From positions 54,587 to 118,586 of the IMG/VR virus record IMGVR_UViG_3300036823_000117: a DNA stretch of 64,000 bases. One strand, given 5' to 3'. The position numbers were made by a program, and so were the translations under genes. The DNA comes from a virus. This document shows positions 1 through 64,000 of the stretch, piece by piece. The notes beneath the pieces are model-generated. The model saw only the letters and a program-made list of their open reading frames with translations, ran no database searches and had not been told where the DNA came from. Numbering within the stretch: the stretch's first letter is position 1; each line of letters begins with the position of its first letter.

Positions 1-242
1 CGTCGAGCAACGGCGTGAACGTGGCGGGCACGGCGCAGACCGCGCTGGCGCCGGCGTCCACGGTGTTCACGCAGTCGACGGTCGGTGACCTGGTGTCGGC
101 ATCGACGACCAGCGCGACGATCACCGCGGGGCCGCTGAACTCGGACCGGTTCCAGCAGCCGGACGGGAACATCTACATCGACCTGTCCCAGACCACGTCG
201 GTGACGGTGTACGCGCTGCAGCTGCCGTTCAACGCTATCTAG
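1..242 (+). CDS. capsid-associated/decoration-type protein (probably 5' truncated)
   Basis: ORF ends GPLNSDRFQQPDGNIYIDL, like small proteins that follow the major capsid gene in actinophages; position before head-tail genes. Confidence 0.45.
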   Translation, partial: SSNGVNVAGTAQTALAPASTVFTQSTVGDLVSASTTSATITAGPLNSDRFQQPDGNIYIDLSQTTSVTVYALQLPFNAI

Positions 243-245
243 CCG

Positions 246-605
246 ATGGCCGACGCGTGGCTGCGGGGGGAGAACGGGGCGGTCCTGACGGTGGGTGAGC
301 CGCTGCCCGCAGGGGTGGCGGCCCGCCTGGCGTCGGGCGAGTTGTCCCGCATTCCCCCGCCAGCCCGCGGCGGCGTCATCCCGGCCCAGCTCGCCGTGAC
401 CGCGGATCAGCCGAGCATCGAGCTCGCGGCCGCCGCGCATGTGATGCCGGCTGTTCCGCCCCCGGCCGCGGATGCCAAGCGGGGCGAGTGGGCGAGGTAC
501 GCGATCAGCCAGGGCGCTGACCCGGGTGAGGCGTGGAAGATGTCCCGCGACGCGCTGGCTGCCCGGTTCGGTACCCAGCTAGGAGAGGATCTGCGGTGGC
601 CCTGA
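246..605 (+). CDS. hypothetical phage protein with small C-terminal helical domain
   Basis: ATG 3 nt after previous stop; C-terminus KRGEWARYAISQGADPGEAWKMSRDALAARFG. Confidence 0.55.
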   Translation: MADAWLRGENGAVLTVGEPLPAGVAARLASGELSRIPPPARGGVIPAQLAVTADQPSIELAAAAHVMPAVPPPAADAKRGEWARYAISQGADPGEAWKMSRDALAARFGTQLGEDLRWP

Positions 606-859
606 CGCTGACGCAGGTGGCAGTCACTTCGGCCGCCACCGCGCTCCCAGCGCTGTCCCTCGGCTCGGCAGTCACGCTTATCGCGTCGGCTGCCACGAAC
701 ATCGGCACCAGCAATGCGGTAACAACCAGCACGGGATTCGTCCTTCCGGCGAATGTGCCGGTCACGCTGCCGCTGCTGGATTACATCGGCCAGTCCCCCG
801 CGGCGCTCTACGCGATCACGGCCTCGACGGCCACCCTGAGCGTCGCGATTTCCTCGTAG
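596..859 (+). CDS. small virion structural protein
   Basis: GTG at 596 after AGGAGAGG; T/A/S-rich. Confidence 0.55.
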   Translation: MALTLTQVAVTSAATALPALSLGSAVTLIASAATNIGTSNAVTTSTGFVLPANVPVTLPLLDYIGQSPAALYAITASTATLSVAISS

Positions 860-872
860 CAGGGGGTGAGCG

Positions 873-1622
873 GTGTCCGGCAGCGTCCTTTCCTACACCG
901 TGTCGGATGTCATTCCCGGCGGGCAGATCCTTCTGACGCAGCTGTTCGAGACGTTCGTCGGCAGCGGCCAGGCGGCGAGCGCGTCGGGCGTGACGGTCAC
1001 GATCGCTGCGGCGGCCGGCCCGTCGGGCGGGTCGGGTACGCCGGTCCCGGCGACGAGCACGGGCCTGTCGAGCACCAGCGGCAGCCTGTACACCTACACC
1101 TGGAACTGCCTGGCCAGCACGGTCCCGGGCGACTACACCGTCACATTCGCCGGCAGTGTCGGCGGGACGGCGATCTCGTACTCGTGGGTGGTCACGGTCG
1201 CGGCGCCCCCTGCGGCCGCGCCCGCACCGGGCGTGTATGCCACCCTCGCGCAGTACCAGGACGAGGTCGGTGACACGGCTACGCCGCCGTCGCTGGTGAC
1301 GGCGAAGCTGCGGCTGGCCTCCGATGACATTGACATGGCGCTGGTCGGCGCGGTGTACCCGGTGAACCCGCAGGGCATGCCGACGGACCCGCTGGTGATC
1401 AACGTGCTTATGCGGGCGTGCTGCCAGCAGGTCGCGTTCCTTCTCGCTGATAACGATGACCAGGGCGTGAAGCGGCAGTACTCGACGACGTCCTCGAGCG
1501 GGGTGTCGGCGACGAGGACGGCGAGCGCTCAGGGGATGCTCCTGCCTCCTCTGGGGCCGCGGGCCCTTCAGATTCTCCGCACGAACGGCGTGCTGCAGGC
1601 CGCCGTGCTCATCGGCTGGTAG
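873..1622 (+). CDS. head-to-tail adaptor with N-terminal beta-rich domain
   Basis: C-terminal YATLAQY...LRLASDDID...ACCQQV resembles gp6/gp15-like adaptors; synteny. Confidence 0.6.
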   Translation: MSGSVLSYTVSDVIPGGQILLTQLFETFVGSGQAASASGVTVTIAAAAGPSGGSGTPVPATSTGLSSTSGSLYTYTWNCLASTVPGDYTVTFAGSVGGTAISYSWVVTVAAPPAAAPAPGVYATLAQYQDEVGDTATPPSLVTAKLRLASDDIDMALVGAVYPVNPQGMPTDPLVINVLMRACCQQVAFLLADNDDQGVKRQYSTTSSSGVSATRTASAQGMLLPPLGPRALQILRTNGVLQAAVLIGW

Positions 1623-1687
1623 CCGCTTCCTCATTCTTTGCCGTGCTGTTGCGTGGCCACTGTTCTCGCGCCTGAAAGGACACCACC

Positions 1688-2320
1688 ATGCCCGTGTACC
1701 TGACCGAGTCCGGCGGCCTTGCTTCGGGTGGTTCGCCCGCCAGCCTCGACTACGTGGCGACGCAGGCGCCGCTGTACGCCAACCAGGCTGACCCGCCGGT
1801 CGGCGGGGGCATCGCGGGTCACATCGCGGAGACGGTGGCGGCGTCGTCGGCTACGGCGGCGCTGACGATGGTGTCGGGCAGTGCGTCGATCGCGGCGGTG
1901 CGGCTGGTCGCGGGGCAGGTGGTCAGCAACGCCGGGTTCGTGACGTCGACGACGGCGGGCATCACGATGACGCACTGGTGGCTGGCGCTGCTTGACAGCT
2001 CGTACACGGTGCGGGCGGTGTCGGCGGATCAGACCAGCGGGGCGATCGGGGCGTCGACGTGGTTCACGCTGCCGTTCGCTTCGGTATACACGGTCCCGTC
2101 GACCGGGGTTTACTTCGTCGCCGTCATGATCGCGGCGTCGACGGTGCCTACGCTGTGCGGTTCGACGGCGCCGCTCGCGGCCATGATCACCGGCACGGGT
2201 GCGCCGGCGCCGCTGCTCGGCGGGGTGTCCACGACCGGCCAGACGACCGCCCCGGCGGTGGGCACCGCGCTGATCGCGCCGACCGCCGCGGCTGTGACGC
2301 CGTACCTGTTCCTCTCCTAG
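1688..2320 (+). CDS. virion structural protein
   Basis: GAAAGGA RBS; beta-rich composition; structural region. Confidence 0.55.
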   Translation: MPVYLTESGGLASGGSPASLDYVATQAPLYANQADPPVGGGIAGHIAETVAASSATAALTMVSGSASIAAVRLVAGQVVSNAGFVTSTTAGITMTHWWLALLDSSYTVRAVSADQTSGAIGASTWFTLPFASVYTVPSTGVYFVAVMIAASTVPTLCGSTAPLAAMITGTGAPAPLLGGVSTTGQTTAPAVGTALIAPTAAAVTPYLFLS

Positions 2321-2329
2321 GAGCCGGCC

Positions 2330-2668
2330 GTGGTCGCCGAGACCGCTAACACGACGGTCGCCTTGTTCCGCGGGACCGATTTCGACGGTTACGGCGACGT
2401 GACCGATTCGCCGCTGCCGTACATCCAGGGTGTCGCCGCGACGCTGATCGAGACGACGCAGATCGTCCAGGATCCGGCGACGCAGACTCCCAGGGTGATC
2501 CGGATGTCGACGGCCCTGGTTCCGCTGTGGCTGGGCGTGAAGGACAGCGACCGGCTGGAGAACGAGCTCAGCGGCGACATCTTCATGATCGAGGATGTCA
2601 TCCGGATCCCGAACCTCACGGGGGCGGTCCCGGACCTGAAGCTGGTCTTGAAGCGGGTCACCCAGTAG
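2330..2668 (+). CDS. head closure/stopper protein
   Basis: Size, synteny, DFDGYGD...RLENELSGDIFMIEDV pattern. Confidence 0.55.
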   Translation: MVAETANTTVALFRGTDFDGYGDVTDSPLPYIQGVAATLIETTQIVQDPATQTPRVIRMSTALVPLWLGVKDSDRLENELSGDIFMIEDVIRIPNLTGAVPDLKLVLKRVTQ

Positions 2669-2677
2669 GGGGTCCGC

Positions 2678-3349
2678 GTGCGGGTTGTGGTGGATGACGA
2701 CGCCCGGGAGAAAGCCGACGCGGCTGTTGTCCCGTGGATGCGGGAGCAACTCGGGCCGGAGATCGAGGAGCGGGCGAAGCGGTACGTCCCGATCGACACG
2801 GGGGCGCTGCGCGAGTCCATTGAGCATCACATGGACGGCACGACGCTCGTGGTGTCGGCCACCGGTTCTGACGTGCGGACGTACGCCGCGTACATCGAGC
2901 TCGGGCACCGGGTGTATCACCCGTCGACCGGGAAGGTCGGCCCCGAATGGGTTCCGGCTCAGCCGTTCCTGCGGCCGGCGCTTTACGGCGGGTCGTCGCA
3001 CCTGCGCGCCAAGGCGTTCCGTGAAGACTCCGTCATGCAGGACCGCAAGACCGCGGCCCGGGCTGCGGCGCGGACGGCGAAGTGGGAGGCGCGGCGCGAG
3101 CGGGAACGCGAGGCGCGGGCCCATCTCACCGACGAGGAACGCGCGGCCCGCGAGGCGAAGTGGCGCACCGAGTCGGCGGAGCGCACCGCGCGCCGCGAGC
3201 GGGAACTCGCGAACTACGAGCGGTCCATGGAAGTCCTGGCTGAGCGCAAGGCCAGGGAAGACAAGTGGCGGGCCGCGCAGGAGCAGCGCTACATCGAGAA
3301 GTGGGAGCGCGAGCACCCCGGCGAGCCCGGCGGTCCCGTGCCGTTCTAG
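2678..3349 (+). CDS. HK97 gp10-like neck protein with charged C-terminal extension
   Basis: VPIDTGALRESI, YAAYIELG and PAQPFLRPAL motifs. Confidence 0.75.
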   Translation: MRVVVDDDAREKADAAVVPWMREQLGPEIEERAKRYVPIDTGALRESIEHHMDGTTLVVSATGSDVRTYAAYIELGHRVYHPSTGKVGPEWVPAQPFLRPALYGGSSHLRAKAFREDSVMQDRKTAARAAARTAKWEARREREREARAHLTDEERAAREAKWRTESAERTARRERELANYERSMEVLAERKAREDKWRAAQEQRYIEKWEREHPGEPGGPVPF

Positions 3350-3361
3350 GGCGGAGGGCCG

Positions 3362-3841
3362 GTGCCGGTAAGGCTCCTCGCCAACAGCGAGCTCGTTGCG
3401 GTGTCCTACTTCCAGCAGATGCCGGGCTTGAAGGCGGACGTGATCGCGACCCAGCTCCCGAAGGATGAAGCGGACTGGGCGGCGAACGGCGCGATCACCG
3501 TCCAGGTTGTCGGCGGTCACCCCGATTCTGACTTGCCGGTCCGCAACCCGCTGGTCCAGGTGGACTGCTGGGCGACGACGCTCAAGAGCAACAAGCCTCC
3601 GTGGTTCAAGGCGGCCGCGCTCGCTGAGGCGGCGTGGCTGGGAACCCGGAACCGGAACCGCGGCGCCCGGCGGGTGCCCGTCTCCGCCGGCCCGGTGGTG
3701 TACCCGGCGGCGATCGTCTTGACGGCCCTGTGGCTGACCGAGTGGCGGCGGGTTTACGACGACAAGGCCGACGCTGCCCGTTACTCCGCGGACCTCGGGA
3801 TGTCGTGGGCGCCTGCTGACCCGATTCCCGAGCCGTTCTAG
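3362..3841 (+). CDS. tail terminator
   Basis: PLVQVDCWA motif; position before major tail gene. Confidence 0.65.
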   Translation: MPVRLLANSELVAVSYFQQMPGLKADVIATQLPKDEADWAANGAITVQVVGGHPDSDLPVRNPLVQVDCWATTLKSNKPPWFKAAALAEAAWLGTRNRNRGARRVPVSAGPVVYPAAIVLTALWLTEWRRVYDDKADAARYSADLGMSWAPADPIPEPF

Positions 3842-3850
3842 GAGGCCCCT

Positions 3851-4054
3851 GTGCCGCTGGTGAAGCTCACGATCCGCGAGGAGCCCGTCGAGGTCGACGA
3901 CGGCGAGCTGCTGGTTCTCCGCGGCCAGAACCTGGTCGACCGCGTCCTGGACGCCGTCCCGGCCGCAACGGCCCCGGCCCGGCCACCGGGTCCTGTCGAT
4001 CCCCCTGTTGTGCCCGCCCCGGCCAAGCCCGGACCCAAGAAGCAGGAGAAGTAG
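3851..4054 (+). CDS. hypothetical protein
   Basis: AGGAGG RBS, GTG start. Confidence 0.5.
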   Translation: MPLVKLTIREEPVEVDDGELLVLRGQNLVDRVLDAVPAATAPARPPGPVDPPVVPAPAKPGPKKQEK

Positions 4055-4411
4055 ATGGCAACTCAGACCCTCCTCCCGACCGTGGCCGTTCCCGATGGCC
4101 CGGGCCTGGACATCACCGCGCTGCTGGCCACCCCGACCGGCACGACGCTGCTGTTCGCCAACACCGGCCGGGAGCAGCTGTACATCTCCGCCGGCGCCGT
4201 GTCGGAGACCGTGACCGTGGACATGGGCGCGCTCGTCGACGGGCAGACCGTGACCAACTTCCCGACGGTGAACCTGACGAACGGCCACATCTACCGGTTC
4301 GGCGAGTTCCACAGCGTGCTCGACAACACCGGGACGAACCAGGTCCAGGTCACCCTGTCGACGGTCACGAGCATCACGGTCGCGCTTGTGCAGGACGCCG
4401 CTGTCTTCTAG
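4055..4411 (+). CDS. virion structural protein
   Basis: Abuts previous stop; beta-rich. Confidence 0.55.
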   Translation: MATQTLLPTVAVPDGPGLDITALLATPTGTTLLFANTGREQLYISAGAVSETVTVDMGALVDGQTVTNFPTVNLTNGHIYRFGEFHSVLDNTGTNQVQVTLSTVTSITVALVQDAAVF

Positions 4412-4437
4412 GCCGCCGCGCTTCACCCCGCTTGTCC

Positions 4438-4463
4438 GCCCTGGCCTTGGCCGGGGCTTTTTT
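4438..4463 (+). terminator. intrinsic terminator
   Basis: GCCCTGGCC-TT-GGCCGGGGC followed by TTTTTT. Confidence 0.7.
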
Positions 4464-4507
4464 CATGCCCGCCCCCTAGTACCCGGCAAACGGGATAGGA
4501 GCGCTCG

Positions 4508-5086
4508 ATGTCCGTCGTGCCTAGCAACTTGACCCAGGGCCCCGGAGTTCTCTGGTACGCCCCGTTCGGAACCGCAGCCCCCGCGGACTCCGCGTTCGCC
4601 TCCGCCCCCGGATCCAGCTGGATCGACGTCGGCGGCACCCAGGGCGGCATCATGGCGGAGATCGACAACACCTACATGCAGCAGGTGGTCGACCAGATCC
4701 CCATCTCCGTCGGCGGCCGCCTCACCAAGCAGGCCATCACCGTCACCACCCAGCTCGCCGAGACCACGCTGAACAACCTCAACCTGGCCATGAACGGCCT
4801 GATCAGCATCACCCAGCAGTCCGGCTACTCGACCACGGACCTGCAGACCGCCACGAGTGCGACGCAGCCGCAGTACTCCACGCTGATCGTGGACGGCTGG
4901 GCGCCGACCACCGGCACCACCGAGCCGTCCTGCCGGCGCCGGCTGATCATCTGGAAGGTGCTCTCCCAGGGCAAGGCCACCTTCGAGTACTCGATGGAGA
5001 AGAACTCCGTCTACAGCGTCACGTTCGAGGCGTACTACGTGTCCGGGTCGGTTTCGCCCTGGCACAGCATTGATCAGACGAGCTAG
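4508..5086 (+). CDS. major tail protein
   Basis: NLTQGPGVLWYAPFG...WIDVGGTQGG...LAETTLNNL; upstream of chaperones and tape measure. Confidence 0.8.
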   Translation: MSVVPSNLTQGPGVLWYAPFGTAAPADSAFASAPGSSWIDVGGTQGGIMAEIDNTYMQQVVDQIPISVGGRLTKQAITVTTQLAETTLNNLNLAMNGLISITQQSGYSTTDLQTATSATQPQYSTLIVDGWAPTTGTTEPSCRRRLIIWKVLSQGKATFEYSMEKNSVYSVTFEAYYVSGSVSPWHSIDQTS

Positions 5087-5098
5087 GGCAAATAACCC

Positions 5099-5494
5099 AT
5101 GGTCGCCGCAAACAAGGCGCGTGCCTCAGTGCCCGCCCGCCCGCGCGTCATCGAGCCGGACGACATCCTCGACCCGGCCGAGACCGCCCCGCTTGAGATC
5201 ACCTCGGGCTCCCGCAAGAAGGGCCGCCGGATCGTCATCTTCTACATCGACGGCACGCCCCACTCGGTACCCGAGGACCCGCCCGCCATCATCATGATCA
5301 ACTACCTGGACGCGGTCCGCCGCCACGGCCCCGTGCCCGCGTCCACGTACCTGCTCGAGGCCATGCTCGGCTCGGACTCCTACGCCGCGCTGTGCAGCAG
5401 CGAGGACATCACGCAGGAGCAGCTGGGCCAGGTGATCGAGAAGGTCGACGGGATCCTGATGGCCGCGCAGAGGTCCCCAAAAGCCGGGTCCTAG
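5099..5494 (+). CDS. tail assembly chaperone (G)
   Basis: Between major tail and tape measure; slippery C CCA AAA at 5476-5482. Confidence 0.75.
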   Translation: MVAANKARASVPARPRVIEPDDILDPAETAPLEITSGSRKKGRRIVIFYIDGTPHSVPEDPPAIIMINYLDAVRRHGPVPASTYLLEAMLGSDSYAALCSSEDITQEQLGQVIEKVDGILMAAQRSPKAGS

Positions 5495-5835
5495 CTTCGT
5501 ACCAGGAACACGGCTGGGTCCTGGGCCACCTGGATGACCTGGAGTCTGACTTCAGCGTCTTCCACCGGGTCGATGACATGTACGAGATGCCGGCCAGGAA
5601 ATTCCGTGTCCTGGCCGGCCGGCTCGTGCATTACGAGGGCGCGTTCCGGGCGGCCGTGAAGGCGCAGGACCAGCCCGGTGCCCCGGTGCCCGCGACGAAG
5701 CTCATGTACGACATGAACCCTGACCTCCGCGGCCTGTCCACGTTCGCGGAGGTGGCCAGGCCCGCAGAGCTGACGCCTGACCAGCAGGCATACGTCGACT
5801 CTCACCCCGAGTTGCAGGCCCCTCCCCGCCGCTAA
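5476..5835 (+). CDS. tail assembly chaperone -1 frameshift extension (GT)
   Basis: -1 frame after CCCAAAA reads PKSRVLASYQEHGWVLGHLDDLESDF to the stop at 5835. Confidence 0.7.
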   Translation, partial: PKSRVLASYQEHGWVLGHLDDLESDFSVFHRVDDMYEMPARKFRVLAGRLVHYEGAFRAAVKAQDQPGAPVPATKLMYDMNPDLRGLSTFAEVARPAELTPDQQAYVDSHPELQAPPRR

Positions 5836-5862
5836 CCGATCACTGCAAGGCGGTGAACGGAC

Positions 5863-8800
5863 ATGGCGGGAGAAGAGGGCTTTCACGTAGCGAGAGCGTA
5901 CGTAACGGTCGAACCGGACGCTACGGACTTTCCGGAGAAGCTGAAGGCTCAGCTGGAGGAAAACAAGTTCGACCTGCGGGTCCCCGTCGCCCCGCAGATG
6001 GACGGCTTCCGCGAGGAAATGCAGGCCGGCCTCGAGAAGGAGAAAGGCCAGGACGTCACTGTCGACGTCGAGCCCGACCCAGGCAGCGTCGCTGACTTCA
6101 CCCCGAAGGTGCAGGCGGCCCTCGACGCCAACAAGGCCAAGGTCGAGGCCGGGGTCGAGCCAGACCAGGAGTCCGTCGCCGGGCTCCCCGGCAAGGTCCA
6201 GGCCGAGCTGGACGCCGAGCGGAAGCCGACGCTCAACATCAAGTCCAACCTTGACGAGGCGTCCCTCGCCGCGAAGGTCGCGGAGGCCCGCAGCGAACTC
6301 GGGGACCTGAAGATCGGCGATGACCTGTTCGCCGCGTTCAGCCGGACCGGCAGCAACTCGTTCATCGCCCAGTACGCCACGGACCTGAAGGATCTCACCG
6401 GGGACGCCGAAGCCGCAGCCGGGGCGGTGCGCCGGACTGCGGCCGCCGTGGACCAGGCAGGCGCGGCGGCCCGGAAGTCGGATCAGGCGTTCCGGATCTT
6501 CGGTGTCGGGATCAGCAAGCTCGCCGTCCACGGTGTCGTCACGGGGGTGATCGACTTCCTGGCCGTGGCTATCCCGGCGGCGGCCGCGGCGGGTGCGTGG
6601 GCTGCGGCGTGGTCGAAGGGCGCGGAGCAGGTCGAGCAGCACATGGTTGCCCTGCACACGGCCACGCAGGCGACCAATGCCATGTTCGGGCAGACGACCG
6701 GGTCGGCCCTGGGCCTGGGCGGTGCCCTGGCCAAGGCCCAGACCGCTGCCCGGCCCGAGGTGTGGTCGGCCCTGGGCGCGGCGATCAACCTTGCCAAGGA
6801 GCGCATGGGGGACTTCTCCTCCGTCGGCCTGCAGGTCGGGCGCATCTTCGACAACTTCGCGGCGAAGCTTGTCTACGACTTTTCCTCCGCGGGTGACGCG
6901 GGGAAGACGTTCGGCGGCCTGCTGTCGAACATGGTTCCCGACCTGACCCAGCTCGGCGAGGTCTTCGGGAACATCGGGCACGCCGTTGGCAGTTTCGCAT
7001 CGCAGATGCCCGGTGTCGCCCAGGTGCTCCTCGCTGGCCTTGCCGGGGCGACGAAGCTGGCCACGAGCCTCATCGACCTGTCTGGGCGGTTCAAGATCGC
7101 CGGGGCGTCGGCGCTGACCCTGATCATGGGGTTCCACGAGCTCAACACGTGGGGCAGCATCGGCGTCGCCGCCCTGGGCAAGATGGGCCTGGCGACCTCC
7201 GAGGTGACCGGCGGGTTCTTCTCGCTGGAGCGCGCCGGCGGTGTGCTGTCGAACATGCTGGGCGTTGTCCCGACGCTGCTGTCCAAGATCACCGCCGGGC
7301 TCAGCGGCATGACCCGCGGGGTCGGCTCCGTTGTCAGCGGGCTTGGCGGGATGGTCGGGAAGATCGGCGGCGACGGCAACGTCTTCAGCAAGCTCGGCGC
7401 GGGCGCTGAGGGTGCTGGCAGCAAGGTCGACCGGCTGGGCGTGACTATCGGCGGCCTGGGCTCTGACCTGGAGGAAAGCGCGTCGGGGCTCGGCTTGTGG
7501 CAGGTTGCGCTGATCGGCGCCGCTGCGGCCGGGCTCGGGTTCCTGATCTACAAGCTGGCCACTACGAAGACCGCGGCGCAGCAGTTCGCCGACTCGCTGC
7601 AGGCCAGCATCGACAAAGCCTCGAACCTTCAGTCGCTGAGCGCCCTGGCGGCCGGGATGGGGCAGCTCGGCGCGGCCACCCAGAAGGCGGCGACCCAGCA
7701 GCAGTACGCGGGCGGCATGTCCACTCGCTACGCGCAGACTCTGTCAACTGCCGGGGCGGCTGTCGCCACGTTCGGCGCGAAGCAGGAGCAGCTGGCCGAG
7801 CAGTTCGTCACGGTCAACAAGCACGCCTCCATGCTCGCCACCCAGTACGGCACGTCCTTTGTCGGCGCCCTCGCCTTGGCTGACGAGGCCGGCGTCAAGC
7901 TGAACCAGACCATGACCCGGCAGCAGTGGGTCATGGCCCAGATCAAGATCTCTGATCTGGTGAAGGGCTACCAGGCCATGGGCCAGCCGATGGGCGCCGT
8001 CGGCAACGACATGGATGCCCTGGCCATTCAGTCGGGGCTGGCCGCGACGAAGGTGGCCGCGCTGAACTCGGCGTGGGACGAGTTCATGTCGAACCTGACC
8101 GGTGGTACCACCGGGCTGGCCGGGTTTGAGCAGGCCCTGACGAACCTCAGCACCGGCACTACCAAGATCACCAACGTTCTCGGAAAGGGCGGCAGCGTCA
8201 CCCTGTCGGTGAAGGACTTCGCCAGTTCGCTGCAGTCGTTCACGGGCAAGGGGGCTCAGGCCTGGCAGAACTTCAACCAGGTCGTGGGCACGAGCGCCCC
8301 TCAGCTCATCGACTGGCTGCGCACTGCCGGCGCCGAAGGAGCCCTGTCCGGGCAGAACCTGTCTCACGGCCTGTCACAGGGCACGACGGCTGCGAAGAAC
8401 TTCCAGCAGGGCATCCTGGACATGATCTCCCAGCTGACCCCGCTGGCGTCCAAGAGCAAGACCGCCCAGGCCGAGTTGGTCGGGCTGGCGCAGCAGGCCG
8501 GGCTGAACATCACGACGTTCCCGCAGCTGACCTCAGCGATTCAGGCCAGCCATGCGTCCGTCAGCAACCTGCAGGCCATCATCTCGCAGGCCACGATCAA
8601 GATGGGCAACATGTCGGCCGTTGCCCAGAACCTGGGCAACGTCCTCAACTCGGCGGTCGCGTCGGCGATCTCGAACGCGTCGCTGAAGGCCTCCGGGTTC
8701 TACAAGGACATGTCCGATCTGACGGCGGCCACGCAGAAGTACGGCGCTAACTCCCCGCAGGCCATCGCGGCCGCCAACAAGGTCGCTACCGCGCTGCACA

Positions 8801-10413
8801 CCGCCAGCGCGGACGCGTCCTCCATGGCGACCAATGTCGGGAAGGCCGGCAACGCCTCCGCCACGGCCGGCGACCAGATGGAAACCGCCGCGACCAAGGC
8901 CTACAACCTCCGCACCGCGATCGACGACCTGCACAGCAAGACCGTCGACATCAACGTCCTGTTCAACATCAGCGGAAAGCAGCCCGGCGCTGGCGTGGCA
9001 CTGCCCGGGGCGCCGCAGTACGCGGCAGGCGGCGTCGTCCCGGGCCGCGACACAGGCCGAGACGAGCACCTGGTCCTTGCCCGCGGCGGCGAAGGGATGA
9101 TCATCCCCGAGGCCGTGCAGGGGCTGGGCGGCCCGAAGGCCATCGACGCGATCAACCGGGCATACGGCGGCGGCCGCAAGACCGCCAGGGGCCGGTTCGC
9201 GGCCGGCGGCGTGGTCACGGAATCGGCGCAGTTCGGGTTCCCCCAGGACGTGTTCAACTTCCAGATCGGCCCGATCGGTTTCGGCGGCTCGCGGACCACC
9301 GTGGGCGGCGGCGGGGCCTTCACGGGATTCCAGCAGCTCGCCGACGAGCTCAAGGGCTTCAAGACAGCTGGCGCCCAGTACCCGGGCCAGAGCGCGTCAT
9401 CGTACGCCAATTACCTGGCCACGATCAAGAAGGACAACGCCTCCCGGTTCGCTCAGATGGAAGCCGACGGCAAGAAGCTCGTCGCCGCGTTCAGCGAAGG
9501 CACCCTGACGACCGTCGCCGCGATCAAGTCCGAGGCCGCGACGGCTCTGAAGACCCTGCAGACCTACTACTCCGGGCCGGCTGCAAGCCGGCTCGAAGCG
9601 ACAATCACCCGGCAGACCACGGCCATGGAGAAGCTCGCCGCGGCGTCCGCGAAAGTCTCCGCGACCATCGCGAACATGAAGGCGTTCAGCGCCCAGGAAG
9701 TTCAGTCTCTGCAGGGTTTCTCCAACATTTCCAATATCACCGGGACCACGAACTCGACGACGGGGGCGACCGCTCCGCCGACGGGGGCGCAGATCAAGGC
9801 CGGCCTGCAGAAGATGCTGGCCCAGCTGCGGCAGTTCGAGGCCGTGATCAAGAAGCTGAAGGCCGAGAAGGTCGCGTCGGTGATGATCGAGCAGGTCATC
9901 CAGCTCGGCCCCGAGGAAGGCATCCAGTACGGCCAGGCGATCCTCGCCGGCGGGAAGACGCTCATCGCCCAGATCAACAAGACGGAGAAGGCGATCACGG
10001 GCGAGGAAACCGTGATCGGTCACACGTCCGCGGAAATCCAGTACGGGCAGTCAATCACCAAGGGATTCCTGGCGAGCCTGGAGAAGCAAGAGACCACGCT
10101 CAAGAAGAAGATGCAGAACCTTGGTGACGAGATCGCCAAGGAACTGGCTAAGGCCCTGGGCGTCCCGCTTGCGACCCTGAAGAAGGATGAGGGGATCGGC
10201 AAGTCGAAGCTCGCCCCGGCGCCTAAGATCAAGAACCCGGTCACGCCGCCGCACATTGTGTACAAGCCGCCGACGGTTCACCCTGATGCGAAGACGACGA
10301 ACGTGAAGCAGGACATTCACATTACGGTCAACTCGCCGAAGGGGTATTTCAGCCCGGAGCAGCTGGCGGCTATCAAGCACGAGATCTCCGCCGTCCTGGC
10401 CATTTCCCACTAG
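5863..10413 (+). CDS. tape measure protein
   Basis: 1516 aa, Ala/Gly-rich helical; N-terminal VARAYVTVEPD; YAAGGVVPG...GEGMIIPE motif. Confidence 0.92.
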   Translation: MAGEEGFHVARAYVTVEPDATDFPEKLKAQLEENKFDLRVPVAPQMDGFREEMQAGLEKEKGQDVTVDVEPDPGSVADFTPKVQAALDANKAKVEAGVEPDQESVAGLPGKVQAELDAERKPTLNIKSNLDEASLAAKVAEARSELGDLKIGDDLFAAFSRTGSNSFIAQYATDLKDLTGDAEAAAGAVRRTAAAVDQAGAAARKSDQAFRIFGVGISKLAVHGVVTGVIDFLAVAIPAAAAAGAWAAAWSKGAEQVEQHMVALHTATQATNAMFGQTTGSALGLGGALAKAQTAARPEVWSALGAAINLAKERMGDFSSVGLQVGRIFDNFAAKLVYDFSSAGDAGKTFGGLLSNMVPDLTQLGEVFGNIGHAVGSFASQMPGVAQVLLAGLAGATKLATSLIDLSGRFKIAGASALTLIMGFHELNTWGSIGVAALGKMGLATSEVTGGFFSLERAGGVLSNMLGVVPTLLSKITAGLSGMTRGVGSVVSGLGGMVGKIGGDGNVFSKLGAGAEGAGSKVDRLGVTIGGLGSDLEESASGLGLWQVALIGAAAAGLGFLIYKLATTKTAAQQFADSLQASIDKASNLQSLSALAAGMGQLGAATQKAATQQQYAGGMSTRYAQTLSTAGAAVATFGAKQEQLAEQFVTVNKHASMLATQYGTSFVGALALADEAGVKLNQTMTRQQWVMAQIKISDLVKGYQAMGQPMGAVGNDMDALAIQSGLAATKVAALNSAWDEFMSNLTGGTTGLAGFEQALTNLSTGTTKITNVLGKGGSVTLSVKDFASSLQSFTGKGAQAWQNFNQVVGTSAPQLIDWLRTAGAEGALSGQNLSHGLSQGTTAAKNFQQGILDMISQLTPLASKSKTAQAELVGLAQQAGLNITTFPQLTSAIQASHASVSNLQAIISQATIKMGNMSAVAQNLGNVLNSAVASAISNASLKASGFYKDMSDLTAATQKYGANSPQAIAAANKVATALHTASADASSMATNVGKAGNASATAGDQMETAATKAYNLRTAIDDLHSKTVDINVLFNISGKQPGAGVALPGAPQYAAGGVVPGRDTGRDEHLVLARGGEGMIIPEAVQGLGGPKAIDAINRAYGGGRKTARGRFAAGGVVTESAQFGFPQDVFNFQIGPIGFGGSRTTVGGGGAFTGFQQLADELKGFKTAGAQYPGQSASSYANYLATIKKDNASRFAQMEADGKKLVAAFSEGTLTTVAAIKSEAATALKTLQTYYSGPAASRLEATITRQTTAMEKLAAASAKVSATIANMKAFSAQEVQSLQGFSNISNITGTTNSTTGATAPPTGAQIKAGLQKMLAQLRQFEAVIKKLKAEKVASVMIEQVIQLGPEEGIQYGQAILAGGKTLIAQINKTEKAITGEETVIGHTSAEIQYGQSITKGFLASLEKQETTLKKKMQNLGDEIAKELAKALGVPLATLKKDEGIGKSKLAPAPKIKNPVTPPHIVYKPPTVHPDAKTTNVKQDIHITVNSPKGYFSPEQLAAIKHEISAVLAISH

Positions 10414-10423
10414 CGGGGGTGCC

Positions 10424-11674
10424 GTGCCAAGTCCCCCGACTCCGGCGACGCCGGGTCAGAGCTACACGCTGTTCCTGAATTTCTTCGACATGACGTCGGG
10501 TTCGCTGGCGAATGCGACGAGCCTGCAGCTGGATATCACGTTCGGGTCGGAGGCGCCGCTGGTCCCGGATGTTTCCGGCCCGTTCACTTGGACAGGTGCG
10601 ATCGAGCCTGGCCCGGATGAGATCTGGGAGCTGGGCACCGGGCAGTACGGGTTCGACTGGCAGGTGCCGTCGAACCTCGCCGCCGGCGCGTACGTGGCGA
10701 CGTGGACGGTCGGGTACGGCGGCGACGAGTTCCTTGTCACCGAGAACTTCCCGCTCGCGGCGTCTATTACCCCGGTCGCGTCGGGGGATCTCGGGTACTG
10801 GACGGGGAGCATCACCTACCAGCCGTCTTACCTGTCGTCGCCGCTGGTGATCCCGCTCGGCGGCACGGATTCCAGTGGCGTGTCGTGGATGCTGCAGAAG
10901 GTCGAGGGATGGGATTCGCCGCCGTCGGCGGTGGGCCAGGTGATCCAGCGGTCCGGGGATCATGGCGGGTGGCCGACGGCGCAGTTTTACGGGCCGCGGC
11001 TGATCAGCCTGATCGTCATGGCGTCGGCGCCGTCGCAGGCGCTGCGGGACCAGGCCCGGGCGGTGCTGCAGCAGGCGGTGCCCGTGGGCATCACGGCGTC
11101 TGACCTGGCCACGTTCACCTATGACGAGCCCACGCCGAAGCTCGCTTACGTCCGGCGGAACGCGTCGGCGACGATCGCGGAGACGTATCCGACGCTGACC
11201 GACGTGGTCTTCACGATCCCGCTGACCTGCCCGGATCCGCGGAAGTACTCGACGACGACGCAGGAAGCGTCGACGATCACGCCGTCGACGGCGTCGCCGC
11301 TGGCCCTGCCGTTCGCATTGCCGATCACGTTCCCGGCCGAGTTGTCGGCGGGGAAACTCGGGATCCTCGCAGTTAATGCCGGGACGTTTGAGACGCGGCC
11401 GATTTGCACGGTGACCGGGCCGATCACGTCGCCGTCGGTCATCAACGCGGCCACGGGCCAGGCGGTCACTTTCACCGGCCTGACTGTCCCCGGCGGGTCG
11501 CAACTGGTCCTGGACATGGACGCCCGGCAGGCATTCCTGAATGGGGCGTTTACGCCCGCTGATGCTGCGAGCGCCTGGTGGGTTGTGCAGCCGGGAGAGT
11601 CGCCCATCTACATGACGGGCACCTCTTCCGCCGGGTCAAGTTTGGCTATGTCATGGGCAAGCGCGTGGATCTGA
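10424..11674 (+). CDS. distal tail (Dit-like) protein with extra N-terminal domain
   Basis: Follows tape measure; LTCPDPRKYS and NAGTFETRP motifs. Confidence 0.75.
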   Translation: MPSPPTPATPGQSYTLFLNFFDMTSGSLANATSLQLDITFGSEAPLVPDVSGPFTWTGAIEPGPDEIWELGTGQYGFDWQVPSNLAAGAYVATWTVGYGGDEFLVTENFPLAASITPVASGDLGYWTGSITYQPSYLSSPLVIPLGGTDSSGVSWMLQKVEGWDSPPSAVGQVIQRSGDHGGWPTAQFYGPRLISLIVMASAPSQALRDQARAVLQQAVPVGITASDLATFTYDEPTPKLAYVRRNASATIAETYPTLTDVVFTIPLTCPDPRKYSTTTQEASTITPSTASPLALPFALPITFPAELSAGKLGILAVNAGTFETRPICTVTGPITSPSVINAATGQAVTFTGLTVPGGSQLVLDMDARQAFLNGAFTPADAASAWWVVQPGESPIYMTGTSSAGSSLAMSWASAWI

Positions 11675-11690
11675 GGCATTAGGAGTGTGA

Positions 11691-12764
11691 ATGGCTTCTA
11701 GTGTCGGACTCGGCACGCCATTGTTTGTGGACGATGCACCCAACACGGCGGCAACTCCTTTCAGGAGTTACGAAATTGGGACGCGCGTGAACAATGTCGG
11801 CACCGCGTCGGCTAACCAGGTCGCAGGCGGCGTGTTCCCCGGCGTCGGCGCCATGGCCGTCACCCCCGGTTCCGGGCTGGCCGTCCAGGTCGCTGCGGGG
11901 TACTGCTGCGTCCCCGCCGCGTCGGCGCTGCAGGGCGGCTACGTCTTCGGCGCCATGACGAGCCAGTCGCTCACCCTCGCCGCGGCTGACCCTACGAACC
12001 CGCGGATCGACCTGGTCACCGCGCAGGTCACCGACACCGGCACGTCAGCATCGTCGTGCAGCCTGAGCATCGTCACCGGGACTGCGGCGTTCTCCCCGTC
12101 GCCGCCGTCGCTGTCGTCGCTCACCGCGATCGTGCTGGCCGCAGTGCAGGTCGGCGCGGGGGTCGCTTCGCTGACCAGCGCGAACATCACCGACGAGCGG
12201 GCGTATGTCACGGCGCCGGGCGGGATCCTGCCGATCTCCTCGGCGGCGGCCGCGCCGGCCGCGCCGGCGTGGCAGCTGTTCTACAACGTGTCAGCCGGGG
12301 CGCTGGTCACCGGGTCGGGGACCGCCGGGGTTGTCTCGCCGCTGCCGGTGCTGCCCTGGGCGCCCGTGATCAGCCAGGTCGCCACCACGATGTCGGACTC
12401 GTCGTCGCCGGGGACGCTGACCACGATCACGACATGCTCGATCACCACGGGCGGCGAGGACATCGAGGTCTTCTACAAGTGGCCCGGCTGGAAGGTCAGC
12501 TCGGCGCCGCTCCTGGTCACGGTGCAGGTGTCGCTTGACGGCACGGTGATGGACCAGACGGTGCTGTTCCCGGCGTCGTCGAGCCTGGCGTCGTGCGGCG
12601 GGTCGGCCCGCTGGTACTCCTCGGCCGCTGAGTCGACGACGCCGTCGGCGGGGTCGCACACGGTGGCGTTCGCGTTCCAGTCGGCCAGCGGGTCGGCGAC
12701 CACCACTCTTGCCGCGTCGGGGACTGCGCTGGCTGTCCTGCGCGCCGCGCCGGCCAGCGCCTAG
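11691..12764 (+). CDS. minor tail protein
   Basis: GLAVQVAAG and ADPTNPRIDLV motifs; paralogous to next gene. Confidence 0.7.
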   Translation: MASSVGLGTPLFVDDAPNTAATPFRSYEIGTRVNNVGTASANQVAGGVFPGVGAMAVTPGSGLAVQVAAGYCCVPAASALQGGYVFGAMTSQSLTLAAADPTNPRIDLVTAQVTDTGTSASSCSLSIVTGTAAFSPSPPSLSSLTAIVLAAVQVGAGVASLTSANITDERAYVTAPGGILPISSAAAAPAAPAWQLFYNVSAGALVTGSGTAGVVSPLPVLPWAPVISQVATTMSDSSSPGTLTTITTCSITTGGEDIEVFYKWPGWKVSSAPLLVTVQVSLDGTVMDQTVLFPASSSLASCGGSARWYSSAAESTTPSAGSHTVAFAFQSASGSATTTLAASGTALAVLRAAPASA

Positions 12765-12772
12765 GAGGCCTG

Positions 12773-14059
12773 GTGGCACTTTCGGTCAGCCTCGGCTCGC
12801 CTGCCTGGACGGGCGGCACGACCTGGAACGGCCTGGGGATGCGGCAGTTCTGGGCCGCGACCAAGACCACCGATCATGGCAGCGCCGCGGCTGCCGCCCC
12901 TGTCGGGGGCGTCTACCCGGGTGGCGGGGAGATGAAGGTCGTCCCGGGTTCGGGGCTGGCGGTGTCGGTGTCGGCGGGTTACTGCTGCGTGCCGCACCCC
13001 ACCTCGGGTGATGGTGCTTACGTCTTCGGGACGATGGTGTCGGAGACGCTGACCATCGGGTCGAACTCGTCGGGTGCGACGCGCACGGACCTGATCGTGG
13101 CCCGCGTTTTCGACCTCGGGTCGTCGTCGTCGTCCTGCGATGTCGAGGTCGTTGCGGGCACCCCGGGGGCGGGTGCCCCGGCGGCGCCGACGGCGTCGGT
13201 TCCGCTGGCGGCCGTGGCGGTGGCGACCGGGGCGTCGAGCATCTCGAGCGGCAACATCACTGACAAGCGCGCCCATGTCGTCCCGGCCGGGTGCCTGCTG
13301 CCGATTGCGAACGCGGCGGCCGCGCCGGCCGCTGGGACTGCTCAGCTCATGTTCAATATCGCGACGGGCCTGGTCTGCGCCGGGACCGGGATCGCGGGGC
13401 AGGCCGCCGCGGTCGGGTTCGCGGGCCTCGCCGGCCAGGACTATGTCAACACCTCCGCCGGGCAGCAGGGCACCACCCCGGGCACCCCGTCGAGTGACCC
13501 GTGGGGAATCGGCTACGGCGAGATCGACAGCGCCTTCGGCGGCGGGGGCGGCAAGGGCGGCGGCGGTCACGGCTTCGGGAGCGGCGACACCGACGGGACG
13601 ATAGCCACCGAGCTCCAGGTCACCTTCGCCGCTGACGGGGTCAGCGATTACGAGTTCTTCTGGAAGTGGCAGCTCGCGGTCCCGGCGCAGGCCTACGCCG
13701 GCGGGTCCCCGACGGTCACCGCCGCCGGGGTGTCGCTCATCCTGCTGATCGACGGCGGCGTAGCGGACTCTGTGAGCCTGATCTGCGCGGATGACCCGCT
13801 GGGCTCATCGGGGGGCGGGAGCGCGTCCTGGTACACCTCGGGGCTGGAAGGGACCACCCTCAGCCCCGGTCTCCACACCGCGCAGATCGCGGTCGAGACA
13901 TCGAGCTCGTTCTCGTCTTCCGGGCCGGTCGCCGGCGTCTTCATCGGCGATGTCGCCACCGCGGGCCCGACGGTGTTCGGCGCAGCGGTCAGCGGCTACT
14001 ACGCCGCGCTGACCGCCGAGAACTGCCTGCTCCGCGTCGCTTCCGTCCCGGCCAGCTGA
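12773..14059 (+). CDS. minor tail protein (paralog of 11691-12764)
   Basis: PGSGLAVSVSAGYCCVP, RTDLIVARV and NITDKR match the preceding gene. Confidence 0.7.
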   Translation: MALSVSLGSPAWTGGTTWNGLGMRQFWAATKTTDHGSAAAAAPVGGVYPGGGEMKVVPGSGLAVSVSAGYCCVPHPTSGDGAYVFGTMVSETLTIGSNSSGATRTDLIVARVFDLGSSSSSCDVEVVAGTPGAGAPAAPTASVPLAAVAVATGASSISSGNITDKRAHVVPAGCLLPIANAAAAPAAGTAQLMFNIATGLVCAGTGIAGQAAAVGFAGLAGQDYVNTSAGQQGTTPGTPSSDPWGIGYGEIDSAFGGGGGKGGGGHGFGSGDTDGTIATELQVTFAADGVSDYEFFWKWQLAVPAQAYAGGSPTVTAAGVSLILLIDGGVADSVSLICADDPLGSSGGGSASWYTSGLEGTTLSPGLHTAQIAVETSSSFSSSGPVAGVFIGDVATAGPTVFGAAVSGYYAALTAENCLLRVASVPAS

Positions 14060-14071
14060 CGGGAGGCGGGC

Positions 14072-15211
14072 ATCTCAACCTTCCGCTTCGCCACTACGAA
14101 CCTTTTGTCGGGTCAGCTGACGAGCGACAACCTGCCGATCACCGCGCAGAGCTTCGGCCGGCAGATCAACACGTCGGGTGCCGCCACGGTCAGCCTGAAC
14201 CTGACCGGGTCGGCCCAGCAGAATGCCGCGAACATCGCTGCCGTGATGCCGCGCAAGTCGGTCCTGTGGATCCTCCAGGACGACGCGGTCATCTGGGGCG
14301 GCCCGATCTGGGACTGGAATCACCAGTCCATCGCCAGCGGCGTGCTGCCGCTCGGGTGCTCGACTTTCGAGTCGATCCTCAGCCGCCGGGTGCAGAATAA
14401 GACGGTCACGTACACGTCCGAGGACGTCTTTGACATGTTCCGCGACCTGATGCAGACCTACGCCCTGGCCAAGCTCCCCAACGGGCAGATCGCCGGGCTG
14501 ACGTACAGCGAGAACCGCTCTGGCGTTTCCGACACGCTCACTTTCGACGGCACCCAGCTGCAGACGTTCGACGATGCGATCGGGACGCTGGTCAGCGCCT
14601 ACGAGATTGAGTACTCGTTCCGTCCCTACCAGGATTCGGCGGGCAACTTCAAGGTCAACGTGGACCTGGCCTACCCTTACCTGGGGCAGCCATTCCCGCA
14701 GTCCGGCCTGGTGTACAACTTCCCGGGCAACCTGACGGACTACGCATTCCAGGCAACGGGGTCCACGTCGATTAACTCCCTGTTCGTCACGGCGTCAAAC
14801 GACAACACCACTAGCGGCACAGACACGACGCTGAATGGGTTCTGGGACGATTACACCGACCTGGATCTCGGCTACCCGATCCTGCAGGGCGTCCTGTCGC
14901 TCACCACGGCGTCCTGGACCAGCGACGCGCAGGTCCAGAAATTCGCGGGCGGCTACATCCCGCAGGTCACTGACACGCAGCTCACCCCGGTCCTGACGAT
15001 CTCCGGCGACGCGTTCCCGAAGATCCGGCAGACAACTCTCGGGTCGGGTGCCCAGTTCAATGCCACGTCGATCCTGCACCCGGCCGGCCCGAATGGCGAG
15101 CCCGGGTACACGGGTGTCGGCCGGGTCACGGGGTGGACGTGCACGCCCGGCGGGGAAGGCCAGACCGAGCAGGCGCAGATCACAATGGGCAATTTGCTCA
15201 TGGTGCCTTAG
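14072..15211 (+). CDS. minor tail/baseplate hub protein (ReqiPepy6 Gp37-like); possible ATC start
   Basis: SFGRQINTSG...VIWGGPIW motif; GGGAGG RBS 5 nt before in-frame ATC at 14072. Confidence 0.7.
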   Translation: MSTFRFATTNLLSGQLTSDNLPITAQSFGRQINTSGAATVSLNLTGSAQQNAANIAAVMPRKSVLWILQDDAVIWGGPIWDWNHQSIASGVLPLGCSTFESILSRRVQNKTVTYTSEDVFDMFRDLMQTYALAKLPNGQIAGLTYSENRSGVSDTLTFDGTQLQTFDDAIGTLVSAYEIEYSFRPYQDSAGNFKVNVDLAYPYLGQPFPQSGLVYNFPGNLTDYAFQATGSTSINSLFVTASNDNTTSGTDTTLNGFWDDYTDLDLGYPILQGVLSLTTASWTSDAQVQKFAGGYIPQVTDTQLTPVLTISGDAFPKIRQTTLGSGAQFNATSILHPAGPNGEPGYTGVGRVTGWTCTPGGEGQTEQAQITMGNLLMVP

Positions 15212-15220
15212 AGGGGTGCA

Positions 15221-15418
15221 ATGACGGTCATCACGGAATCGTGGTATTCGCGGGTGATCGAGGGCGGGTTCATCCGCCTGACGTGCCATGACTGCGGTGG
15301 CGAAGTCCGCTTCCGTGACATCCCGGCAGGGCATGCGAAGGCCGCGGGCATGGTCGCCGTGCATAAGCCGTCGGGGTGCTGCGATGAGCGGCAGGCGAAT
15401 GCGGGCGGCCGGCCATGA
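15221..15418 (+). CDS. small hypothetical protein with CxxC
   Basis: GAGGGG RBS; ATGA overlap with next gene. Confidence 0.45.
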   Translation: MTVITESWYSRVIEGGFIRLTCHDCGGEVRFRDIPAGHAKAAGMVAVHKPSGCCDERQANAGGRP

Positions 15419-15789
15419 CGACTTACCCGGACCGGCAGATCGCGCAGTTCTCGGCGACGATCAAGAAGATGCAGCGGAAGCTCACCGTCGCCGAAACGCA
15501 GCTGAATAACGCCAAGACAGACATCGCGAACCTGAAGGCGCTGGTCAATACCCTGTACACCCGGATCGGTGACCCGTCCAAGGGCGGCACGGCCGGGCTG
15601 ACGCAGGCGCAGAGCGTGTTCCTGGCCACGATCCAGCAGATGACGACCCCCGGCACTTACCCGCTCGGCACCGACGGCGGGTCAGGCAGCTACTGGATCA
15701 CCGGAGAACGCAACTTCGTCAACGCGGGCCTGAATATGGACAACTTGCTGGTCCAGAAACTGCAGCGGTCCGGGCTCATGCACACATGA
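15415..15789 (+). CDS. coiled-coil tail-associated protein
   Basis: Heptad-like N-terminus; coupled to flanking genes. Confidence 0.55.
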   Translation: MTTYPDRQIAQFSATIKKMQRKLTVAETQLNNAKTDIANLKALVNTLYTRIGDPSKGGTAGLTQAQSVFLATIQQMTTPGTYPLGTDGGSGSYWITGERNFVNAGLNMDNLLVQKLQRSGLMHT

Positions 15790-16433
15790 CGGCGCCGCTG
15801 GTCAGCGTCATCACGGCCACGTACCGCCGGCACCGCGAGTTGCTGGGCCGCTGCATCCCCTCAGTCGCCGCCCAGACCTACGAGGCGATCGAGCACGTCG
15901 TCGTGTCCGACGGGCCTGACCCGGAGCTGCAGCAGCTGCTCGCGGAGACTGGTGCCCGGTACGGGGAAAGCGAGCACGGCGGCCACTGGGGTCACCTGGC
16001 CCGCCTCAAGGGCATCGAGATGGCTACCGGCGAGCTCATCGCGTGGCTCGACGACGACGACGCGTGGCGGCCCGACCACGTTGCCCTGCACGCCGCGGCG
16101 CTCGAGGAGCACCCCGAGGCGGGTTTCGCGTACTCGCGGCTGCTGATCGGCGCGCAGGACGCCAACGCGCGGACTTACCGGGATGACCCGGAGGAGTGCC
16201 TGGGCACCGACGTTTACGCGTCGGGCCAGGTGCTCACGTCGATGCTGTTTCACCGCCGGGCGGTCCTGGACGTTGCGACGTGGGGCACCGGGACCGGGAC
16301 GCCGGACAGCGACCTGGTGTCCGCGTGGGCTGACGCCGGAATCCCGTACGTGTCAATTCCGCAGGTCAGTTCGTGGATGTGGACGCACGACGACTACGAC
16401 CACCCGGGCGAGCTTCTGCTGCCGGATTTCTGA
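15786..16433 (+). CDS. glycosyltransferase family 2
   Basis: PLVSVITATY, VVVSDG and IAWLDDDD (DxD) motifs. Confidence 0.9.
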   Translation: MTAPLVSVITATYRRHRELLGRCIPSVAAQTYEAIEHVVVSDGPDPELQQLLAETGARYGESEHGGHWGHLARLKGIEMATGELIAWLDDDDAWRPDHVALHAAALEEHPEAGFAYSRLLIGAQDANARTYRDDPEECLGTDVYASGQVLTSMLFHRRAVLDVATWGTGTGTPDSDLVSAWADAGIPYVSIPQVSSWMWTHDDYDHPGELLLPDF

Positions 16434-16459
16434 CGCGCGAGGATCGGCGGTGACCGGGC

Positions 16460-17419
16460 GTGGTAGCTGAGGGGTTCGGGGCGGCCAGCAAGGTCAGCAA
16501 GGCCGGCGACACGATGACCGGGACGCTGGTCCTGGGCGCGACGCCGCCGCTGCAGGCCCCTGCGGGTGCGACCAGCGGGTATGTCCTGGGCACCGACGGC
16601 TCGGGGAATGCGTCGTGGGTTCCTGCGGGCGGCAGCACCACGGTCATTGACGGCGTGACGGTCTCGGGTGCGGCGGCGTCCGGCAAGGTGCTGACGGCTA
16701 CGTCGGCGTCGGCGGCTGACTGGCAGACCCCCGCGGCGGGCAATGTCATCGACGGGGTGACGGTTTCCGGGACGCCGTCGAGCGGCGAGGTGCTGACCGC
16801 GACGTCGCCTACTGCGGCGGACTGGCAGGTCCCGTCGGCGGGCACCGTCATCAGCGGCATCACCGTGTCGGGCACGCCGTCGACCGGGATGCTCCTGACG
16901 GCCACTTCGGCGAGCGCGGCGGACTGGCAGAACCCGGCTAGCGGCGCCGGGGTGACCCTGGACACGACGTCCGCGGACATCCAGGCCCTCGGCTCCCAGG
17001 CGGCCGGGTCGGTCGGCCAGGCTGCGGACGCAGGGCACGTCCACCCGACGACGGGCGTGGCGCTGCTGGCCGGGGCGACGTTCACCGGGGCTGTCGCGCC
17101 CGCCGTGGCGGCGCTCACCGACGGGTCCAGCATCGCGGTCAACGCCGCGCTGGGGAACGTCTTCACCGTCACCATCGCAGGCAACCGGACGCTGGCCAAC
17201 CCGTCCAACCCGGTGGATGGCCAGCCGATGACGGTCATCGTGAAGCAGGACGGCACCGGGTCGCGGCTGCTGAGCTACGGGACGGCCTACGAGTTCTGCA
17301 CGGCGCTCCCGTCGCCGACGCTTTCGACCTCCGCAGGCCTCTCCGACTACCTGGGTTTCCGCTACTCGGCTGCGGCGTCCAAGTGGAGATTCCTGGCCTA
17401 CCTTCCGGGCTTCAGCTAG
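16460..17419 (+). CDS. tail fibre-like protein with three internal repeats
   Basis: VSKAGDTMTG start; 3x VI(D/S)G(V/I)TVSG...LTATS...ADWQxP. Confidence 0.65.
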   Translation: MVAEGFGAASKVSKAGDTMTGTLVLGATPPLQAPAGATSGYVLGTDGSGNASWVPAGGSTTVIDGVTVSGAAASGKVLTATSASAADWQTPAAGNVIDGVTVSGTPSSGEVLTATSPTAADWQVPSAGTVISGITVSGTPSTGMLLTATSASAADWQNPASGAGVTLDTTSADIQALGSQAAGSVGQAADAGHVHPTTGVALLAGATFTGAVAPAVAALTDGSSIAVNAALGNVFTVTIAGNRTLANPSNPVDGQPMTVIVKQDGTGSRLLSYGTAYEFCTALPSPTLSTSAGLSDYLGFRYSAAASKWRFLAYLPGFS

Positions 17420-18082
17420 ATGTCCTGGTCGCTGGTCCAGAAGTCGTCGGCGCCTGGCACTAACTCCAGCGGAGCGTCCGTGGCTCCGGCGATCGGCGCG
17501 GGCTCGGCCGCCGGGAACCTGCTGGTCGCGGTGATCACGAGCGTCAACGACCCAGACACGCTCACCGGCCCGTCGGGGTGGGCCCCGGTTGTGCAGGGAG
17601 TCCAGGCCACGGGCGGCACGGCGAACCTGTGGTGTTATCTCGACAACCCGGGCGGGATCAGCAGCGCCACGTTCACTGACACGGCCAGCGCGCTCGAGGA
17701 CTCATGGATGGCGGAGTTTTCCACGTCCGGAGTGTCGGGCGCGGCGGTGGACTCGTCGGGCACTGGCAGCACCAGCGGCGGGAACAGCTGCACCGCTACC
17801 TGCACGGGTGCTAACGCGTCCGGGGACCTGTCAATCTGCATCTTCCAGAACTTCGTGTTCGGCGGCACATGGACTACGCCGTCGGGGTGGACGCTTCTGG
17901 GCGATGACGTCGGGTCTATCGGGTTCGCGTGGTCCGGGTACCAGCTCAGCGCCTCGGCCGGCACGCTGGCGGTCACCAGCCATTTCAGCAACACCGGCTG
18001 GTGGGCTGGCGCTGTCGCGACGTTCTCCGCGTCTGGCGGTGCCCCGGCCGTGAACACCGGGGCTTTTTTCTCCCTGTTCTGA
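17420..18082 (+). CDS. virion-associated beta-rich protein
   Basis: Two PSGW-containing repeats; tail region. Confidence 0.55.
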   Translation: MSWSLVQKSSAPGTNSSGASVAPAIGAGSAAGNLLVAVITSVNDPDTLTGPSGWAPVVQGVQATGGTANLWCYLDNPGGISSATFTDTASALEDSWMAEFSTSGVSGAAVDSSGTGSTSGGNSCTATCTGANASGDLSICIFQNFVFGGTWTTPSGWTLLGDDVGSIGFAWSGYQLSASAGTLAVTSHFSNTGWWAGAVATFSASGGAPAVNTGAFFSLF

Positions 18083-18140
18083 CATCCGCCTGGTCGCGCG
18101 GCTCAGCGCCGCCTTTCCCCATTAGCGAGGAGTTGGCTTC

Positions 18141-19964
18141 GTGGCCCTTCCAGGCGATCTCAACACAGCTACTATCACTGGCACGTACCTGGATCCTTCT
18201 GGTGCGCCGCTGGCGGGAACCATTACCTTTACGCCGTCGTCGCAGCTCGCGGACTCGACGGGCAGCACGGTCATCCCGTCGTACGGGAAGACCTACAATC
18301 TGTCGGCCGCGGGCCATTTCCAGACGGACCCTCTGGTCGCGACAGACAACAGCGATATCGCGCCGTCGGGTTGGTCTTACCTGGTGACCGTGGCTATCCA
18401 GAATCTGCAGCCGATCACGTTCTCGGTCCTGGTCCCGCATACCCCGTCACCGGTCGACATCTCGGCGCTTATGCCTGTAGTGGCGTCGGGCACTATCGGG
18501 GATTTCCTGCCGGAACTGGTAGCGAATGTCTCAGTGTCGGCTTCGGGGACGCTGGCGCTGAACACAGTGACGGAAGTCAGCGCCTCGTCGGCGAGCCGCA
18601 CGATGACGCTGCCGACGGCCGGCGCCGGGGACCTGGTCGTGGTCGAGAAGTCCGATTCCAGCGTGAACACCGTCGCGGTTACCGGCACGATCCGCGGCTC
18701 GAGCGGGTCGATCACGCTGAAGTTGCAGAACGAGTCGGAGATGCTCTACGGGTGGGCCGGGTCGTGGTGGCCGGTCGCCGGCCACAAGACCCTCGGGTCG
18801 CTGGACGCCCGGTACGTCCAGGGGACTGGCGGCAAGATGACCGGCCCCTTCGTGACCCAGGTTCCGGTTATCGTCTTCGACGGCGACTCGATCACTTTCG
18901 GTATCGGCGCGCTGCCGGTCAACCGGTTCCCCAACTCCAACGACTACCCTTCGCAGGTCGTCGGCAGCCTCGATCAGCGCGGCACCTACGTGAACATCGG
19001 CGTCGCCGGCGAGACCACGGCCACGATGATCACTAACGCGCCGACTGCCGTGGACCCGTATTTCACGGCTGGGTGCAACAACGTCGTGTGCTTCCACGGC
19101 GGCACCAACGACATCCAGTTCGGGGCCGACGCCCCCACGACATACGGCCGGATCGTGACCTACTGCCAGGCCCGGCAGGCGGCCGGCTGGCGAGTCATCG
19201 TCGCCACCATTACCCCCCGCTCCGACGCGGGCACGCCGGGGAATTTCGAGACCATCCGCCAGTCCGTGAATACCAGCATCCGAACGAACTGGCAGACCTT
19301 CGCGAACGGCCTCGCTGACATCGGCAACGACGCGAACATGGGGCAGGCCAGCGATCAGACGAACACGCAGTATTACAACGGCGACCTCGTCCACCACAAC
19401 CCGTACGGGTATGGCATCCTGGCCAGCTACTTCCAGCAGGCCCTGTCCACCCTCGGCATTGTCAGCAGCTTCGCCCGGGACCGCGAGGTTCTGCATTCCG
19501 ATATCTGGATCCCGGCGGGAGCTTTCCAGGCGGCCAGCGGTACCCCGACGGCGGCGGTCACCGGCCAGATGCCCGTATGGAACCTGGCCCACGGCGCGAG
19601 CACCGAGATGTGCGCCCAGGGGGTACTCCTGCCCCAGAACTGGCTGCAGTGGGGCGCGGAGGTGTGGTGGGCGCCGAGCACCACCGGGGCCGGGAATGTC
19701 GTCTGGCGGGTAGACAGCCTGCCCGTGTTCACCGCTTCGACGCTGAACAGCGGCGTCGTGGTCGGCACGGCCCTCGCCTCGGCCGCGACCGGGACGACCG
19801 GGCTGATGCAGGTGCTCACCAGCGCCGCGTCGGCGAACGCGAATATCGGCGGAGCCCCCCGCACGCTGCTGGCGCTGCGGGTCTGGCGGCTCGGCTCGTC
19901 CGGCAGCGACACCTACGCCGACGCCGCATCGTTCGTCGGCCTCCGCGTGTGGCGGAGCATCTGA
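18141..19964 (+). CDS. tail-associated SGNH/GDSL hydrolase protein
   Basis: FDGDSIT, GVAGET, GGTND and DLVH blocks. Confidence 0.85.
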   Translation: MALPGDLNTATITGTYLDPSGAPLAGTITFTPSSQLADSTGSTVIPSYGKTYNLSAAGHFQTDPLVATDNSDIAPSGWSYLVTVAIQNLQPITFSVLVPHTPSPVDISALMPVVASGTIGDFLPELVANVSVSASGTLALNTVTEVSASSASRTMTLPTAGAGDLVVVEKSDSSVNTVAVTGTIRGSSGSITLKLQNESEMLYGWAGSWWPVAGHKTLGSLDARYVQGTGGKMTGPFVTQVPVIVFDGDSITFGIGALPVNRFPNSNDYPSQVVGSLDQRGTYVNIGVAGETTATMITNAPTAVDPYFTAGCNNVVCFHGGTNDIQFGADAPTTYGRIVTYCQARQAAGWRVIVATITPRSDAGTPGNFETIRQSVNTSIRTNWQTFANGLADIGNDANMGQASDQTNTQYYNGDLVHHNPYGYGILASYFQQALSTLGIVSSFARDREVLHSDIWIPAGAFQAASGTPTAAVTGQMPVWNLAHGASTEMCAQGVLLPQNWLQWGAEVWWAPSTTGAGNVVWRVDSLPVFTASTLNSGVVVGTALASAATGTTGLMQVLTSAASANANIGGAPRTLLALRVWRLGSSGSDTYADAASFVGLRVWRSI

Positions 19965-20016
19965 CCTTCTTAGGCCACCCCCTCCATTCCTTACTGCCTC
20001 CTGAAGGGGGATACCC

Positions 20017-23000
20017 GTGGCTTTGCCGACGGATCTGACCAGCCTCGTCGTGAATGGCACGTACCTCGACCCGTCCGGCGCTCCGCTGGCCGGGCACATC
20101 ACGTTCACGCCGTCGGCCCAGCTGACCGATTCCACCGGCACGACGGTGATCCCGGCCTACCCGAAGCAGTACAACCTGTCGGCGTCGGGGAAGTTCACCA
20201 CCGATGCGCTGGTCGCGACCGACAACGCCGATATCACGCCGGCGAACTGGACGTACCTGGTCACCCTGGCGCTGCAGAACCTCCCGACGACGTCGTGGAA
20301 CGCCCAGATCCCGGCCGCGCCGTTCTCGTTCACCGCGACGAACGCGACGCCGTGCGTGTTCACCGCGGCGGGCAGCGCCTACTCGAATGGCAGCCCGGTG
20401 AAGCTGGCCGGCGGGTCGCTGCCGGCCGGGTTTACTGCCGGGACTACGTACTTCGTGGTGTCGGCGTCGGGTACGAGTTTCTCCCTGGCGGCCACGTCGG
20501 GCGGGTCGGCTATCGCGTCGACGTCGACCGGGTCGGGCACGGTGTCAACGGCTGCGGTTGACGTGTCGTCGCTGTCCCCGGTGTTCTCGCAGCTGGCCGC
20601 GCTGCAGTACGCGGAGCTTCTCCTCCCGACCAGCGTGCAGTCCGGGTCGATCACCGCGGCGGCCGGGCAGCTGGTCCTGGTGACGACGGCCAGCGGGAAC
20701 GCGACTGTGAGCATGCCGACCGGGGTGGAAGCCGGATCGCAGGTCGGCGTGAAGATGGTTGTCCTCGGTGGCTCCAACACGGTCGCCATCTCGTGCACCG
20801 GCACTGACAAGTTCAATGTCGCCGGCGGCGGGACCACGCTGACGCTGAGCATGCTCGACCAGGGCATGGGGTTCATCTACACCGGCAGCGTGTGGGTCGT
20901 CGCGAACGACGACGTCCCGCTCGGCCAGCTCGACGCCCGGTACATGACCAACCTGTCGCAGACCGCGGTGAAGACCGCGAACTACACTGCGGCCGCGAAC
21001 CAGCTGGTCCCGTGCAACACCTCCGCCGGCGGCTTCACGGTCACCCTGCCGACTGCCCCAGCCGCAGGAACCCTGGCCGGCGTGGCGATGAGCGGCGTAT
21101 CCGGTGTCGGCGTCAACACCTTGACCGCGGCCACGGGCGGCTCCGACGTCTTTGATATCACCGGAGGCGGGACAACCTCGACGCTGACGCTGTTGCACCA
21201 GGCCGTCCTTTGGGAGTACAACTCCGGGGTCTGGGCCAAGGTCTCCTCGGCTGACCCGTACCTTCAGGTCGCGCAGGCCCGGCAGGGCACCTGGTACCTT
21301 GACCAGTTCGCCGGCACCGACGACCAGAAGATGACGTCCGCGCTGACGGCATTGTTCGCGGCCGGCGGCGGCACTGTCCGCCTGTCGCCCCGTGCCCACA
21401 GTTTTGCGGGCCAGTGGGCAACGTCCTACGTCAATGGCGTGGTCACCACCGTCCGCATTGTCGGCGCGGGTGCCTCCCAGGTCGGCGCAGTTACCATCAA
21501 CACCTCCGGCCCGACAACCTGCACGATGACCTACGCCGCAGGTGCCGGCCAGATGGATTTCCAGCACATCGGCACCATCGAGATCACCGGCATCCGATTC
21601 GTCGACACCACAGGCAGCGTCCCGTTCTTCTTCGCCTCCAACGCCACCCCCAACATTCACGACTGCGCGTTCACCGGGGGCGGCGGCCTGGCGGCGTGCA
21701 CTAAAGACGCGATTGTCCTCGGCGGCCAGGGAAACGGGCCGACCGGGGATACCGCGAAGTACAACGGCTACAACGGGTTCATCGAGCGAAACTACTTCGA
21801 CACGATCCGCCAGTGGGTCGTTTTCGGCGGCGGATGCAACGGCGTCGTCGTCACTGGCAACAACGGCAACGAGTTGTGCGGCATGGCTGGTAACTGGGGG
21901 GCCCCATTCCGCTTTAACGGGAATTCCTCGCACGGAAACACCGCGAATTTCATCCACGATAACTACGTGCCGCTGACCGGCTACGGCGCCTGCTTCAATG
22001 GCACAGGCGGATACGCCGGCCGCAACGTCATCGGCCCGAACGTCACCTGGGATGCCTCCGGTGTCGTATATGCCATCCTGGACTCGACCTGCCAGGCGAA
22101 TTTCATCCACGACACCACATGGCGGACCGCCAGCAGCTCGTTCGTGGCATACACCACCGAGCCTGCCGGCAGTCAGTCCACCGCCCTTTCCGTCAATGGG
22201 CCGAACTTCTTCCAGCAGCCATTGATCTCCAACGCTGACCTCATCGTCCGTTTCGGTTCGGTCGGCCCGAAAACGGAAGGCGCCTCCGGGGACCGGGCGT
22301 GGTTCCAGTCCATCCACAACGGCTCCATCGCCGCGCCGGGATTCACGGTCACCGTCCAGCCGGGAACCACGGTCACAGACGGGTCGGCCATCAGCGGGTC
22401 GAACGTCGTGACATCGCTCACCGCCGCGTTTGCTTCCGGCGACACTGGCGTATTCATCACCGCCTCCGGGGTCATCCCGGCCAACACCTACATCCGTTGG
22501 ACGGTCGCCCCGTCGTCGCCCGGGTTCGTCTGGACGGCCTCGGTGGCCTACGTGGCCGGGCAGGTGATCACCCCGGTCACCGCCAACGGCCACCTGTACC
22601 AGTGCACCACGGGCGGCACCTCCGGCACCAGCCAGCCATCATTCCCGACCGGCGGCGGCACTGTTGCGGACGGCACTGTCGTGTGGCAAGACCTGGGCGC
22701 CGCGGCAACGGCGGCGATCCTGTCCCAGAACGCGACCTCCACGAACGCGGCGACCACAGTCTCATTCGGGCGCCCATCCGGGTCGTCGTCGCTGATGACA
22801 AAATTCATGAACCATCACATCATCGGCTCGGGGGGCGCCCCGGCCTACGCCGCCCAGGCCGGGGCGGGCACGGGCGCCACCGCGACCGTGACCGGGACTG
22901 ACATTGGCCACATCGTCACCCTGACCACAGGTACCGGTTCCCTGGTGCCCGCGATCCTGGTCAAGGGCACCCCGGCGAACTCGTTCTCCGGGTCCGCGCA

Positions 23001-23151
23001 GTCCGGCGCCTACGCCATCACCCCCGGCAACGCCGCCGCCGCCGGCCTCGGCCTGTACGGGACATTTGCCTCGAACCTGTGGAACATCTCCTGCGCGAAC
23101 AGCCCGGCGCCATCCACGCAGTACATCTTCAACGTCACCATGATCGGCTGA
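20017..23151 (+). CDS. tail spike/receptor-binding protein with putative beta-helix and carbohydrate-binding module
   Basis: N-terminal domain shared with 18141 gene; Asn/Gly-rich centre; NGHLYQCTTGGTSG...DGTVVWQ module. Confidence 0.7.
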   Translation: MALPTDLTSLVVNGTYLDPSGAPLAGHITFTPSAQLTDSTGTTVIPAYPKQYNLSASGKFTTDALVATDNADITPANWTYLVTLALQNLPTTSWNAQIPAAPFSFTATNATPCVFTAAGSAYSNGSPVKLAGGSLPAGFTAGTTYFVVSASGTSFSLAATSGGSAIASTSTGSGTVSTAAVDVSSLSPVFSQLAALQYAELLLPTSVQSGSITAAAGQLVLVTTASGNATVSMPTGVEAGSQVGVKMVVLGGSNTVAISCTGTDKFNVAGGGTTLTLSMLDQGMGFIYTGSVWVVANDDVPLGQLDARYMTNLSQTAVKTANYTAAANQLVPCNTSAGGFTVTLPTAPAAGTLAGVAMSGVSGVGVNTLTAATGGSDVFDITGGGTTSTLTLLHQAVLWEYNSGVWAKVSSADPYLQVAQARQGTWYLDQFAGTDDQKMTSALTALFAAGGGTVRLSPRAHSFAGQWATSYVNGVVTTVRIVGAGASQVGAVTINTSGPTTCTMTYAAGAGQMDFQHIGTIEITGIRFVDTTGSVPFFFASNATPNIHDCAFTGGGGLAACTKDAIVLGGQGNGPTGDTAKYNGYNGFIERNYFDTIRQWVVFGGGCNGVVVTGNNGNELCGMAGNWGAPFRFNGNSSHGNTANFIHDNYVPLTGYGACFNGTGGYAGRNVIGPNVTWDASGVVYAILDSTCQANFIHDTTWRTASSSFVAYTTEPAGSQSTALSVNGPNFFQQPLISNADLIVRFGSVGPKTEGASGDRAWFQSIHNGSIAAPGFTVTVQPGTTVTDGSAISGSNVVTSLTAAFASGDTGVFITASGVIPANTYIRWTVAPSSPGFVWTASVAYVAGQVITPVTANGHLYQCTTGGTSGTSQPSFPTGGGTVADGTVVWQDLGAAATAAILSQNATSTNAATTVSFGRPSGSSSLMTKFMNHHIIGSGGAPAYAAQAGAGTGATATVTGTDIGHIVTLTTGTGSLVPAILVKGTPANSFSGSAQSGAYAITPGNAAAAGLGLYGTFASNLWNISCANSPAPSTQYIFNVTMIG

Positions 23152-23326
23152 TCACTCAGGCGCAGCCCGATTTGCCGCAGTTATCTCGTGGCACTCTCGC
23201 GTGCATGTCTCATCGCAGTCGCAGTCACATTCCGAGCAGTCGCGGCATAGCTTTCCGCACCGTCCCGTGTCCGCCGTGTCGCCCATGAGCGGATGTTAAC
23301 CGCACACAGGTACGGGACGGGGGCGC

Positions 23327-23758
23327 ATGGCGGAATGGCCCCCGATGCTGGCCGTCCACAGGGCCGCTCTCGCCGCGGCGCACCTCGCACCGTGGCCGCC
23401 GACCCTCCCGTTCCTCGCTGGCGGGCCATCCTCGGACAGCAGCATCGTGTCCGCCGCTGTCCAGACCATCCTGGGATACGGCGTCCTCGGCGTCGTCGCC
23501 CTGGTCCTGGCCTGGATCGTGTGGCGGGGCAAGTTCGTCCCCCAGGAACGCGTCGACCAACTCATCGGCGCCGGCCGGGCCGACCTGCTCCGCGAGCTCG
23601 ACCTGGTCCGCGCTGACCTGCTGAAAACCCAGGAGCAGCGGGACGCCGCGATGAAAATGGCCACCGACCAGCTGGTCCCCCTCCTCACAAGTTTTGTGGC
23701 CACCAGCCAGAGCCTGATCCCGCTCCTGCAGGAACTGGTCCGCAACCGGGAAAGGTGA
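23327..23758 (+). CDS. membrane protein of lysis cassette
   Basis: TM segment YGVLGVVALVLAWIVW followed by a coiled coil. Confidence 0.55.
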   Translation: MAEWPPMLAVHRAALAAAHLAPWPPTLPFLAGGPSSDSSIVSAAVQTILGYGVLGVVALVLAWIVWRGKFVPQERVDQLIGAGRADLLRELDLVRADLLKTQEQRDAAMKMATDQLVPLLTSFVATSQSLIPLLQELVRNRER

Positions 23759-23764
23759 CGGGGC

Positions 23765-24016
23765 GTGCCCGACCGCGACACCGAAGGCCTCTCCCCCAAC
23801 GTCGCCGAGCTCATCGAGAAGGTCGAGGCCCGCGTGGCAGCAGCGCCGACCGCCCGGGAAGTCCGCGAACTCGCCGACCGGGTCATCGCGGAATCCCGCG
23901 CCAACGCGCTCACCATCGCCGAGATCCGCCAGCTCACCACCCTGGCCATCGGCCGCGCCCAGCAAGTCGAGGCAGCCGCCGCCCGGCTCGCTGACCTGGT
24001 CCAGGGAGGCGCCTGA
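23765..24016 (+). CDS. hypothetical protein
   Basis: Operon-coupled helical ORF. Confidence 0.5.
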   Translation: MPDRDTEGLSPNVAELIEKVEARVAAAPTAREVRELADRVIAESRANALTIAEIRQLTTLAIGRAQQVEAAAARLADLVQGGA

Positions 24017-24177
24017 TGGCGCCCCGCGACAAGGACGCCGAGATCTGGAAAGTCGCCGCGGAACTCGACGCGCTCCTCGACGACCTCGCAGCGTCGGTCG
24101 ACGCGCTGAACGCGATCCTCATGCCCCCGGTGCCGCCCGTTCCGGGAGATGACGACGAAAGGCTCGTGTCCCCGTGA
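24016..24177 (+). CDS. small hypothetical protein (53 aa)
   Basis: GGAGG RBS; TGATG and GTGA overlaps with neighbours. Confidence 0.5.
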   Translation: MAPRDKDAEIWKVAAELDALLDDLAASVDALNAILMPPVPPVPGDDDERLVSP

Positions 24178-24578
24178 CTGAGCAGACCCCCCCGCAGAAC
24201 CCACTGCAGGCCGCGCTGGCTGCCGTCACCGACCTCTCAACACGCGTCAAGAAACTGACCGGCGAAGTCGTCTATCTCCGGAAGTACGGCCGGCGAAGCC
24301 GCACGTTCATCATCTTCGACATCGTCCTGACCGTCGGCATCCTCGCGATCAGCTACCTATTCGCGCAGCAGCACTCAACCCTCGTCGCCGCCTGCCAGGC
24401 AGGTAACCAGACCCGCGCGCAGGAACGCGGCCTGTGGAAGCACCTCTACCAGGGCGCCCTTAAAGAGCACCCCACCCCGGCGCAGCTGGCCGCTGACCGG
24501 ACCCTCATCGCCTACGTCAACAAGACATTCGCCAGCCGGAATTGCGCTGCGGTCTACCGGCCCCACTGGCTGCCCTGA
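24174..24578 (+). CDS. single-TM membrane protein
   Basis: TM FIIFDIVLTVGILAISYLFA; two Cys. Confidence 0.55.
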   Translation: MTEQTPPQNPLQAALAAVTDLSTRVKKLTGEVVYLRKYGRRSRTFIIFDIVLTVGILAISYLFAQQHSTLVAACQAGNQTRAQERGLWKHLYQGALKEHPTPAQLAADRTLIAYVNKTFASRNCAAVYRPHWLP

Positions 24579-24601
24579 ACCCGACTTCCCAGGAGGTACC
24601 G

Positions 24602-24781
24602 ATGCTCGCTGCGATCGCTTTCCTGCTTGGCCTGATCGCCTTGATCCTGAAGGTTGTCGGCACCCACGGGTCGTGGCTCCAGTGGATGCTGATCATCGGG
24701 CTGATGCTCGTGTCGGCCGCCGTGGCGTGGGACTGGGGCCGGCCCTGGTGGACCGGTCGCAGGCAGCCGCCGGCCGCGTGA
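24602..24781 (+). CDS. small 2-TM membrane protein (holin-like)
   Basis: AGGAGG RBS; two hydrophobic helices. Confidence 0.55.
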   Translation: MLAAIAFLLGLIALILKVVGTHGSWLQWMLIIGLMLVSAAVAWDWGRPWWTGRRQPPAA

Positions 24782-25218
24782 AAGCTGGTCGGCGTGAGCT
24801 GGCGCGGCCCGTGGTGTTCGGCTTGTGCGACGGGGCGATGTCCATCATGGGCGTCGTCCTCTACCTCGCCGGCCACACCACGCTGGTTTTCCCCGCGGCC
24901 CTGTCCGGCGGCCTGAGCGCCGCGGTGTCAATGGCCGGCGGGGAATGGCTGTCCCAGTCCGACAGCGGCCCGGCGGCGAGCCTGGCGATGGGCGGCGCCA
25001 CCCTGACCGGCAGCATCCTCCCCGCGATCCCCTATGCGTTCCTGCATGGCTGGCAGGCCCCCGCCATGTCCGTCCTCATCCTCGTCCTCGTCGCCGCGGC
25101 GGTCGCCTGTCTCCGCGGCCACCGCCGCCACCCGTGGCTCGAAACCGCCCTCGTCCTCGTGATCGTTCTCGCGGCCGCCGCGACGTGCGCGCTGCTGATC
25201 CCCGGAGGTGCGGGCTAG
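24778..25218 (+). CDS. short VIT1/CCC1-family membrane protein
   Basis: VVFGLCDGAMS...SAAVSMAGGEWLS matches the VIT1 TM1/TM2 signature. Confidence 0.7.
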   Translation: MKAGRRELARPVVFGLCDGAMSIMGVVLYLAGHTTLVFPAALSGGLSAAVSMAGGEWLSQSDSGPAASLAMGGATLTGSILPAIPYAFLHGWQAPAMSVLILVLVAAAVACLRGHRRHPWLETALVLVIVLAAAATCALLIPGGAG

Positions 25219-25490
25219 TGGGCCACGTCCTGTGGATCCTGTTCGGCCCGGACGCCTGGGGGACCGGCGGCAACTTGGTGGCCTGGGTTCTTTGCGGCGC
25301 ACTGGGGGTCGGCGGCGCCTTCCTGTTCCGCGACCTCATCGGCCGGCGCCTCGCCGCGTGGTGGCACAGGCACCACCGCCGGCACCTCGCCGGCGAGCTC
25401 GACGCCATGGAGCAGCGGCTCAAAGCCCACATCGACACACGCCACCAGGAACTCACCGAACAGGTCACCAGCAAGGGGAGGCGTGCATGA
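25218..25490 (+). CDS. membrane protein
   Basis: One TM helix; coupled to endolysin by ATGA. Confidence 0.5.
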   Translation: MGHVLWILFGPDAWGTGGNLVAWVLCGALGVGGAFLFRDLIGRRLAAWWHRHHRRHLAGELDAMEQRLKAHIDTRHQELTEQVTSKGRRA

Positions 25491-26260
25491 CCATTCCCGG
25501 CCGCTGCCATTTCGACGCGAACGGCTGGCTCCAGGGCCCGATCTCGATCACCCACATGCTGACGCCGAACCGCTACAACTCGGGGTTCGCGGACCACGGC
25601 AAGGGCGTCGTCTTCCACACCGAGGACGGGTTCGAAGCCGGGACGATCGCCACTTTCATGTCCCCGGCCAGCCAGGCCTCAGCGTTCTTCGCCGTCGGAG
25701 CCGACGGCGCGAGCACCCAGTTCCTGCCGGTGGGCCAGGGGTACTGCGCATGGGCACAGGAAGCCGGGAACCAGGCCTGGAGAAGCATCGAGGACGCCGA
25801 CGGCACCCACCCGTCGGTCCCGCTGGCCGCCCCGCAGATGGCCGCGTTCGCGCAGATCCTCGAAGCCTGCTCCGCCTACGACGGGTTCCCCCTCCAGATC
25901 ACCGACGACGTCAACGGCACCGGCCTCATCACCCACGGCGACGGGGGACTCGCCTGGGGCGGCCACTTCGGGTGCCCGGGTGACGTCCGCAAGGCCCAGC
26001 GCCCCGCCCTCATCGCGCTGGCCAAGCAGATCCGATCCCAGGGAGCAACCATGGCCGTGGCCACTGACGGCAAGACCACCCTGCACCAACTCGCCGCGGC
26101 GCACGGCGCCGTGGCCTCCGAAGTGCTCCGTATGACCGCCGTCGCAGACGGCCTGTTCCCGGCCCCGGTCGCCGCGTGGCTCAACGCGGTCTTCGCCGGG
26201 ACGGTCTCCGCGACGGAGCCGATGCCCGCGAAGCTCGAGCTCCAGGTACCCCGCGCCTGA
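25487..26260 (+). CDS. endolysin, N-acetylmuramoyl-L-alanine amidase
   Basis: VVFHTE, SIED, LITHG and CPG amidase_2-type motifs. Confidence 0.85.
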   Translation: MTIPGRCHFDANGWLQGPISITHMLTPNRYNSGFADHGKGVVFHTEDGFEAGTIATFMSPASQASAFFAVGADGASTQFLPVGQGYCAWAQEAGNQAWRSIEDADGTHPSVPLAAPQMAAFAQILEACSAYDGFPLQITDDVNGTGLITHGDGGLAWGGHFGCPGDVRKAQRPALIALAKQIRSQGATMAVATDGKTTLHQLAAAHGAVASEVLRMTAVADGLFPAPVAAWLNAVFAGTVSATEPMPAKLELQVPRA

Positions 26261-26508
26261 TGGACAACTCCGACCCGGCCCGCGACGCCCTGCACGAAGG
26301 CTGGCTCGCCGCAGTCCTCAAGCGCGAACCCGCGATGGCCGCCGGGATCACCACCGCGATCGTGACGCTCGCCGCGGTGTTCGGGCTGGACTGGGCCGCG
26401 ACAGTAGTCGGGCCCGTCGTCGCGGTCGTTACCCTGATGCTGTCGGCTGTCGTCCGCAGCAGAGTCACCCCGGCCAAGCCAGCGGCACCGGAGCACGCCG
26501 GCCGCTGA
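26260..26508 (+). CDS. holin-like protein
   Basis: REPA...two TMs...VRSRVTP, typical of actinophage holins. Confidence 0.65.
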   Translation: MDNSDPARDALHEGWLAAVLKREPAMAAGITTAIVTLAAVFGLDWAATVVGPVVAVVTLMLSAVVRSRVTPAKPAAPEHAGR

Positions 26509-26526
26509 ACACGATCCCCGCAAACT

Positions 26527-26574
26527 GCCGTCCCGGCCGCGCTCCCCCTCGGGCGCGACCGGGACGGCTATTTT
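26527..26574 (+). terminator. terminator between convergent arms
   Basis: GCCGTCCCGG...CCGGGACGGC stem followed by TATTTT. Confidence 0.65.
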
Positions 26575-26580
26575 GCGTTG

Positions 26581-28248
26581 TCAGCCCGTGGCGGGAAGAT
26601 CCCAAGGCCAGGTGGCGTCGCGGCCGGCCTCTGTGACGGGGATGATCCGGAAGGCGGCATCGGTCAGGCCGCCCAGCGTGACCCGCGTCCCGGACCCTGA
26701 CGGGGTAGCCCCGGCCGAGTAGCCGCCGAAGTTCCACATGTACAGCGGGACACTCGCCGGGACCAGGTCGTCGATCAGCGTTTCCTGCATGCCGCCGTTG
26801 CGCCACATGTTGGACGGCAGGTAGCCGGCCCGGGTCTGCTCGTCGGTGACGATCACGACACGAGTGTGCTCGGGCCGCAGGTGCGTCTTGACCGCGAGCG
26901 GGATGTCTGTGCCGCCGGGCGCCGGCTGGTAGCTGAACCGCTCGACGATCTTCAGCACGGACTCCGCGGCCGTGAACTTCACCGGCCGGGATTTCCCCCA
27001 GAATTCCACCAGGTCGGAGTGCTCGGCCCGCCGCGCGATGGCCGCGCCGAAGATGGCCGCGCCGTCCGCCCAGGGCATGTCGGAATGCTCGGAGAACTTC
27101 TGATCCCACATCGACGGCGACCGGTCCACCAGCACCAGGGTCCGGCCGCGGAGCGCGGGCACGTTGGCCAGGGACAGGTTCAGCGCCTTCTCCAGCGGAT
27201 GCCCCCACCGCAGCGACGGCGCAGCGCGGTAAGCCGACAGGAACCGGAACGGGAACTGGCGTGACCGCGCGACGTGGTCCGGGTCCGCGAGCATGGCCGC
27301 GACCTGCTCGACCACGTCATCGGGAACGCCGGCGTCGTCCAGGTTCCGCAGGTTGCGAAGGCGTGCCATGTAGCTCATCGATGGCAGGATCGCCGTCCAC
27401 GCCGCCGCGTCCATCGGCCCCTGCAGCCAGCCCGACATCGACTCCCATGTCATCCCGGCCTCGTGCAGCTGCTCGCTGGCGGCGGGCTCGCTGATCAAAA
27501 TCCGCCGGGCGGCAACAGGCAGCGCCATCAGCGCGGCCTGCCAGCGCAGCGTCTCCAGCACCTCCGGGATCTCGTTGTCCCGCCCGTGGCGCCGCTCGAT
27601 CGCGTGCCGGTACAGGGCGTCTCGCCACGTCCCGTAGGCGTTGCCGTGGTACCGGGGCTGAACGAGCTCGATCACGTCACCGAACCGGACCGCCGCCTCG
27701 GCCGTGTCCCACTTCAGCAGGGCCCGCTCGTTGTACAGACGGTTCACCGCGTCAGCGACACCGCGCTTGAAGCCGATCGGCATCTTCCGGCCGTACCGCG
27801 CCAGCCAGTACGCGATGATCTCGCCCGGCTCATCGGCGCGCTGCAGCACCGAGTCGACGACCTTGCGGACCGGCACGCCCGGGTTGCTGACCTCACGGCC
27901 CGTGCCAGCCTCATCGCGACGCGCCCACGCGTACTCCGCCGCGGCCTCGACGGGCGCGAGCCTCAGGTTCCCCGGCCCCCGCATCCACGCCAGCAGGCCC
28001 GCGGTCCAGTCCGGGTGGACAGCTGACGCCTCGCGGACCAGGCCCCGGAACCGGCTCACCCGCGCGTCGGTGCCCTCGTGGAACGCCTTCTCGCCTGGCA
28101 GGTTGCACGCGGCCAGGAGAAACAGCTCCGACTGCAGGTCGCGGGTGTAACCCTGCGCGCCCAGCGCGGTCCGGGCTACGGGCGACGCCGTGCTGACCAC
28201 GGGCGTGCGCGTCGGAGCCTTGACGGATCCCCGGTTGTTTCTGCTCAT
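26581..28248 (-). CDS. rsr: Ro60/TROVE-domain RNA-binding protein with vWA domain
   Basis: LQRADEPGE, MARLRNLRN, SRQFPFRFLSAY, LVLVDRSPSM (MIDAS-like) and VVIVTDEQ; ATG 28248 after GGAGGG. Confidence 0.92.
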   Translation of the reverse strand: MSRNNRGSVKAPTRTPVVSTASPVARTALGAQGYTRDLQSELFLLAACNLPGEKAFHEGTDARVSRFRGLVREASAVHPDWTAGLLAWMRGPGNLRLAPVEAAAEYAWARRDEAGTGREVSNPGVPVRKVVDSVLQRADEPGEIIAYWLARYGRKMPIGFKRGVADAVNRLYNERALLKWDTAEAAVRFGDVIELVQPRYHGNAYGTWRDALYRHAIERRHGRDNEIPEVLETLRWQAALMALPVAARRILISEPAASEQLHEAGMTWESMSGWLQGPMDAAAWTAILPSMSYMARLRNLRNLDDAGVPDDVVEQVAAMLADPDHVARSRQFPFRFLSAYRAAPSLRWGHPLEKALNLSLANVPALRGRTLVLVDRSPSMWDQKFSEHSDMPWADGAAIFGAAIARRAEHSDLVEFWGKSRPVKFTAAESVLKIVERFSYQPAPGGTDIPLAVKTHLRPEHTRVVIVTDEQTRAGYLPSNMWRNGGMQETLIDDLVPASVPLYMWNFGGYSAGATPSGSGTRVTLGGLTDAAFRIIPVTEAGRDATWPWDLPATG

Positions 28249-28293
28249 CTCGACCCTCCAGATGGAGGGGAGGGAAGACTTCAGCGTGACCGC

Positions 28294-28375
28294 GCCCGAC
28301 AACGAGTCGGACTAGGCGACATGCGCCTTAAGCGCACCTATAGCCAAGGAAGTAGCCCAATCCTGCACTTCGGGC
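28294..28375 (-). ncRNA. Y RNA-like element 1
   Basis: Terminal stem GCCCGA/UCGGGC, inner stem GGAUUGGGC/GCCUAGUCC; directly upstream of TROVE gene. Confidence 0.7.
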
Positions 28376-28399
28376 CCGACCATGCATGAAGTTTGATCC

Positions 28400-28469
28400 C
28401 CCCCGATAACGGAATGGCGGCGGCGAATTTCTTCTTGACAGGAAGTAGCCGTCACCTGCACTTCGGGAG
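28400..28469 (-). ncRNA. Y RNA-like element 2
   Basis: Shares CCCGAAGTGCAGG-N4-GGCTACTTCCT with element 1, with a changed 3' strand that largely preserves pairing. Confidence 0.7.
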
Positions 28470-28527
28470 AGGTGCTGACCGGAACGCTACACGACGTGAC
28501 GGGACCGGTCCACTGCATTACCGCCTG

Positions 28528-28896
28528 TCACCAGCCCGGCGGCCGGATCACGTTGGCCGGCGCGCCCGCGAACAGCCGCCTCACCTCCGGCTCCGCATGC
28601 CCCGCGATCCCGCACCCCACCTTCGTCAGCAAGAACACCAGGTCATGCGACAACCCCGCGTACAGCATGAACCGGTCCGCCGCATTCGCCAGCGACATCC
28701 GCCCCTCCATCGTCGGCAGTGCATACGCCTGCCCGCACAGGCCCTCGCCGACACCCCACCGCAACCCGAACCGCTCCCACGCGAACCGTGCGGCACCACC
28801 CGCATGATGGCCATGGACATTCGTCCCGGCCACGAACACCTCACCCTCGGCCAGGTCCGTGATCATGTCCGGGGTCGTACGCAGCGGCGTGGCCAT
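28528..28896 (-). CDS. A1S_2505-like phage non-structural protein
   Basis: EVFVAGTN..GHHAGGAA..WGVGEGLCGQAYALPT..TKVGCGIAG. Confidence 0.75.
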   Translation of the reverse strand: MATPLRTTPDMITDLAEGEVFVAGTNVHGHHAGGAARFAWERFGLRWGVGEGLCGQAYALPTMEGRMSLANAADRFMLYAGLSHDLVFLLTKVGCGIAGHAEPEVRRLFAGAPANVIRPPGW

Positions 28897-28976
28897 GGGG
28901 TTCTCCAGGCGGGTGGCGGGTGGCGGGTTGCGTGGTTTACTCGTGCACAGGGTAGCTGACCTGCGGAAACACGCCG

Positions 28977-29022
28977 CACCCTTTAGATAACTATAACGTG
29001 TCTCCACGTGCGCTAAAGGGTG
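28977..29022. other. putative attP of the serine integrase
   Basis: Inverted repeat CACCCTTTAG/CTAAAGGGTG spanning 46 bp, 13 nt upstream of integrase. Confidence 0.65.
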
Positions 29023-29035
29023 TAGCATCTGACGC

Positions 29036-30514
29036 ATGGCCGACCAGCAACTCGACGCCGTCGACTACAGCCGCGTCAGTGACGACAGCAAGCGCCGCGA
29101 CGCCCGTTCGGTCACCGAGCAGGCCAAGGACAACCTCGCCGACATCCGCAGGAATGGCTGGCGGCACGCCGACTCCTACTCCGACAACGACGTCTCCGCC
29201 TCGAGGTTCGGCACGCAGGAGCGGCCCGACTGGAACCGCCTGCGCGCCGACCTCGACAACGACTCCAAGGTGTTCGATGTAATCGTCCTCTGGGAAACCA
29301 GCCGCGGTGACCGCACCGCCGACACATGGCTCCAGTTCCTGTCGGCCTGCCGCAAGCGCGGCACCCTGATCCACGTCACGAGCCACAGCACCACCTACGA
29401 CGTCCGCAAGCCCCGCCAGTGGAAGATCCTCGCCACCGACGGCATCGACAACGCCTACGCCAGCGAAGAGACATCCCTCCGCGTCAAGCGCGACATGAAG
29501 GCCTCCGCCGAGGCCGGCCGCCCTCACGGCTCGGCACCCTACGGCTACCGCCGCGTCTACGATGCCGAGACCGGCGTCATGGAAACCCAGGTCCCCGAGG
29601 AGCCAGCCGCCGGGATCGTCCGGGAGATCATCAGCCGCGTCGCCGAAGGCGAAGCGGTTTCCGCGATCACCAAGAGCCTCAACCGTCGCGGCATCCCGTC
29701 CCCCCGCGGAAAGCAGTGGGCCTGCTACCCGGTCCGGCGCATAGCCACCAACCGCGCGTACATCGCCCAGCGGATCTGGCCGGGCGAGAGAGCACCCCTT
29801 CCCGGGATCTGGGAACCCATCATCGACCCGCCGGACGTCTTCTGGGACGCGCAGGCCGTCCTCGAAGCCCGCCACAACCCGGCCACCCGCAGCGGCCGCG
29901 CCAGCCACCTCCTGTCCTGGCTCGCCATCTGCGGCAAATGCGGCCAGCGTCTCGTTTACAAGGGCAACGCCCGCGGGCCGGCTTCCCGCGGCACCGCAGT
30001 CCGGCCCGTCTACTCCTGCCCGGCCGGCTGCGCAGCGATGATCGCCGAATGGCTCGACACCTACGTCACCACGCGCATCATCACCCGCCTCTCCCATCCC
30101 GACCTGTTCGGCCAGCTCACAGCCGGCGGCAACGACGAAGCCGCCCATGCCCGCGCCACTGCAGCCGAGCTCCGGAGCCGCCACGCCGAAGCTGCCCAGT
30201 CGGCCGCCAGGGGAACGCTGTCTATCACCGCCCTTGAAGCCATCGAGAACGTGCTGCTCCCCGATATCGAAGCCGCCGACCGGAAGGTCGCTGCGCTGAC
30301 CGTTCCCCCGCTCATCCGGGGCATCGTCGGCCATCCCCGCGACCAGGTCGCCGAAGAGTGGGCCGGGATGCCCATAGCGGCACAGCGCGACATCAGCCGC
30401 GTCCTCCTCGAGCACATCAAGCTCATGCCTGCCGTCGGCGCCGCCCGCAGCGGCCACGCATTCGACCCCGACCGGATCCAGATGCGGTGGACAGGCGACG
30501 ATGAAGACTCCTGA
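29036..30514 (+). CDS. int: large serine integrase
   Basis: YSRVS catalytic motif, SASRF, ERPDW, SRGDR, recombinase domain, CGKCG zinc ribbon. Confidence 0.93.
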   Translation: MADQQLDAVDYSRVSDDSKRRDARSVTEQAKDNLADIRRNGWRHADSYSDNDVSASRFGTQERPDWNRLRADLDNDSKVFDVIVLWETSRGDRTADTWLQFLSACRKRGTLIHVTSHSTTYDVRKPRQWKILATDGIDNAYASEETSLRVKRDMKASAEAGRPHGSAPYGYRRVYDAETGVMETQVPEEPAAGIVREIISRVAEGEAVSAITKSLNRRGIPSPRGKQWACYPVRRIATNRAYIAQRIWPGERAPLPGIWEPIIDPPDVFWDAQAVLEARHNPATRSGRASHLLSWLAICGKCGQRLVYKGNARGPASRGTAVRPVYSCPAGCAAMIAEWLDTYVTTRIITRLSHPDLFGQLTAGGNDEAAHARATAAELRSRHAEAAQSAARGTLSITALEAIENVLLPDIEAADRKVAALTVPPLIRGIVGHPRDQVAEEWAGMPIAAQRDISRVLLEHIKLMPAVGAARSGHAFDPDRIQMRWTGDDEDS

Positions 30515-31027
30515 CACCGAAGAGATGAAGCGCTACGGCATGGAGGGCTGGTCCACCATCAGCGGCACCCTGGGTGTCGACTGCAAACGGCCACGACGAA
30601 TGCCGCAGATGTGGCAGATAGCCGACTACTGGCTCATGCGCGGAACATTCGGAATGCGCGTCGCAGAACCGTGGTGTTTCGCCTGCCGCATCACCGCGAC
30701 ACCCGACTTCCCTAGCGAGCCTTGTACGGCTGCCCTGGGTTCGCCTTCCGGTCGCTAGCCCCGCTGCCGCCATCCCCGGCGGGACTGGGCGCGCCCAGCA
30801 ATGGCGCGGGCCTGCTCGGAAGCCTCAGAACGCGACTTCCCCTCAACGCGCAGGGCCAGGTAGACAATCACGAATCCCGCGCGCTGGCGCCACCGGGGGA
30901 TGTCTCCCGTGTCGCTGTCTTCGCTCATGCCAGCACGGTAACGTAGCCGCCTTCTGCCGCGCCCGGTACGGCTGCCGAACCGCCGTCGACCGGCTCAGCC
31001 TGCCGCAGGTACTGGTGCCACAGGGAC

Positions 31028-31261
31028 ATGCCTGAGTTCCGCGCAGGGACGGGACCCTGGGCCATCTCCTGGGTGCAGGGCGGCGGCCGCTGGAAGAAGC
31101 TCCCCGGTTACCTGCAGCGGCCGACCCGCAGTTTCACCGCGGGCGGCATGAGCTGGCCGGATTACGTGTGGCGTTGCGCACGCATGGCGGACCTCGATGA
31201 AGCCGAGGCGGAAGCGTGCGCCAAGGCAATCGACTTCACGGGCTGGGCGGTGTGGCGCTGA
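31028..31261 (+). CDS. hypothetical protein
   Basis: Trp-rich 77-aa ORF. Confidence 0.45.
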   Translation: MPEFRAGTGPWAISWVQGGGRWKKLPGYLQRPTRSFTAGGMSWPDYVWRCARMADLDEAEAEACAKAIDFTGWAVWR

Positions 31262-31334
31262 TCCGCATGCGCTGGGCCGGCGACACCGAAGACAGCTGAG
31301 CCGGCCACCGAAAACGTGGCCGGCTCGACGGGGA

Positions 31335-31688
31335 TCAGGACGCCAGGTACGTGCTGTTCGTGGTCGTGAATTCCCGCGACCATCCCCACCGATCCATCAC
31401 GATCTGGTCGAACAGCCGCGAGTGAAGGCGCACCGTCGGCTCCTGGTGCATCTCCAGCATCCGGATCTCCCGGTCGTAGTCCTCCGTGTGATCCTGCGGT
31501 TCCGGAAGTGCCACGATCAGCCGCACCGAGCGGCCCGCCCGCGCATCCGCCAGGCTCCGGTCCAGCTCCTCGATCGCCTTCGTCCGAAAGCCGGCCTGAG
31601 CCTTCAGGAACACTTCCCGATGTGCGGCCCGGTTCTCCTTCAGCACCGCGAGCAACTCATCGCGGTCGACGACCACCTCGTCCGGCAT
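31335..31688 (-). CDS. hypothetical phage protein
   Basis: GAGGGGAG RBS; LKENRAAH...PQDHTEDYDREIRMLE. Confidence 0.65.
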   Translation of the reverse strand: MPDEVVVDRDELLAVLKENRAAHREVFLKAQAGFRTKAIEELDRSLADARAGRSVRLIVALPEPQDHTEDYDREIRMLEMHQEPTVRLHSRLFDQIVMDRWGWSREFTTTNSTYLAS

Positions 31689-31795
31689 GCAGATCTCCCC
31701 TCGTTGCGACGCCTCCGGAGACAGGGTACGCGGGGTGACCAACCGGTTGCAGAAAGGGTTCACAAGGTCGCTACGGATACTGCATAATGCTAGTT

Positions 31796-32116
31796 ATGAG
31801 ACTCACGCCGGAGCACGAGTGGTGGCTGATCGCGAACAGGCACTACGGGGTCCACGTCGCATGGGGCCGCTCGGCTGCCGAGGCCAAGGCTGACGTGCGC
31901 GACCGCATCGCTGAAACCTACGCCGGCGAAGGCCTGTCACCGAGCGCCTGCCGGCGGGCGGCATCCAGCTACGGAGTCTTCGCCATGGCTGGCCCCGTTA
32001 CCGAGAAGGAAGCGCAGGCGGCGCACGACGCTTGGTTCCGCGAGGACTGGCAGCCGGCGATGGCGCTGGCTCGCCGGACGGGAACCCGCTTCGGCCGATC
32101 CGGGAAGGCTGCATGA
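31796..32116 (+). CDS. hypothetical protein, paralog of 42370-42714
   Basis: WWLIANR..GVHVA.GR..AKA.VRDRI.ETY.GEGLS..RRAASSYGVF shared. Confidence 0.65.
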   Translation: MRLTPEHEWWLIANRHYGVHVAWGRSAAEAKADVRDRIAETYAGEGLSPSACRRAASSYGVFAMAGPVTEKEAQAAHDAWFREDWQPAMALARRTGTRFGRSGKAA

Positions 32117-32511
32117 CCGACCAGCGGTGGTGGATCTGCGACCTGGCTGACGAGACGTCACCCGGCGGCCACCTGTACGAAGCGCCGAACGCCAGGAGTG
32201 CCCTGGCCAAGTTCCGCGCGGACATGGTCGAGCATTACCTGGCCGCCGCTACGTCCCGGACGCACGCCAGGGACATCGTGCGGGCGAACCGGCCGAGGGT
32301 CTACGGCGGTCCGCTCACTGCCGCCGAGGCTTTCGAGCACGAGTTGGGGTGGGCGTGGGCATGGGAGATGTGCAGCCCGAAGTACCGCAGCGACGTCTAC
32401 TGCAGCCCGGATGGCCGGGCCACCCGCGATGAGGCCGTGATGATCCTCGGCGAGAGGATCACGGCGCTGATGGAGCGTCAGGCCGGCGACGTCTACGGAC
32501 TCTCGGCATGA
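32113..32511 (+). CDS. hypothetical protein
   Basis: ATGA-coupled on both sides. Confidence 0.55.
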   Translation: MTDQRWWICDLADETSPGGHLYEAPNARSALAKFRADMVEHYLAAATSRTHARDIVRANRPRVYGGPLTAAEAFEHELGWAWAWEMCSPKYRSDVYCSPDGRATRDEAVMILGERITALMERQAGDVYGLSA

Positions 32512-33488
32512 CGGCGCTCGAGCCGGTCCTCGCGGGCACTATCGTCGCGCGGCCGCCAACTCTCTCGGTCCGCGATGTCGACGCATCCCGGTGGGGCGAG
32601 CCCGAGATGCTTCACCACGCCGTCGACATCTGGCTCGACGCGCAGCTGTCGGTCCACACCAAGGCCGCCTACTGCCGCGAGTTCGGCTACTGGATCGAAT
32701 GGTGCACCGAGAACGGGGTCCCGGCCGCTGACCCACGTGGTCCCGACGTCGATGCCTGGCGCAAGACCTTCACCGGCCTGTCCCCCGCGACCGTCAACCG
32801 GCGGCTCAGCACCGTGTCCAGCTTCTACACCTACTGGACTGAGGAAGACGTCCTGACCCGCAACCCGGTCGCCCATGTCAAGCGACCCAAGGTGTCCGCC
32901 AAGCCCGTCAGCATCTACCTCAGCAAGCCCCAGGCCACCCAACTCGTCGCCTACACCGACAGCCTCGACGACCCGCGGCCGGGCGTGATCTGCCGGCTCC
33001 TCGCACAGACCGGTATGCGCGTCGGCGAGCTCACCGCCGCCACCGTCCCCGACCTGGCCATGTCCGGCGGCCACCACATCATTGAGATCACCCGCAAGGG
33101 CGGCAACCGCCAGCAGCTCGTCATCGTCCCCGGCACCTACCAGCGGACCGTCGACTACCTCGACGGCCGTACCTCGGGATACATCCTGGCCGTCGCGCGC
33201 ACCGAACGGCGGGCCGCCGACGGCCAGATGGACCGCTCGTACGTCCGGCAGCTGCTGCGCCGCATCGCCCGCGAAGCCGGACTACCGGAAGCCGTCTGGC
33301 AGCGGATGCACCCGCACGTCCTGCGCCACTCAGTCGCCACGCTCCTCGCCGCCGACAAGGTCCCCGTCCACGAGATCCAGGAGTTCCTCGGCCACGCGTC
33401 CCTGCAGACCACACAGCGGTACATCCACCACGCCCAGGAACTCGACGACAGCCCCGCCTACCGCATGCAGAAGATCCTCGCCGGCTAG
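32508..33488 (+). CDS. tyrosine recombinase (XerC/D-like)
   Basis: TGMRVGEL, RKGG, HVLRHS, LGHASLQTTQRY catalytic residues. Confidence 0.93.
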   Translation: MTALEPVLAGTIVARPPTLSVRDVDASRWGEPEMLHHAVDIWLDAQLSVHTKAAYCREFGYWIEWCTENGVPAADPRGPDVDAWRKTFTGLSPATVNRRLSTVSSFYTYWTEEDVLTRNPVAHVKRPKVSAKPVSIYLSKPQATQLVAYTDSLDDPRPGVICRLLAQTGMRVGELTAATVPDLAMSGGHHIIEITRKGGNRQQLVIVPGTYQRTVDYLDGRTSGYILAVARTERRAADGQMDRSYVRQLLRRIAREAGLPEAVWQRMHPHVLRHSVATLLAADKVPVHEIQEFLGHASLQTTQRYIHHAQELDDSPAYRMQKILAG

Positions 33489-33703
33489 ACGCGCACCCAG
33501 TCCTGGCCGTCGCATGCAGGCCAGTACCACCGCCACCTGCAGGTCCCGCAACGCAAAGTGTGGTGGCCGTTGAAGTTGCCGCGGCCAGCGTCGCATTCGC
33601 CGCAGGGCTGCCAGCCGGCGAGTACCTTCCCCGGTCCCCAGGGGTGCCCGTCGGGGCATTCCGCTGGCCGGCTGCCTGGCGGGAAGATCGGGACGGTGTC
33701 CAC
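33485..33703 (-). CDS. small zinc-binding protein
   Basis: CPDGH, CGEC and CGTC motifs. Confidence 0.5.
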   Translation of the reverse strand: MDTVPIFPPGSRPAECPDGHPWGPGKVLAGWQPCGECDAGRGNFNGHHTLRCGTCRWRWYWPACDGQDWVRV

Positions 33704-33736
33704 GGCCCCAGCGAATCACACGGCGGGTTCTACCGC

Positions 33737-33882
33737 TCTACCCGGTCCTTGTGAAGTCGGGTAGAAACCAGTGAACCCCCCGGTTGGCCTTGTGAGCCCG
33801 AAGCTCTTGGCCTAACCGGGAGGTCCGATCACCGTGCTGGCGGTCAAGCCGGCCGGTGAAGTGGAACAGCCCTGGCCGGCTT
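33737..33882 (-). ncRNA. three tandem hairpins with a repeated CU(U)CAC motif
   Basis: Stems of 9 bp or more, each displaying CUUCAC/CUCAC; just 3' of tRNA-fMet. Confidence 0.45.
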
Positions 33883-33913
33883 GGGTCTCGTCCTCGGCCG
33901 GCTAGGGCCATCG

Positions 33914-33988
<75 letters not shown>

Positions 33989-34038
33989 ATCAGAAGACTA
34001 CCGCACGTGACTGTCAGCCGGCTAGCTTCCTGGCCGGC

Positions 34039-34491
34039 TCAGCGTCCGTCACGGCGGGTGTACGTGATGTAGGCGTGAATGGTGCCGTTGCCCTCGAAGC
34101 TCACCGGGGAGATCTCCGCTGACGGCCAGCAGTTGCCCGCCCGCGACCATGCTTGCGGGATGAGCCGGGTGTAGGCCGGCCACGCTTTGAACTTGCCGCT
34201 CTCATCCGACGAGTTGCTGCCGTTGTTGCACAGGTCGTCCCAGTCGGCTTCGATGCGGCCGCGGCCTTCCCCAGGGATCGTGATCGTCCCCCAGGCGTGG
34301 ACGCGGATGCTGGCCGGGTCGCCGATCAGCTGGCCGCCGATGTTGCAGATCGGGTAGCCGCCTGTGGCGTGGCAGGCCCCGAGGTAGTGAACCTTCGCGG
34401 CCGCGGGAGTTGCGGCGTGCGCCGGGAAGGCGGCCACGGCAGCAAGGCCGAGGCCGCTTACTGCGGCTGCGGCCAGCCGGGTAAGGAACAT
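34039..34491 (-). CDS. secreted protein
   Basis: Signal peptide ending PAHA; four Cys. Confidence 0.65.
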   Translation of the reverse strand: MFLTRLAAAAVSGLGLAAVAAFPAHAATPAAAKVHYLGACHATGGYPICNIGGQLIGDPASIRVHAWGTITIPGEGRGRIEADWDDLCNNGSNSSDESGKFKAWPAYTRLIPQAWSRAGNCWPSAEISPVSFEGNGTIHAYITYTRRDGR

Positions 34492-34540
34492 GCTGGCCAC
34501 GGTATCGGCCACAACGGTTACTCCGCAGCGGGAAACGCAC

Positions 34541-34616
34541 TGGCTGCCCAGCCCGGACTCGAACCGGGGCACGCCCCTTAGGAGGAGGCAGCTCTATCCA
34601 CCTGAGCTACAGGGCA
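34541..34616 (-). tRNA. tRNA-Arg(CCT)
   Basis: Loop CT-CCT-AA; encoded CCA. Confidence 0.85.
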
Positions 34617-34617
34617 T

Positions 34618-34691
34618 TGGAGGCCGCGGCGGGAATCGGACCCGCGTGAGACGCTTTGCAGGCGCCCACCTAGCCGCTCGGTCACGCGACC
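34618..34691 (-). tRNA. tRNA-Cys(GCA)
   Basis: Loop CT-GCA-AA; T loop TCCGATT; encoded CCA. Confidence 0.85.
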
Positions 34692-34695
34692 CGGG

Positions 34696-34767
34696 TGCTC
34701 CCAACAGGAATCGAACCTGTGTTGCCAGCTTCGGAGGCTGGTGTCCTATCCCCTAGACGACAGGAGC
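34696..34767 (-). tRNA. tRNA-Arg(CCG)
   Basis: Loop CT-CCG-AA. Confidence 0.88.
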
Positions 34768-34833
34768 ATGATCATGGACAGGGACCTGGGCCCCGGCCCG
34801 GGTGTGTGTGCCCGGCTTACGCCCTGTCCTCCG

Positions 34834-34914
34834 TGCGCCGTGATGGATTCGAACCACCGTGTCCGTAGATCGCGGTTTACAGCCGCGCGCATTCGCCCAC
34901 TCTGCCAACGACGC
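34834..34914 (-). tRNA. tRNA-Tyr(GTA)
   Basis: Loop CT-GTA-AA; long variable region. Confidence 0.85.
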
Positions 34915-35003
34915 CTAGCCCGGAGTCTTTGAGTCCCGCCTGCTCGCGAACAGGCTCTCCGGATCACCCGTGCATGCTCGGGTGCTGGCCATGCCAGGGA
35001 ACA

Positions 35004-35077
35004 TGGGGAGGACAGCGGGAATCCAACCCGCGTGACCGGGTTCACAACCCGGCGCTCTAGCACTGAGCTATATCCTC
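35004..35077 (-). tRNA. tRNA-His(GTG)
   Basis: Loop TT-GTG-AA; C73; T loop TTGGATT; no encoded G-1. Confidence 0.82.
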
Positions 35078-35079
35078 AG

Positions 35080-35151
35080 TAGCCGCTGGAGGTACCGATC
35101 CTCCGGCCCCCGATGTGTGAGATCGGTGCTCCGCCATTGAGCTAAGCGGCC
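35080..35151 (-). tRNA. tRNA-Val(CAC)
   Basis: Loop CT-CAC-AC; atypical T loop ATCGGTA. Confidence 0.78.
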
Positions 35152-35152
35152 G

Positions 35153-35224
35153 TGCGCCCAGGAGGACTCGAACCTCCATTGCCGACTTCGTAGGCCGGCG
35201 TCCTATCCGTTGAACGATAGGCGC
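35153..35224 (-). tRNA. tRNA-Arg(ACG)
   Basis: Loop CT-ACG-AA. Confidence 0.88.
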
Positions 35225-35225
35225 T

Positions 35226-35300
35226 TGGTAGTCGCTCGAGGTGCTGACCCTCGGACCTTCCGCTAGTCGGGCGGATGCTCTGCCGCTGAGCTAAGCGACC
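35226..35300 (-). tRNA. tRNA-Val(GAC)
   Basis: Loop CC-GAC-TA; atypical T loop GTCAGCA; encoded CCA. Confidence 0.75.
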
Positions 35301-35377
35301 AGGTGGGCTGCCCCGGCAACTCGGACCGCACGTCTGCGTGTCCTGCTACCGAGGGCAGCCCTTTTCTTAGAGTTGAG

Positions 35378-35450
35378 CGAGACCGACGAGATTTGAACTC
35401 GCGCTGTCACCTTGACAGGGTGATGTGCTAACCGCTGACACTACGGCCCC
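35378..35450 (-). tRNA. tRNA-Asp(GTC)
   Basis: Loop CT-GTC-AA; G73. Confidence 0.88.
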
Positions 35451-35512
35451 ATTCCACCGGACTTGACGTTGCCCTGACCACCGTCAGGGTCGAGGCGCCG
35501 GCGTTGCCTTCG

Positions 35513-35583
35513 CTCCCCCACCTGGACTCGAACCAAGATCCACCGGTTAACGGCCGGCCGCTCTGCCCTTAAGCTATGAGGGA
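35513..35583 (-). tRNA. tRNA-Asn(GTT)
   Basis: Loop CC-GTT-AA; G73. Confidence 0.85.
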
Positions 35584-35738
35584 TTGGACCTGCGAAAATG
35601 TCAGACCGCATCCATATACTTAGCGGATGCAAGTCACCGAACTAGAATGCGGGCATTGCCAGAATCTCGTGGCGCTGGACAAGCGGTGCCATTGGGAGTT
35701 CGACCACGGCTACCTGCTCCTGGTCGATGGGCGCTTCG

Positions 35739-35811
35739 TCGCGGGGAAGGGACTCGAACCCTCGACCTGCGGGTTATGAGCCCGCCGCGCTACCAACTGC
35801 GCCACCCCGCA
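35739..35811 (-). tRNA. tRNA-Met(CAT), initiator-like
   Basis: Loop CT-CAT-AA; GGG/CCC anticodon stem. Confidence 0.88.
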
Positions 35812-35812
35812 G

Positions 35813-35883
35813 TAGCCCCACAGGGACTCGAACCCTGTCTCGCGGGTCGAAGGTCCGCGGTCCTACCCATAGACGATGGGGCC
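35813..35883 (-). tRNA. tRNA-Glu(TTC)
   Basis: Loop CC-TTC-GA. Confidence 0.82.
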
Positions 35884-35896
35884 TTGCTGTCCTGCG

Positions 35897-35967
35897 TACC
35901 CAGTAGGGGTGTCGAACCCCTGCTGCCGGGCTGAGAACCCGGCGGTCTGCCGTTAACCTAACTGGGC
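35897..35967 (-). tRNA. tRNA-Glu(CTC)
   Basis: Loop TT-CTC-AG. Confidence 0.85.
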
Positions 35968-35972
35968 TAGAG

Positions 35973-36045
35973 CGCGTCGACCAGGAATCGAACCCAGATC
36001 CACCGCTTAGAAGGCGGCCGTGCTTGTCCGTTGCACCACCGACGC
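35973..36045 (-). tRNA. tRNA-Arg(TCT)
   Basis: Loop CT-TCT-AA. Confidence 0.85.
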
Positions 36046-36046
36046 G

Positions 36047-36117
36047 TGCCTCGCCAAGGTACCGACCCCTGTTCCATCGGGTAAAAGCCGATTGCATCAC
36101 CTTAATGCTTGCGAGGC
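36047..36117 (-). tRNA. tRNA-Lys(TTT)
   Basis: Loop CT-TTT-AC; A8; atypical T loop GTCGGTA. Confidence 0.75.
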
Positions 36118-36118
36118 G

Positions 36119-36192
36119 TAGCCCACCAGGGGATTGAACCCTGCATCTCCTGCTTATAAGGCAGGCTCCGTCAACCAGGCGGATCGTGGGCG
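36119..36192 (-). tRNA. tRNA-Ile(TAT)
   Basis: Stem CCTGC/GCAGG, loop CT-TAT-AA. Confidence 0.78.
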
Positions 36193-36193
36193 T

Positions 36194-36270
36194 TGGTAGG
36201 TCACCAGAGAATCGGACTCTGCATCACCGCGTTATCAGCGCGGCCTCTCCAACCAGGCGAGACGTGACCA
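36194..36270 (-). tRNA. tRNA-Ile(GAT)
   Basis: Loop CT-GAT-AA; T loop TCCGATT; encoded CCA. Confidence 0.8.
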
Positions 36271-36271
36271 G

Positions 36272-36364
36272 CGGAAGTGGTGAGGGTCGAACTCACAAGG
36301 CGACTCGCGCCGCTCGGCTGTTTTCGGGACAGCTGCCGTCAGCCTCTCATCGGCTTGCACTTCC
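36272..36364 (-). tRNA. tRNA-Ser(CGA)
   Basis: Loop CC-CGA-AA; long variable arm; G73. Confidence 0.82.
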
Positions 36365-36368
36365 ATCG

Positions 36369-36453
36369 CGGAGGACGGACTATTCGAAAGCCACGTCTTG
36401 CGACGCGCATCCGCTAGCAACGGAGCCCGGCTCGCCTGTCCGGTTCATCCTCC
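36369..36453 (-). tRNA. tRNA-Ser(GCT)
   Basis: Loop TT-GCT-AG; long variable arm. Confidence 0.78.
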
Positions 36454-36454
36454 A

Positions 36455-36537
36455 TGGTGCGCTCGGAGGGATTCGAACCCTCATGCCCGTAGGCTCCGGG
36501 TCTGAGCCGGATGCGTCAGCCGTTGCGCCACGAGCGC
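36455..36537 (-). tRNA. tRNA-Leu(CAG)
   Basis: Loop CT-CAG-AC; variable arm; encoded CCA. Confidence 0.88.
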
Positions 36538-36540
36538 GTG

Positions 36541-36756
36541 ACGGGGAGTCCCTGGAGCGCAAGTACCGAGCCGTGCGGTGCCAGCCGACGGCATTTCATC
36601 GCTCTCCCTGACTGCGCCGGCCGCTGCACTGGCACTATCTCGCGGCCGTACGATCCGGGACTTGATCCCCGGGGCGCGTGCACGCGCCCGCTTGTCGCCG
36701 CACGTATTAGTTCCGGGGATTCCCTTCCGGTGACCCGGTACCGTGCGGCAGTAAAA
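36541..36756 (-). ncRNA. unknown ~215-nt structured RNA with two potential pseudoknots
   Basis: Stems GCCGCACG/CGUGCGGC and CGGCCGC/GCGGCCG; enclosed GUACCGGG and GUGCCAG complementary to distal CUCGGUAC and CUGGCAC. Confidence 0.55.
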
Positions 36757-36757
36757 C

Positions 36758-36831
36758 GGGGAGTGCTCTGCCTGGCTGAGCTACACCGGGCCTTGGCCCG
36801 GCGACCGGATTTGAACCGGCGACCTCTCCCC
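36758..36831 (-). ncRNA. circularly permuted, anticodon-less tRNA-like module A (YrlA-like)
   Basis: 5'-3' order: GGGAG, T arm (GGTTCAAATCC), closed acceptor hairpin, D arm (TAGCTCAG..GAGC), ACTCCC. Confidence 0.8.
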
Positions 36832-36833
36832 CG

Positions 36834-36905
36834 AGCGGAAGACGGGATTCGAACCCGCGACCCTTACCTTGGCAAGGTAATGCTCTACCGCTGAGCCACC
36901 TCCGC
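36834..36905 (-). tRNA. tRNA-Gly(GCC)
   Basis: Loop TT-GCC-AA; U73. Confidence 0.9.
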
Positions 36906-36986
36906 ATGAGCCGGGTTCCAATCTGATGCCTAGGGTTTCCCCAGTGGTATAGCGGCTACAGTCACCCGACAAACCTCTACCGTACG

Positions 36987-37059
36987 AGCCACCGTTCGGT
37001 TTCGAACCGAACACCTTCTGCCTACCATGCAGACGCTCTGCCAACTGAGCTACGGCGGC
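36987..37059 (-). tRNA. tRNA-Thr(GGT)
   Basis: Loop AT-GGT-AG. Confidence 0.85.
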
Positions 37060-37069
37060 GTGATTATCG

Positions 37070-37142
37070 CTGGCGGCCCAGGATTCGGACCTGGACTGGC
37101 GGGGCCAAAACCCGCAGGGCTGCCTGGTTACCCCAGCCGCCA
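37070..37142 (-). tRNA. tRNA-Gln(TTG)
   Basis: Loop TT-TTG-GC; U1-A72, G73; T loop TCCGAAT. Confidence 0.82.
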
Positions 37143-37147
37143 TCGTG

Positions 37148-37220
37148 AGCCCGCTAGAGGTCTCGAACCCCTCGCCTGCCCTTTACAGGAGGGCCGCTCT
37201 ACCAGCTGAGCTAAGCGGGC
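37148..37220 (-). tRNA. tRNA-Thr(TGT)
   Basis: Loop CC-TGT-AA. Confidence 0.85.
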
Positions 37221-37226
37221 AAGTCT

Positions 37227-37295
37227 CCCACCGGCCGCAGGACTCGAACCCTGCGTGTCTGCCGACGACGCCGGCCGTCGCTGCGTTACCGGTGG
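37227..37295 (-). ncRNA. tRNA-like RNA with anticodon arm reduced to a tetraloop hairpin
   Basis: Acceptor CCACCGG/CCGGTGG, D stem ACGC/GCGT, GTC-GGCA-GAC in place of the anticodon arm, T arm GCAGG-GTTCGAGT-CCTGC. Confidence 0.6.
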
Positions 37296-37299
37296 TTCG

Positions 37300-37373
37300 T
37301 GTCCACGGTGGGATTCGAACCCACACTGTCCAGCCCCTCATGCTGGCGCCTCCTGCCGTTGGGCTACGTAGAC
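37300..37373 (-). tRNA. tRNA-Leu(GAG), short variable loop
   Basis: Loop AT-GAG-GG; A73. Confidence 0.82.
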
Positions 37374-37482
37374 ATGGCGCGCGAGACAGGGCATGGACCC
37401 GTCAGCACGATAATGGCGCTTGCGCCTCCCCCATGCCGTCATGGGCGCTACGCCGCTGAGCCGCGAGTATCCCCGCAGCCAG

Positions 37483-37555
37483 AGCCTCCGACTGGCCTCG
37501 AACCAGTTGCCTTCCGCTTACGGGGCGGACGCTCTGCCAGGTGAGCTACAGAGGC
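37483..37555 (-). tRNA. tRNA-Thr(CGT)
   Basis: Loop CC-CGT-AA. Confidence 0.85.
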
Positions 37556-37698
37556 ATGGGAAGTTCTGGCCAGCCAAGGTCAACCCATCCGTCCCAGCCG
37601 GTCACGCCTGACAGCGTTGCCCCGGCCCAGACGTCGTACCACTCGGCATCCAGATCATCCATGACAGGGCCAGACGTCGCACCGCCTGGTCTTGTCCG

Positions 37699-37769
37699 CT
37701 GGGAACCCTGGATTCGAACCAGAACCGACGGAGCCAGAGTCCGCCGTGCTGCCGTTACACCAGCTCCCA
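37699..37769 (-). tRNA. tRNA-Gln(CTG)
   Basis: Loop CT-CTG-GC; U1-A72, G73. Confidence 0.88.
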
Positions 37770-37774
37770 TTGAG

Positions 37775-37849
37775 TACGGGCGGGGAGAGTCGAACTCCCA
37801 AGCAACCCGTTTTGAGCGGGCCAGGTCTGCCAGTTCCCGTCACGCCCGC
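37775..37849 (-). tRNA. tRNA-Leu(CAA), short variable loop
   Basis: Loop CT-CAA-AA; A73. Confidence 0.82.
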
Positions 37850-37854
37850 TCGAG

Positions 37855-37927
37855 TGCGTCGCCTCGGCCTCGAACCGAGAGCCCGCGGAGTAAGAGTCCG
37901 CTGCACGTCCACTTGTGCTTGCGACGC
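37855..37927 (-). tRNA. tRNA-Lys(CTT)
   Basis: Loop CT-CTT-AC; A8. Confidence 0.82.
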
Positions 37928-37931
37928 ATAG

Positions 37932-38002
37932 AGCTCCACCGGGGAATCGAACCCCGCTCGTCAGCTTGGAAGGCTGACACATCACCACAATGCTTGTGGA
38001 GC
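37932..38002 (-). tRNA. tRNA-Gly(TCC)
   Basis: Loop CT-TCC-AA; U73. Confidence 0.85.
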
Positions 38003-38003
38003 G

Positions 38004-38077
38004 TGGCGATGGACATCGGACTCGAACCGAGACTGCCCCACTTATGGAGGGGCGTGCTGCCAGTTACACTATCCATC
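38004..38077 (-). tRNA. tRNA of uncertain identity (anticodon CAT or ATA), possibly pseudo
   Basis: D and T arms and CCA present; anticodon arm GCCCC-TCCATAAGT-GGGGC is irregular. Confidence 0.55.
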
Positions 38078-38130
38078 TGACGCCGGGAGCGACCCGCCGT
38101 CCAGGAGCTGGCTGATCAGGCCGTGCTCCG

Positions 38131-38203
38131 TGCCTGCCGCTGGAATCGAACCAGCCACCCCCGCCTTTTCAGAGCGGTGCTCTACCGGATGAGCTAGACA
38201 GAC
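38131..38203 (-). tRNA. tRNA-Phe(GAA)
   Basis: Loop CT-GAA-AA. Confidence 0.88.
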
Positions 38204-38288
38204 TTATGCAGGGGTTCTCCGGCTTGCGCCTGCCCAGGAGGACCGCGGCCCGAAGTCCGCGCGCCCTACCCTGCTCCTGGTCTCCGAG

Positions 38289-38360
38289 TCGGGATACAAG
38301 GACTCGGACCTTGTCTGCCTGGTCCCAAACCAGGCGCGCTGACCCTTACGCGATATCCCG
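38289..38360 (-). tRNA. tRNA-Pro(TGG)
   Basis: Loop TT-TGG-GA; C1-G72, A73; T loop TCCGAGT. Confidence 0.85.
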
Positions 38361-38365
38361 TTCAC

Positions 38366-38442
38366 GGGGAGTGCTCTACCAGCTGAGCTACCGGACGCCC
38401 CTTGGGGCGCCCAGGCCGGACTTGAACCGGCGACCTCTCCCC
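38366..38442 (-). ncRNA. circularly permuted, anticodon-less tRNA-like module B (YrlA-like)
   Basis: GGGGAG-AGGTC-GCCGGTTCAAGTCCGGC-CTGGGCGCCCCAAGGGGCGTCCGG-TAGCTCAGCTGGTAGAGC-ACTCCCC. Confidence 0.8.
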
Positions 38443-38445
38443 TCG

Positions 38446-38518
38446 TGGAGCACCGGGGACTCGAACCCCGCACATCCTGCTTGCAAAACAGGTGCTCTAC
38501 CTGATGAGCTAGCGCCCC
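38446..38518 (-). tRNA. tRNA-Ala(TGC)
   Basis: Loop TT-TGC-AA; G3-U70. Confidence 0.9.
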
Positions 38519-38610
38519 ATTGCCCGGTCCCGGCCAGCCCGCGGCGTACCGCGAGCCGGCCAGGACCGGAGTCTTACTGCGCGGCCCTGGCTCGGCCGCG
38601 CTGCGTTTCC

Positions 38611-38631
38611 CGCTGTGGATTTGTCAATGCA
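38611..38631 (-). promoter_or_regulatory. boxA-like antitermination element
   Basis: TGCATTGACAAATCCACAGCG resembles, from memory, the actinobacterial rrn leader boxA region. Confidence 0.45.
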
Positions 38632-38662
38632 CAGACCCATTGCCCCGGAGGGTCGGGTACCG

Positions 38663-38733
38663 CTGGGCCAGAGGGATTCGGACCCCCATCGCCGGTTTTG
38701 GAGACCGGAGCTCTGCCGTTGAGCTATGTCCCA
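38663..38733 (-). tRNA. tRNA-Trp(CCA)
   Basis: Loop CT-CCA-AA; G73; T loop TCCGAAT. Confidence 0.85.
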
Positions 38734-38737
38734 TTAA

Positions 38738-38773
38738 CGAGAAAGCCGCCCTCCAGGGGCTCCTGGGGGCGGC
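38738..38773 (-). terminator. terminator/attenuator hairpin ahead of the tRNA array
   Basis: GCCGCCCCCAGG-AGCC-CCTGGAGGGCGGC-TTTCTCG. Confidence 0.65.
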
Positions 38774-38792
38774 GTCTTCGTAGTGTTTGCCC

Positions 38793-38894
38793 CTACGTTG
38801 ACGCCTTGGTCCCGAACGTGTCCAGCAGCATGGCTCGCGAGCAGCTGGTGGCGGTGTGCCGCTGCTGCTCGTACCTGGGCTGGTTGCTGGTCAT
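38793..38894 (-). CDS. putative 33-aa leader peptide
   Basis: MTSNQPRYEQQRHTATSCSRAMLLDTFGTKAST; follows TTGCCG-18-TACAGT and precedes the terminator. Confidence 0.45.
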   Translation of the reverse strand: MTSNQPRYEQQRHTATSCSRAMLLDTFGTKAST

Positions 38895-39553
38895 GGATCC
38901 AACTGTACGCGAGGGGTCGGGCAGTCGGCAACTGCATTTTGGGTTGCGTCGAGGTCGGTGATGATTTTGCTGATTGTCTCGGCGGCGACGGGGCGGAGGT
39001 TCCAGGCGTCAAGACCGACGTGGACCATTTTTCCGCGCCATTGTGGTTCTCCGCGGAACGGGGTGAATGGCAGTGCGTCGACCTGGGCGCGCTCGGCTCC
39101 GTGGGTGTGGCCGTGGAGCAGCCATTTGCCTTCGTCGCGGAGCCGGTACTGGGTGTGGCGGTCTTCGTCGGAGTGGTCGCCGTAGTAGGGAAAGTGGGAC
39201 AAGAGGACTTCGGTGCCGTCGATTTTCCGGCGGGCGTACTGCTGGATAGACGCGAAGTACTGGAGCCACAGCCGCTGGGTTCTGTGCGCGTCCCTGTGGG
39301 CTGGCCAGGGGGCGTCGTGGTTGCCGGTGATGAGGTGGATGGTGCCGTTGAGCCGGGCGACCCAGGGGAGGATCTCGGCTGGTTTCCCGAGGCCTACGTC
39401 GCCGAGGTGCCAGACGGTGTCATCGCGGCCGACCGCGGCGTTCCAGTTGGCGACGATCGCCTCGTCATGGTCAGGGGCGGTGTCGAACCCGCGGAGCCTG
39501 CCGACCATGGCGTGGGTGAAATGGGTGTCGGAGGTGAAGAACTGGCCGCCCAT
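38891..39553 (-). CDS. calcineurin-like metallophosphoesterase
   Basis: SDTHF, HLGD, GNHD, LSHFPY and LHGHTH motifs. Confidence 0.9.
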   Translation of the reverse strand: MGGQFFTSDTHFTHAMVGRLRGFDTAPDHDEAIVANWNAAVGRDDTVWHLGDVGLGKPAEILPWVARLNGTIHLITGNHDAPWPAHRDAHRTQRLWLQYFASIQQYARRKIDGTEVLLSHFPYYGDHSDEDRHTQYRLRDEGKWLLHGHTHGAERAQVDALPFTPFRGEPQWRGKMVHVGLDAWNLRPVAAETISKIITDLDATQNAVADCPTPRVQLDP

Positions 39554-40818
39554 CACGCCGCCTTGAATCCGGGGATGTGGCGGGTGGCGAGGTCGTGGAT
39601 GGCGTCGGCGTGGTGGTCGTGGCGTTTGCAGGCTTCGACGATCTCGGCGGGCGCGATCCCGGAAATGCCGCGGATCTTCAGGTCGTCGTGTCCGTAGTAG
39701 CGGGATATGAGGCGGGAGGCTTGTTCTTCGGTGGCGGGGCCGAAGTGCTCGCGGAGGTCGATGCGGCCGTCTCGGGCGACGGCGTCGTCGAGGACGCCGG
39801 GGTTGTTGGTTGTCATGACGGTGAGGAGGCCGTGGGGTGTGGCGATGCCGTCGAGGGCGTTGAGGAGGCCGGAGAGGGTGAGGCCGCCGTGGTTGTCGTC
39901 GCGGCTGGTTGCGGCTGAGAAGACGTCTACGTCTTCGAGGAGGAGCATGGAGCGGGGGCCGATGCGGGAGATGTGGCGGAGGAGGTCGCCGTCTTTTTTC
40001 ACGTCGGCGAGGGGCATGTACCAGACGTCGAGGCCGAAGTGGGACGCGATGGCGCGGGCCACTGAAGTTTTGCCGGTGCCCGGGTCGCCTTCGTAGAGGT
40101 GGCCGCGGTGCCACGGGATGCACCTGCGGAGGTAGTCCTGTTCGGCGTCGAGCCACCGCTGGACGTCGGTGACGAGGCGGTGCAGCTGCCCGTCGGGGAG
40201 GATGACGGAGTCGAGGGTGCGCGGGGGGAGGTCGTCGCAGCGCTGCCAGTCGTCCCACTGGCCGAGCATCCGGAATGCGGGCTTGGTGCGTTCCCGGTGG
40301 GTGCGCTCGAGGACGCCGGCGATCTGGGTGAGGAGGGCGCGGCGGGCGGTGACGGACCGGGCGGTGAAGATGATCTCCGGTGGCTTCCACCTTTGGCCGG
40401 CGGTCTCGTCGCCGCCTTCGGATACGACGACCTTGATTTTGTGGCCGGCGACTCGGATGTCCTGCTCGCGGGTGCCGTCGTAGCGGAGGCGCAGCTCGGG
40501 GGGCTTGGCGGGTTCGTCGTCTTCGGGCATGGCGAAGTGGCGGCGGGTGGACCAGGCGACAAGGGCGTGCTGTTCCCTGGGTGGGAGGAGGCTGAGGACC
40601 CAGGTGTGGAGCTCGTCGTAGATGGCGTCGTTGCCGGAGACCTTGACGGTGTAGGTGGTCCGGCTGCGGGCCTGGCGGCGGAGGTGGTCGGCGAGGGGCC
40701 ATGCGGCCTGGCCGGCGGCGAAGGCGAGCGCGGTCCGGGGGGCGTGTTCCTGGAGGGCGGCGATCAGGTCCGACGCGGACCGGGCCCGGATCGGGCTGGC
40801 CGGGACTTCGTGGGTCAA
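39553..40818 (-). CDS. BCS1-like AAA+ ATPase
   Basis: GDPGTGKT Walker A, LLEDVD Walker B, LSGLLNALDG, RDGRID. Confidence 0.9.
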   Translation of the reverse strand: MTHEVPASPIRARSASDLIAALQEHAPRTALAFAAGQAAWPLADHLRRQARSRTTYTVKVSGNDAIYDELHTWVLSLLPPREQHALVAWSTRRHFAMPEDDEPAKPPELRLRYDGTREQDIRVAGHKIKVVVSEGGDETAGQRWKPPEIIFTARSVTARRALLTQIAGVLERTHRERTKPAFRMLGQWDDWQRCDDLPPRTLDSVILPDGQLHRLVTDVQRWLDAEQDYLRRCIPWHRGHLYEGDPGTGKTSVARAIASHFGLDVWYMPLADVKKDGDLLRHISRIGPRSMLLLEDVDVFSAATSRDDNHGGLTLSGLLNALDGIATPHGLLTVMTTNNPGVLDDAVARDGRIDLREHFGPATEEQASRLISRYYGHDDLKIRGISGIAPAEIVEACKRHDHHADAIHDLATRHIPGFKAA

Positions 40819-41336
40819 CGGGTCTCTTCCTGTGGTGCGGCGGTCACAGGTAGTGAGGGTGCCATGAAGCGCCTGGTCGCGATACCCGCTTTCTCGGCAA
40901 CGCTCAGGCAGTGGGATCCGCCGTGTGATGGGTGGGGCTGCGGATCACGGCAGCCGGGTTTCACGCATGGCCCGACGTAGGCGTGGCATTCGCTGGCGCC
41001 GAGTTTCACCATGGCGGTGTTGCGCGCGAACCCGGCGCCCTTGCCGCGGTTCCAGTCGGCCGGGTGCGGCTCAGTTTCCCAGCAGAGGTCCCTGGCGATG
41101 ACGTCGGCCAGCCAGTCCGCGCCGAGCAGGATCTCCCGGTGGTGGGGTTGCAGGCGCAGCGCCATCTGCCAGGGGACCTTGACGCGGGTGCGGGGATGGT
41201 GGGGGTCGCACATTCCGTGGACCAAGACCATGTGGCCGCAGGGGTGCGCGGCCTGCACCTCGAGCATCGCGGCGCGGATGATGTCGGGGTGGTCCCAGTC
41301 CCGGCTGCCGGTCACGAGGACCCTGTAGTCGGTCAT
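40815..41336 (-). CDS. SLOG/DUF2493-family protein
   Basis: RVLVTGSRDW, LVHG, GAD, AGFARN motifs. Confidence 0.8.
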   Translation of the reverse strand: MTDYRVLVTGSRDWDHPDIIRAAMLEVQAAHPCGHMVLVHGMCDPHHPRTRVKVPWQMALRLQPHHREILLGADWLADVIARDLCWETEPHPADWNRGKGAGFARNTAMVKLGASECHAYVGPCVKPGCRDPQPHPSHGGSHCLSVAEKAGIATRRFMAPSLPVTAAPQEETR

Positions 41337-41644
41337 GACGCTTCTCGCTCTGGCGTGCTGAATTCCGGCCAGCTGAACGCGGGCCGGATGATGCCGCTGC
41401 TGATGACTTCGTCGCCGGCCCGGATTTCCCATGCGCCGGCCGGCAGGTCGGGGTTGGGGATGATGGGGATGCCGGTGAACGCGGCGGACATTTCGAAGCC
41501 TGGCGCGGGGGCCTGGGCGGGGACGCTGATGCGGCGGAGGGCTTGCTCGGCCAGTTCCGATACGTGGAGTGTTTTGGGTGGGCCGGGTGGCGGGAAGCTG
41601 GCGGCGAAGCTCGCGAGGTCGTTCCAGCTGAGGGGGCTTGTCAC
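41333..41644 (-). CDS. hypothetical protein
   Basis: GTG start; ATGA overlap with SLOG gene. Confidence 0.5.
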   Translation of the reverse strand: MTSPLSWNDLASFAASFPPPGPPKTLHVSELAEQALRRISVPAQAPAPGFEMSAAFTGIPIIPNPDLPAGAWEIRAGDEVISSGIIRPAFSWPEFSTPEREAS

Positions 41645-41715
41645 CGTGCTGATTGTTTCGTGGCTGGTGGTGCGGCGGGCGCGCAGCGGGCGGTTCCCGG
41701 TGCGCGCCCGGTGTG

Positions 41716-41829
41716 TTACACCATGAGCCACCAGTGTGCGGGCTGGCCTACCCAGTCTGCTTGCTGGTCGGGGCGTGGTCCGTTGCCGTTGGAGAAGCTG
41801 CGGGTGTCGGGTTGCTGCGCGGGGGGCAT
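41716..41829 (-). CDS. 37-aa small ORF
   Basis: AGGGAG RBS and upstream TACAAT; MPPAQQPDTRSFSNGNGPRPDQQADWVGQPAHWWLMV. Confidence 0.4.
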   Translation of the reverse strand: MPPAQQPDTRSFSNGNGPRPDQQADWVGQPAHWWLMV

Positions 41830-41955
41830 GGTTTTCTCCCTGGGTTGTCGGTCTTTGTGCCAGATTGTAGGCCGATTCCCGTGATTGTGCGAGTGAAACT
41901 TTCATGCCGTTTTTCGAGTGCCTTTTAGCGCGCATTTCACTTCCGGGCGGGGCAT

Positions 41956-41983
41956 TTGAAAACGTTGCCACGGTGCGCATAAT
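41956..41983 (+). promoter_or_regulatory. sigma70-type promoter of the peptide gene
   Basis: TTGAAA-16-CATAAT in an AT-richer intergenic region. Confidence 0.55.
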
Positions 41984-42009
41984 GGCGGGAAACGAGACTT
42001 GGAGGAACA

Positions 42010-42150
42010 ATGTTCAAGGTTCGGGCTGTCATCGTTTCCGCTTTCCTGGCCGTCGGCCTTCCTCTTGGCGTGGTGGCATCCATCGCGACCACGAGTGCCG
42101 TCCCGCAGGCTTCCGGGCAGGTGGCGCCCCTCTACTTCGTGCACGGGTAA
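42010..42150 (+). CDS. 46-aa secreted pre-pro-peptide (candidate signalling peptide)
   Basis: GGAGG RBS; MFKVRAVIVSAFLAVGLPLGVVASIATTSAVPQASGQVAPLYFVHG. Confidence 0.7.
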   Translation: MFKVRAVIVSAFLAVGLPLGVVASIATTSAVPQASGQVAPLYFVHG

Positions 42151-42369
42151 GACCTCCGGGCTTCCCTGGCCCGCACGTTCTCCAGGTGGTGGAAGTGCCA
42201 CAGCTGGCGGTCGGCGTCTGACTTGCGCAGCCCGGAGCTGACCATGCACTCGCACCTGGTGAAGCCGTCCGGGCCGTCAGCGGGGACGTCTTCCACGCCC
42301 TGCGAGCGGTAGGGCCTGCCGTCGTCCTGGAGGGCGTGGCCGGGGATGCCGGCGTCTGGCAGGGGCAGG

Positions 42370-42714
42370 TCAGGCACCGGACGCCTCTGGGTACTCATCT
42401 GCGATCTTGCGTGACCATCGGGACCGGTAGCGGCGTGCCAGCCGGATGACAGGCTGTGAGTCGTCCAGGTCCCACGCCTGTCGCGCTTCCCGGGCTTCAT
42501 CGCAGCCGAGGCCGCCGGCGATGACAAAGACGCCGTAGCTCGATGCGGCCCGCCGTGCGGCGGAGGCGGACAGTCCCTCGCCCAGGTAGGTCTCCGTGAT
42601 GCGGTCACGGACCTCGGCCTTGGCATCAGGCCCGGTGCGGCCCAGCGCGACATGGACTCCGAACATCCTGTTGCCGATCAGCCACCAGGTCTCAGAGGGC
42701 CTGCGGCTAGGCAC
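42370..42714 (-). CDS. hypothetical protein, paralog of 31796-32116
   Basis: High amino-acid similarity by eye; AGGAGG RBS. Confidence 0.65.
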   Translation of the reverse strand: MPSRRPSETWWLIGNRMFGVHVALGRTGPDAKAEVRDRITETYLGEGLSASAARRAASSYGVFVIAGGLGCDEAREARQAWDLDDSQPVIRLARRYRSRWSRKIADEYPEASGA

Positions 42715-43056
42715 CGGGAACCTCCTCCTTGCCGCGGGCGTGGCGTGGCGGCCCGGCGTGCGCCCTGTGCTGCCGCCGGTCCCGGACCACCATGACCTGC
42801 ACCATCGTGATCGTGGCCGGCCACATCAGGGCCAGCAGCAGGAAGAACACGGCCACCTTGCCGGGGGCGACGTCTCGGAGGCCGGCGAAGCCGCTGCGGA
42901 CGCTGGCCCACTCGGCGCGGGTGCCGCACTCGGGGCAGTCCCTCGATGGCGTGTCCATCTCGCCGCGGTCCATGCTCCGGACGGCCCACATCGCCAGGGT
43001 CAGGACCAGGCAGGCGGGGATCAGGTAGAGGCCCAGGGCGATGGCGGCCGGCCCGC

Positions 43057-43485
43057 TCACTGCCGCTCTCCTTCCGGGCCGGGAACCGCGAGGGGCTCGG
43101 CCAGCTCGGCGGCCAGACTCAGCAAGTCGTCCGCATGACACGCCTTGCCAATCGCGCACCAGCACGCCAGGTCCCGCCCGCCCAGGTCCGCGGCCATGCT
43201 CATCATCAGTCCGGGCTGCTCGATGATCCACCAGGAGAACGCGGACACCACGTCCTCAGCGCGGAGCATGGCCACGCGGGCCAGCCCTGATGCGCCGCCG
43301 GGGACGGTGCGGGCCACGAAGGGCCACAGGGGGCTGTCCCGGTCTACGGGCTCCTTCACCTTGAAGGGGTTGGCGTAGGGGCTGGCTGGCAGCCCCGGGG
43401 CCGCCCGGCCGACATAGACCGCGCCGTCAGGAACGCGCCCGTGGAACAGGTCGCCCTGGACGCGCACGCGGCGCGGGCTAAGCAT
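43057..43485 (-). CDS. DUF4326-family protein
   Basis: AVYVGR, YANPF, LGGRDLACWC, CHADDL. Confidence 0.8.
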   Translation of the reverse strand: MLSPRRVRVQGDLFHGRVPDGAVYVGRAAPGLPASPYANPFKVKEPVDRDSPLWPFVARTVPGGASGLARVAMLRAEDVVSAFSWWIIEQPGLMMSMAADLGGRDLACWCAIGKACHADDLLSLAAELAEPLAVPGPEGERQ

Positions 43486-44242
43486 CTGGGTCTCCGATCA
43501 GGGAGGCGATCTGGTCGCGGGTGTCGTAGGCCGAGCAGCCGTCCTCGCCGCACGGGCAGGTCCAGGCTTCCAGCAGGGCGAGGATGCGTTCCCGCTCGGC
43601 AGCTACGATGAGCGGGGTGGCGTCGCGGAGCACATCGTCGGCCAGGTCGCGGTACGTGGTGTCGTCGCCTTCGACGTCAGCGAGGACCAGCGCGGCGGCC
43701 GTGACGGCCTCTGGCGGGACAGGGATGTCAGGCACGGGGGGCCTCCGGGCGGTACTGGACGATCTGGCGGTGGACGGCCCAGGTCGTATGTCCGGTCTCG
43801 CGGGCGTGCTCGCGGGCTTTCCGGCCGGCCGACCCGGGGCTGACAAGGCCGGTCTTCCAGGCGCAGCCCGGACCTTCCATGCACTTGGCCGACGATCCGC
43901 TCGAGGACTTCCACATGGCCCGGATCAGCTCACTGGCGGCCATCGCTGCCGTCCTCTCCGGTCAGGGCGCGCTCGATGGCCGCAACTGTCGGGCACGGCC
44001 AAGAGGCTCCGGGTCCTCCTGGCTTGATGCCGCAGTGAGCGCAGAACTTCCACGTCGTGCCCATCGCCGGGATCGTCTCGGTGATGAGCTTGTGTCCAGC
44101 CAGCACGGCCTCTACGGCAGCGAGAAGGCGGGGAACGTCCTCGGCCGAGACCAGTCCGTGCAGCATCAGCTCAAGTCCGATCCCTGGCTTCTGGAGGTGC
44201 CCTCTCCGCTCGCGGATGGCGGCCAGCTCTGCGGATACCCGG

Positions 44243-44578
44243 TCACTCATCGGTGCCGCCTTCCCGCTCAATCCGCAGATTCAGCTTGCGGTAGATGAAC
44301 CGAAACGCCTTGGCTGACGTGATGTCCCAGGTCTCCAGGATGTCGCCGTCATCGTTGATTGCGTCCAGCACGGCATAGGCGTGCTCGGGTGTGCAGTCGC
44401 GCACGTACCCGACTGCCGCGCACATCCGCACGAACCGCTCGCACCCCTGCCAGGGGCTGCGGGGGAAGGTGGTCGCGGTGTACTGGCGCCCGCTGCCGTC
44501 TGGCAGCTCGCGGAGCGCGGTCAGTGCCACGGTCCCCGCTGGCGGCTGGCTCGCGCGGCTACTCATCGCTGCCGTCAT
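44243..44578 (-). CDS. hypothetical phage protein
   Basis: Coupled early-gene ORF. Confidence 0.45.
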   Translation of the reverse strand: MTAAMSSRASQPPAGTVALTALRELPDGSGRQYTATTFPRSPWQGCERFVRMCAAVGYVRDCTPEHAYAVLDAINDDGDILETWDITSAKAFRFIYRKLNLRIEREGGTDE

Positions 44579-44963
44579 CCCTCACGCCTACCCCGGCGAT
44601 AGCGTTCTGGGCATCCTGGAGCGCCCGGCACAGTGCACGCGCTGCCGTCTCTGCCCGCCTCAGGGCCAGACGGGCCTCGAATATCCGGGCCTCCGGGGCA
44701 GCGTCCCGCGCGTCGTACAGGCCCGTGCGCCCCGACTGGCCGGCCAGGAACTCGCCTGCCTGCTCCGCGAGCTGGGGCATCATCCCGGCTGCGTGCGCCC
44801 AGTTGCCCAGCAGCGAGTAGGCGTCGGAGGGATACTCCAGCCCCCCGGCGCGGCCGGAGGTGGACCGATTCAGGCAGCGCACGATCTCGCCCAGCGCGTC
44901 TCCCAGCTCGCGGGTCCGGTCCGGGGAGTGCGGGGCGTCGGGGTTCAGGTCAATGTCAGTCAT
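44559..44963 (-). CDS. hypothetical phage protein
   Basis: GAGGAGG RBS; coupled ORF. Confidence 0.55.
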   Translation of the reverse strand: MTDIDLNPDAPHSPDRTRELGDALGEIVRCLNRSTSGRAGGLEYPSDAYSLLGNWAHAAGMMPQLAEQAGEFLAGQSGRTGLYDARDAAPEARIFEARLALRRAETAARALCRALQDAQNAIAGVGVRDDGSDE

Positions 44964-45188
44964 CGGTACTTGCCTCCTCGGCTTGCCTGCGGTCCCATTC
45001 CTTCTCGGCGAACGCTGCCTCGACGGCGTCCCGGTGCCCGTCGGAGTAGCCCTGCCGGCGTCCGTCCGTCTCGGCTTTCTCCAGGGCGGCGCGGAGAATG
45101 GACCGCCGGCTTCCCGCCCAGTTCGGCGTTCCCGGCGGGTATTTGTCCAGGTCCATCTCCAGGCCGAACAGGATGTCGTTGACGGTGG

Positions 45189-45806
45189 TCATGACTGCTG
45201 GCTCCCCTCGGGGGAAGCGGCCAGAATCTCCGCGATGCGCGGCGGCTCGTAGCCCGGCCCCTTGAGGATCTTGCCGTCCTCCCGGAGACGCGGTCCCCAG
45301 CCGGTGAACTTGGTCATGTTCGACCGGTGGACCTCGGCCAGCACCACGTCGAACGGGATGCCGTAGGTCACTGCGGTGCCGGCCACGACGTAGGCGATGT
45401 CGGCCAGCGCGTCCGCGATCCCGGTCAGGTCCCGCGCGGCCACGGCGTCGCGCAGCTCCTGGACTTCCTCGTCAAGGATCTTCTGCCGGACCTCGTCGCT
45501 GACGAACTCGGCGCCTATATCCAGGGTCGGGTCGTCGGGGAGGCTCAGGCCGGCGGCGTGGTGGAAGGCGCGGGCCATCTGCTCAAGGGACAGGGCGCCG
45601 CCGGGCTTGACGGGCGCCCGGCCAGCCTGGGTTGCGCAGTCGCCGCATTCGGTACTGCGCCACCAGCGCTCGTTGCCGAGCTCGCCGCCAGGGGCGAGGA
45701 CGTGCTCGTTGTAAAGCTCGCCGCGCCTGATCGTCCGGCGGCACGGGTAGCTGCCGCACGGGCGGTCCTTCGCTGCCCGGCGGACGGTCGTCTGCTGAAG
45801 GGTCAT
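45189..45806 (-). CDS. MazG-like/PRA-PH nucleotide pyrophosphohydrolase with N-terminal Cys domain
   Basis: LDEEVQEL, DALADIAYV, VHRSNMTK, REDGKILKG. Confidence 0.8.
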   Translation of the reverse strand: MTLQQTTVRRAAKDRPCGSYPCRRTIRRGELYNEHVLAPGGELGNERWWRSTECGDCATQAGRAPVKPGGALSLEQMARAFHHAAGLSLPDDPTLDIGAEFVSDEVRQKILDEEVQELRDAVAARDLTGIADALADIAYVVAGTAVTYGIPFDVVLAEVHRSNMTKFTGWGPRLREDGKILKGPGYEPPRIAEILAASPEGSQQS

Positions 45807-47443
45807 CGGGTTACTCCCCCTCGGTGTCGTCGGGTACGGAGGACAGCCCTGTCCAGTTCGTAAATCTTGGCCAGGGCCTTGCGGTAAGCGTCGGCCTCGG
45901 CGCCATAGCCAGCGGCGAGACGGGTGCCGCCGGGCTTCTCCGCTGCCACGTCGCGGGCCTCGTCCATCGCTGCGGCCATGGTCGTCAGGTAATCGCGGAG
46001 AGCGGCCAACTTGCCTTCCGCAGAGAACCCGCAGGGCCAGTCCCGACCGCAGGTGCACTGGTTGTCGCCCTGGACGACGGCGCGCTCATGCGGGCCGAAG
46101 TAGGTCACTGTCCTGCCTCCAGTCGTCCCATGCTCTCCACCACAAAGCGCCGGTACGCCTCGCCTGACATGCCATCAGGGCGCAGGCAGAAGATGATGTC
46201 CTTGAGCGCGGCCCAGCGGTCGGGCAGGCCGGCCTTCTCCAGCATCACGGCGGTCACCGTGCGGACGTCGGCGGCGGCGACATCGAACGAGACGTCATCG
46301 TCGCCTGTCGTCAGGATGCGCAGGCTGACGCCGCCCTGGTCGCCCCGGATCTTGAGTGTGTCGCCGGACCAGTCCTCGAAGGTGCTGGGCTCGGAGGTCA
46401 TGACTGCTGGCTCCCCTCCCGCTCAGGCTTGCTTGAATCACGCACCGCATCGTTCAGGTTTCCGACCGCTGCCTTGTGGCACCGGTCACGGTGGGGCTGG
46501 CCGAGGAACCGGCCGCAGTGGGGGCAGCCCGTCATGCCCAGCGGGGGGCAGGTGCAGCGCTCGGCGGTCATGACTGGCTCCCCTCGGGAGAAGCGGCGGC
46601 CCATGCATCGTCAAGGTCATCCTGCGCCGTGACCAGGTCGCGGGCCGCAGCGGTCAGGTCTCCGTAAAGCTCGCGTGCCTGATCACTGCCAGCAGACGGC
46701 TCGGGCTCGCCCAGCCAGCGTTCGACTACCTGCCGCAGGCTCCAGCGGGCGAGGACAAGTCGCTGGCCGGGAGTGAGGTTGGTCATCGCCGCTCCCCCTC
46801 GGTCTCGCGGTCGGCGGTGAGGCAGCAGGCCCCGTGGCACTCGGTCCCGGCCTGAGCCCGGGCGGCCTCGATCGCGGCGGACAGGTGGCGGGTGAACTCG
46901 TCAGAAGCGGCGGGGAACTGGACGTTGTTGACGGTGACCGAGCCGTGGTCGACACCGAAGAAGATCCGGATGCCGTACTCGTCCTCCATGCGGCCGGTCT
47001 CGCGCACCTGGGGGCTGATGGGCATGGCTAGGACTCCGATCGGGCAGGAGTAGCGGAGCAGCCCGGGCACGGGATCGTGTCGTCCCAGCGGGCGCCCTCC
47101 ACTCGCGGGAGCGCGCCCAGCCCGTCGCAGGTCCCGCATCCCGCGACGCGCATGGCGCCCAGGTCGGGGGCGAGGAACGTGCGGCCCCGGTTGTAGTGCG
47201 GCACGGGATCAGCGACGGGGATGGCCACCATGAAGTCGGCGGTCATGTCGTCCCGCTCCGCGTCGCTGATGAGGCGCATCTCGTCCTTGTGGGCGGCGTG
47301 GGCCTTCTTGCGCTGGCCGTTGGACTCCAACACCTCAGACATCCAGCCGCACTCGCACAGGGCACTGCCGGAAGGCGTGTAGTAGGCCGGGCTCACGGGG
47401 CCGCCGGTCCGCTCGCTGATCACGAACGGCTTGCCCTCGGAGT

Positions 47444-48070
47444 TCAGGCCGTGGCCGGCCACTCGGGTGTTGCGCATAGTTCAGCCCCCTCGGGCTTGTG
47501 GTCGGACAGCAGGGCGGCGAGCTTCGCGGAGTTGTGCGGGCTCAGCCGGATTCCGCCGCCTCCGTGCTGGTAGCGGTCAGCGAAGATCCCGTGCTCCCGC
47601 AGCGCGGCGATAGCGGAGTCAGACATGGCCGTCTCGGCGTCACGGACCCGGCGCTCGTCGGCCATCCGCTCGCGCTCGCGCGCTTCCTGCGCCTTGCGTG
47701 CGGCGACGACCTCATCCCACGGCCCGAGCACGGCGGCCATGTTGGTGAGGATGTCGCGGGTGATGCCGGCCTCGGCCAGCAGTCCTGACCAGACGTTCTG
47801 CTCGATCAGATCCGGCCCGAGGCTCGCCAGCTTCTCGATTGGCGTCTCGCCGGCAGTGCCGAGCGCCACCGGGTAGCCGACATCCGAGCCACCGTAGCCG
47901 CTCCCGGCTCTCGGCTTCGTGTCGTGCGCAGCCGGGGTCGCCCACCGTCCCCGGCCGTACTCGGGGGAGCGGTGCAGGCCCAGGCTCAGGAACACCATCG
48001 GCCGGGGGTTGCCGTAGTTGCCGCGCCGGTAGGCGTATACGACGCCAGTCTTGATGTCGGTCTTCTTCAT
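47444..48070 (-). CDS. hypothetical phage protein
   Basis: GGAGGG RBS; 208 aa. Confidence 0.55.
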   Translation of the reverse strand: MKKTDIKTGVVYAYRRGNYGNPRPMVFLSLGLHRSPEYGRGRWATPAAHDTKPRAGSGYGGSDVGYPVALGTAGETPIEKLASLGPDLIEQNVWSGLLAEAGITRDILTNMAAVLGPWDEVVAARKAQEARERERMADERRVRDAETAMSDSAIAALREHGIFADRYQHGGGGIRLSPHNSAKLAALLSDHKPEGAELCATPEWPATA

Positions 48071-49424
48071 CGGTCAGCCCTCCACCGGGATCACGCGGTA
48101 CAGGCCGCCAGTGGGCGCGTACCGGAGGATGAGGTTGCCGTCAGCGTCGCGAGAGTCGGCTTCCCAGTCCTCGTGCCACGCCGGGTCGGCGCTCGACGGG
48201 CCGGCGACGATCAGCAGGCCCGCGCTCTCGCCGCGCCGGACGATCCACCCTGCGGCCTCGATCGTGGCGGCGTAGTCCTCCAGGTGCGGCCAGGCTTCCT
48301 TCGCGCCGAGCGCCCGGTTGAAGTGCAGGTGGCGGACAGCCACGTCGCAACGCCGGGCGAACACATCCCAGCCAGGGGCGTTGACCCGGCGACGGCTGAC
48401 GCTTGACCTAGCGTGGCCTGCCTCTTCCAGCAGGGCGCTGATGCCCTGCTGGGTCGGGGGCTTCGCGGTCATCGGGTTACTCCCCCTCGAGAGACGCGGC
48501 CGGGCAGTCCGGGTCTGCGGCGTCCAGGACCCACAGGCCGCAGGTGCCCCAGGTGCCCCGCTCGGCCTCCATCGACCGCCGGGCGGTGATCCCGGCGCCC
48601 AGCGTGGGGAACGGTCCGGCGAGCCTGGCACCGTCGTCCTTCGCGCGGGCGGTCGTGACCCACCACTCGCCGGGCTGGTCGCGGATGCTGTCGGTCATGG
48701 CTGCCCGATGCCCGCGACCTGGATGGCCTCCAGGGTGGCGAGCAGCTGCTTGAGGTTCTCGTTGACCGCGAGGGTCGCGGTGACCTGCGCCCGGCCGATC
48801 AGGGCGGCCCGGTCGGCCGGGTCCGCGGTGTTGCTGCTGGCGTCCAGGTACCCGAGGGCTGCACCCTCGTACATTTCAGCGTTGGCCATTTCAGTTCTCC
48901 TCAGTGTCGTCGTGGGCGATGGCGGCCATGGGATTCCAGCTGCTCAAGCGACAGTTCGTGGTCCGGGTCGAGGCGGATGCCCTCAGCTTCAAGGGCATCT
49001 ACGGCGGCCGAGTAGCGTTCCCGTTCGGCGTCAAGGTCCCGGTCGACGACCTCGAACCAGGTCCCGATGCCGACCTGGAGCCCCTTGGAACGACACGTCT
49101 GGATGTCGAACTCTTTCAGCCGGTCGCCGTAGGTGATCGTCACCCATTTGCGGCCGATGAAGGTGACCGTTCCGGGCCGCGTGCCGAACGGGCTGTGTAC
49201 GCGGACCTCCTGGCCCACGGTCAGATCCTCGCCGGTCACCGGCCAGCCTGCGCGATCCCGAAGGTGCGGATCCCCGAGAGCTCGTCCAGGATGCCGCGGA
49301 GGGTTTCCGCGATGGCCACGAGCGCCTGCGCCTGGGCGAGCGCGATGGTGTCAGCGGGGCTGTCGTGGCGCACCGGGTACTCGCCGGCGATGAGGTCGCG
49401 GGCAGCGTCAAGAGGGTCCACCGG

Positions 49425-50057
49425 TCAGCCCGCCATCTGGGCTGCGATGGCTGCCCGGTACGCGGCGATCAGGTCGGAGAACTCCTCGATCTCGGCCATG
49501 TAGGCGTCGTCGCTGGTCGCACCGTGGGTGACGTACCAGTCCATCTGCGCGGCGGTGTTCTTGTTCACGTCGCCGAGCAGGGTTTCCAGGACCCGGGTGC
49601 GGGTGGCGCGTTCCAGGGGAGCGCCGGCCTTGATCGCGAGGCTGACCATCAGATCGTTGAACATGGCCGGGTCGGTGAACCGGACGTTGCGGGTCGCGAA
49701 GCCTTCGCTGCTGTCAAACTGGTCGGCCATGTCGCCGAGGTGGCCGAGGAGTTCCGCGCCGAGCGCTACCCCGGTGAGCTTCTCCAGCGCGGCGAGGTCG
49801 CCGAGGTTCGGCGCGGGTGCCCGGTCGGATGAGATCAGGACCGGCTCGCCTTTCTTCGTCCAGAACGACAACGGCCCGGGCCACGCGACCTTCACAAGGT
49901 CGGGCTCCTCCTCGTTGTGGTACTGGACGGTGATACCCCAGCCGCCGGGGACCCACATCGTGGCCCCCCACTCGCTTTGGCCGCCGACCCACAGGTGCAA
50001 CTCGCCGGGGTACTGGCTGCGGTGTAACGGAACCGGGGTGATTTCCAGCATGGCCAT
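49425..50057 (-). CDS. hypothetical phage protein
   Basis: GAGGAG RBS; 210 aa. Confidence 0.55.
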   Translation of the reverse strand: MAMLEITPVPLHRSQYPGELHLWVGGQSEWGATMWVPGGWGITVQYHNEEEPDLVKVAWPGPLSFWTKKGEPVLISSDRAPAPNLGDLAALEKLTGVALGAELLGHLGDMADQFDSSEGFATRNVRFTDPAMFNDLMVSLAIKAGAPLERATRTRVLETLLGDVNKNTAAQMDWYVTHGATSDDAYMAEIEEFSDLIAAYRAAIAAQMAG

Positions 50058-50370
50058 TGGTTAGCGCTCCTCGTCCGGGTCGGCGCCTTCGGCGATGATC
50101 CGAAGCCGGTTGACACAGCCGGGGGGCGCAAGCCGTGTCCTGATCCCGCGTCCCCGGCCCTGACGTGATCGGGCTGCACCGCTTGGTGGCGGGGACTCCT
50201 GCTGCTACTTGGCGGACATTACGGGCTCCTCCCCGAGGGGACAGGGTCATCAGGCCTTGGATACTACCGGGGTCAAGTTCGCTGTGTTATCTACATGACG
50301 AGAACGCTACCCGCCTGGCTGGGCACCTGTCAACTTGAATCGCGGCCTTACTTCCGTGCATACTGGCCGG

Positions 50371-50622
50371 ATGAAGCAGCCCGGCGAGCCCGACGAGCTC
50401 GACTGCGCGGTCCGCCGCGCCACCGACAAAATCAACGACGGCTACCGCGAGCTGCTCGCCGCCATCGAAGCCCAGTACGCCGCAGGCCGCGGGCCATCCC
50501 GCATTGCCCGCCACACCGACTACACCCGCGAGCACATCTCCGACCTGCACAAGAACGGCAGCAAGACCGCGGTCCCGCGGCGGCGGCGAGCCAAAGCGCA
50601 GCCAGGTCACGCCGGCTCCTGA
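50371..50622 (+). CDS. small HTH-like DNA-binding protein
   Basis: GPSRIARHTDYTREHISDL; CATACT -10 just upstream. Confidence 0.55.
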   Translation: MKQPGEPDELDCAVRRATDKINDGYRELLAAIEAQYAAGRGPSRIARHTDYTREHISDLHKNGSKTAVPRRRRAKAQPGHAGS

Positions 50623-51041
50623 GCCGCGTCCTCGACGACCTCGGTGATCGTGATCCGGACCAGGCCCCGCGGGTGCTTGACGGCTGCCAGCCGGTAGGTG
50701 ACCTGCCGGACCCACTTCCGGCTGTCGTTGACCAGCACGCCCGCCCGGACTAGCGCGTCGATCGCCGCTTTCGACGTCGGCGCGATGTTCTCCGCGTCCT
50801 TGACCTCCTGCGACGACAGCGGGTGCCGGTCAGCTTTCCGGTGCGGAGGGGACGCGTACTCGACCAGCACATCCACCTGCCCGGCGAACGGCGGCGGCCG
50901 CTGCGACCGGACGAGTTGGGTCACCACGGCGGCGAGCGCCTCGACCCGGTCACTCCGGTCATGGAAGTGGAGGCTCTGGTTCGCCGTCAGGATCGGGGTG
51001 CCCGCCGGCAACTCGAGGACGTAGGTCCGCGGGTCAGGCAT
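50607..51041 (-). CDS. RusA-like Holliday junction resolvase
   Basis: DAENIAPTSKAAIDALVRAGVLVNDS. Confidence 0.7.
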   Translation of the reverse strand: MPDPRTYVLELPAGTPILTANQSLHFHDRSDRVEALAAVVTQLVRSQRPPPFAGQVDVLVEYASPPHRKADRHPLSSQEVKDAENIAPTSKAAIDALVRAGVLVNDSRKWVRQVTYRLAAVKHPRGLVRITITEVVEDAAQEPA

Positions 51042-51493
51042 GGAGGCCATCGGGGCTGAGGGCCATGGAGACCAGGCCCAGGAACTCGGGTTCGATGGCG
51101 GCGAGAGCCTCAGCGGCCGGCCCGGTCGCGTATCCCAGGATGAACCGCCGGAACCTGGGGAAGTTCGCCGGCTCGGAGCAGAACACGGCCGCTGCGGAGA
51201 GGAGATCCTGCATAAAGGCCTCGGTTTCCGGGTCGGCGAGGAACCCGGTTCCGGTGACCTTCAGGGTGGCGTGCCCGGCGCTCGCGCTCACCGCCGCCTC
51301 ACCGCCGCGGCCACGGCCTGGCGCCGGTCGTGTTCCCGCAGGACCGGGACCAGGGCTGCGGCCACGTTCACGAGCAGCTGCTTGCTGGTCGACGTCAGCG
51401 GCCCGCCGAGGTCCCGGACGTGGATCTCGAGAGCCCAGGTGCCGGGTGCCCACTCGGTCAGCGAGAACGCCTTCGGGTGGTCGTCGACGGCGC

Positions 51494-52345
51494 TCATGCC
51501 GATGCCGCCAACTCGGCGGGGAACTCGTCCCACGTGCGGCCGTCGAGCAGCCGTCCGGCCTTGTGCTTGCCGATGCGAGCGATCTCCTCGCGGCAGCCGT
51601 GGTCATCGACAGGCGGCCCGACGAAGCCGCGGCGGGGGTCGTGACCGCCGATGCCGACGGCGCCGGTTGGTGCCCATTCGCCCCATTGTTTGAACAGGAA
51701 CGGGACGCTGTCGGCCTGGCACTGGTCGCGGAGTTGCCGTGCCCATGCCGGAAGCATCGGCCGAGCACCGGGGCCGCTCTCACCCCCGGCGATCAGCCAC
51801 CCGATGCCTGTCAGGTCGAGGCCGTCGAGCGGCCCGATCAGAGGCTCGCAGGACAGAAAGCGCACCGCGGCGGGCACCTCCCGCAGGTGGTCAACGCGAC
51901 CCAACTCGCTCGCGTTCTCAACTGACACTCCCATCCACAGATTTGGTGGCCAGTCCAGCTTGCCGGCCACGCGGGCCAGGCGCAGCGACCGCTTGGTGAG
52001 GATCTGGTAGGTGTGCTTCGGGGTGTCTGCGATCACCGAGAAGACGTCACGGACGAACGACAGCGGAACCCTCGCGTGCAGCAGGTCGCTCATCGAGTTC
52101 ACGAAGACCAGGCGAGGCTTGGCCCAGTGGTACGGCTCGTCGAGCGACGCCGGGTGGATGGCCACGCCGAAGCCGGGCCCGCTGGTCCGCGGGTCGCCGT
52201 CCGTCTGGTACTTGGCCTGACCCATTGCCTTGAGCCGGCCGGCCATCGTCAGTGCGTAGCAGCGGTCGCAGCCAGCTGAAATTCGGTCGCAACCCGTGGT
52301 CGGATTCCAGGTATCGGTGGCCCATTCGATCTTCGTGGTGCTCAC
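51494..52345 (-). CDS. DUF5131 (phage Gp37/Gp68) protein
   Basis: IEWATDTWNP, GCxxxSxGCxxCYA, FVNSMSDL, FLSCEPL, GGESG, FKQWG. Confidence 0.9.
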   Translation of the reverse strand: MSTTKIEWATDTWNPTTGCDRISAGCDRCYALTMAGRLKAMGQAKYQTDGDPRTSGPGFGVAIHPASLDEPYHWAKPRLVFVNSMSDLLHARVPLSFVRDVFSVIADTPKHTYQILTKRSLRLARVAGKLDWPPNLWMGVSVENASELGRVDHLREVPAAVRFLSCEPLIGPLDGLDLTGIGWLIAGGESGPGARPMLPAWARQLRDQCQADSVPFLFKQWGEWAPTGAVGIGGHDPRRGFVGPPVDDHGCREEIARIGKHKAGRLLDGRTWDEFPAELAASA

Positions 52346-52905
52346 GATGACGCCGCCAGCTGCTCGTCGATCCACGCGATGAACGCGGCGTGACGCTCCT
52401 CGGGGGTCATGTGCCCGTAGGTCTCGTCGTTGCGGGAGGCCAGCGACCAGGCCAGGGTCAGCGCCACTCCGGCTTGCTGGCCCGCAAGGGCGGTCTCGTA
52501 GCCGGTCGCCTGGCTGTCCAGCAGCCGGGGCAGCGCGGCGAATGCTTCGGCGGGGTCCATGCCGGCCTTGACTTTCTTGTGCCACAGGTAGGCGCCCATC
52601 GCGCAGACGCCCTCGCCCTGGCCGTCAACGGCGTCCTCGAGTTCGCTTGGGTAGAAGCTGCGGCCAAACGGACTCGGGTCCGCCGCCTCTTTCGCGCGTT
52701 CCTCCGCAGCCTCAGCGGTTGCGCCGACCGTGCACAAGGCGCCTTCGATGAGCTTGTGCTCGGGAAGCGCCAGCAGGGCTTCGCGCATGTCGGCGAGGAG
52801 CCGCCGGCCGCGCTTGCCTTTGAGGGCCCGCTCGTAGTTGGCCCACCAGAATGCCGACTGGTTGGGGAAGTTCTCCTCGTAGTCGTCGTCGCCGAACCTG
52901 CTCAT
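52342..52905 (-). CDS. hypothetical phage protein
   Basis: ALKGKRGRRLL..VCAMGA..ND..TPEER pattern. Confidence 0.6.
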   Translation of the reverse strand: MSRFGDDDYEENFPNQSAFWWANYERALKGKRGRRLLADMREALLALPEHKLIEGALCTVGATAEAAEERAKEAADPSPFGRSFYPSELEDAVDGQGEGVCAMGAYLWHKKVKAGMDPAEAFAALPRLLDSQATGYETALAGQQAGVALTLAWSLASRNDETYGHMTPEERHAAFIAWIDEQLAASS

Positions 52906-53856
52906 GCTGCTGCCGTTTCTTCTTCGTGTTGCTGACGGTGGGGGAACTGGGTGGCCAGCTGCTCGGCGAGCGCGGCCGTGGCTTTGGTTTCGTCGAGGCC
53001 GGTGTCGAGGAGGGCGTCGAACGCGTCGAGGTCGTCGACCTTGGCGAGGATGGTGTCTACGCCGCGGAAGTCGCGGCGGTTCCAGGCGGTCACGTAGGCG
53101 CGGGCGCGGGTGATCTCGGCGGGGATGCGGCGGGATGCCTCATCGGCCCACACCGCCGCAGCGGGGGGTTCTGGTGGCGGCGGGATAACTGGCGGGATGG
53201 CGGGGGCCGACCCGGACTTGCGGGCAGGGCGGCCGTCCTGCCTGATCCGCTCGACGCGGGGCGGCGGGGGCACGTACCCGCCGAGGCCAAGGGCGAGGGA
53301 ACGGCGGTAGCACTGCTCCGAGATGACCGGGTTCTTAGCCGGGCGGACCGCGGGGAGGCCGCAGTGCCCGCAACCGCACGTGCCGTCCGGGAAGGCATGG
53401 AGAGGCCGGGCGGCGAGTTTCCGGGCGGCGTGACCGAACGGGGGTGCCACCGGGCCGGGCGGGCAGCCCTGGCCTACCCACCTCTTACGGCAGGTCGTGG
53501 AGAGGTCCGAGCGGTCCTTGTGCGGGACCGCGTCCCTCCCGCAGGTGCAGCTGCATTTGTCCGTCACGGCGAGGCCTCCATCTTCGCGCGGGCTAGGCCG
53601 GCGGCCTCGGTGAGCGCGATGGCCGCGGTCGGAGCGATGACGTCGGACACGGCCGAGGTCTTGCCGGCCATCTCCGCGGCGACCTTGTCGAGGTCGGCGG
53701 CGAACGACCGGAGTGCTTCCCGCCAGGCGGCGGCGTACAGGCACGTCGAGTGCCAGGCGAGGCAGCCGAGCGGGTGCGCGTCGTCGCCCATCGCGTGGGT
53801 GTGGTTGCCCGGCGGGTACCGCTTCGCGAGGTAGTCGCCGACAGGGGTGAGGCTCA

Positions 53857-54339
53857 CTAGGTCGCCGCCTTCCCCGCCGCTTTGACGCGGCCGACAGCGT
53901 CGCGGAACGCTGCGACGGACTGCGCCTCGAGGAGCGGGGCGAGGGCCGCCCCGTACTCAGCGGCGAAGCCGGCGGCTTCGGGGTCGCCGCCGTCGGCGTC
54001 CCGCTGGCACGCCCGGATCGCGTCTTGCAGGGTCACGCGGAGGAACGCGGTGGTCACCGCCACCTGACCGGGTTCCAGGGCCCGTGCTTCCAGCTCGGCG
54101 ATGCGCTGGTCCTTGGCCGCGGCGGCTTCCTCGGCGCGTTCCGCCCGCTCGTAGTCAGCGATCGAAGCGTCCAGCGTGCGCGAGCAGGCCAGGCATGACG
54201 TGTTCCAGTTGATCGCGTTCTCGTAGTCGGCGATCCGGGCCTGCAGGGCCGCGATGGTTTCGGCGGCAGGCTCAGAGATCCTCAGCCCATCCGACTCAGC
54301 TTCGGGGCCGGGTGCGAGGCCCTCGGTCTCGTCAGGCAC
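53857..54339 (-). CDS. hypothetical protein
   Basis: GGAGG RBS; coiled coil with CxxC. Confidence 0.5.
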   Translation of the reverse strand: MPDETEGLAPGPEAESDGLRISEPAAETIAALQARIADYENAINWNTSCLACSRTLDASIADYERAERAEEAAAAKDQRIAELEARALEPGQVAVTTAFLRVTLQDAIRACQRDADGGDPEAAGFAAEYGAALAPLLEAQSVAAFRDAVGRVKAAGKAAT

Positions 54340-55069
54340 TGACGGCCTCCGCAGCGGCCGGCTCGGAGGCAGCCTCGGGAACGGGCTTCTCGGCGGCGGC
54401 GGTGGCCACCGTCCACTCGGCCCAGTGCCGGGCCACGGCTGCTTCGCCGCCGAGCCTTACCAGCATGAGAGCGCCGATGAACCAGTCTCCGGCTGTGGCC
54501 ACGAGCGTCGGGATCCCGTTGTCGGCCCGGGCCAGGAGCCGGATGTTCAGAGAGTCGTGCGCGCGGGAAGGACCCGGGGTGAGCCGGGCCAGCTTGGCCG
54601 GGTTGACCGCGGCCAACTCCCCCATCGGCACCTGCGTGCCTGTGAGGAAGCCGTGCAGCATCTCACGCCAGCCGGGGAAAGACGGGTTTCCCTGGGCGGC
54701 GTGCCCGGGTGCGACGGCCGTCCAGGAGCCGCTGACGTCGCCGGCGCTGACGGTGATCTTGCCGTCGCCGACGCAGAGCACGGCCTTGTCATCGCGCCGC
54801 TTCAGGATGCGGCGCAACTCCCACGCTCCGGCGAGGGGGAGGGTCGCAGCCTGGTCGGGGAGGCCCGCTGCGGCGGCTTCGGGCACGGCCTCGCGGGCCA
54901 CGCCGAGGGTGTACCGGTCCGTCGCGACCAGGTACAGCGCCCCCGCCTGATAGTCGAACCGGACACCGCTGATCTGGGGAAGGTCGCAGTCGGCGTCGGT
55001 GTGGGCCAGGACCGCGGTCAGCATCAGCCGCAGCTTCGGCGCCGGGACGGAAATCGTGGTGGTGGTCAT
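54332..55069 (-). CDS. DNA polymerase III beta-clamp-like protein
   Basis: LVATDRYTL, FPGWR, GALMLVR motifs. Confidence 0.7.
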   Translation of the reverse strand: MTTTTISVPAPKLRLMLTAVLAHTDADCDLPQISGVRFDYQAGALYLVATDRYTLGVAREAVPEAAAAGLPDQAATLPLAGAWELRRILKRRDDKAVLCVGDGKITVSAGDVSGSWTAVAPGHAAQGNPSFPGWREMLHGFLTGTQVPMGELAAVNPAKLARLTPGPSRAHDSLNIRLLARADNGIPTLVATAGDWFIGALMLVRLGGEAAVARHWAEWTVATAAAEKPVPEAASEPAAAEAVSA

Positions 55070-55157
55070 TGCTAGTAACCTTTCTTGGTTGCAGGGGTGC
55101 GACTCCGTCCCCCGCTTCCCGGTACGCGCAGCACCGGGAAGCGGGGGACGACGCGGT

Positions 55158-55451
55158 TTACTCCGGTTCCATGTCCGCCGCGACCGTGCGGATCGCTTTG
55201 GCCCAGGCCCGGTCCAGGTTCTGCTCCGCGGCGGGCAGCTCATCGAACGGGACCAGCGCCCGGTGACCCGGGTCAGTCCCGGCCCGCCAGGCCGCCCAGG
55301 CGTTGTGGACGTCCTCGTCGGTGACTCCGGTGCCCTTCGCCAGGGCCAGGACCGCGTAGATCCGCAGGAGCTCACGCGGGCATTCCGCCGGGGCTTCCCG
55401 GCCGATGTCGTCGGCCAGGTCATCGACGTAGTTGCCGGGCACGCCGCTCAC
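55158..55451 (-). CDS. hypothetical protein
   Basis: DVHNAW..HRALVPFDEL..QNLD. Confidence 0.6.
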   Translation of the reverse strand: MSGVPGNYVDDLADDIGREAPAECPRELLRIYAVLALAKGTGVTDEDVHNAWAAWRAGTDPGHRALVPFDELPAAEQNLDRAWAKAIRTVAADMEPE

Positions 55452-55789
55452 CCGCCGGCCGGGGTGCAGGACAGCGGGTCCCGGTACGAGCTGAACAGGG
55501 GAATGCGGGCCCCGTTCACCCGGCACTTATAGGTGGCGCCGACGTTCAACTGGTTGAACAAGTCGCTGGAGTTGAACTTCAGGAACGGGACCGAGTCGGT
55601 GTCCTTGAAGACGCCCTGCTTGGTGAACACCAGGTACTGGTGGCCGTTGCCGGCGGCCTGGTCGTCGAGACGCGTCACATTGATCGTCACCGTCGACTCC
55701 GTTGCGCGGGCCCAACCGAAGTAGACAAGGCCGATCACGACCAGGAGGACCAGGCCGATGCAGCCCACCGTGCCGTTGTTGTTGTTCAT
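55448..55789 (-). CDS. membrane-anchored phage protein
   Basis: N-terminal TM; KFNSSDL..GARIPLFSSY. Confidence 0.65.
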   Translation of the reverse strand: MNNNNGTVGCIGLVLLVVIGLVYFGWARATESTVTINVTRLDDQAAGNGHQYLVFTKQGVFKDTDSVPFLKFNSSDLFNQLNVGATYKCRVNGARIPLFSSYRDPLSCTPAGG

Positions 55790-55984
55790 GCTGCGAGCCT
55801 CGCTTTCGCGCAGGTGGCCTCGACACGGTCATGCAACCGGGTCAGGTTCGTCGCCTGCCGGGGCGCGGCCTTGACAGGCGCCGGCGGGGGGCTCGGCGCG
55901 TAAGTGACGAGCCCCGAGCCGTACGTCGACGGCATGATCATCGTGCCGGTGGACGATGACGTCGTGTAGTAGTACGACATGGGC

Positions 55985-56509
55985 CTAGTCCGCCTTCGCG
56001 CGGCTGCGGGTCGCCGGCTGGGCGCTGGCCTCGAGGTTGACCTCGATCGTCGGGAGGCGTTCCATCAGCGACTTCGCGATCCCGTCGAACCGGTCGACTT
56101 CCCGCTGCATGTGCTCCCGCTGGAACGCCATGTCCTTCTCGAACCGCTTCTGCTCGGCCTCGAGGTTGCCCTCACGGACGGTCAGGACGGCTTCTCGCCT
56201 CGCCGACTCGACATCGAACTCGCGTTCCTTCAGCAGCAGCCCCGCCTCGTGGGTCGCGGCCTGGACCTTCATCTCAGCGTCCTGAGTTGCCTCGCGGAGC
56301 TTCCGGGCGTTCTCCTCCTCGAGCCGGTCCTTGTCGATCTGGAGCTTCGAGATCTGCCGCTCAAGGTCGATGGCCGACTTGTGGCCCTGGCGTTCCTCGC
56401 GGAGCGCGCGGACCTCAGCCCGCAGCTGCGCCATCTCGTTGAGCAGCCGCTGGTACTCCGACTCCCTCTCGTCGTCATCGACGGTGGTCTTCCCGCTGAA
56501 AATCCCCAT
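55985..56509 (-). CDS. coiled-coil protein
   Basis: GAGGGG RBS; charged heptads. Confidence 0.6.
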   Translation of the reverse strand: MGIFSGKTTVDDDERESEYQRLLNEMAQLRAEVRALREERQGHKSAIDLERQISKLQIDKDRLEEENARKLREATQDAEMKVQAATHEAGLLLKEREFDVESARREAVLTVREGNLEAEQKRFEKDMAFQREHMQREVDRFDGIAKSLMERLPTIEVNLEASAQPATRSRAKAD

Positions 56510-56857
56510 GTGGTTCCCCTCGTTTGTTTTCGGTTTCAGCCCGCCGCCAGGTGGCGGCGGGGGGTCAGGCAGCTTTCGCCCGGCGGCCTTTCCCGCCGCG
56601 GATCACCCGCAACGGCCGGCGACCACCGCCCCGGTGGGACCGGTCGAATTCCTCGACCTCGGCCAGCAGCAGCGCAGCGTTCTCCGCGGCCTGCGCCCTG
56701 GTCACCGGGGCCAGCCACCCAACAGGAGTCGGCCGGCACGGCAGGCCCTCAGCAGCGAACCGGCGGACCGCGTCCTCGTACACGCACGTCCCGCACGGCC
56801 GCTCCCCCGCCGCCTGGTGCGCCAGTAAGCCGGCCAGCGTGCCGCACGACGGCCGGA

Positions 56858-57397
56858 TCACGACGCCTCCTCGAACAGGGTTAGCGGGGGCTGTTCCCCC
56901 GGCTCGGATGGTCGTGACGCCGTCGTCCAGGCGCGGGCGTCCTGGTTGCAGATGCGCTCCCAGAGGCCGCGTTCGACACCGTCTGCGCCGCGGTCCTCGC
57001 GCGGCCGGCCGGGCATGTCCCAGCCGGGGCGGGCCTTCCGCTTAGCCACCTCAACGAACCCGGCCGCGCGAAGAGACGCGCCGCTCTCTTTGTCCAGGTT
57101 GTAGGTGATGACGCGGTAGTACCCCGAGCCCTTGCACGTCCGGGCCGCAGCGCCGTAGAGCAGCGACGACGCGTTCCGGGTTCCGTCGGTCGCGACCCGC
57201 GTGATCTCCAGCGTCAGCCCGTCGTCGAAATGCCGGGCGACCGGCCGACCCGTGAGCGCTACGCCGCGGAGAATGTCCTGGTCGTCGGCTACCGCGTGCC
57301 GGAAGATGCTGCGCAGGGGGGGCGCTAGGTGCCGGTGCCACACGGTCACGAACTCGCAGGCGGCATCCCAGGAGACCGGCACAATGCGGAGGCTCAC
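56858..57397 (-). CDS. XF1762-family (Mom-like GNAT fold) protein
   Basis: FVTVWHRH, GRPVAR, LEITRVATDG, ESGASLRAAG. Confidence 0.8.
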   Translation of the reverse strand: MSLRIVPVSWDAACEFVTVWHRHLAPPLRSIFRHAVADDQDILRGVALTGRPVARHFDDGLTLEITRVATDGTRNASSLLYGAAARTCKGSGYYRVITYNLDKESGASLRAAGFVEVAKRKARPGWDMPGRPREDRGADGVERGLWERICNQDARAWTTASRPSEPGEQPPLTLFEEAS

Positions 57398-58227
57398 GAC
57401 GCCGCCTCCGCGCTGAACAACTCGAGTGGCGCTGCAGGGAACGGCCGGTTCGACCACAACACCTCGGTCCGGTTCCCCCACGTCTCCGCGTTCTGCCCCG
57501 TGCCGGCCGTGAACTCGGTCCGGTTCCATCCTGCGTAGAGCTCGTCGTACAGCGGCGACGGGTAGCCCGACAGCACCACCGAGGCCCTGGCCTTGCGAAG
57601 TGCCCCGGCCAGGTCGCGGTGATCAGCGTCGGTCATCTTGTGGCGGTAAGCGTCACTCGAACGGGTTGACCGGACGTAAGGCGGGTCGACGTACAGCAGC
57701 ACGCCCTCGGCCCGGCCGTACCACTCGACCAGCTCGAGTGCCGGCCGGCATTCCAGCGAGACATGGTGCAGCCGCTCGGCCGCCGAGGCGATGCGCTCGG
57801 CGTAGGCCGTCAAGTAGTCGGGCATCCCGAACGACCCCGTCGGCTTCACGAAGTGCCGCCAGCCTGTAGTACACAACGTCCCAGCACGCCCCTGCGTGAG
57901 ACGCACCCACACCCGCCGCGCCACCTCAAGCTCGCCGCCCTGGGGGGGGGCGTCGACTGCCTCAACGTCCCGGAATTCGGCCAGGGAATGCGGGGTCAGC
58001 GCGCAAGCCCGCTCGAGATCGGCGGGGCGGTCCCGCAGGACGCGCCAGAACGTCTGCAGGGCCCGGTCAAGGTCATTGACGGTCTCCATGGCCGACACGG
58101 GCTTGGCCAGCATCACGGACAAGGAACCGCAGTACGGCTCGACATAGTGACCATGCGCAGGCAGCAGCGCAGCGATCCGGGCGCCAAGGATTTGCTTCCC
58201 GCCGAAGTACGGCACGGGCGGCTTCAC
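57394..58227 (-). CDS. DNA adenine methyltransferase (Dam/D12 class)
   Basis: YFGGK, YVEPYCGS, VNDLD, YVDPPY. Confidence 0.92.
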   Translation of the reverse strand: MKPPVPYFGGKQILGARIAALLPAHGHYVEPYCGSLSVMLAKPVSAMETVNDLDRALQTFWRVLRDRPADLERACALTPHSLAEFRDVEAVDAPPQGGELEVARRVWVRLTQGRAGTLCTTGWRHFVKPTGSFGMPDYLTAYAERIASAAERLHHVSLECRPALELVEWYGRAEGVLLYVDPPYVRSTRSSDAYRHKMTDADHRDLAGALRKARASVVLSGYPSPLYDELYAGWNRTEFTAGTGQNAETWGNRTEVLWSNRPFPAAPLELFSAEAAS

Positions 58228-58607
58228 GACGCACGCCCGAGGTCATGCCGGGCCAGCGCCGCCGCAGTCGCCGGCGCGTTCTCAGCGATCATCTGCCGGG
58301 CCTTTGCCGCACCCCGCGCCGACGTGTCCTCCGGGTCAGCGACCGGCTGGGCTTTCAGCGTCGGCTTCCGCGACGCGATCGTCAGATCCTCCGGATCCGA
58401 ACCCTCCGTCGTGATCAGCCGGGCAGCGAACCCCGCTACCTTCGCCCACGGCCACTCCGACCGCGCCGCATTAATCGCCGCACCCAGCTGCGTCGCGAAA
58501 TTCGGGGAACGCTCCGCCGCCGCCCACACCAGCAGCTGCGTCGGAGCGACCTTCAACGTCGCGTCCTCCGGGGTCTTCTCCCACTTCGGGGCATCCGGGT
58601 CGCTCAT
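58224..58607 (-). CDS. hypothetical protein
   Basis: Coupled ORF downstream of replication gene. Confidence 0.5.
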   Translation of the reverse strand: MSDPDAPKWEKTPEDATLKVAPTQLLVWAAAERSPNFATQLGAAINAARSEWPWAKVAGFAARLITTEGSDPEDLTIASRKPTLKAQPVADPEDTSARGAAKARQMIAENAPATAAALARHDLGRAS

Positions 58608-58942
58608 GCCGAGCCGCCAGCCGATTCCTGCCGGGCCGCCGCGCGCTCCCGGGCCCGGATCAGGGACCGGCGCTGGGCATCTCGCAGCTCAGGGGATGTC
58701 GGGTTCGTGATGGCCCAGAGTTCGACCTCAACGAACTTTCCGTCGGACATCCGAACCAGGATCAGCGGGGCGTCCGGCGCGGCGATGTCGTCGCCGAGCA
58801 GCGCCAGGTGGATCGCGTCCGCGACCTCGTAGACCTCGCTCTCGATACGAAATGCACCCGCGTCCCGGAAGTGCCGGTAAAGCACGCCGGTCAGCGCGTA
58901 GTCCAGGCGGCCGCCCTCGTTGATATCGGTGGTCATGGTCAT
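58604..58942 (-). CDS. hypothetical protein
   Basis: ATGA-coupled ORF. Confidence 0.5.
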   Translation of the reverse strand: MTMTTDINEGGRLDYALTGVLYRHFRDAGAFRIESEVYEVADAIHLALLGDDIAAPDAPLILVRMSDGKFVEVELWAITNPTSPELRDAQRRSLIRARERAAARQESAGGSA

Positions 58943-59655
58943 GCTCCGTTCCGGCTGGCCGCGGCGGCGGCCTCCTGCTGGCGGATGAACTCGGCCAGCG
59001 CGTTGGACTGGCGGTCGACCTCGGCCGCGACGTCAGTGCGGCTGCTTGTGAAACTGATGCCGCCGTTGACTGCACCGTCGTTGCTGCTTTCCACCTCAGG
59101 TGAGGTCAACAGATGATTCGGAGGCTGACGGCTCAGTACTGACGGGGTATCTGACGGAGTGGGGATCACTATTGGTGAGACCCGTTCGTCGATTTTTGAG
59201 ACCCGTTGCCCCTCGTTTTGAGACCCGTTGTGGATAACTTCCTCGGGACGGGTCTCAACGATCGTGAGATGCGAACGGGTCTCAGCTTCCGTGAGATCTG
59301 TTCGGTCATCCTCAAACTCCGAACACGTCTCACCTTGCGTGAGACCTGAACGGGTCTCAGCTACTGCGAGACCCGTTGGGGAGAAGTTGTGAAGGATGGC
59401 GATCTCGTAGATCGCCCGCTGGCCCGGAGCCGATTTCCGGACGACCCGGATAAGCCCGGAATCCGTCAGCGCCTTAATGCGCCGGTACAGCGTGGCCCGC
59501 GAGCACTTGCCCCGGGCCATCAGGTGCTCGTGGCCGGGCATGCCTCGACGGGTCTCGTAGCGCGCGTCGAGCGCGATGTCCATCAGGGTCCACCATTCCG
59601 GTCCGGGTCGCTCCGGGCGTGCGGCAGCGACCTCTTCGGCTAGCTGCCAGCCCAT
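58939..59655 (-). CDS. replication initiator/replisome organiser (wHTH)
   Basis: CSRATLYRRIKALTDSGLI wHTH followed by iteron-encoded repeats. Confidence 0.7.
   Translation of the reverse strand: MGWQLAEEVAAARPERPGPEWWTLMDIALDARYETRRGMPGHEHLMARGKCSRATLYRRIKALTDSGLIRVVRKSAPGQRAIYEIAILHNFSPTGLAVAETRSGLTQGETCSEFEDDRTDLTEAETRSHLTIVETRPEEVIHNGSQNEGQRVSKIDERVSPIVIPTPSDTPSVLSRQPPNHLLTSPEVESSNDGAVNGGISFTSSRTDVAAEVDRQSNALAEFIRQQEAAAAASRNGA
59176..59377. repeat. iteron cluster/putative origin
   Basis: TGAGACCCGTT at 59176, 59197, 59219 plus inverted (A)ACGGGTCTCA copies at 59248, 59274, 59349. Confidence 0.7.
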
Positions 59656-59856
59656 AACTGAGGCAGCCTTCCGGGTGTCGTGCTGCTGACTGCCACCGGC
59701 TGGTCGCCCTTTCTCGTGGTGCTGGCAACATCCTTACGACAGGGACACTACACGTCCGGTCTCCATGACGCTATCAGGTTGTAATCTGGCGTGCCAACGT
59801 GTAATACTGGGGACGTCCAGTCGTGTCGTGTCATGATGAGGAGGTGCAAAGCCCGA

Positions 59857-60092
59857 TGACCGCGTCGCTCGCTGCGAAAGCCGAGTTCCGCCACGTCCAC
59901 GACGTCGTGATCCCGGAGATCCGCAAGCGGGCCATGGCCAAGATGGGCCGCACCGTCCTCGACGAGCGCAAGGCGCAGGGCCTGACCCAGCAGCAGGCAG
60001 CCGCCGGCCTGGGTGTCGTCGTCGAGCAGGTCCGCCGGTACGAAGCCGAATGGCGCGACTGGCAGAAGACACACCCCGACGAGGCTCCCTAG
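59857..60092 (+). CDS. HTH (XRE-like) regulator
   Basis: GLTQQQAAAGLGVVVEQVRRYE; divergent from replication gene. Confidence 0.65.
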
Positions 60093-60413
60093 TCACCGGG
60101 CGAACTCCTTCAGCTTGAGCATGTCGAGCAACATGTCGCTGACGGCCATGTCCCAGAGGTGGCCCGGGTGGGTGCAGGCGTCCTTGTCTGGTTCGACGGT
60201 CAGCCCGCATTGCTTCCCGTGACCGACCCGCAGCACGATGTCGGTGATCGTCGCTGCGGCTTTCGCGCACTCTTCGCGGGTGACGTTCCCGAGGGACAGG
60301 TACGGGGTTTCGGATCCGAAGTTGGAGGTCTGGGATGCCCTGGTCCCGGTGCGGGACGCTTCGGCGAACCGGCGGTCGGCGATCTCGTCGCGGGCGCGGT
60401 TGCGGTTGCTCAC
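60093..60413 (-). CDS. hypothetical protein
   Basis: AGGAGG RBS. Confidence 0.5.
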   Translation of the reverse strand: MSNRNRARDEIADRRFAEASRTGTRASQTSNFGSETPYLSLGNVTREECAKAAATITDIVLRVGHGKQCGLTVEPDKDACTHPGHLWDMAVSDMLLDMLKLKEFAR

Positions 60414-60744
60414 GGGGCGTCCTCCTTGGGTGTCACGTCGAACGCGGCGAGGAGCGCCCTGGCGAATGCGCGGGCCGTCCCGGGTGGCACTGACATGGGG
60501 ATGTAGCCGACGATGCGGAGTTCGGCGAGTTCTTGTTCGTCGGCGATCCTGCGGGCCTCGGCTTCGAGGATCGACCGCGCTTCAGATGCTTTCGCTGCGA
60601 GGGCTTTGGCGAGCTCGTCGGCGGTGTCGGCGGTCATGATGCGGTCCCCGGAGCCGAGCACCACCCCGTCGAGGCGCATCATGACCTTGCCGTCGGGCGT
60701 GCATTCCAGCTCGATGCCCGTGAACCTCACGTCCATCCCGGCGG

Positions 60745-61386
60745 TCATACGGCGGCTGCCAGCGGCTCGGCCCCGCGGACGGCGTCGGCCGGCATGGTCG
60801 ACCCGGGGCACCATGGCCTGCCGTGCCGCCGCAGGGACCCGTCCTTGTTCAGGAGGATCCTGCGGTGGCATGCCGCGCATTCCATGCGGCCGTCGCCGGC
60901 GAGGAGCCACGCCTCGAACGCGGGGTTGCACAGGCACGCCGGGGACCGCTTCTCCCGGATCAGCGCGATGGCCTCAGCGGCTGTGTAGCCGTCGAGCATG
61001 AGCACCTTGGCGACGACCAGGCTGGACCGGTTGAGGCCGGCCTGGCATGCCACCAGGGTCGGTCCGTCGGCCCTGCACGCGGCGGCCCACTGGGCCAGGT
61101 GCTCGATGAGCCCCATGTCCTCGCCCAGGCCGTCGAGCATCCGGATGTGGACCGCGGTGGTCAGCTCGTGCTTCGCGGTGTAGGACTCCCACGGGTACAG
61201 CGACACCAGGTGCTTGATCTGCCTGGGGAGGATGAGGCCGTCCTCGCAGCCGCCCTGCCAGAGGTTGTGCGCGATCTCCGTCATGAACGGCACCGAGAAC
61301 GGGATGTTGCCGTGCGCGGCCACGCCGGTCATCCGGCGGGTCAGCGGGTCGGTGGTCAGGCGGATCCGTGTCGGGTCGAGGCTCAC
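60745..61386 (-). CDS. dual-specificity/tyrosine phosphatase-like protein
   Basis: LVACQAGLNRS CX5R motif; AIALIREKR..NPAF. Confidence 0.85.
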   Translation of the reverse strand: MSLDPTRIRLTTDPLTRRMTGVAAHGNIPFSVPFMTEIAHNLWQGGCEDGLILPRQIKHLVSLYPWESYTAKHELTTAVHIRMLDGLGEDMGLIEHLAQWAAACRADGPTLVACQAGLNRSSLVVAKVLMLDGYTAAEAIALIREKRSPACLCNPAFEAWLLAGDGRMECAACHRRILLNKDGSLRRHGRPWCPGSTMPADAVRGAEPLAAAV

Positions 61387-61616
61387 GGGTTTTCTCCGTT
61401 GACGAGGGCGGCGCAGATGTCGCGGAACCGGTCGGGGTGCCCCTCGGCGAGTTGCTCCATGGCTGCTTTGCGGATCCGCCCGGCGGCGTCGGCGGTCTTG
61501 TGGCTGGCGGCGTAGGCGGCGTGGGCGTCCTTGCAGGCCCGGTCGGTTTCTTCGCCGGCGACGATGTGGCGCATGTAGGCGGCGTTGGTCCCGCATGGCG
61601 CCAGGGGCTTGCTCAT
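61383..61616 (-). CDS. small Cys/His protein
   Basis: PCGTNAAYMRH..GE...CKDA; similar to 56565-56861. Confidence 0.55.
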   Translation of the reverse strand: MSKPLAPCGTNAAYMRHIVAGEETDRACKDAHAAYAASHKTADAAGRIRKAAMEQLAEGHPDRFRDICAALVNGENP

Positions 61617-62428
61617 GGCCGTCGTCCTTTCCGGTGACACCAGGCAAGCTCGGCTCGCGCGTTGGCTTCGAAAACCTGGTCGGCGAGCCCGGTGGCGGGT
61701 GCGCCGGCACCCGCCACCGGGGGCACGGAAAGCGGAGGGGCCGGGGACCGGGGGGAACCCGGCCCCTCCGCGCCGGCGCGGGCGGGTACGCGCGCCGGGG
61801 ACACCGCGGGCCCGGGCCGGGGGAACGAACCCTCGCCCGCGGTGCGATCAGGGTGACGGCAGCTCATCGGCGATCAGCAACCCGCCCGAGCCTCGTCGGA
61901 GGGGCGGTGCCGGCTGCCGCTGCGACCTTCACGGCAGCCGGCACCGGCTCAGGGACCGCCGGGGCGGCCAGCCTCGGCGGGGTCGGCGGGCGCTGCGGAG
62001 TCGCCGCGTAACGGGCCCTGATGGCTGCCAGGGCCACGACCACAACCCCGGCGACCATGACCACGATCACGACATACGGGGCCGCGGCAAGCCACGTTGG
62101 GGTCACAGGGCCTCCCCCAGGTAAGCGCGGGCCACCGCAATCGCCGGGTCCACGTCACCGCCGTCATCACCCGCGAGGAACTGCTGCGCCGAATCGCCGT
62201 ACAACTCGTACTGCCGGGCTTCCTGCTCGAGCATCCCCGCGACCGCGTCGACCGTGTCCGGATCCCACCGGGCGCCCAGCTTCCCCGCCGGGCCGCCAAG
62301 GCAGTCGTCGATGACAGCGCGGTACCCGTGCCCCCACGTCCGCGGGTAGCGGGCCATCTCCGCGCGCATCCGCGCCGCGTCCGCGCGCATGATGCCCGCC
62401 GCGCGCTGCAGCTGGGCCAGGGGCGTGG

Positions 62429-62806
62429 TCACGACGCGTCACCCGCCTGGCCGCTGTCGGTTTCCGCGGCGGGCTCATCGCCGGCCGGCGTTTCCGTGGT
62501 TTCGGCCGGCTCGGCCGTGTCAGATCTGGCCGGCTCGCCGCCCTCGGCGGCCGCGGGATCAGCGGCCTGGACCTCAGCGGCGGCCTGGGCCATCTCGGCG
62601 AGACGCGCGTTAGCCCGGGCGGACTGCTGCCGCTCATCGCACGCCTTGATCTGCGCCCGGAACTCCGTCAGCGCCGCCTGGCTCAGGCGCCCGCAGTAGA
62701 ACTGGCCGTCGCCGTCGGTGGTCATGTCCTCGACCTGGCCGGGTTTCCCGCACAACGCGCACGGCACGGTGGTCAGCGGCTTCACTTCCAGAAGTTCATG
62801 CGACAT
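62429..62806 (-). CDS. hypothetical protein
   Basis: GAGGGG RBS; CxxC. Confidence 0.5.
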   Translation of the reverse strand: MSHELLEVKPLTTVPCALCGKPGQVEDMTTDGDGQFYCGRLSQAALTEFRAQIKACDERQQSARANARLAEMAQAAAEVQAADPAAAEGGEPARSDTAEPAETTETPAGDEPAAETDSGQAGDAS

Positions 62807-62894
62807 GGTGTTTCCCCTCGATCGGTCATCACGGGTTCAGCACCCGCGCCAGCCACGGGGGTCGGAGCTGGCGCGGGCACTCAGCCCGCGGCTA

Positions 62895-63623
62895 CTAGTT
62901 CGCCGGGCCCGAGGTGAAGGTGAACTCCTGCGCGTCCGGCGAGACGTTGCCGGTCAGGGTGTTCAGCGGGGCGAGCTTCAGCTGGTTGAGCGGCGACTTG
63001 GTGCCCGAGTCGACCTGCAGCGTCAGCGGGTGACTGAACGACGTGCTGCCACCCGAGACCCACGGGAAGTAGGTGTGGCCGTGGGACGTCTTCTCGTTCT
63101 TCAGGTCACCGACCCAAAGCGTCGAGCCGGACACGCCGCAGGCCTGCAGGGTGACGTTCTCGCCGCTGGCCTCCGGCAGTGCAGCGCCCGCGCACAGGCC
63201 CGTCTCGTTCCCGAACGGCGAGACGTCCGACTCGAACACCGGGTAGAAGAACGGGTAGTTGATGCACACGTACGCGTCCTGCGGGAGCAGGTTGTTGGGC
63301 TTCAGCGCCGTCGAGCAGAAGTCGCCGAGCGTGCCGACCTGCGCCCCGGTGAAGTCCTCGTTGACCTGCGTGTTGCTGGCCACGTGGAGGTTGACGTCCT
63401 GCCCGATCTTCGCGCCGATCCCGGTGTCACCGGGGACGTAGGCGTTCTGGATCGTGCCGCGGCCCAGGAGCAGCGACGACAAGTCGAAGCAGTTGCTGCC
63501 GCACGCCGGGGTGGCGTTCGGACGCACGGTCGCGCCGGCGGGAGCTGCAGCCGACAGGCCGAGGCCCGCGATGCCGGCAGCGGCCGCGAGGACGCCGAGC
63601 GCCCTGGTGAAGCGGTTACGCAT
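62895..63623 (-). CDS. secreted protein
   Basis: AAAGGA RBS; signal peptide ending PAGA; paired Cys. Confidence 0.7.
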   Translation of the reverse strand: MRNRFTRALGVLAAAAGIAGLGLSAAAPAGATVRPNATPACGSNCFDLSSLLLGRGTIQNAYVPGDTGIGAKIGQDVNLHVASNTQVNEDFTGAQVGTLGDFCSTALKPNNLLPQDAYVCINYPFFYPVFESDVSPFGNETGLCAGAALPEASGENVTLQACGVSGSTLWVGDLKNEKTSHGHTYFPWVSGGSTSFSHPLTLQVDSGTKSPLNQLKLAPLNTLTGNVSPDAQEFTFTSGPAN

Positions 63624-63759
63624 GATTGTTCCTTTGGTTCTCGTCTTGCTCGTTGCGGCGCCTGTGTCGACGCCGCGCCCGCCCTCTGGCCGTTGGCCGT
63701 CCTGCCGCGGGGGCGGTTCCGCTCCTTGCCCGGCGCCGGGTGCGCCGGGAGTCTGTGGG

Positions 63760-64000
63760 TTATGCGGTGTCCTCCAGCGGAGGCGCCAGCGCGGCCTCGA
63801 ACGCACGGATGCGGCCGGTAATCCATTCCGGGATGTCCACGGTCACGGCATTACCGATTTGCCGGTAGCGCGCGGAGTCGGACTGCTCCACCAGCTGGCC
63901 GTCGATGAGCTTCCATCGGGTCCAGTCGTCGGGGAATCCCTGCAGGCGCTCGCATTCCCGGGGGGTCAGGCGGCGAACGGCCAGCCCGGCTGTGTCACAG
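63760..64000 (-). CDS. DNA cytosine-5 methyltransferase, C-terminal part (truncated by window end)
   Basis: RRLTPRECERLQGFPDDW...RYRQIGNAV (motifs IX-X). Confidence 0.88.
   Translation of the reverse strand, partial: CDTAGLAVRRLTPRECERLQGFPDDWTRWKLIDGQLVEQSDSARYRQIGNAVTVDIPEWITGRIRAFEAALAPPLEDTA

Follow-up and report, generated by a model that had tools for sequence, protein, structure and literature searches.

Y RNAs consist of two modules joined together, by which Ro60/Rsr is tethered to other proteins; the 5' and 3' ends of a Y RNA form a long stem that bears the Ro60/Rsr-binding motif. YrlA (RF02553) is described as a bacterial and phage Y RNA that bears a tRNA-like domain, and its best matches are reported to lie nearly all within 4 kb of rsr (Chen et al., 2014, PMC4201824). 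The soil phage analyzed here resembles this system in that it encodes Rsr, in that two units of its tRNA array, here called module A and copy 2, display the T arm, acceptor-like hairpin, D arm and covarying closing helix of YrlA on the strand of rsr, and in that homologues from related phages are located just upstream of rsr. Unlike YrlA, the two modules are without the long Rsr-binding stem and are located inside a tRNA array, about 8.5 and 10 kb from rsr. A 215-nt stretch next to module A falls outside the family, with 6.7 bits in our covariance model of the family (R1) and no Rfam match.

Two-piece (permuted) tmRNA genes are also known, as are permuted tRNA genes in red algae and archaea, and ARAGORN looks for permuted tmRNA forms too. 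In such genes the 3' half of the tRNA shape precedes the 5' half, as in module A. However, the acceptor strands of module A are joined by a loop of 4-6 nt and the anticodon-stem side is open, which is the arrangement of YrlA.

We know of no function for the species I and II RNAs of phage T4. They are described as non-tRNA stable RNAs cut from a phage tRNA precursor (PMC2330249). As non-tRNA RNAs among phage tRNA genes they are the nearest analogy for the 215-nt stretch; they differ from it in that neither Rsr nor a Y RNA accompanies them in T4 and in that the 215-nt RNA is only predicted. The HDV-like theta ribozymes are described as minimal, lacking P4 and located within 5 nt of phage tRNAs, the 3' ends of which they are proposed to make by self-cleavage (PMC10879173). 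Like them, the 215-nt stretch would be a structured RNA that immediately follows a tRNA-shaped unit. The hallmark of these ribozymes is a nested double pseudoknot, with P1 crossing P2, a P3 hairpin next to the P1 3' strand and a catalytic C in J4/2. In contrast, the 215 nt fit no HDV-like arrangement and no Rfam ribozyme.

The tRNA array and the 215-nt stretch

The whole stretch of DNA that was analyzed (the window, 64,000 nt) comprised bases 54587-118586 of a 118,586-base IMG/VR virus record with an estimated completeness of 97%. The GC content was about 65-72%. ARAGORN detected 34 tRNA genes between 33913 and 38733, and Rfam at the gathering score confirmed 27 of them. All array tRNAs were on the minus strand, and therefore the RNA to be considered is that of the minus strand. 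The 215-nt stretch (36541-36755, minus strand) was located within this array and, together with module A, occupied a gap of 295 nt between tRNA-Gly(GCC) and tRNA-Leu(CAG) (Table 1).

A scan restricted to sigma-70-type sites detected no promoter-like site in the array, and no terminator-like site was found within 36541-36756. A 27-codon frame starting at an AUG at 36599 and running into tRNA-Leu was judged spurious. A flanking protein of 603 aa had no relative in IMG/VR.

Table 1. Features of the tRNA array gap, the tRNA-like modules and the rsr region (positions in the window)
Feature	Position	Strand	Basis and remarks
tRNA-Gly(GCC)	36833..36905	-	ARAGORN; Rfam tRNA 70 bits; 3' end directly abuts module A
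Module A, YrlA-type tRNA-like domain (by sequence)	36756..36832	-	Ends in ACUCCCCGU; Rfam YrlA and own model R1
Linker UUUAC, predicted unpaired	36751..36755	-	MFE; linker and 36750 vary most in the near-identical relatives from soil
Hairpin 1 (predicted)	36696..36750	-	9-bp stem UGCCGCACG/CGUGCGGCG, which is stem A plus a U-G pair; MFE
Hairpin 2 (predicted)	36672..36689	-	18-nt perfect palindrome GGGCGCGUGCACGCGCCC; p = 0.99; single occurrence in genome
Domain 3, irregular 130-nt hairpin (predicted)	36542..36671	-	MFE and centroid
Second ACUCCCCGU copy	36541..36549	-	3' strand of domain 3 base; followed by CAC and tRNA-Leu
tRNA-Leu(CAG)	36455..36537	-	ARAGORN; Rfam tRNA 52.7 bits
Copy 2 of tRNA-like module	38364..38444	-	Between tRNA-Ala and tRNA-Pro; Rfam YrlA 37.7 bits
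rsr (Ro60 orthologue, TROVE domain), 573 aa	26581..28302	-	Pfam TROVE 50.5-50.7 bits, cut-off 23
Two Y-RNA-like stems, Y1 (~28470-28400) and Y2 (~28385-28295)	28285..28480	-	Directly upstream of rsr; neither has a tRNA-like domain

Module A and copy 2 as tRNA mimics

The initial annotation had regarded the unit adjoining the 215-nt stretch as a permuted tRNA module. Judged by sequence and covariation, module A is instead a YrlA-type tRNA mimic, which is of a known kind, although not a full YrlA, and it appears both to work like the tRNA-like domain of YrlA and to descend from it. The Rfam YrlA model matched module A at 36761-36828 with 30.9 bits (model positions 23-85 of 114). This score and that of copy 2 were both below the gathering score of 69.

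Module A consists of a closing helix GGGGAG/CUCCCC, which covaries, a T arm, a loop-capped acceptor-like hairpin and a D arm (UAGCUCA...GAGC), as in YrlA. Its T arm GCCGG-UUCAAAU-CCGGU fits the conserved loop GGUUCRAnUCC. Copy 2 displayed 80% identity to module A across 80 nt; it ends in ACUCCCCGU-GAA with the next tRNA immediately after, and is without a 215-nt stretch. No tmRNA was detected by ARAGORN even at a relaxed threshold, and no Rfam tmRNA family matched.

A total of 79 related IMG/VR loci were gathered with the Rsr protein, and a profile of the two modules gave 52 matches in them (E <= 0.01), nearly all of which preceded rsr by 40-150 nt and shared its strand. The family alignment comprised 45 distinct sequences and the two modules (47 sequences). 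Compensatory changes were found in 13 of the 19 consensus pairs, the pairs of the closing helix displayed 16-23 double changes, and the G, G, T, C, A, T, C and C columns of the T arm were invariant. The model R1 gave 69.2 bits for module A and 74.4 bits for copy 2, both being included in the model, versus 40 bits and below on the tRNA-tRNA junctions of the array. The long Rsr-binding stem was absent from module A, whose 5' side touches tRNA-Gly, and the flank motifs conserved in 46 relatives were not found beside it.

The 215-nt stretch was compared with the same family. Its R1 score was obtained at 36594-36685, whereas non-tRNA background reached 10.5-11.3 bits, and local alignments with module A, copy 2, Y1 and Y2 were not above shuffles. 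In collinear alignments of domain 3 with the modules, with the 9-mer removed, 27 of 400 shuffles reached the score for mod1 and 14 of 400 for mod2; for the whole 215 nt against mod2, six of 400 did so. These alignments suggest a weak kinship of domain 3 with the tRNA mimic. The 9-mer ACTCCCCGT occurred 10 times in the 118.6-kb genome versus about 1.5 expected (arithmetic from base composition), which makes a common 9-mer a poorer sign of kinship than it seems. Canonical YrlA Rsr-binding motifs were also considered in the 215 nt on either strand, and failed with nhmmer (46-sequence profile), in background counts and in shuffled alignments.

Complementary segments and predicted fold

The initial annotation had proposed two pseudoknots and a T-arm-like hairpin in the 215 nt. 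All of the segments that it quoted were present on the minus strand. Stem A is formed by GCCGCACG (36749-36742) and CGUGCGGC (36704-36697), and stem B by CGGCCGC (36648-36642) and GCGGCCG (36624-36618). The proposed pseudoknot partners are a and a', GUACCGGG (36741-36734) with CUCGGUAC (36570-36563), including one G-U, and b and b', GUGCCAG (36635-36629) with CUGGCAC (36584-36578). The T-arm-like segment CCGGG-GAUCAAGU-CCCGG was located at 36672-36655. The repeat that had been noticed was confirmed as well: the 9-mer ACUCCCCGU ends module A at 36764-36756, is found again 215 nt downstream at 36549-36541, and also closes copy 2 at 38372-38364.

The complementarity within the 215 nt was no greater than chance. 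Six helices measured 7 bp or more and had no more than one G-U; 1000 dinucleotide shuffles gave a mean of 5.6, with 481 of them reaching six. For helices of at least 8 bp, three were found against 1.7 expected, and 256 of the 1000 shuffles reached three. The a/a' pairing is outside the six counted helices, as its maximal run has two G-U, and the shuffles were held to the same rule. The observation is real as sequence and statistically not special.

The minimum free energy (MFE) of the 215 nt on the minus strand was -107.2 kcal/mol (z = -3.1), and none of 300 shuffles was as low; the opposite (plus) strand gave z = -2.4. Among 36 random 215-nt windows from the same genome the mean z was -0.61 (sd 1.34), and two were at -3.1 or lower. 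This is at most suggestive, and places the stretch in roughly the best-folding 6% of genome windows. Of the proposal of a new structured RNA, ribozyme or switch, the first part agrees with these fold statistics, by which the 215 nt are predicted to be well structured, whereas ribozyme and switch found no support.

According to the energy model, the 215 nt probably fold into three ordinary nested hairpins (Table 1). Stem A had a probability of 0.97 in the nested ensemble, and the predicted interior of hairpin 1 is formed by CCGGG/CCCGG and a small apical stem. The predicted base of domain 3 is CGGGGA/UCCCCG (p = 0.81), followed by GUCCC/GGGAC (p = 1.00), GGA/UCC and CGUA/UGCG, and the T-like, B, b, b' and a' segments are placed within this domain in alternative pairings. 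An internal GGGGA is here the predicted partner of the second ACUCCCCGU, in the same way as module A's 5'-terminal GGGGAG is the partner of the first copy.

The nested fold is predicted to be the more stable and competes with the two pseudoknots and the T-arm-like hairpin, the helix sizes of which were equally frequent in shuffles. The nested-ensemble probabilities were 0.000 for the T-arm-like stem, 0.001 for stem B and 0.005 for b/b'; that of a/a' is 0 by construction, as ViennaRNA cannot score pseudoknots. Forcing stem A, the T-like stem and stem B together gave a structure 7.1 kcal/mol above the MFE, with the pseudoknot helices not counted. This cost is small, so energy alone does not exclude the pseudoknots. 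The order of stem A, then a and the distal a' is also the crossing order of HDV-like P1 and P2. On the other hand, by eye any P3 lies 8 nt from the 3' strand of stem A, just 4 nt separate b from the 3' strand of stem B, and a linker between stem A and segment a is absent for a second stem of 8 bp. A generic HDV-like descriptor (P1 of 6-8 bp, a P3 hairpin no more than 2 nt from the P1 3' strand, and a P2 of 5 bp or more that crosses P1) gave no candidate on either strand of the 215 nt, and one third of shuffles yielded at least one.

Searches for relatives of the 215-nt stretch

That the stretch matches no known family, as the initial annotation had stated, was confirmed by an Rfam search of both strands. 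No family was found at the gathering score, at E <= 10 (751 nt) or at E <= 5 (the 5.1-kb array), where E-values were multiplied by the 4227 families and matches below about 15 bits would be missed. No tRNA or tmRNA was detected within 36541-36755 by Rfam or by ARAGORN at default settings, and relaxed ARAGORN thresholds gave low-scoring, mutually inconsistent calls, with no tmRNA among them. The HDV families of Rfam did not match the 215 nt at E <= 10. Neither did its intron families (E up to about 10), and the helix order is unlike a group I core with its P3-P7 pseudoknot. Excising the 215 nt with one copy of the repeat leaves module A-CAC-tRNA-Leu by eye, as at copy 2.

Homologues were searched in several collections, which may omit records very close to the window. 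Against INPHARED phages, blastn with 551 nt and with the 215 nt returned only tRNA matches and one chance match of 33 nt. No match to the 215 nt was found among PLSDB plasmids, or in the 79 Rsr-phage loci by blastn and nhmmer. In the whole records of five close Rsr phages the best match had E = 0.009 across 17 nt, and a second copy was absent from the genome of the phage itself. Exact and gapped patterns from the stretch retrieved no loci in IMG/VR, except for one pattern with two loci, both by chance, and a 20-mer retrieved one chance locus in GTDB genomes. An 18-mer retrieved 79 loci in JGI metagenomes, none of which extended past 42 nt; the four loci reaching 42 nt were apparently coding sequence and without tRNAs. 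By these sequence searches, the 215-nt stretch is an orphan with no homologue found outside near-identical soil strains.

Relatives in soil metagenomes

Close relatives occur in public soil metagenome runs. One run contained 0.99 of the words sampled and may be the source of the record, and for eight runs of two further studies the fraction was 0.32-0.42; four of these were compared over 36100-37100 (1001 nt). None of the sequencing runs listed as holding the 215-nt stretch was recorded as RNA. The soil contigs cannot be assigned to one genome.

X4 record 17 and X5 record 26, contigs from these two further studies, covered 36440-36831 with seven changes and two gaps in 392 nt. A third contig (X2 record 5) covered 36514-36784 with three changes and one gap, and a fourth (X3 record 9) covered 36440-36749 with two changes, with 328 other letters replacing 36275-36439 (165 nt). 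A contig of the tRNA-Ile region (X4 record 16) had 18 changed letters and two gaps in 161 nt. Recent common descent or exchange, rather than selection, could account for the cassette being 98% identical between strains.

The differences listed inside the stretch, which exclude 41 others across the 1001 nt, were at 36719, 36750, 36753 and 36754, with one base inserted after 36750. Position 36719 is unpaired in the MFE structure, and 36750, 36753, 36754 and the insertion are in the linker. The U>C change at 36750 would turn the U-G at the foot of hairpin 1 into C-G.

X4 record 18, a more divergent contig with about 90% identity across tRNA-Leu, retains 36677-36642 and 36557-36450. It skips 36558-36641, the apical 84 nt of domain 3, and 21 other letters replace 36678-36842. 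By eye, both strands of the base of domain 3 and a shortened palindrome hairpin are kept in it, while module A, hairpin 1 and the segments a, a', b and b' are absent. The proposed pseudoknot partners are thus not conserved there. As the sole comparative hint, this contig would favor the nested long hairpin.

Interpretation of the 215-nt stretch

We tentatively read the 215 nt as a co-transcribed structured spacer RNA that is released by tRNA processing and is a diverged sister of the mimics, with a rough probability of 45%. This reading is based on the position on the tRNA strand, the fold statistics, the variants in the soil contigs, the mimic-like end and the T4 precedent. The stretch would be transcribed on the minus strand as part of a polycistronic precursor of the 34 tRNAs. 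Following established tRNA processing, trimming of the tRNA-Gly 3' end would place the 5' end of the product at about 36832, and cleavage by RNase P at the 5' end of tRNA-Leu (36538/36537) would leave a spacer 3' end of ...ACUCCCCGUCAC. The product would be a 295-nt RNA of the mimic and three hairpins, unless it is cut further, so that the 215 nt might exist alone or joined to the mimic. Domain 3 is read as a sister of the mimics because of the common GGGGA/UCCCC helix, the ACUCCCCGU tail and the weak collinear likeness. It may be a Y-RNA-like stable RNA whose body has turned into a long hairpin, in one cassette with module A and tRNA-Leu. A role of the 215 nt with Rsr or PNPase is speculation.

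The stretch might instead be a neutral leftover, for example a decayed pseudo-module and pseudo-tRNA from tandem duplication or illegitimate recombination, that is carried between useful genes. We consider this unlikely, though it deserves serious weight. Homologues of the 215 nt were found only in near-identical strains, its helices occur at chance frequency, two of the 36 random windows match its z-score, and copy 2 does without any such stretch. The weak collinear likeness to the modules together with the identical 9-nt end would also be expected of a decayed module. The Y RNA adjacent to rsr has lost a domain (see below), and therefore RNA genes here get remodelled. Against decay, the 215 nt are near-invariant where neighbouring parts of the array are replaced or about 11% diverged, the variants listed avoid paired positions or preserve pairing, and the divergent contig skips the apical part of one stem while retaining its two strands. 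If the stretch is a product of decay, the locus still illustrates the shuffling of phage Y RNA modules.

It is doubtful, though conceivable, that the last 150 nt (the palindrome hairpin and the long hairpin with its ACUCCCCGU end) or the whole stretch represent a stable RNA gene of a new kind, residing in phage tRNA operons and partnering the free-standing Y-RNA mimics. In that case the Y RNA of this phage would be divided among separate molecules, with Rsr-binding stems beside rsr, mimics in the array and the 215-nt RNA as a third partner; alternatively, the 215-nt RNA might process itself and so set the 3' end of the mimic. A functional tail would mean a new Ro/Y-RNA partner and a further unexplained stable RNA in phage tRNA clusters.

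A signal at the DNA level was also considered, in which the palindrome and three copies of CCGCACGG would be sites of protein binding or recombination, marking a cassette boundary or controlling transcription of the array. The 18-bp perfect palindrome has no second copy in the genome, CCGCACGG was found as direct copies at 36748-36741 and 36578-36571 and inverted within 36704-36697, and the array is a mosaic in which replaced segments adjoin the conserved block. However, CCGCACGG or its complement occurred 13 times in the genome and is not site-specific, no promoter-like site was detected in the sigma-70-type scan, and the replaced segments start at 36439 and past 36831, not at the palindrome. 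Such a signal is thus very improbable. By eye, we also discarded a MITE flanked by a 9-bp target duplication, as terminal inverted repeats are missing and the 3' repeat of the divergent contig is not preceded by module A.

A pseudoknotted catalytic or switching RNA, built of stem A with a/a' and stem B with b/b' and perhaps cutting itself to make the 3' end of the mimic, is scarcely to be expected here: although the complementary segments exist, can be forced at little cost and recall the HDV-like self-cleavers described within 5 nt of gut-phage tRNAs (PMC10879173), no ribozyme family of Rfam matched, the generic HDV-like descriptor gave no candidate on either strand, and a, a', b and b' are not kept in the divergent contig, so that the pseudoknot, ribozyme and switch ideas for the 215 nt are unsupported. 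The probability left over belongs to explanations that we have not thought of.

rsr and the Y-RNA-like stems

Relatives of Rsr were found in 100 IMG/VR stretches, with a best identity of 72%. The Rsr phages nearest to this one, at 72% and 60% protein identity, have YrlA adjoining rsr but no tRNA array, and no tRNAs were detected in the stretches G001-G003. The stems Y1 and Y2 aligned with the regions upstream of rsr in the two closest phages (L010 and L063). The second stem of these phages bears a tRNA-like domain of about 75 nt, while here an unrelated hairpin of about 35 nt is found instead, and R1 had no match in the Y1/Y2 region.

Domain 3 is predicted to be a long stem from end to end (p = 0.81-1.00), and the 215 nt displayed no likeness to Y1 or Y2 above shuffles. 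Pairing of the 295-nt RNA with Y1/Y2 was at least as stable in 173 of 200 shuffles, a crude test for long RNAs.

The phage carries stems without a mimic beside rsr, and mimics without a stem in the tRNA array. Judged from titles and abstract openings, such a split arrangement is described in none of the papers retrieved on Y RNAs with phages or tRNA arrays, and the supplements of PMC4201824 may record YrlA in arrays. The modules of the Y RNA have apparently been taken apart in this phage, and the mimics of the array would be freed by the enzymes of tRNA processing.

A second tRNA-like module and further candidate tRNA-like genes in the array

The tRNA array was found to contain a second YrlA-type tRNA-like module, which was 80% identical to module A, the YrlA-type domain located in the same array. 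Its acceptor-like hairpin was longer than that of module A, and it lacked the Rsr stem. The module carries ACUCCCCGU, and the next tRNA begins 3 nt past this sequence.

Gaps of 60-155 nt without a called tRNA were identified in the array (33913-38733, minus strand), such as 35584-35737, 37556-37697 and 38519-38661. The covariance model R1, built from the tRNA-like-domain family alignment (47 sequences, both array modules included), matched from T-arm to D-arm across some of these gaps (e.g., 35681-35776, 25.4 bits), suggesting additional unrecognised tRNA-like genes. Two long-variable-arm tRNA-like genes were assigned by ARAGORN to tRNA-Ser(GCU) and tRNA-Ser(CGA) at a relaxed threshold, and neither was called at default settings. 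The Rfam tRNA-Sec model scored 26.8 bits on 36273-36364. In one soil relative, a 165-nt segment of this region was replaced by 328 other nucleotides. The anticodons TAT (tRNA-Ile) and ATA (tRNA-Tyr) were both unusual, and the tRNA-Tyr reached just 26.6 bits with the Rfam tRNA model.

Features in and around the tRNA array
Feature	Position	Strand	Context or source
Second YrlA-type tRNA-like module	window 38364-38444	-	between tRNA-Ala and tRNA-Pro
tRNA-Ile (TAT) and tRNA-Tyr (ATA)	window 36194-36270 and 36118-36192; 38004-38077	-	ARAGORN
Two long-variable-arm tRNA-like genes	window 36271-36454	-	ARAGORN, relaxed threshold
Y RNA beside rsr	window 28285-28480	-	compared with L010:9745-10000 and L063:9225-9485
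603-aa protein gene	window 38891-40702	-	just upstream of array
ACTCCCCGT copies	C1: 28991, 30040, 38138, 38438, 39053/39075, 42755
ACTCCCCGT copies	window: 36541, 36756, 38364

Neighboring RNA and protein genes

The Y RNA adjacent to rsr, the Ro60 orthologue gene, retained the Rsr-type stem CCCGAAGUGCAGG ... CCGACUCGUUGUCGGG and displayed a short hairpin in place of the tRNA-like domain; a full YrlA occupied the corresponding site in both closest phages (rsr loci L010 and L063). A second, domain-less Y-like stem, Y1, was conserved in all three.

The 603-aa protein contained a calcineurin-like phosphoesterase domain (Metallophos_2, residues 389-542, 39.5 bits), and a pattern search of IMG/VR returned no relative. 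As a guess, it may be an RNA-end-healing enzyme.

The 9-mer ACTCCCCGT occurred 10 times in the whole 118.6-kb phage record (C1), five times per strand, versus the roughly 1.5 copies that base composition predicts. A perfect 12-nt inverted repeat lies at C1:39052-39084, with a copy of the 9-mer as each of its arms.

What the first reader, a model, noticed from the sequence alone, without database searches (positions are those of the whole stretch)
42010..42150. Arbitrium/Phr-like secreted signalling peptide in an actinophage
Seen: a lone + strand 46-aa gene with its own promoter and GGAGG RBS: basic N-terminus, hydrophobic core, polar linker, then VA-PLYFVHG-stop. Established: Bacillus AimP, Phr and PapR precursors are 40-50 aa with a signal peptide, and AimP releases a short C-terminal peptide. 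Inference: a phage communication peptide, perhaps (P)LYFVHG, outside Firmicutes. No TPR/RRNPP receptor is visible in this window, so the receptor is elsewhere, host-encoded or of a new type.
Basis: partly seen in the sequence, partly recalled or inferred. Interest (0 to 1): 0.78.

Follow-up and report, generated by a model that had tools for sequence, protein, structure and literature searches.

The report
Actinophage secreted peptide ending in YFVHG
A soil phage of high-GC actinobacteria carries a tiny, separately promoted gene for an exported peptide whose tail motif (Y-F/L-x-H-G) also occurs, in two or three copies, in small exported peptides of other such phages, so it may be a peptide signal, but no receptor or function is known.

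Summary
The 46-codon ORF at 42010-42150(+) is exactly as described. It has GGAGG 4 nt before the ATG. One of only 2 near-consensus sigma-70-type promoters in the 118.6-kb phage genome lies 27 nt upstream. Codon usage fits a gene.

An exhaustive HMMER search found one true homologue, P0003 (68 aa, 56% identity). It keeps the signal-peptide-like N-terminus and VPQAS, and carries the tail motif P-x-Y-F-x-H-G/A twice.

This scan had already noted, on other DNA, an actinophage precursor with 3x YLYHG (e1-5971109, e1-5971117). I fetched it (P0005). Its relative P0006 has 3x YLLHG. So one motif class, Y-[LF]-x-H-[GA], usually with Pro at -2, occurs in 1, 2 or 3 copies in otherwise unrelated phages.

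The RRNPP/arbitrium reading fails on the receptor. There is no adjacent receptor and no TPR protein anywhere in the genome, and the two phages share no receptor-like gene.

Best reading: a Sec-exported pro-peptide whose C-terminal motif is the active unit. A diffusible signal is plausible (about 0.3) but untested. An envelope-acting "moron" product is nearly as likely. Expression, export and function have not been shown.

The parts
41830..42009 (.). Lower-GC divergent intergenic region between the leftward 37-aa ORF (start at 41829) and the peptide gene
   Evidence: GC about 0.45-0.6 in all three phases; sequence
41956..41983 (+). Sigma-70-type promoter TTGAAA-16-CATAAT (10 of 12 matches)
   Evidence: 1 found, 0.0 expected; one of only 2 such sites in 118.6 kb, both strands. 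No second copy of its 20-nt partial palindrome was found in the genome.
42001..42005 (+). GGAGG ribosome-binding site, 4 nt before the ATG
   Evidence: read directly
42010..42150 (+). 46-aa pro-peptide gene (P0001), stop codon included
   Evidence: Homologue P0003 at E 3.5e-7 and 56% identity.
42010..42087 (+). Residues 1-26: Sec-type signal-peptide-like segment (MFKVR, hydrophobic core, GLPLG, VVA and SIA small-x-A sites)
   Evidence: Sequence. AF2 helix 2-29 with pLDDT about 91. [ASG]-I-A is also present in P0003 and P0005. Cleavage is inferred; no signal-peptide predictor was available.
42088..42126 (+). Residues 27-39: polar linker TTSAVPQASGQVA, with VPQAS conserved in P0003
   Evidence: Low-confidence, unstructured in AF2.
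42127..42147 (+). Residues 40-46: PLYFVHG, the conserved P-x-Y-[FL]-x-H-[GA] motif at the extreme C-terminus
42132..42398 (-). Convergent 88-aa gene. Its last 19 nt (42132-42150) overlap the last codons and the stop of the peptide gene.
   Evidence: third-position GC 0.9 or more at 42140-42330. No Pfam, PHROG or PADLOC family.

Best explanation
The ORF is a real, independently transcribed phage gene. A host-type promoter and a strong RBS drive a 46-aa pro-peptide.

Proposed mechanism:
1. The N-terminal 23-26 residues act as a Sec signal peptide and are removed at VVA|S or SIA|T.
2. This leaves a 20-23-residue unstructured peptide outside the membrane.
3. Its functional unit is the C-terminal motif P-L-Y-F-V-H-G, probably trimmed further by host extracellular proteases to a short peptide ending in YFVHG.
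4. That peptide acts as a diffusible ligand for a target that is not encoded beside it and is not shared with the other motif-bearing phage. The target is therefore most likely host-encoded (oligopeptide import plus a cytoplasmic regulator, or a membrane sensor). The peptide would report phage or lysogen density or manipulate the host.

Shown: the ORF, promoter and RBS; the homologue; motif conservation and copy-number variation.
Inferred: export, cleavage, trimming, ligand role, receptor.

My odds: gene real 0.9; exported 0.75; motif is the functional unit 0.7; diffusible signal 0.3.
For: Promoter and RBS.

Coding-like codon usage, best of six frames.

Homologue: of 1.84 billion representatives, the only non-self, non-repeat hit is P0003 (E 3.5e-7). 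The parts after residue 23 are similar on their own (0 of 2000 shuffles reach the score), so the match is not just hydrophobic composition.

Duplication: P0003 carries the module twice (TPDYFYHA and GPGYFYHA). The internal repeat is significant (0 of 2000 shuffles).

Unrelated phage G001: its 73-aa P0005 has a Sec-like signal followed by GPAYLYHGK, SSAYLYHGK and SPDYLYHG-stop. Its relative P0006 (72% identity) has YLLHG in all three copies. This is a concerted change of the variable third position.

Motif statistics: Pro is at -2 in 7 of 9 motif copies. P0001, P0005 and P0006 all end exactly in HG-stop. By composition, the chance of Y[LF].H[GA] at a given position is 1.4e-5, and the motif occurs only twice in all six frames of G000.

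Structure: AF2 gives one N-terminal helix and a tail without a confident fold.

Precedent: tandemly duplicated pheromone propeptides exist in Bacillus phages (PMC11343458, abstract read).
Against: No receptor:
- Neighbours are 37, 118, 88 and 114 aa and match no Pfam family at E<=0.01.
- No TPR_12, RNPP_C or DUF5753 in six frames of the 97%-complete genome.
- 31 of 35 ORFs of 250 aa or more were Pfam-scanned without a TPR.

Position: the gene is not in the immunity region. HTH_31-like genes lie at genome 7.5-8.1 kb, whereas the peptide gene is at 96.6 kb.

G000 and G001 share only three regions (ParB-like, a secreted-protein-like gene, an unknown 147-aa protein), none receptor-like.

The link to P0005/P0006 is at motif level only: BLASTP E 0.003, and hhalign matches 8 columns with probability 5.8%.

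In P0003 the motif is not at the very C-terminus and ends in HA.

This peptide has a single copy of the motif.

The hydrophobic stretch (21 residues) is long enough to be a membrane anchor.

The family is tiny: three sequences in two 90% clusters, plus P0005 and P0006.

No terminator lies after the gene. No expression data exist.
Confidence: 0.35

Rival explanations
1. A 'moron'-type envelope effector rather than a signal. The peptide is exported, or stays anchored by its N-terminal helix. It acts locally on a host envelope protein, for example in superinfection exclusion, receptor masking, or modulation of a sensor or transporter. The YFxHG tail would be the binding epitope.
For: - It is a lone gene on the opposite strand at the junction of two leftward operons, with its own host-type promoter.
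- Its GC (63.8%) is below the genome's 68.9%.
- The hydrophobic stretch is 21 residues, and AF2 gives a helix at 2-29.
- There is no receptor or regulator nearby.
- The N-terminal segment is at least as conserved as the tail (16 of 26 against 9 of 20 identities).
Against: Tandem repetition of a 5-7-residue motif separated by variable linkers, and the concerted change in all three copies between P0005 and P0006, are more typical of precursors cut into short peptides than of a single binding epitope. In P0005 the first motif starts 2 residues after the predicted A-I-A cleavage site, which makes sense only if the signal peptide is removed.
Confidence: 0.3
2. Precursor of a modified peptide (RiPP-like), with Tyr and His cross-linked as in P450-made biarylitides. 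Host enzymes would do the modification.
For: The Tyr...His aromatic motif recalls the Tyr-x-His cores of biarylitides, which are made by dedicated P450s from five-residue precursors (the start of each abstract of PMC12002111 and PMC13417212, seen in the listing).
Against: - No P450 in six frames of the genome.
- The spacing here is Y-x-x-H, not Y-x-H.
- Per those abstracts, biarylitide precursors are five residues long. This protein is 46 aa with a signal-peptide-like N-terminus, which is not that architecture.
- The neighbours match no Pfam, PHROG or PADLOC family, so no maturase was recognised beside the gene.
Confidence: 0.04
3. Small membrane toxin or lysis-type peptide (type I toxin-like), kept in check by antisense transcription from the convergent gene.
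For: It is a short hydrophobic peptide. There is a 19-nt convergent overlap with the 88-aa gene. No terminator lies after the ORF.
Against: The tail is polar and uncharged and carries a conserved, repeatable motif, unlike the tails I recall for such toxins. No antisense promoter or structured antisense RNA was found. The strong constitutive-type promoter and strong RBS argue against a tightly silenced toxin.
Confidence: 0.05
4. Not a functional gene: a chance ORF downstream of a promoter that really makes an antisense or regulatory RNA against the convergent leftward operon.
For: About 7% of small non-coding ORFs reach its codon score. There is no terminator, so transcripts would run antisense into the 42132-... 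operon. There are no expression data.
Against: A 56%-identical intact ORF exists in independent assemblies, with conserved start, VPQAS and tail motif. GGAGG is correctly placed. The frame is the best of six.
Confidence: 0.07

Closest known systems
Arbitrium AimP-AimR-AimX of Bacillus SPbeta-like phages (RRNPP family)
   Same: A phage-encoded propeptide of about 45 aa with an N-terminal secretion signal and a short conserved C-terminal end. The phage carries recombinases and so is probably temperate.
   Different: - No adjacent or distant TPR receptor.
- No sequence similarity to any known family.
- Actinobacterial, not Bacillota, host lineage.
- Not in the immunity region.
- No aimX-like target identified.
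Tandemly duplicated Phr propeptides of Bacillus phages phi3T and phi105 (Rap-Phr; PMC11343458, abstract read)
   Same: Small exported precursors in which a short pheromone-sized motif can occur several times, separated by linkers. This is seen here in the relatives P0003 (2x), P0005 and P0006 (3x).
   Different: This peptide has one copy. There is no Rap-type receptor. The motif is aromatic with His and ends in Gly or Ala. Processing has not been shown.
3x YLYHG precursor of a 107-kb actinophage
   Same: Sec-like signal ending in x-I-A; motif P/S-x-Y-[LF]-x-H-G; the protein ends exactly in HG-stop; high-GC phage genome of about 110 kb.
   Different: - One copy against three.
- No alignable similarity outside the 8-residue motif.
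- The genomes share only 3 regions.
- P0005 sits between a tyrosine recombinase and XRE regulators (HTH_3; HTH_31+DUF5753), whereas ours sits between two early-type leftward operons, and the genome has no DUF5753.
Biarylitide RiPP precursors (P450-cross-linked Tyr-x-His)
   Same: A Tyr and a His close together in a very short active core.
   Different: No P450; Y-x-x-H spacing; a long precursor with a signal-peptide-like N-terminus.

Membership tests
RRNPP / arbitrium-type peptide quorum sensing (five criteria as listed in PMC10075063, passages read) | Propeptide is small (10-100 aa) | tested here: met
   46 aa
RRNPP / arbitrium-type peptide quorum sensing | Propeptide secreted via Sec (SignalP-type signal) or PptAB | tested here: inconclusive
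   n-region MFKVR, hydrophobic core, GLPLG breaker, V-V-A and S-I-A sites. AF2 helix 2-29. No signal-peptide predictor was available. A membrane anchor is not excluded.
RRNPP / arbitrium-type peptide quorum sensing | Receptor of 250-500 aa | tested here: not met
   The four nearest genes encode 37, 118, 88 and 114 aa
RRNPP / arbitrium-type peptide quorum sensing | Receptor carries TPR repeats | tested here: not met
   TPR_12 and RNPP_C: 0 matches at E<=1 in six frames of the genome. No TPR family in 50 Pfam-scanned proteins, including 31 of 35 ORFs of 250 aa or more. Ten of those large ORFs have no family at all.
RRNPP / arbitrium-type peptide quorum sensing | Propeptide and receptor genes directly adjacent | tested here: not met
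Tandemly duplicated Phr-type propeptides | Several copies of the putative mature peptide within one propeptide | tested here: not met
   One copy in P0001. Met only in the relatives: P0003/P0004 2 copies, P0005/P0006 3 copies.
Actinophage Y-[LF]-x-H-[GA] exported peptides (provisional class from this scan) | Sec-like signal followed by the motif, with Pro at -2, and the protein ending in H-G | tested here: met
   APLYFVHG-stop. Compare SPDYLYHG-stop (P0005) and NPAYLLHG-stop (P0006). Per-position chance 1.4e-5.
Actinophage Y-[LF]-x-H-[GA] exported peptides (provisional class) | Common descent with the YLYHG precursors | tested here: inconclusive
   Only the 8-residue motif aligns: BLASTP E 0.003; hhalign probability 5.8%, E 0.0066
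Actinophage Y-[LF]-x-H-[GA] exported peptides (provisional class) | Location in the lysogeny-control region beside XRE regulators | tested here: not met
   L004 has a Tyr recombinase, HTH_3 and HTH_31+DUF5753 beside P0005. Here the nearest recombinase is 8.5 kb away and there is no DUF5753.
Biarylitide / P450 RiPP | Dedicated cytochrome P450 next to the precursor | tested here: not met
   PF00067: 0 matches in six frames
Type I toxin-antitoxin | Antisense RNA overlapping the toxin mRNA; toxicity on expression | not testable with these tools
   Only a 19-nt convergent overlap with a protein gene is seen

The most novel reading that the evidence does not exclude
Y-[LF]-x-H-[GA] peptides are an undescribed peptide-signal family of soil actinophages. 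They are exported precursors with one to three copies of a pentapeptide whose third residue sets specificity (V, Y or L). They would be sensed by a non-RRNPP receptor, probably host-encoded. That would be phage (or phage-host) peptide communication in Actinomycetota, where peptide quorum sensing is not established.
Probability: 0.27. Interest if true: 0.85.

Novelty: new variant of a known kind. Interest (0 to 1): 0.6.

Why it matters
Peptide communication between phages is known only from Bacillota phages with RRNPP receptors. The introduction of PMC10075063 (passage read) states that signals in Actinomycetota are typically enzyme-made small molecules. A pentapeptide motif that recurs in exported mini-proteins of unrelated actinophages, with copy number 1-3 and a variable third residue, gives a concrete and cheap test: a synthetic peptide, LC-MS, and lysogeny or induction assays. 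That would show whether peptide signalling exists in this phylum's phages and would help find its receptor type. If the peptide is instead an envelope effector, it is an ordinary lysogenic-conversion-type gene.

Tried and rejected
Searches for more relatives found nothing further.
- Word-index searches: P0001 found only itself (1 of 1 candidates). The A1 profile found only P0001 and P0003 (2 of 4 candidates).
- tblastn of P0001 against phages gave 25 records, all E>=9, on Streptococcus satellite primase genes: chance.
- tblastn of P0003 against phages gave none. Against plasmids it gave 1 chance hit at E 5.
- The search for related loci with A1: 25 (viral) and 39 (genome) pattern stretches, none confirmed.
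- Back-translated GLPLGVVA-N21-VPQA pattern: 0 in viral, genome and metagenome contigs.
- YF.H[GA] x2 pattern in metagenomes: 109 stretches, of which 80 were returned. These held 99 matches, 68 of them in frame. I read only the open frames of 200 aa or less. All were tandem-repeat or non-genic frames without a start and signal peptide. The 29 stretches not returned and the frames over 200 aa were not inspected.
- P-x-YF-x-HG-stop pattern in viral contigs: 6 stretches, all in open frames of 8-24 codons.

Neighbour proteins (SLOG, 114 aa) have no relatives in viral contigs. The 2.5-kb region has only a 58-nt match, to one Gordonia phage (2 records).

The ESM Atlas gave a best score of 0.86 to unnamed clusters, which is below the level of a lead. 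PHROGs, PADLOC and Pfam gave nothing for the peptide. Rfam gave nothing on the ORF.

Sequencing runs: 4 DNA-type soil-metagenome runs were listed and no RNA holder was listed. When laid, only X1 (the possible source) covers 42021-42137, so there is no population variation and no expression information.

The promoter's partial palindrome has no second copy in the genome, so no operator family could be defined. No significant RNA structure or terminator lies after the ORF (z +1.0).

The biarylitide idea was rejected. A motif-word literature search (YLYHG, YFVHG, YFYHA, YLLHG) gave 6 papers, none relevant by title. Searches for arbitrium with Streptomyces or Actinobacteria, and for actinobacteriophage with secreted peptide and lysogeny, listed no report of peptide signalling in actinophages. 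Only listings were read, and supplements were closed and not consulted.

Complex prediction was not used because there was no defensible partner.

Full report
**1. What is there**

The window is the last 64 kb of a 118,586-bp virus record (G000). CheckV estimates it 97% complete, and its GC is 68.9%.

An in-frame TAA at 41980-41982 means ATG 42010 is the only possible start. GGAGG sits 4 nt upstream.

A sigma-70-type promoter, TTGAAA-16-CATAAT, lies at 41956-41983. In my scan of both strands of the whole genome only 2 sites reach 10 of 12 matches. This is one of them. The other precedes the tyrosine-recombinase operon at window 31759.

All neighbouring genes run leftward.
- On the left: a 37-aa ORF, a 118-aa ORF, a SLOG (YAcAr) protein, an AAA ATPase, a metallophosphoesterase, and then 34 tRNA genes.
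- On the right: 88-aa, 114-aa and about 117-aa (two-TM) genes, a DUF4326 gene and further genes.

The peptide gene therefore sits alone, on the opposite strand, at the junction of two leftward units. Its last 19 nt overlap the end of the convergent 88-aa gene.

**2. Is it a gene?**

GC by codon position (0.68/0.47/0.77) and a codon-usage score of 0.28 bit/codon fit coding. The 67 long ORFs score 0.40 +/- 0.19, and this frame is the best of six. About 7% of small shadow ORFs do as well, so this alone is weak.

The decisive evidence is a homologue. phmmer read all 1.84 billion representatives and returned 3 proteins at E<=0.001: the query itself, a 658-aa repeat protein matched in 5 stretches (composition artefact), and P0003 (68 aa, E 3.5e-7, 56% identity over residues 1-45). 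P0003 and its one-residue variant P0004 come from short assemblies of at most 1.5 kb.

After removing the first 23 residues, the two tails still align significantly (0 of 2000 shuffles reach the score). No RNA family or tRNA overlaps the ORF. I put the odds that this is a translated gene at about 0.9.

**3. The motif**

P0001 and P0003 share M-x-K-x-R-A, LA[VI]GLPLGVVA[SG]IA, VPQAS and P-x-Y-F-x-H-[GA]. In P0003 the linker-plus-motif module is present twice (TPDYFYHA ... GPGYFYHA; internal repeat 0 of 2000 shuffles).

A word search of this scan's earlier notes turned up a 107-kb actinophage with a secreted 3x YLYHG precursor. I treated that as a lead and tested it.
- A codon pattern for two YLYHG copies hit exactly one viral contig (L004).
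- There a 73-aa ORF (P0005) reads: Sec-like signal ...ALAIAG, then PAYLYHGK, SSAYLYHGK and SPDYLYHG-stop.
- Its only relative, P0006 (72% identity), has YLLHG in all three positions.

So there are four sequence types: YFVHG x1, YFYHA x2, YLYHG x3 and YLLHG x3. They share Y-[LF]-x-H-[GA]. Pro is at -2 in 7 of 9 copies. An x-I-A site ends the hydrophobic segment. In three of the four, H-G is the last two residues.

By the genome's amino-acid composition the motif has probability 1.4e-5 per position. It occurs twice in the 237,168 six-frame residues of G000, once here.

Outside the motif the two groups do not align (BLASTP E 0.003 over 11 residues; hhalign 8 columns, probability 5.8%). Common descent is therefore open, and convergence on the same short motif is possible.

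**4. Context and receptor**

The host lineage is actinobacterial. The phage's FtsK-like protein has its 12 best plasmid hits all in Actinomycetota, at 51-54% identity. The AAA ATPase is nearest to Microbacterium, Rhodococcus and Arthrobacter phage proteins, at 33-38%. The phage itself is deep-branching: its TerL is at most 28% identical to anything in the phage collection.

It carries a large serine recombinase and a tyrosine recombinase, so it is probably temperate.

No RRNPP-type receptor exists.
- The four flanking proteins have no family.
- TPR_12 and RNPP_C give no six-frame match.
- 31 of the 35 ORFs of 250 aa or more were Pfam-scanned without a TPR.
- The other four are TerL, the AAA ATPase and two tail-region giants (1,516 and 1,044 aa) that were not scanned.
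- Ten large ORFs have no family and could hide a new receptor type.

The cI/cro-like HTH genes lie at genome 7.5-8.1 kb, far from the peptide gene at 96.6 kb.

In G001, P0005 sits between a tyrosine recombinase, a Cro-like HTH_3 protein and an HTH_31+DUF5753 regulator. G000 has no DUF5753. Of 309 G001 ORFs, only three regions match G000 at E<=1e-3: a ParB-like gene, a secreted-protein-like gene, and an unknown 147-aa protein. None of 16 ORFs in the 6.4 kb around P0005 matches G000. If the motif has a common receptor, it is not a shared phage gene, so a host-encoded target is the simplest inference.

**5. Mechanism**

AF2 on the two-sequence alignment gives one helix (residues 2-29, pLDDT about 91) and a tail without a confident fold (pLDDT 56-62).

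A 20-23-residue polar tail cannot form a domain. Its conserved, repeatable 5-7-residue end must therefore act as a linear motif.

In P0005 the first motif begins two residues after the A-I-A site. That makes sense only if the signal peptide is cleaved. Internal copies there are followed by Lys, which is compatible with proteolytic release (inference).

Variable copy number, variable linkers and the concerted change at position 3 between P0005 and P0006 are the pattern described for multi-pheromone propeptides of Bacillus phages (PMC11343458, abstract).

I therefore favour an exported pro-peptide processed to a short YFVHG-ending ligand. Whether it is a diffusible signal (about 0.3) or a locally acting envelope effector of a moron-type gene (about 0.3) cannot be decided from sequence.

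Against the signal reading:
- There is no receptor.
- The gene is not in the immunity region.
- This peptide has a single motif copy.
- In P0003 the motif is followed by further residues.

**6. Comparison with known systems**

It works like AimP or Phr in architecture only. It fails three of the five RRNPP criteria listed in PMC10075063 (receptor size, TPR, adjacency), so it is not a member.

It is not a biarylitide-type RiPP: there is no P450, the spacing is wrong, and the precursor is long with a signal-peptide-like N-terminus.

The literature searches run (listings only) show no report of these motifs or of peptide signalling in actinophages.

**7. Verdict**

The finding gains weight because the tail motif is conserved, duplicated in the homologue, and shared with a precursor already noted by this scan in an unrelated phage. 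It stays untested at every functional step.

Interest 0.6. Novelty: a new variant of a known kind (phage-encoded exported signalling-type pro-peptide without an RRNPP receptor).

Noticed in passing
window 41676-41829 (-): A 37-aa ORF (41716-41829, with GGGAGAAAACC before its ATG) is followed at once by a strong GC hairpin (15-nt arms, 93% complementary, 5-nt loop; fold z -3.85). This lies ahead of the 118-aa/SLOG/AAA/metallophosphoesterase/tRNA unit. It could be a leader with attenuator, or a terminator without a U-tract.
   Followed up: partly
window 31759-33488 (+): The only other near-consensus sigma-70-type promoter in the genome (TTCACA-18-CATAAT) precedes a 159-aa ORF and a tyrosine recombinase. 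A large serine recombinase lies at 29036-30514. The phage thus has two recombinases of different classes.
   Followed up: partly
window 42245-42352: A stretch of about 108 nt inside the 88-aa gene occurs with 0-2 differences in contigs of other soil-metagenome runs (X2 and X3 in the rows listed), flanked by unlike sequence. In the possible source run it is a separate 102-nt contig at about twice the neighbouring depth. It looks like a short conserved or repeated segment shared between different elements.
   Followed up: no
window 42707-43060 (-): A protein of about 117 aa with two hydrophobic helices flanking a loop with CPECG (zinc-ribbon-like), two genes from the peptide gene. Earlier scan notes describe peptide + two-TM protein + regulator modules in other actinophage lineages. 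No similarity was tested.
   Followed up: no
window 56957-57397 (-) and G001 68639-69154 (+): An unknown 147-aa protein just downstream of the D12 adenine methyltransferase is 47.6% identical over 168 aa between two phages that share almost nothing else. It has no Pfam family.
   Followed up: partly
window 33913-38733 (-): 34 tRNA genes in one array downstream of the metallophosphoesterase-AAA-SLOG genes. A TROVE (Ro60-like) gene lies at 26581-28302.
   Followed up: partly
genome 42980-44491 (L003:6980-8491): The large terminase is at most 28% identical to any of 50,697 phage records. The phage lineage is very distant from cultured phages.
   Followed up: partly
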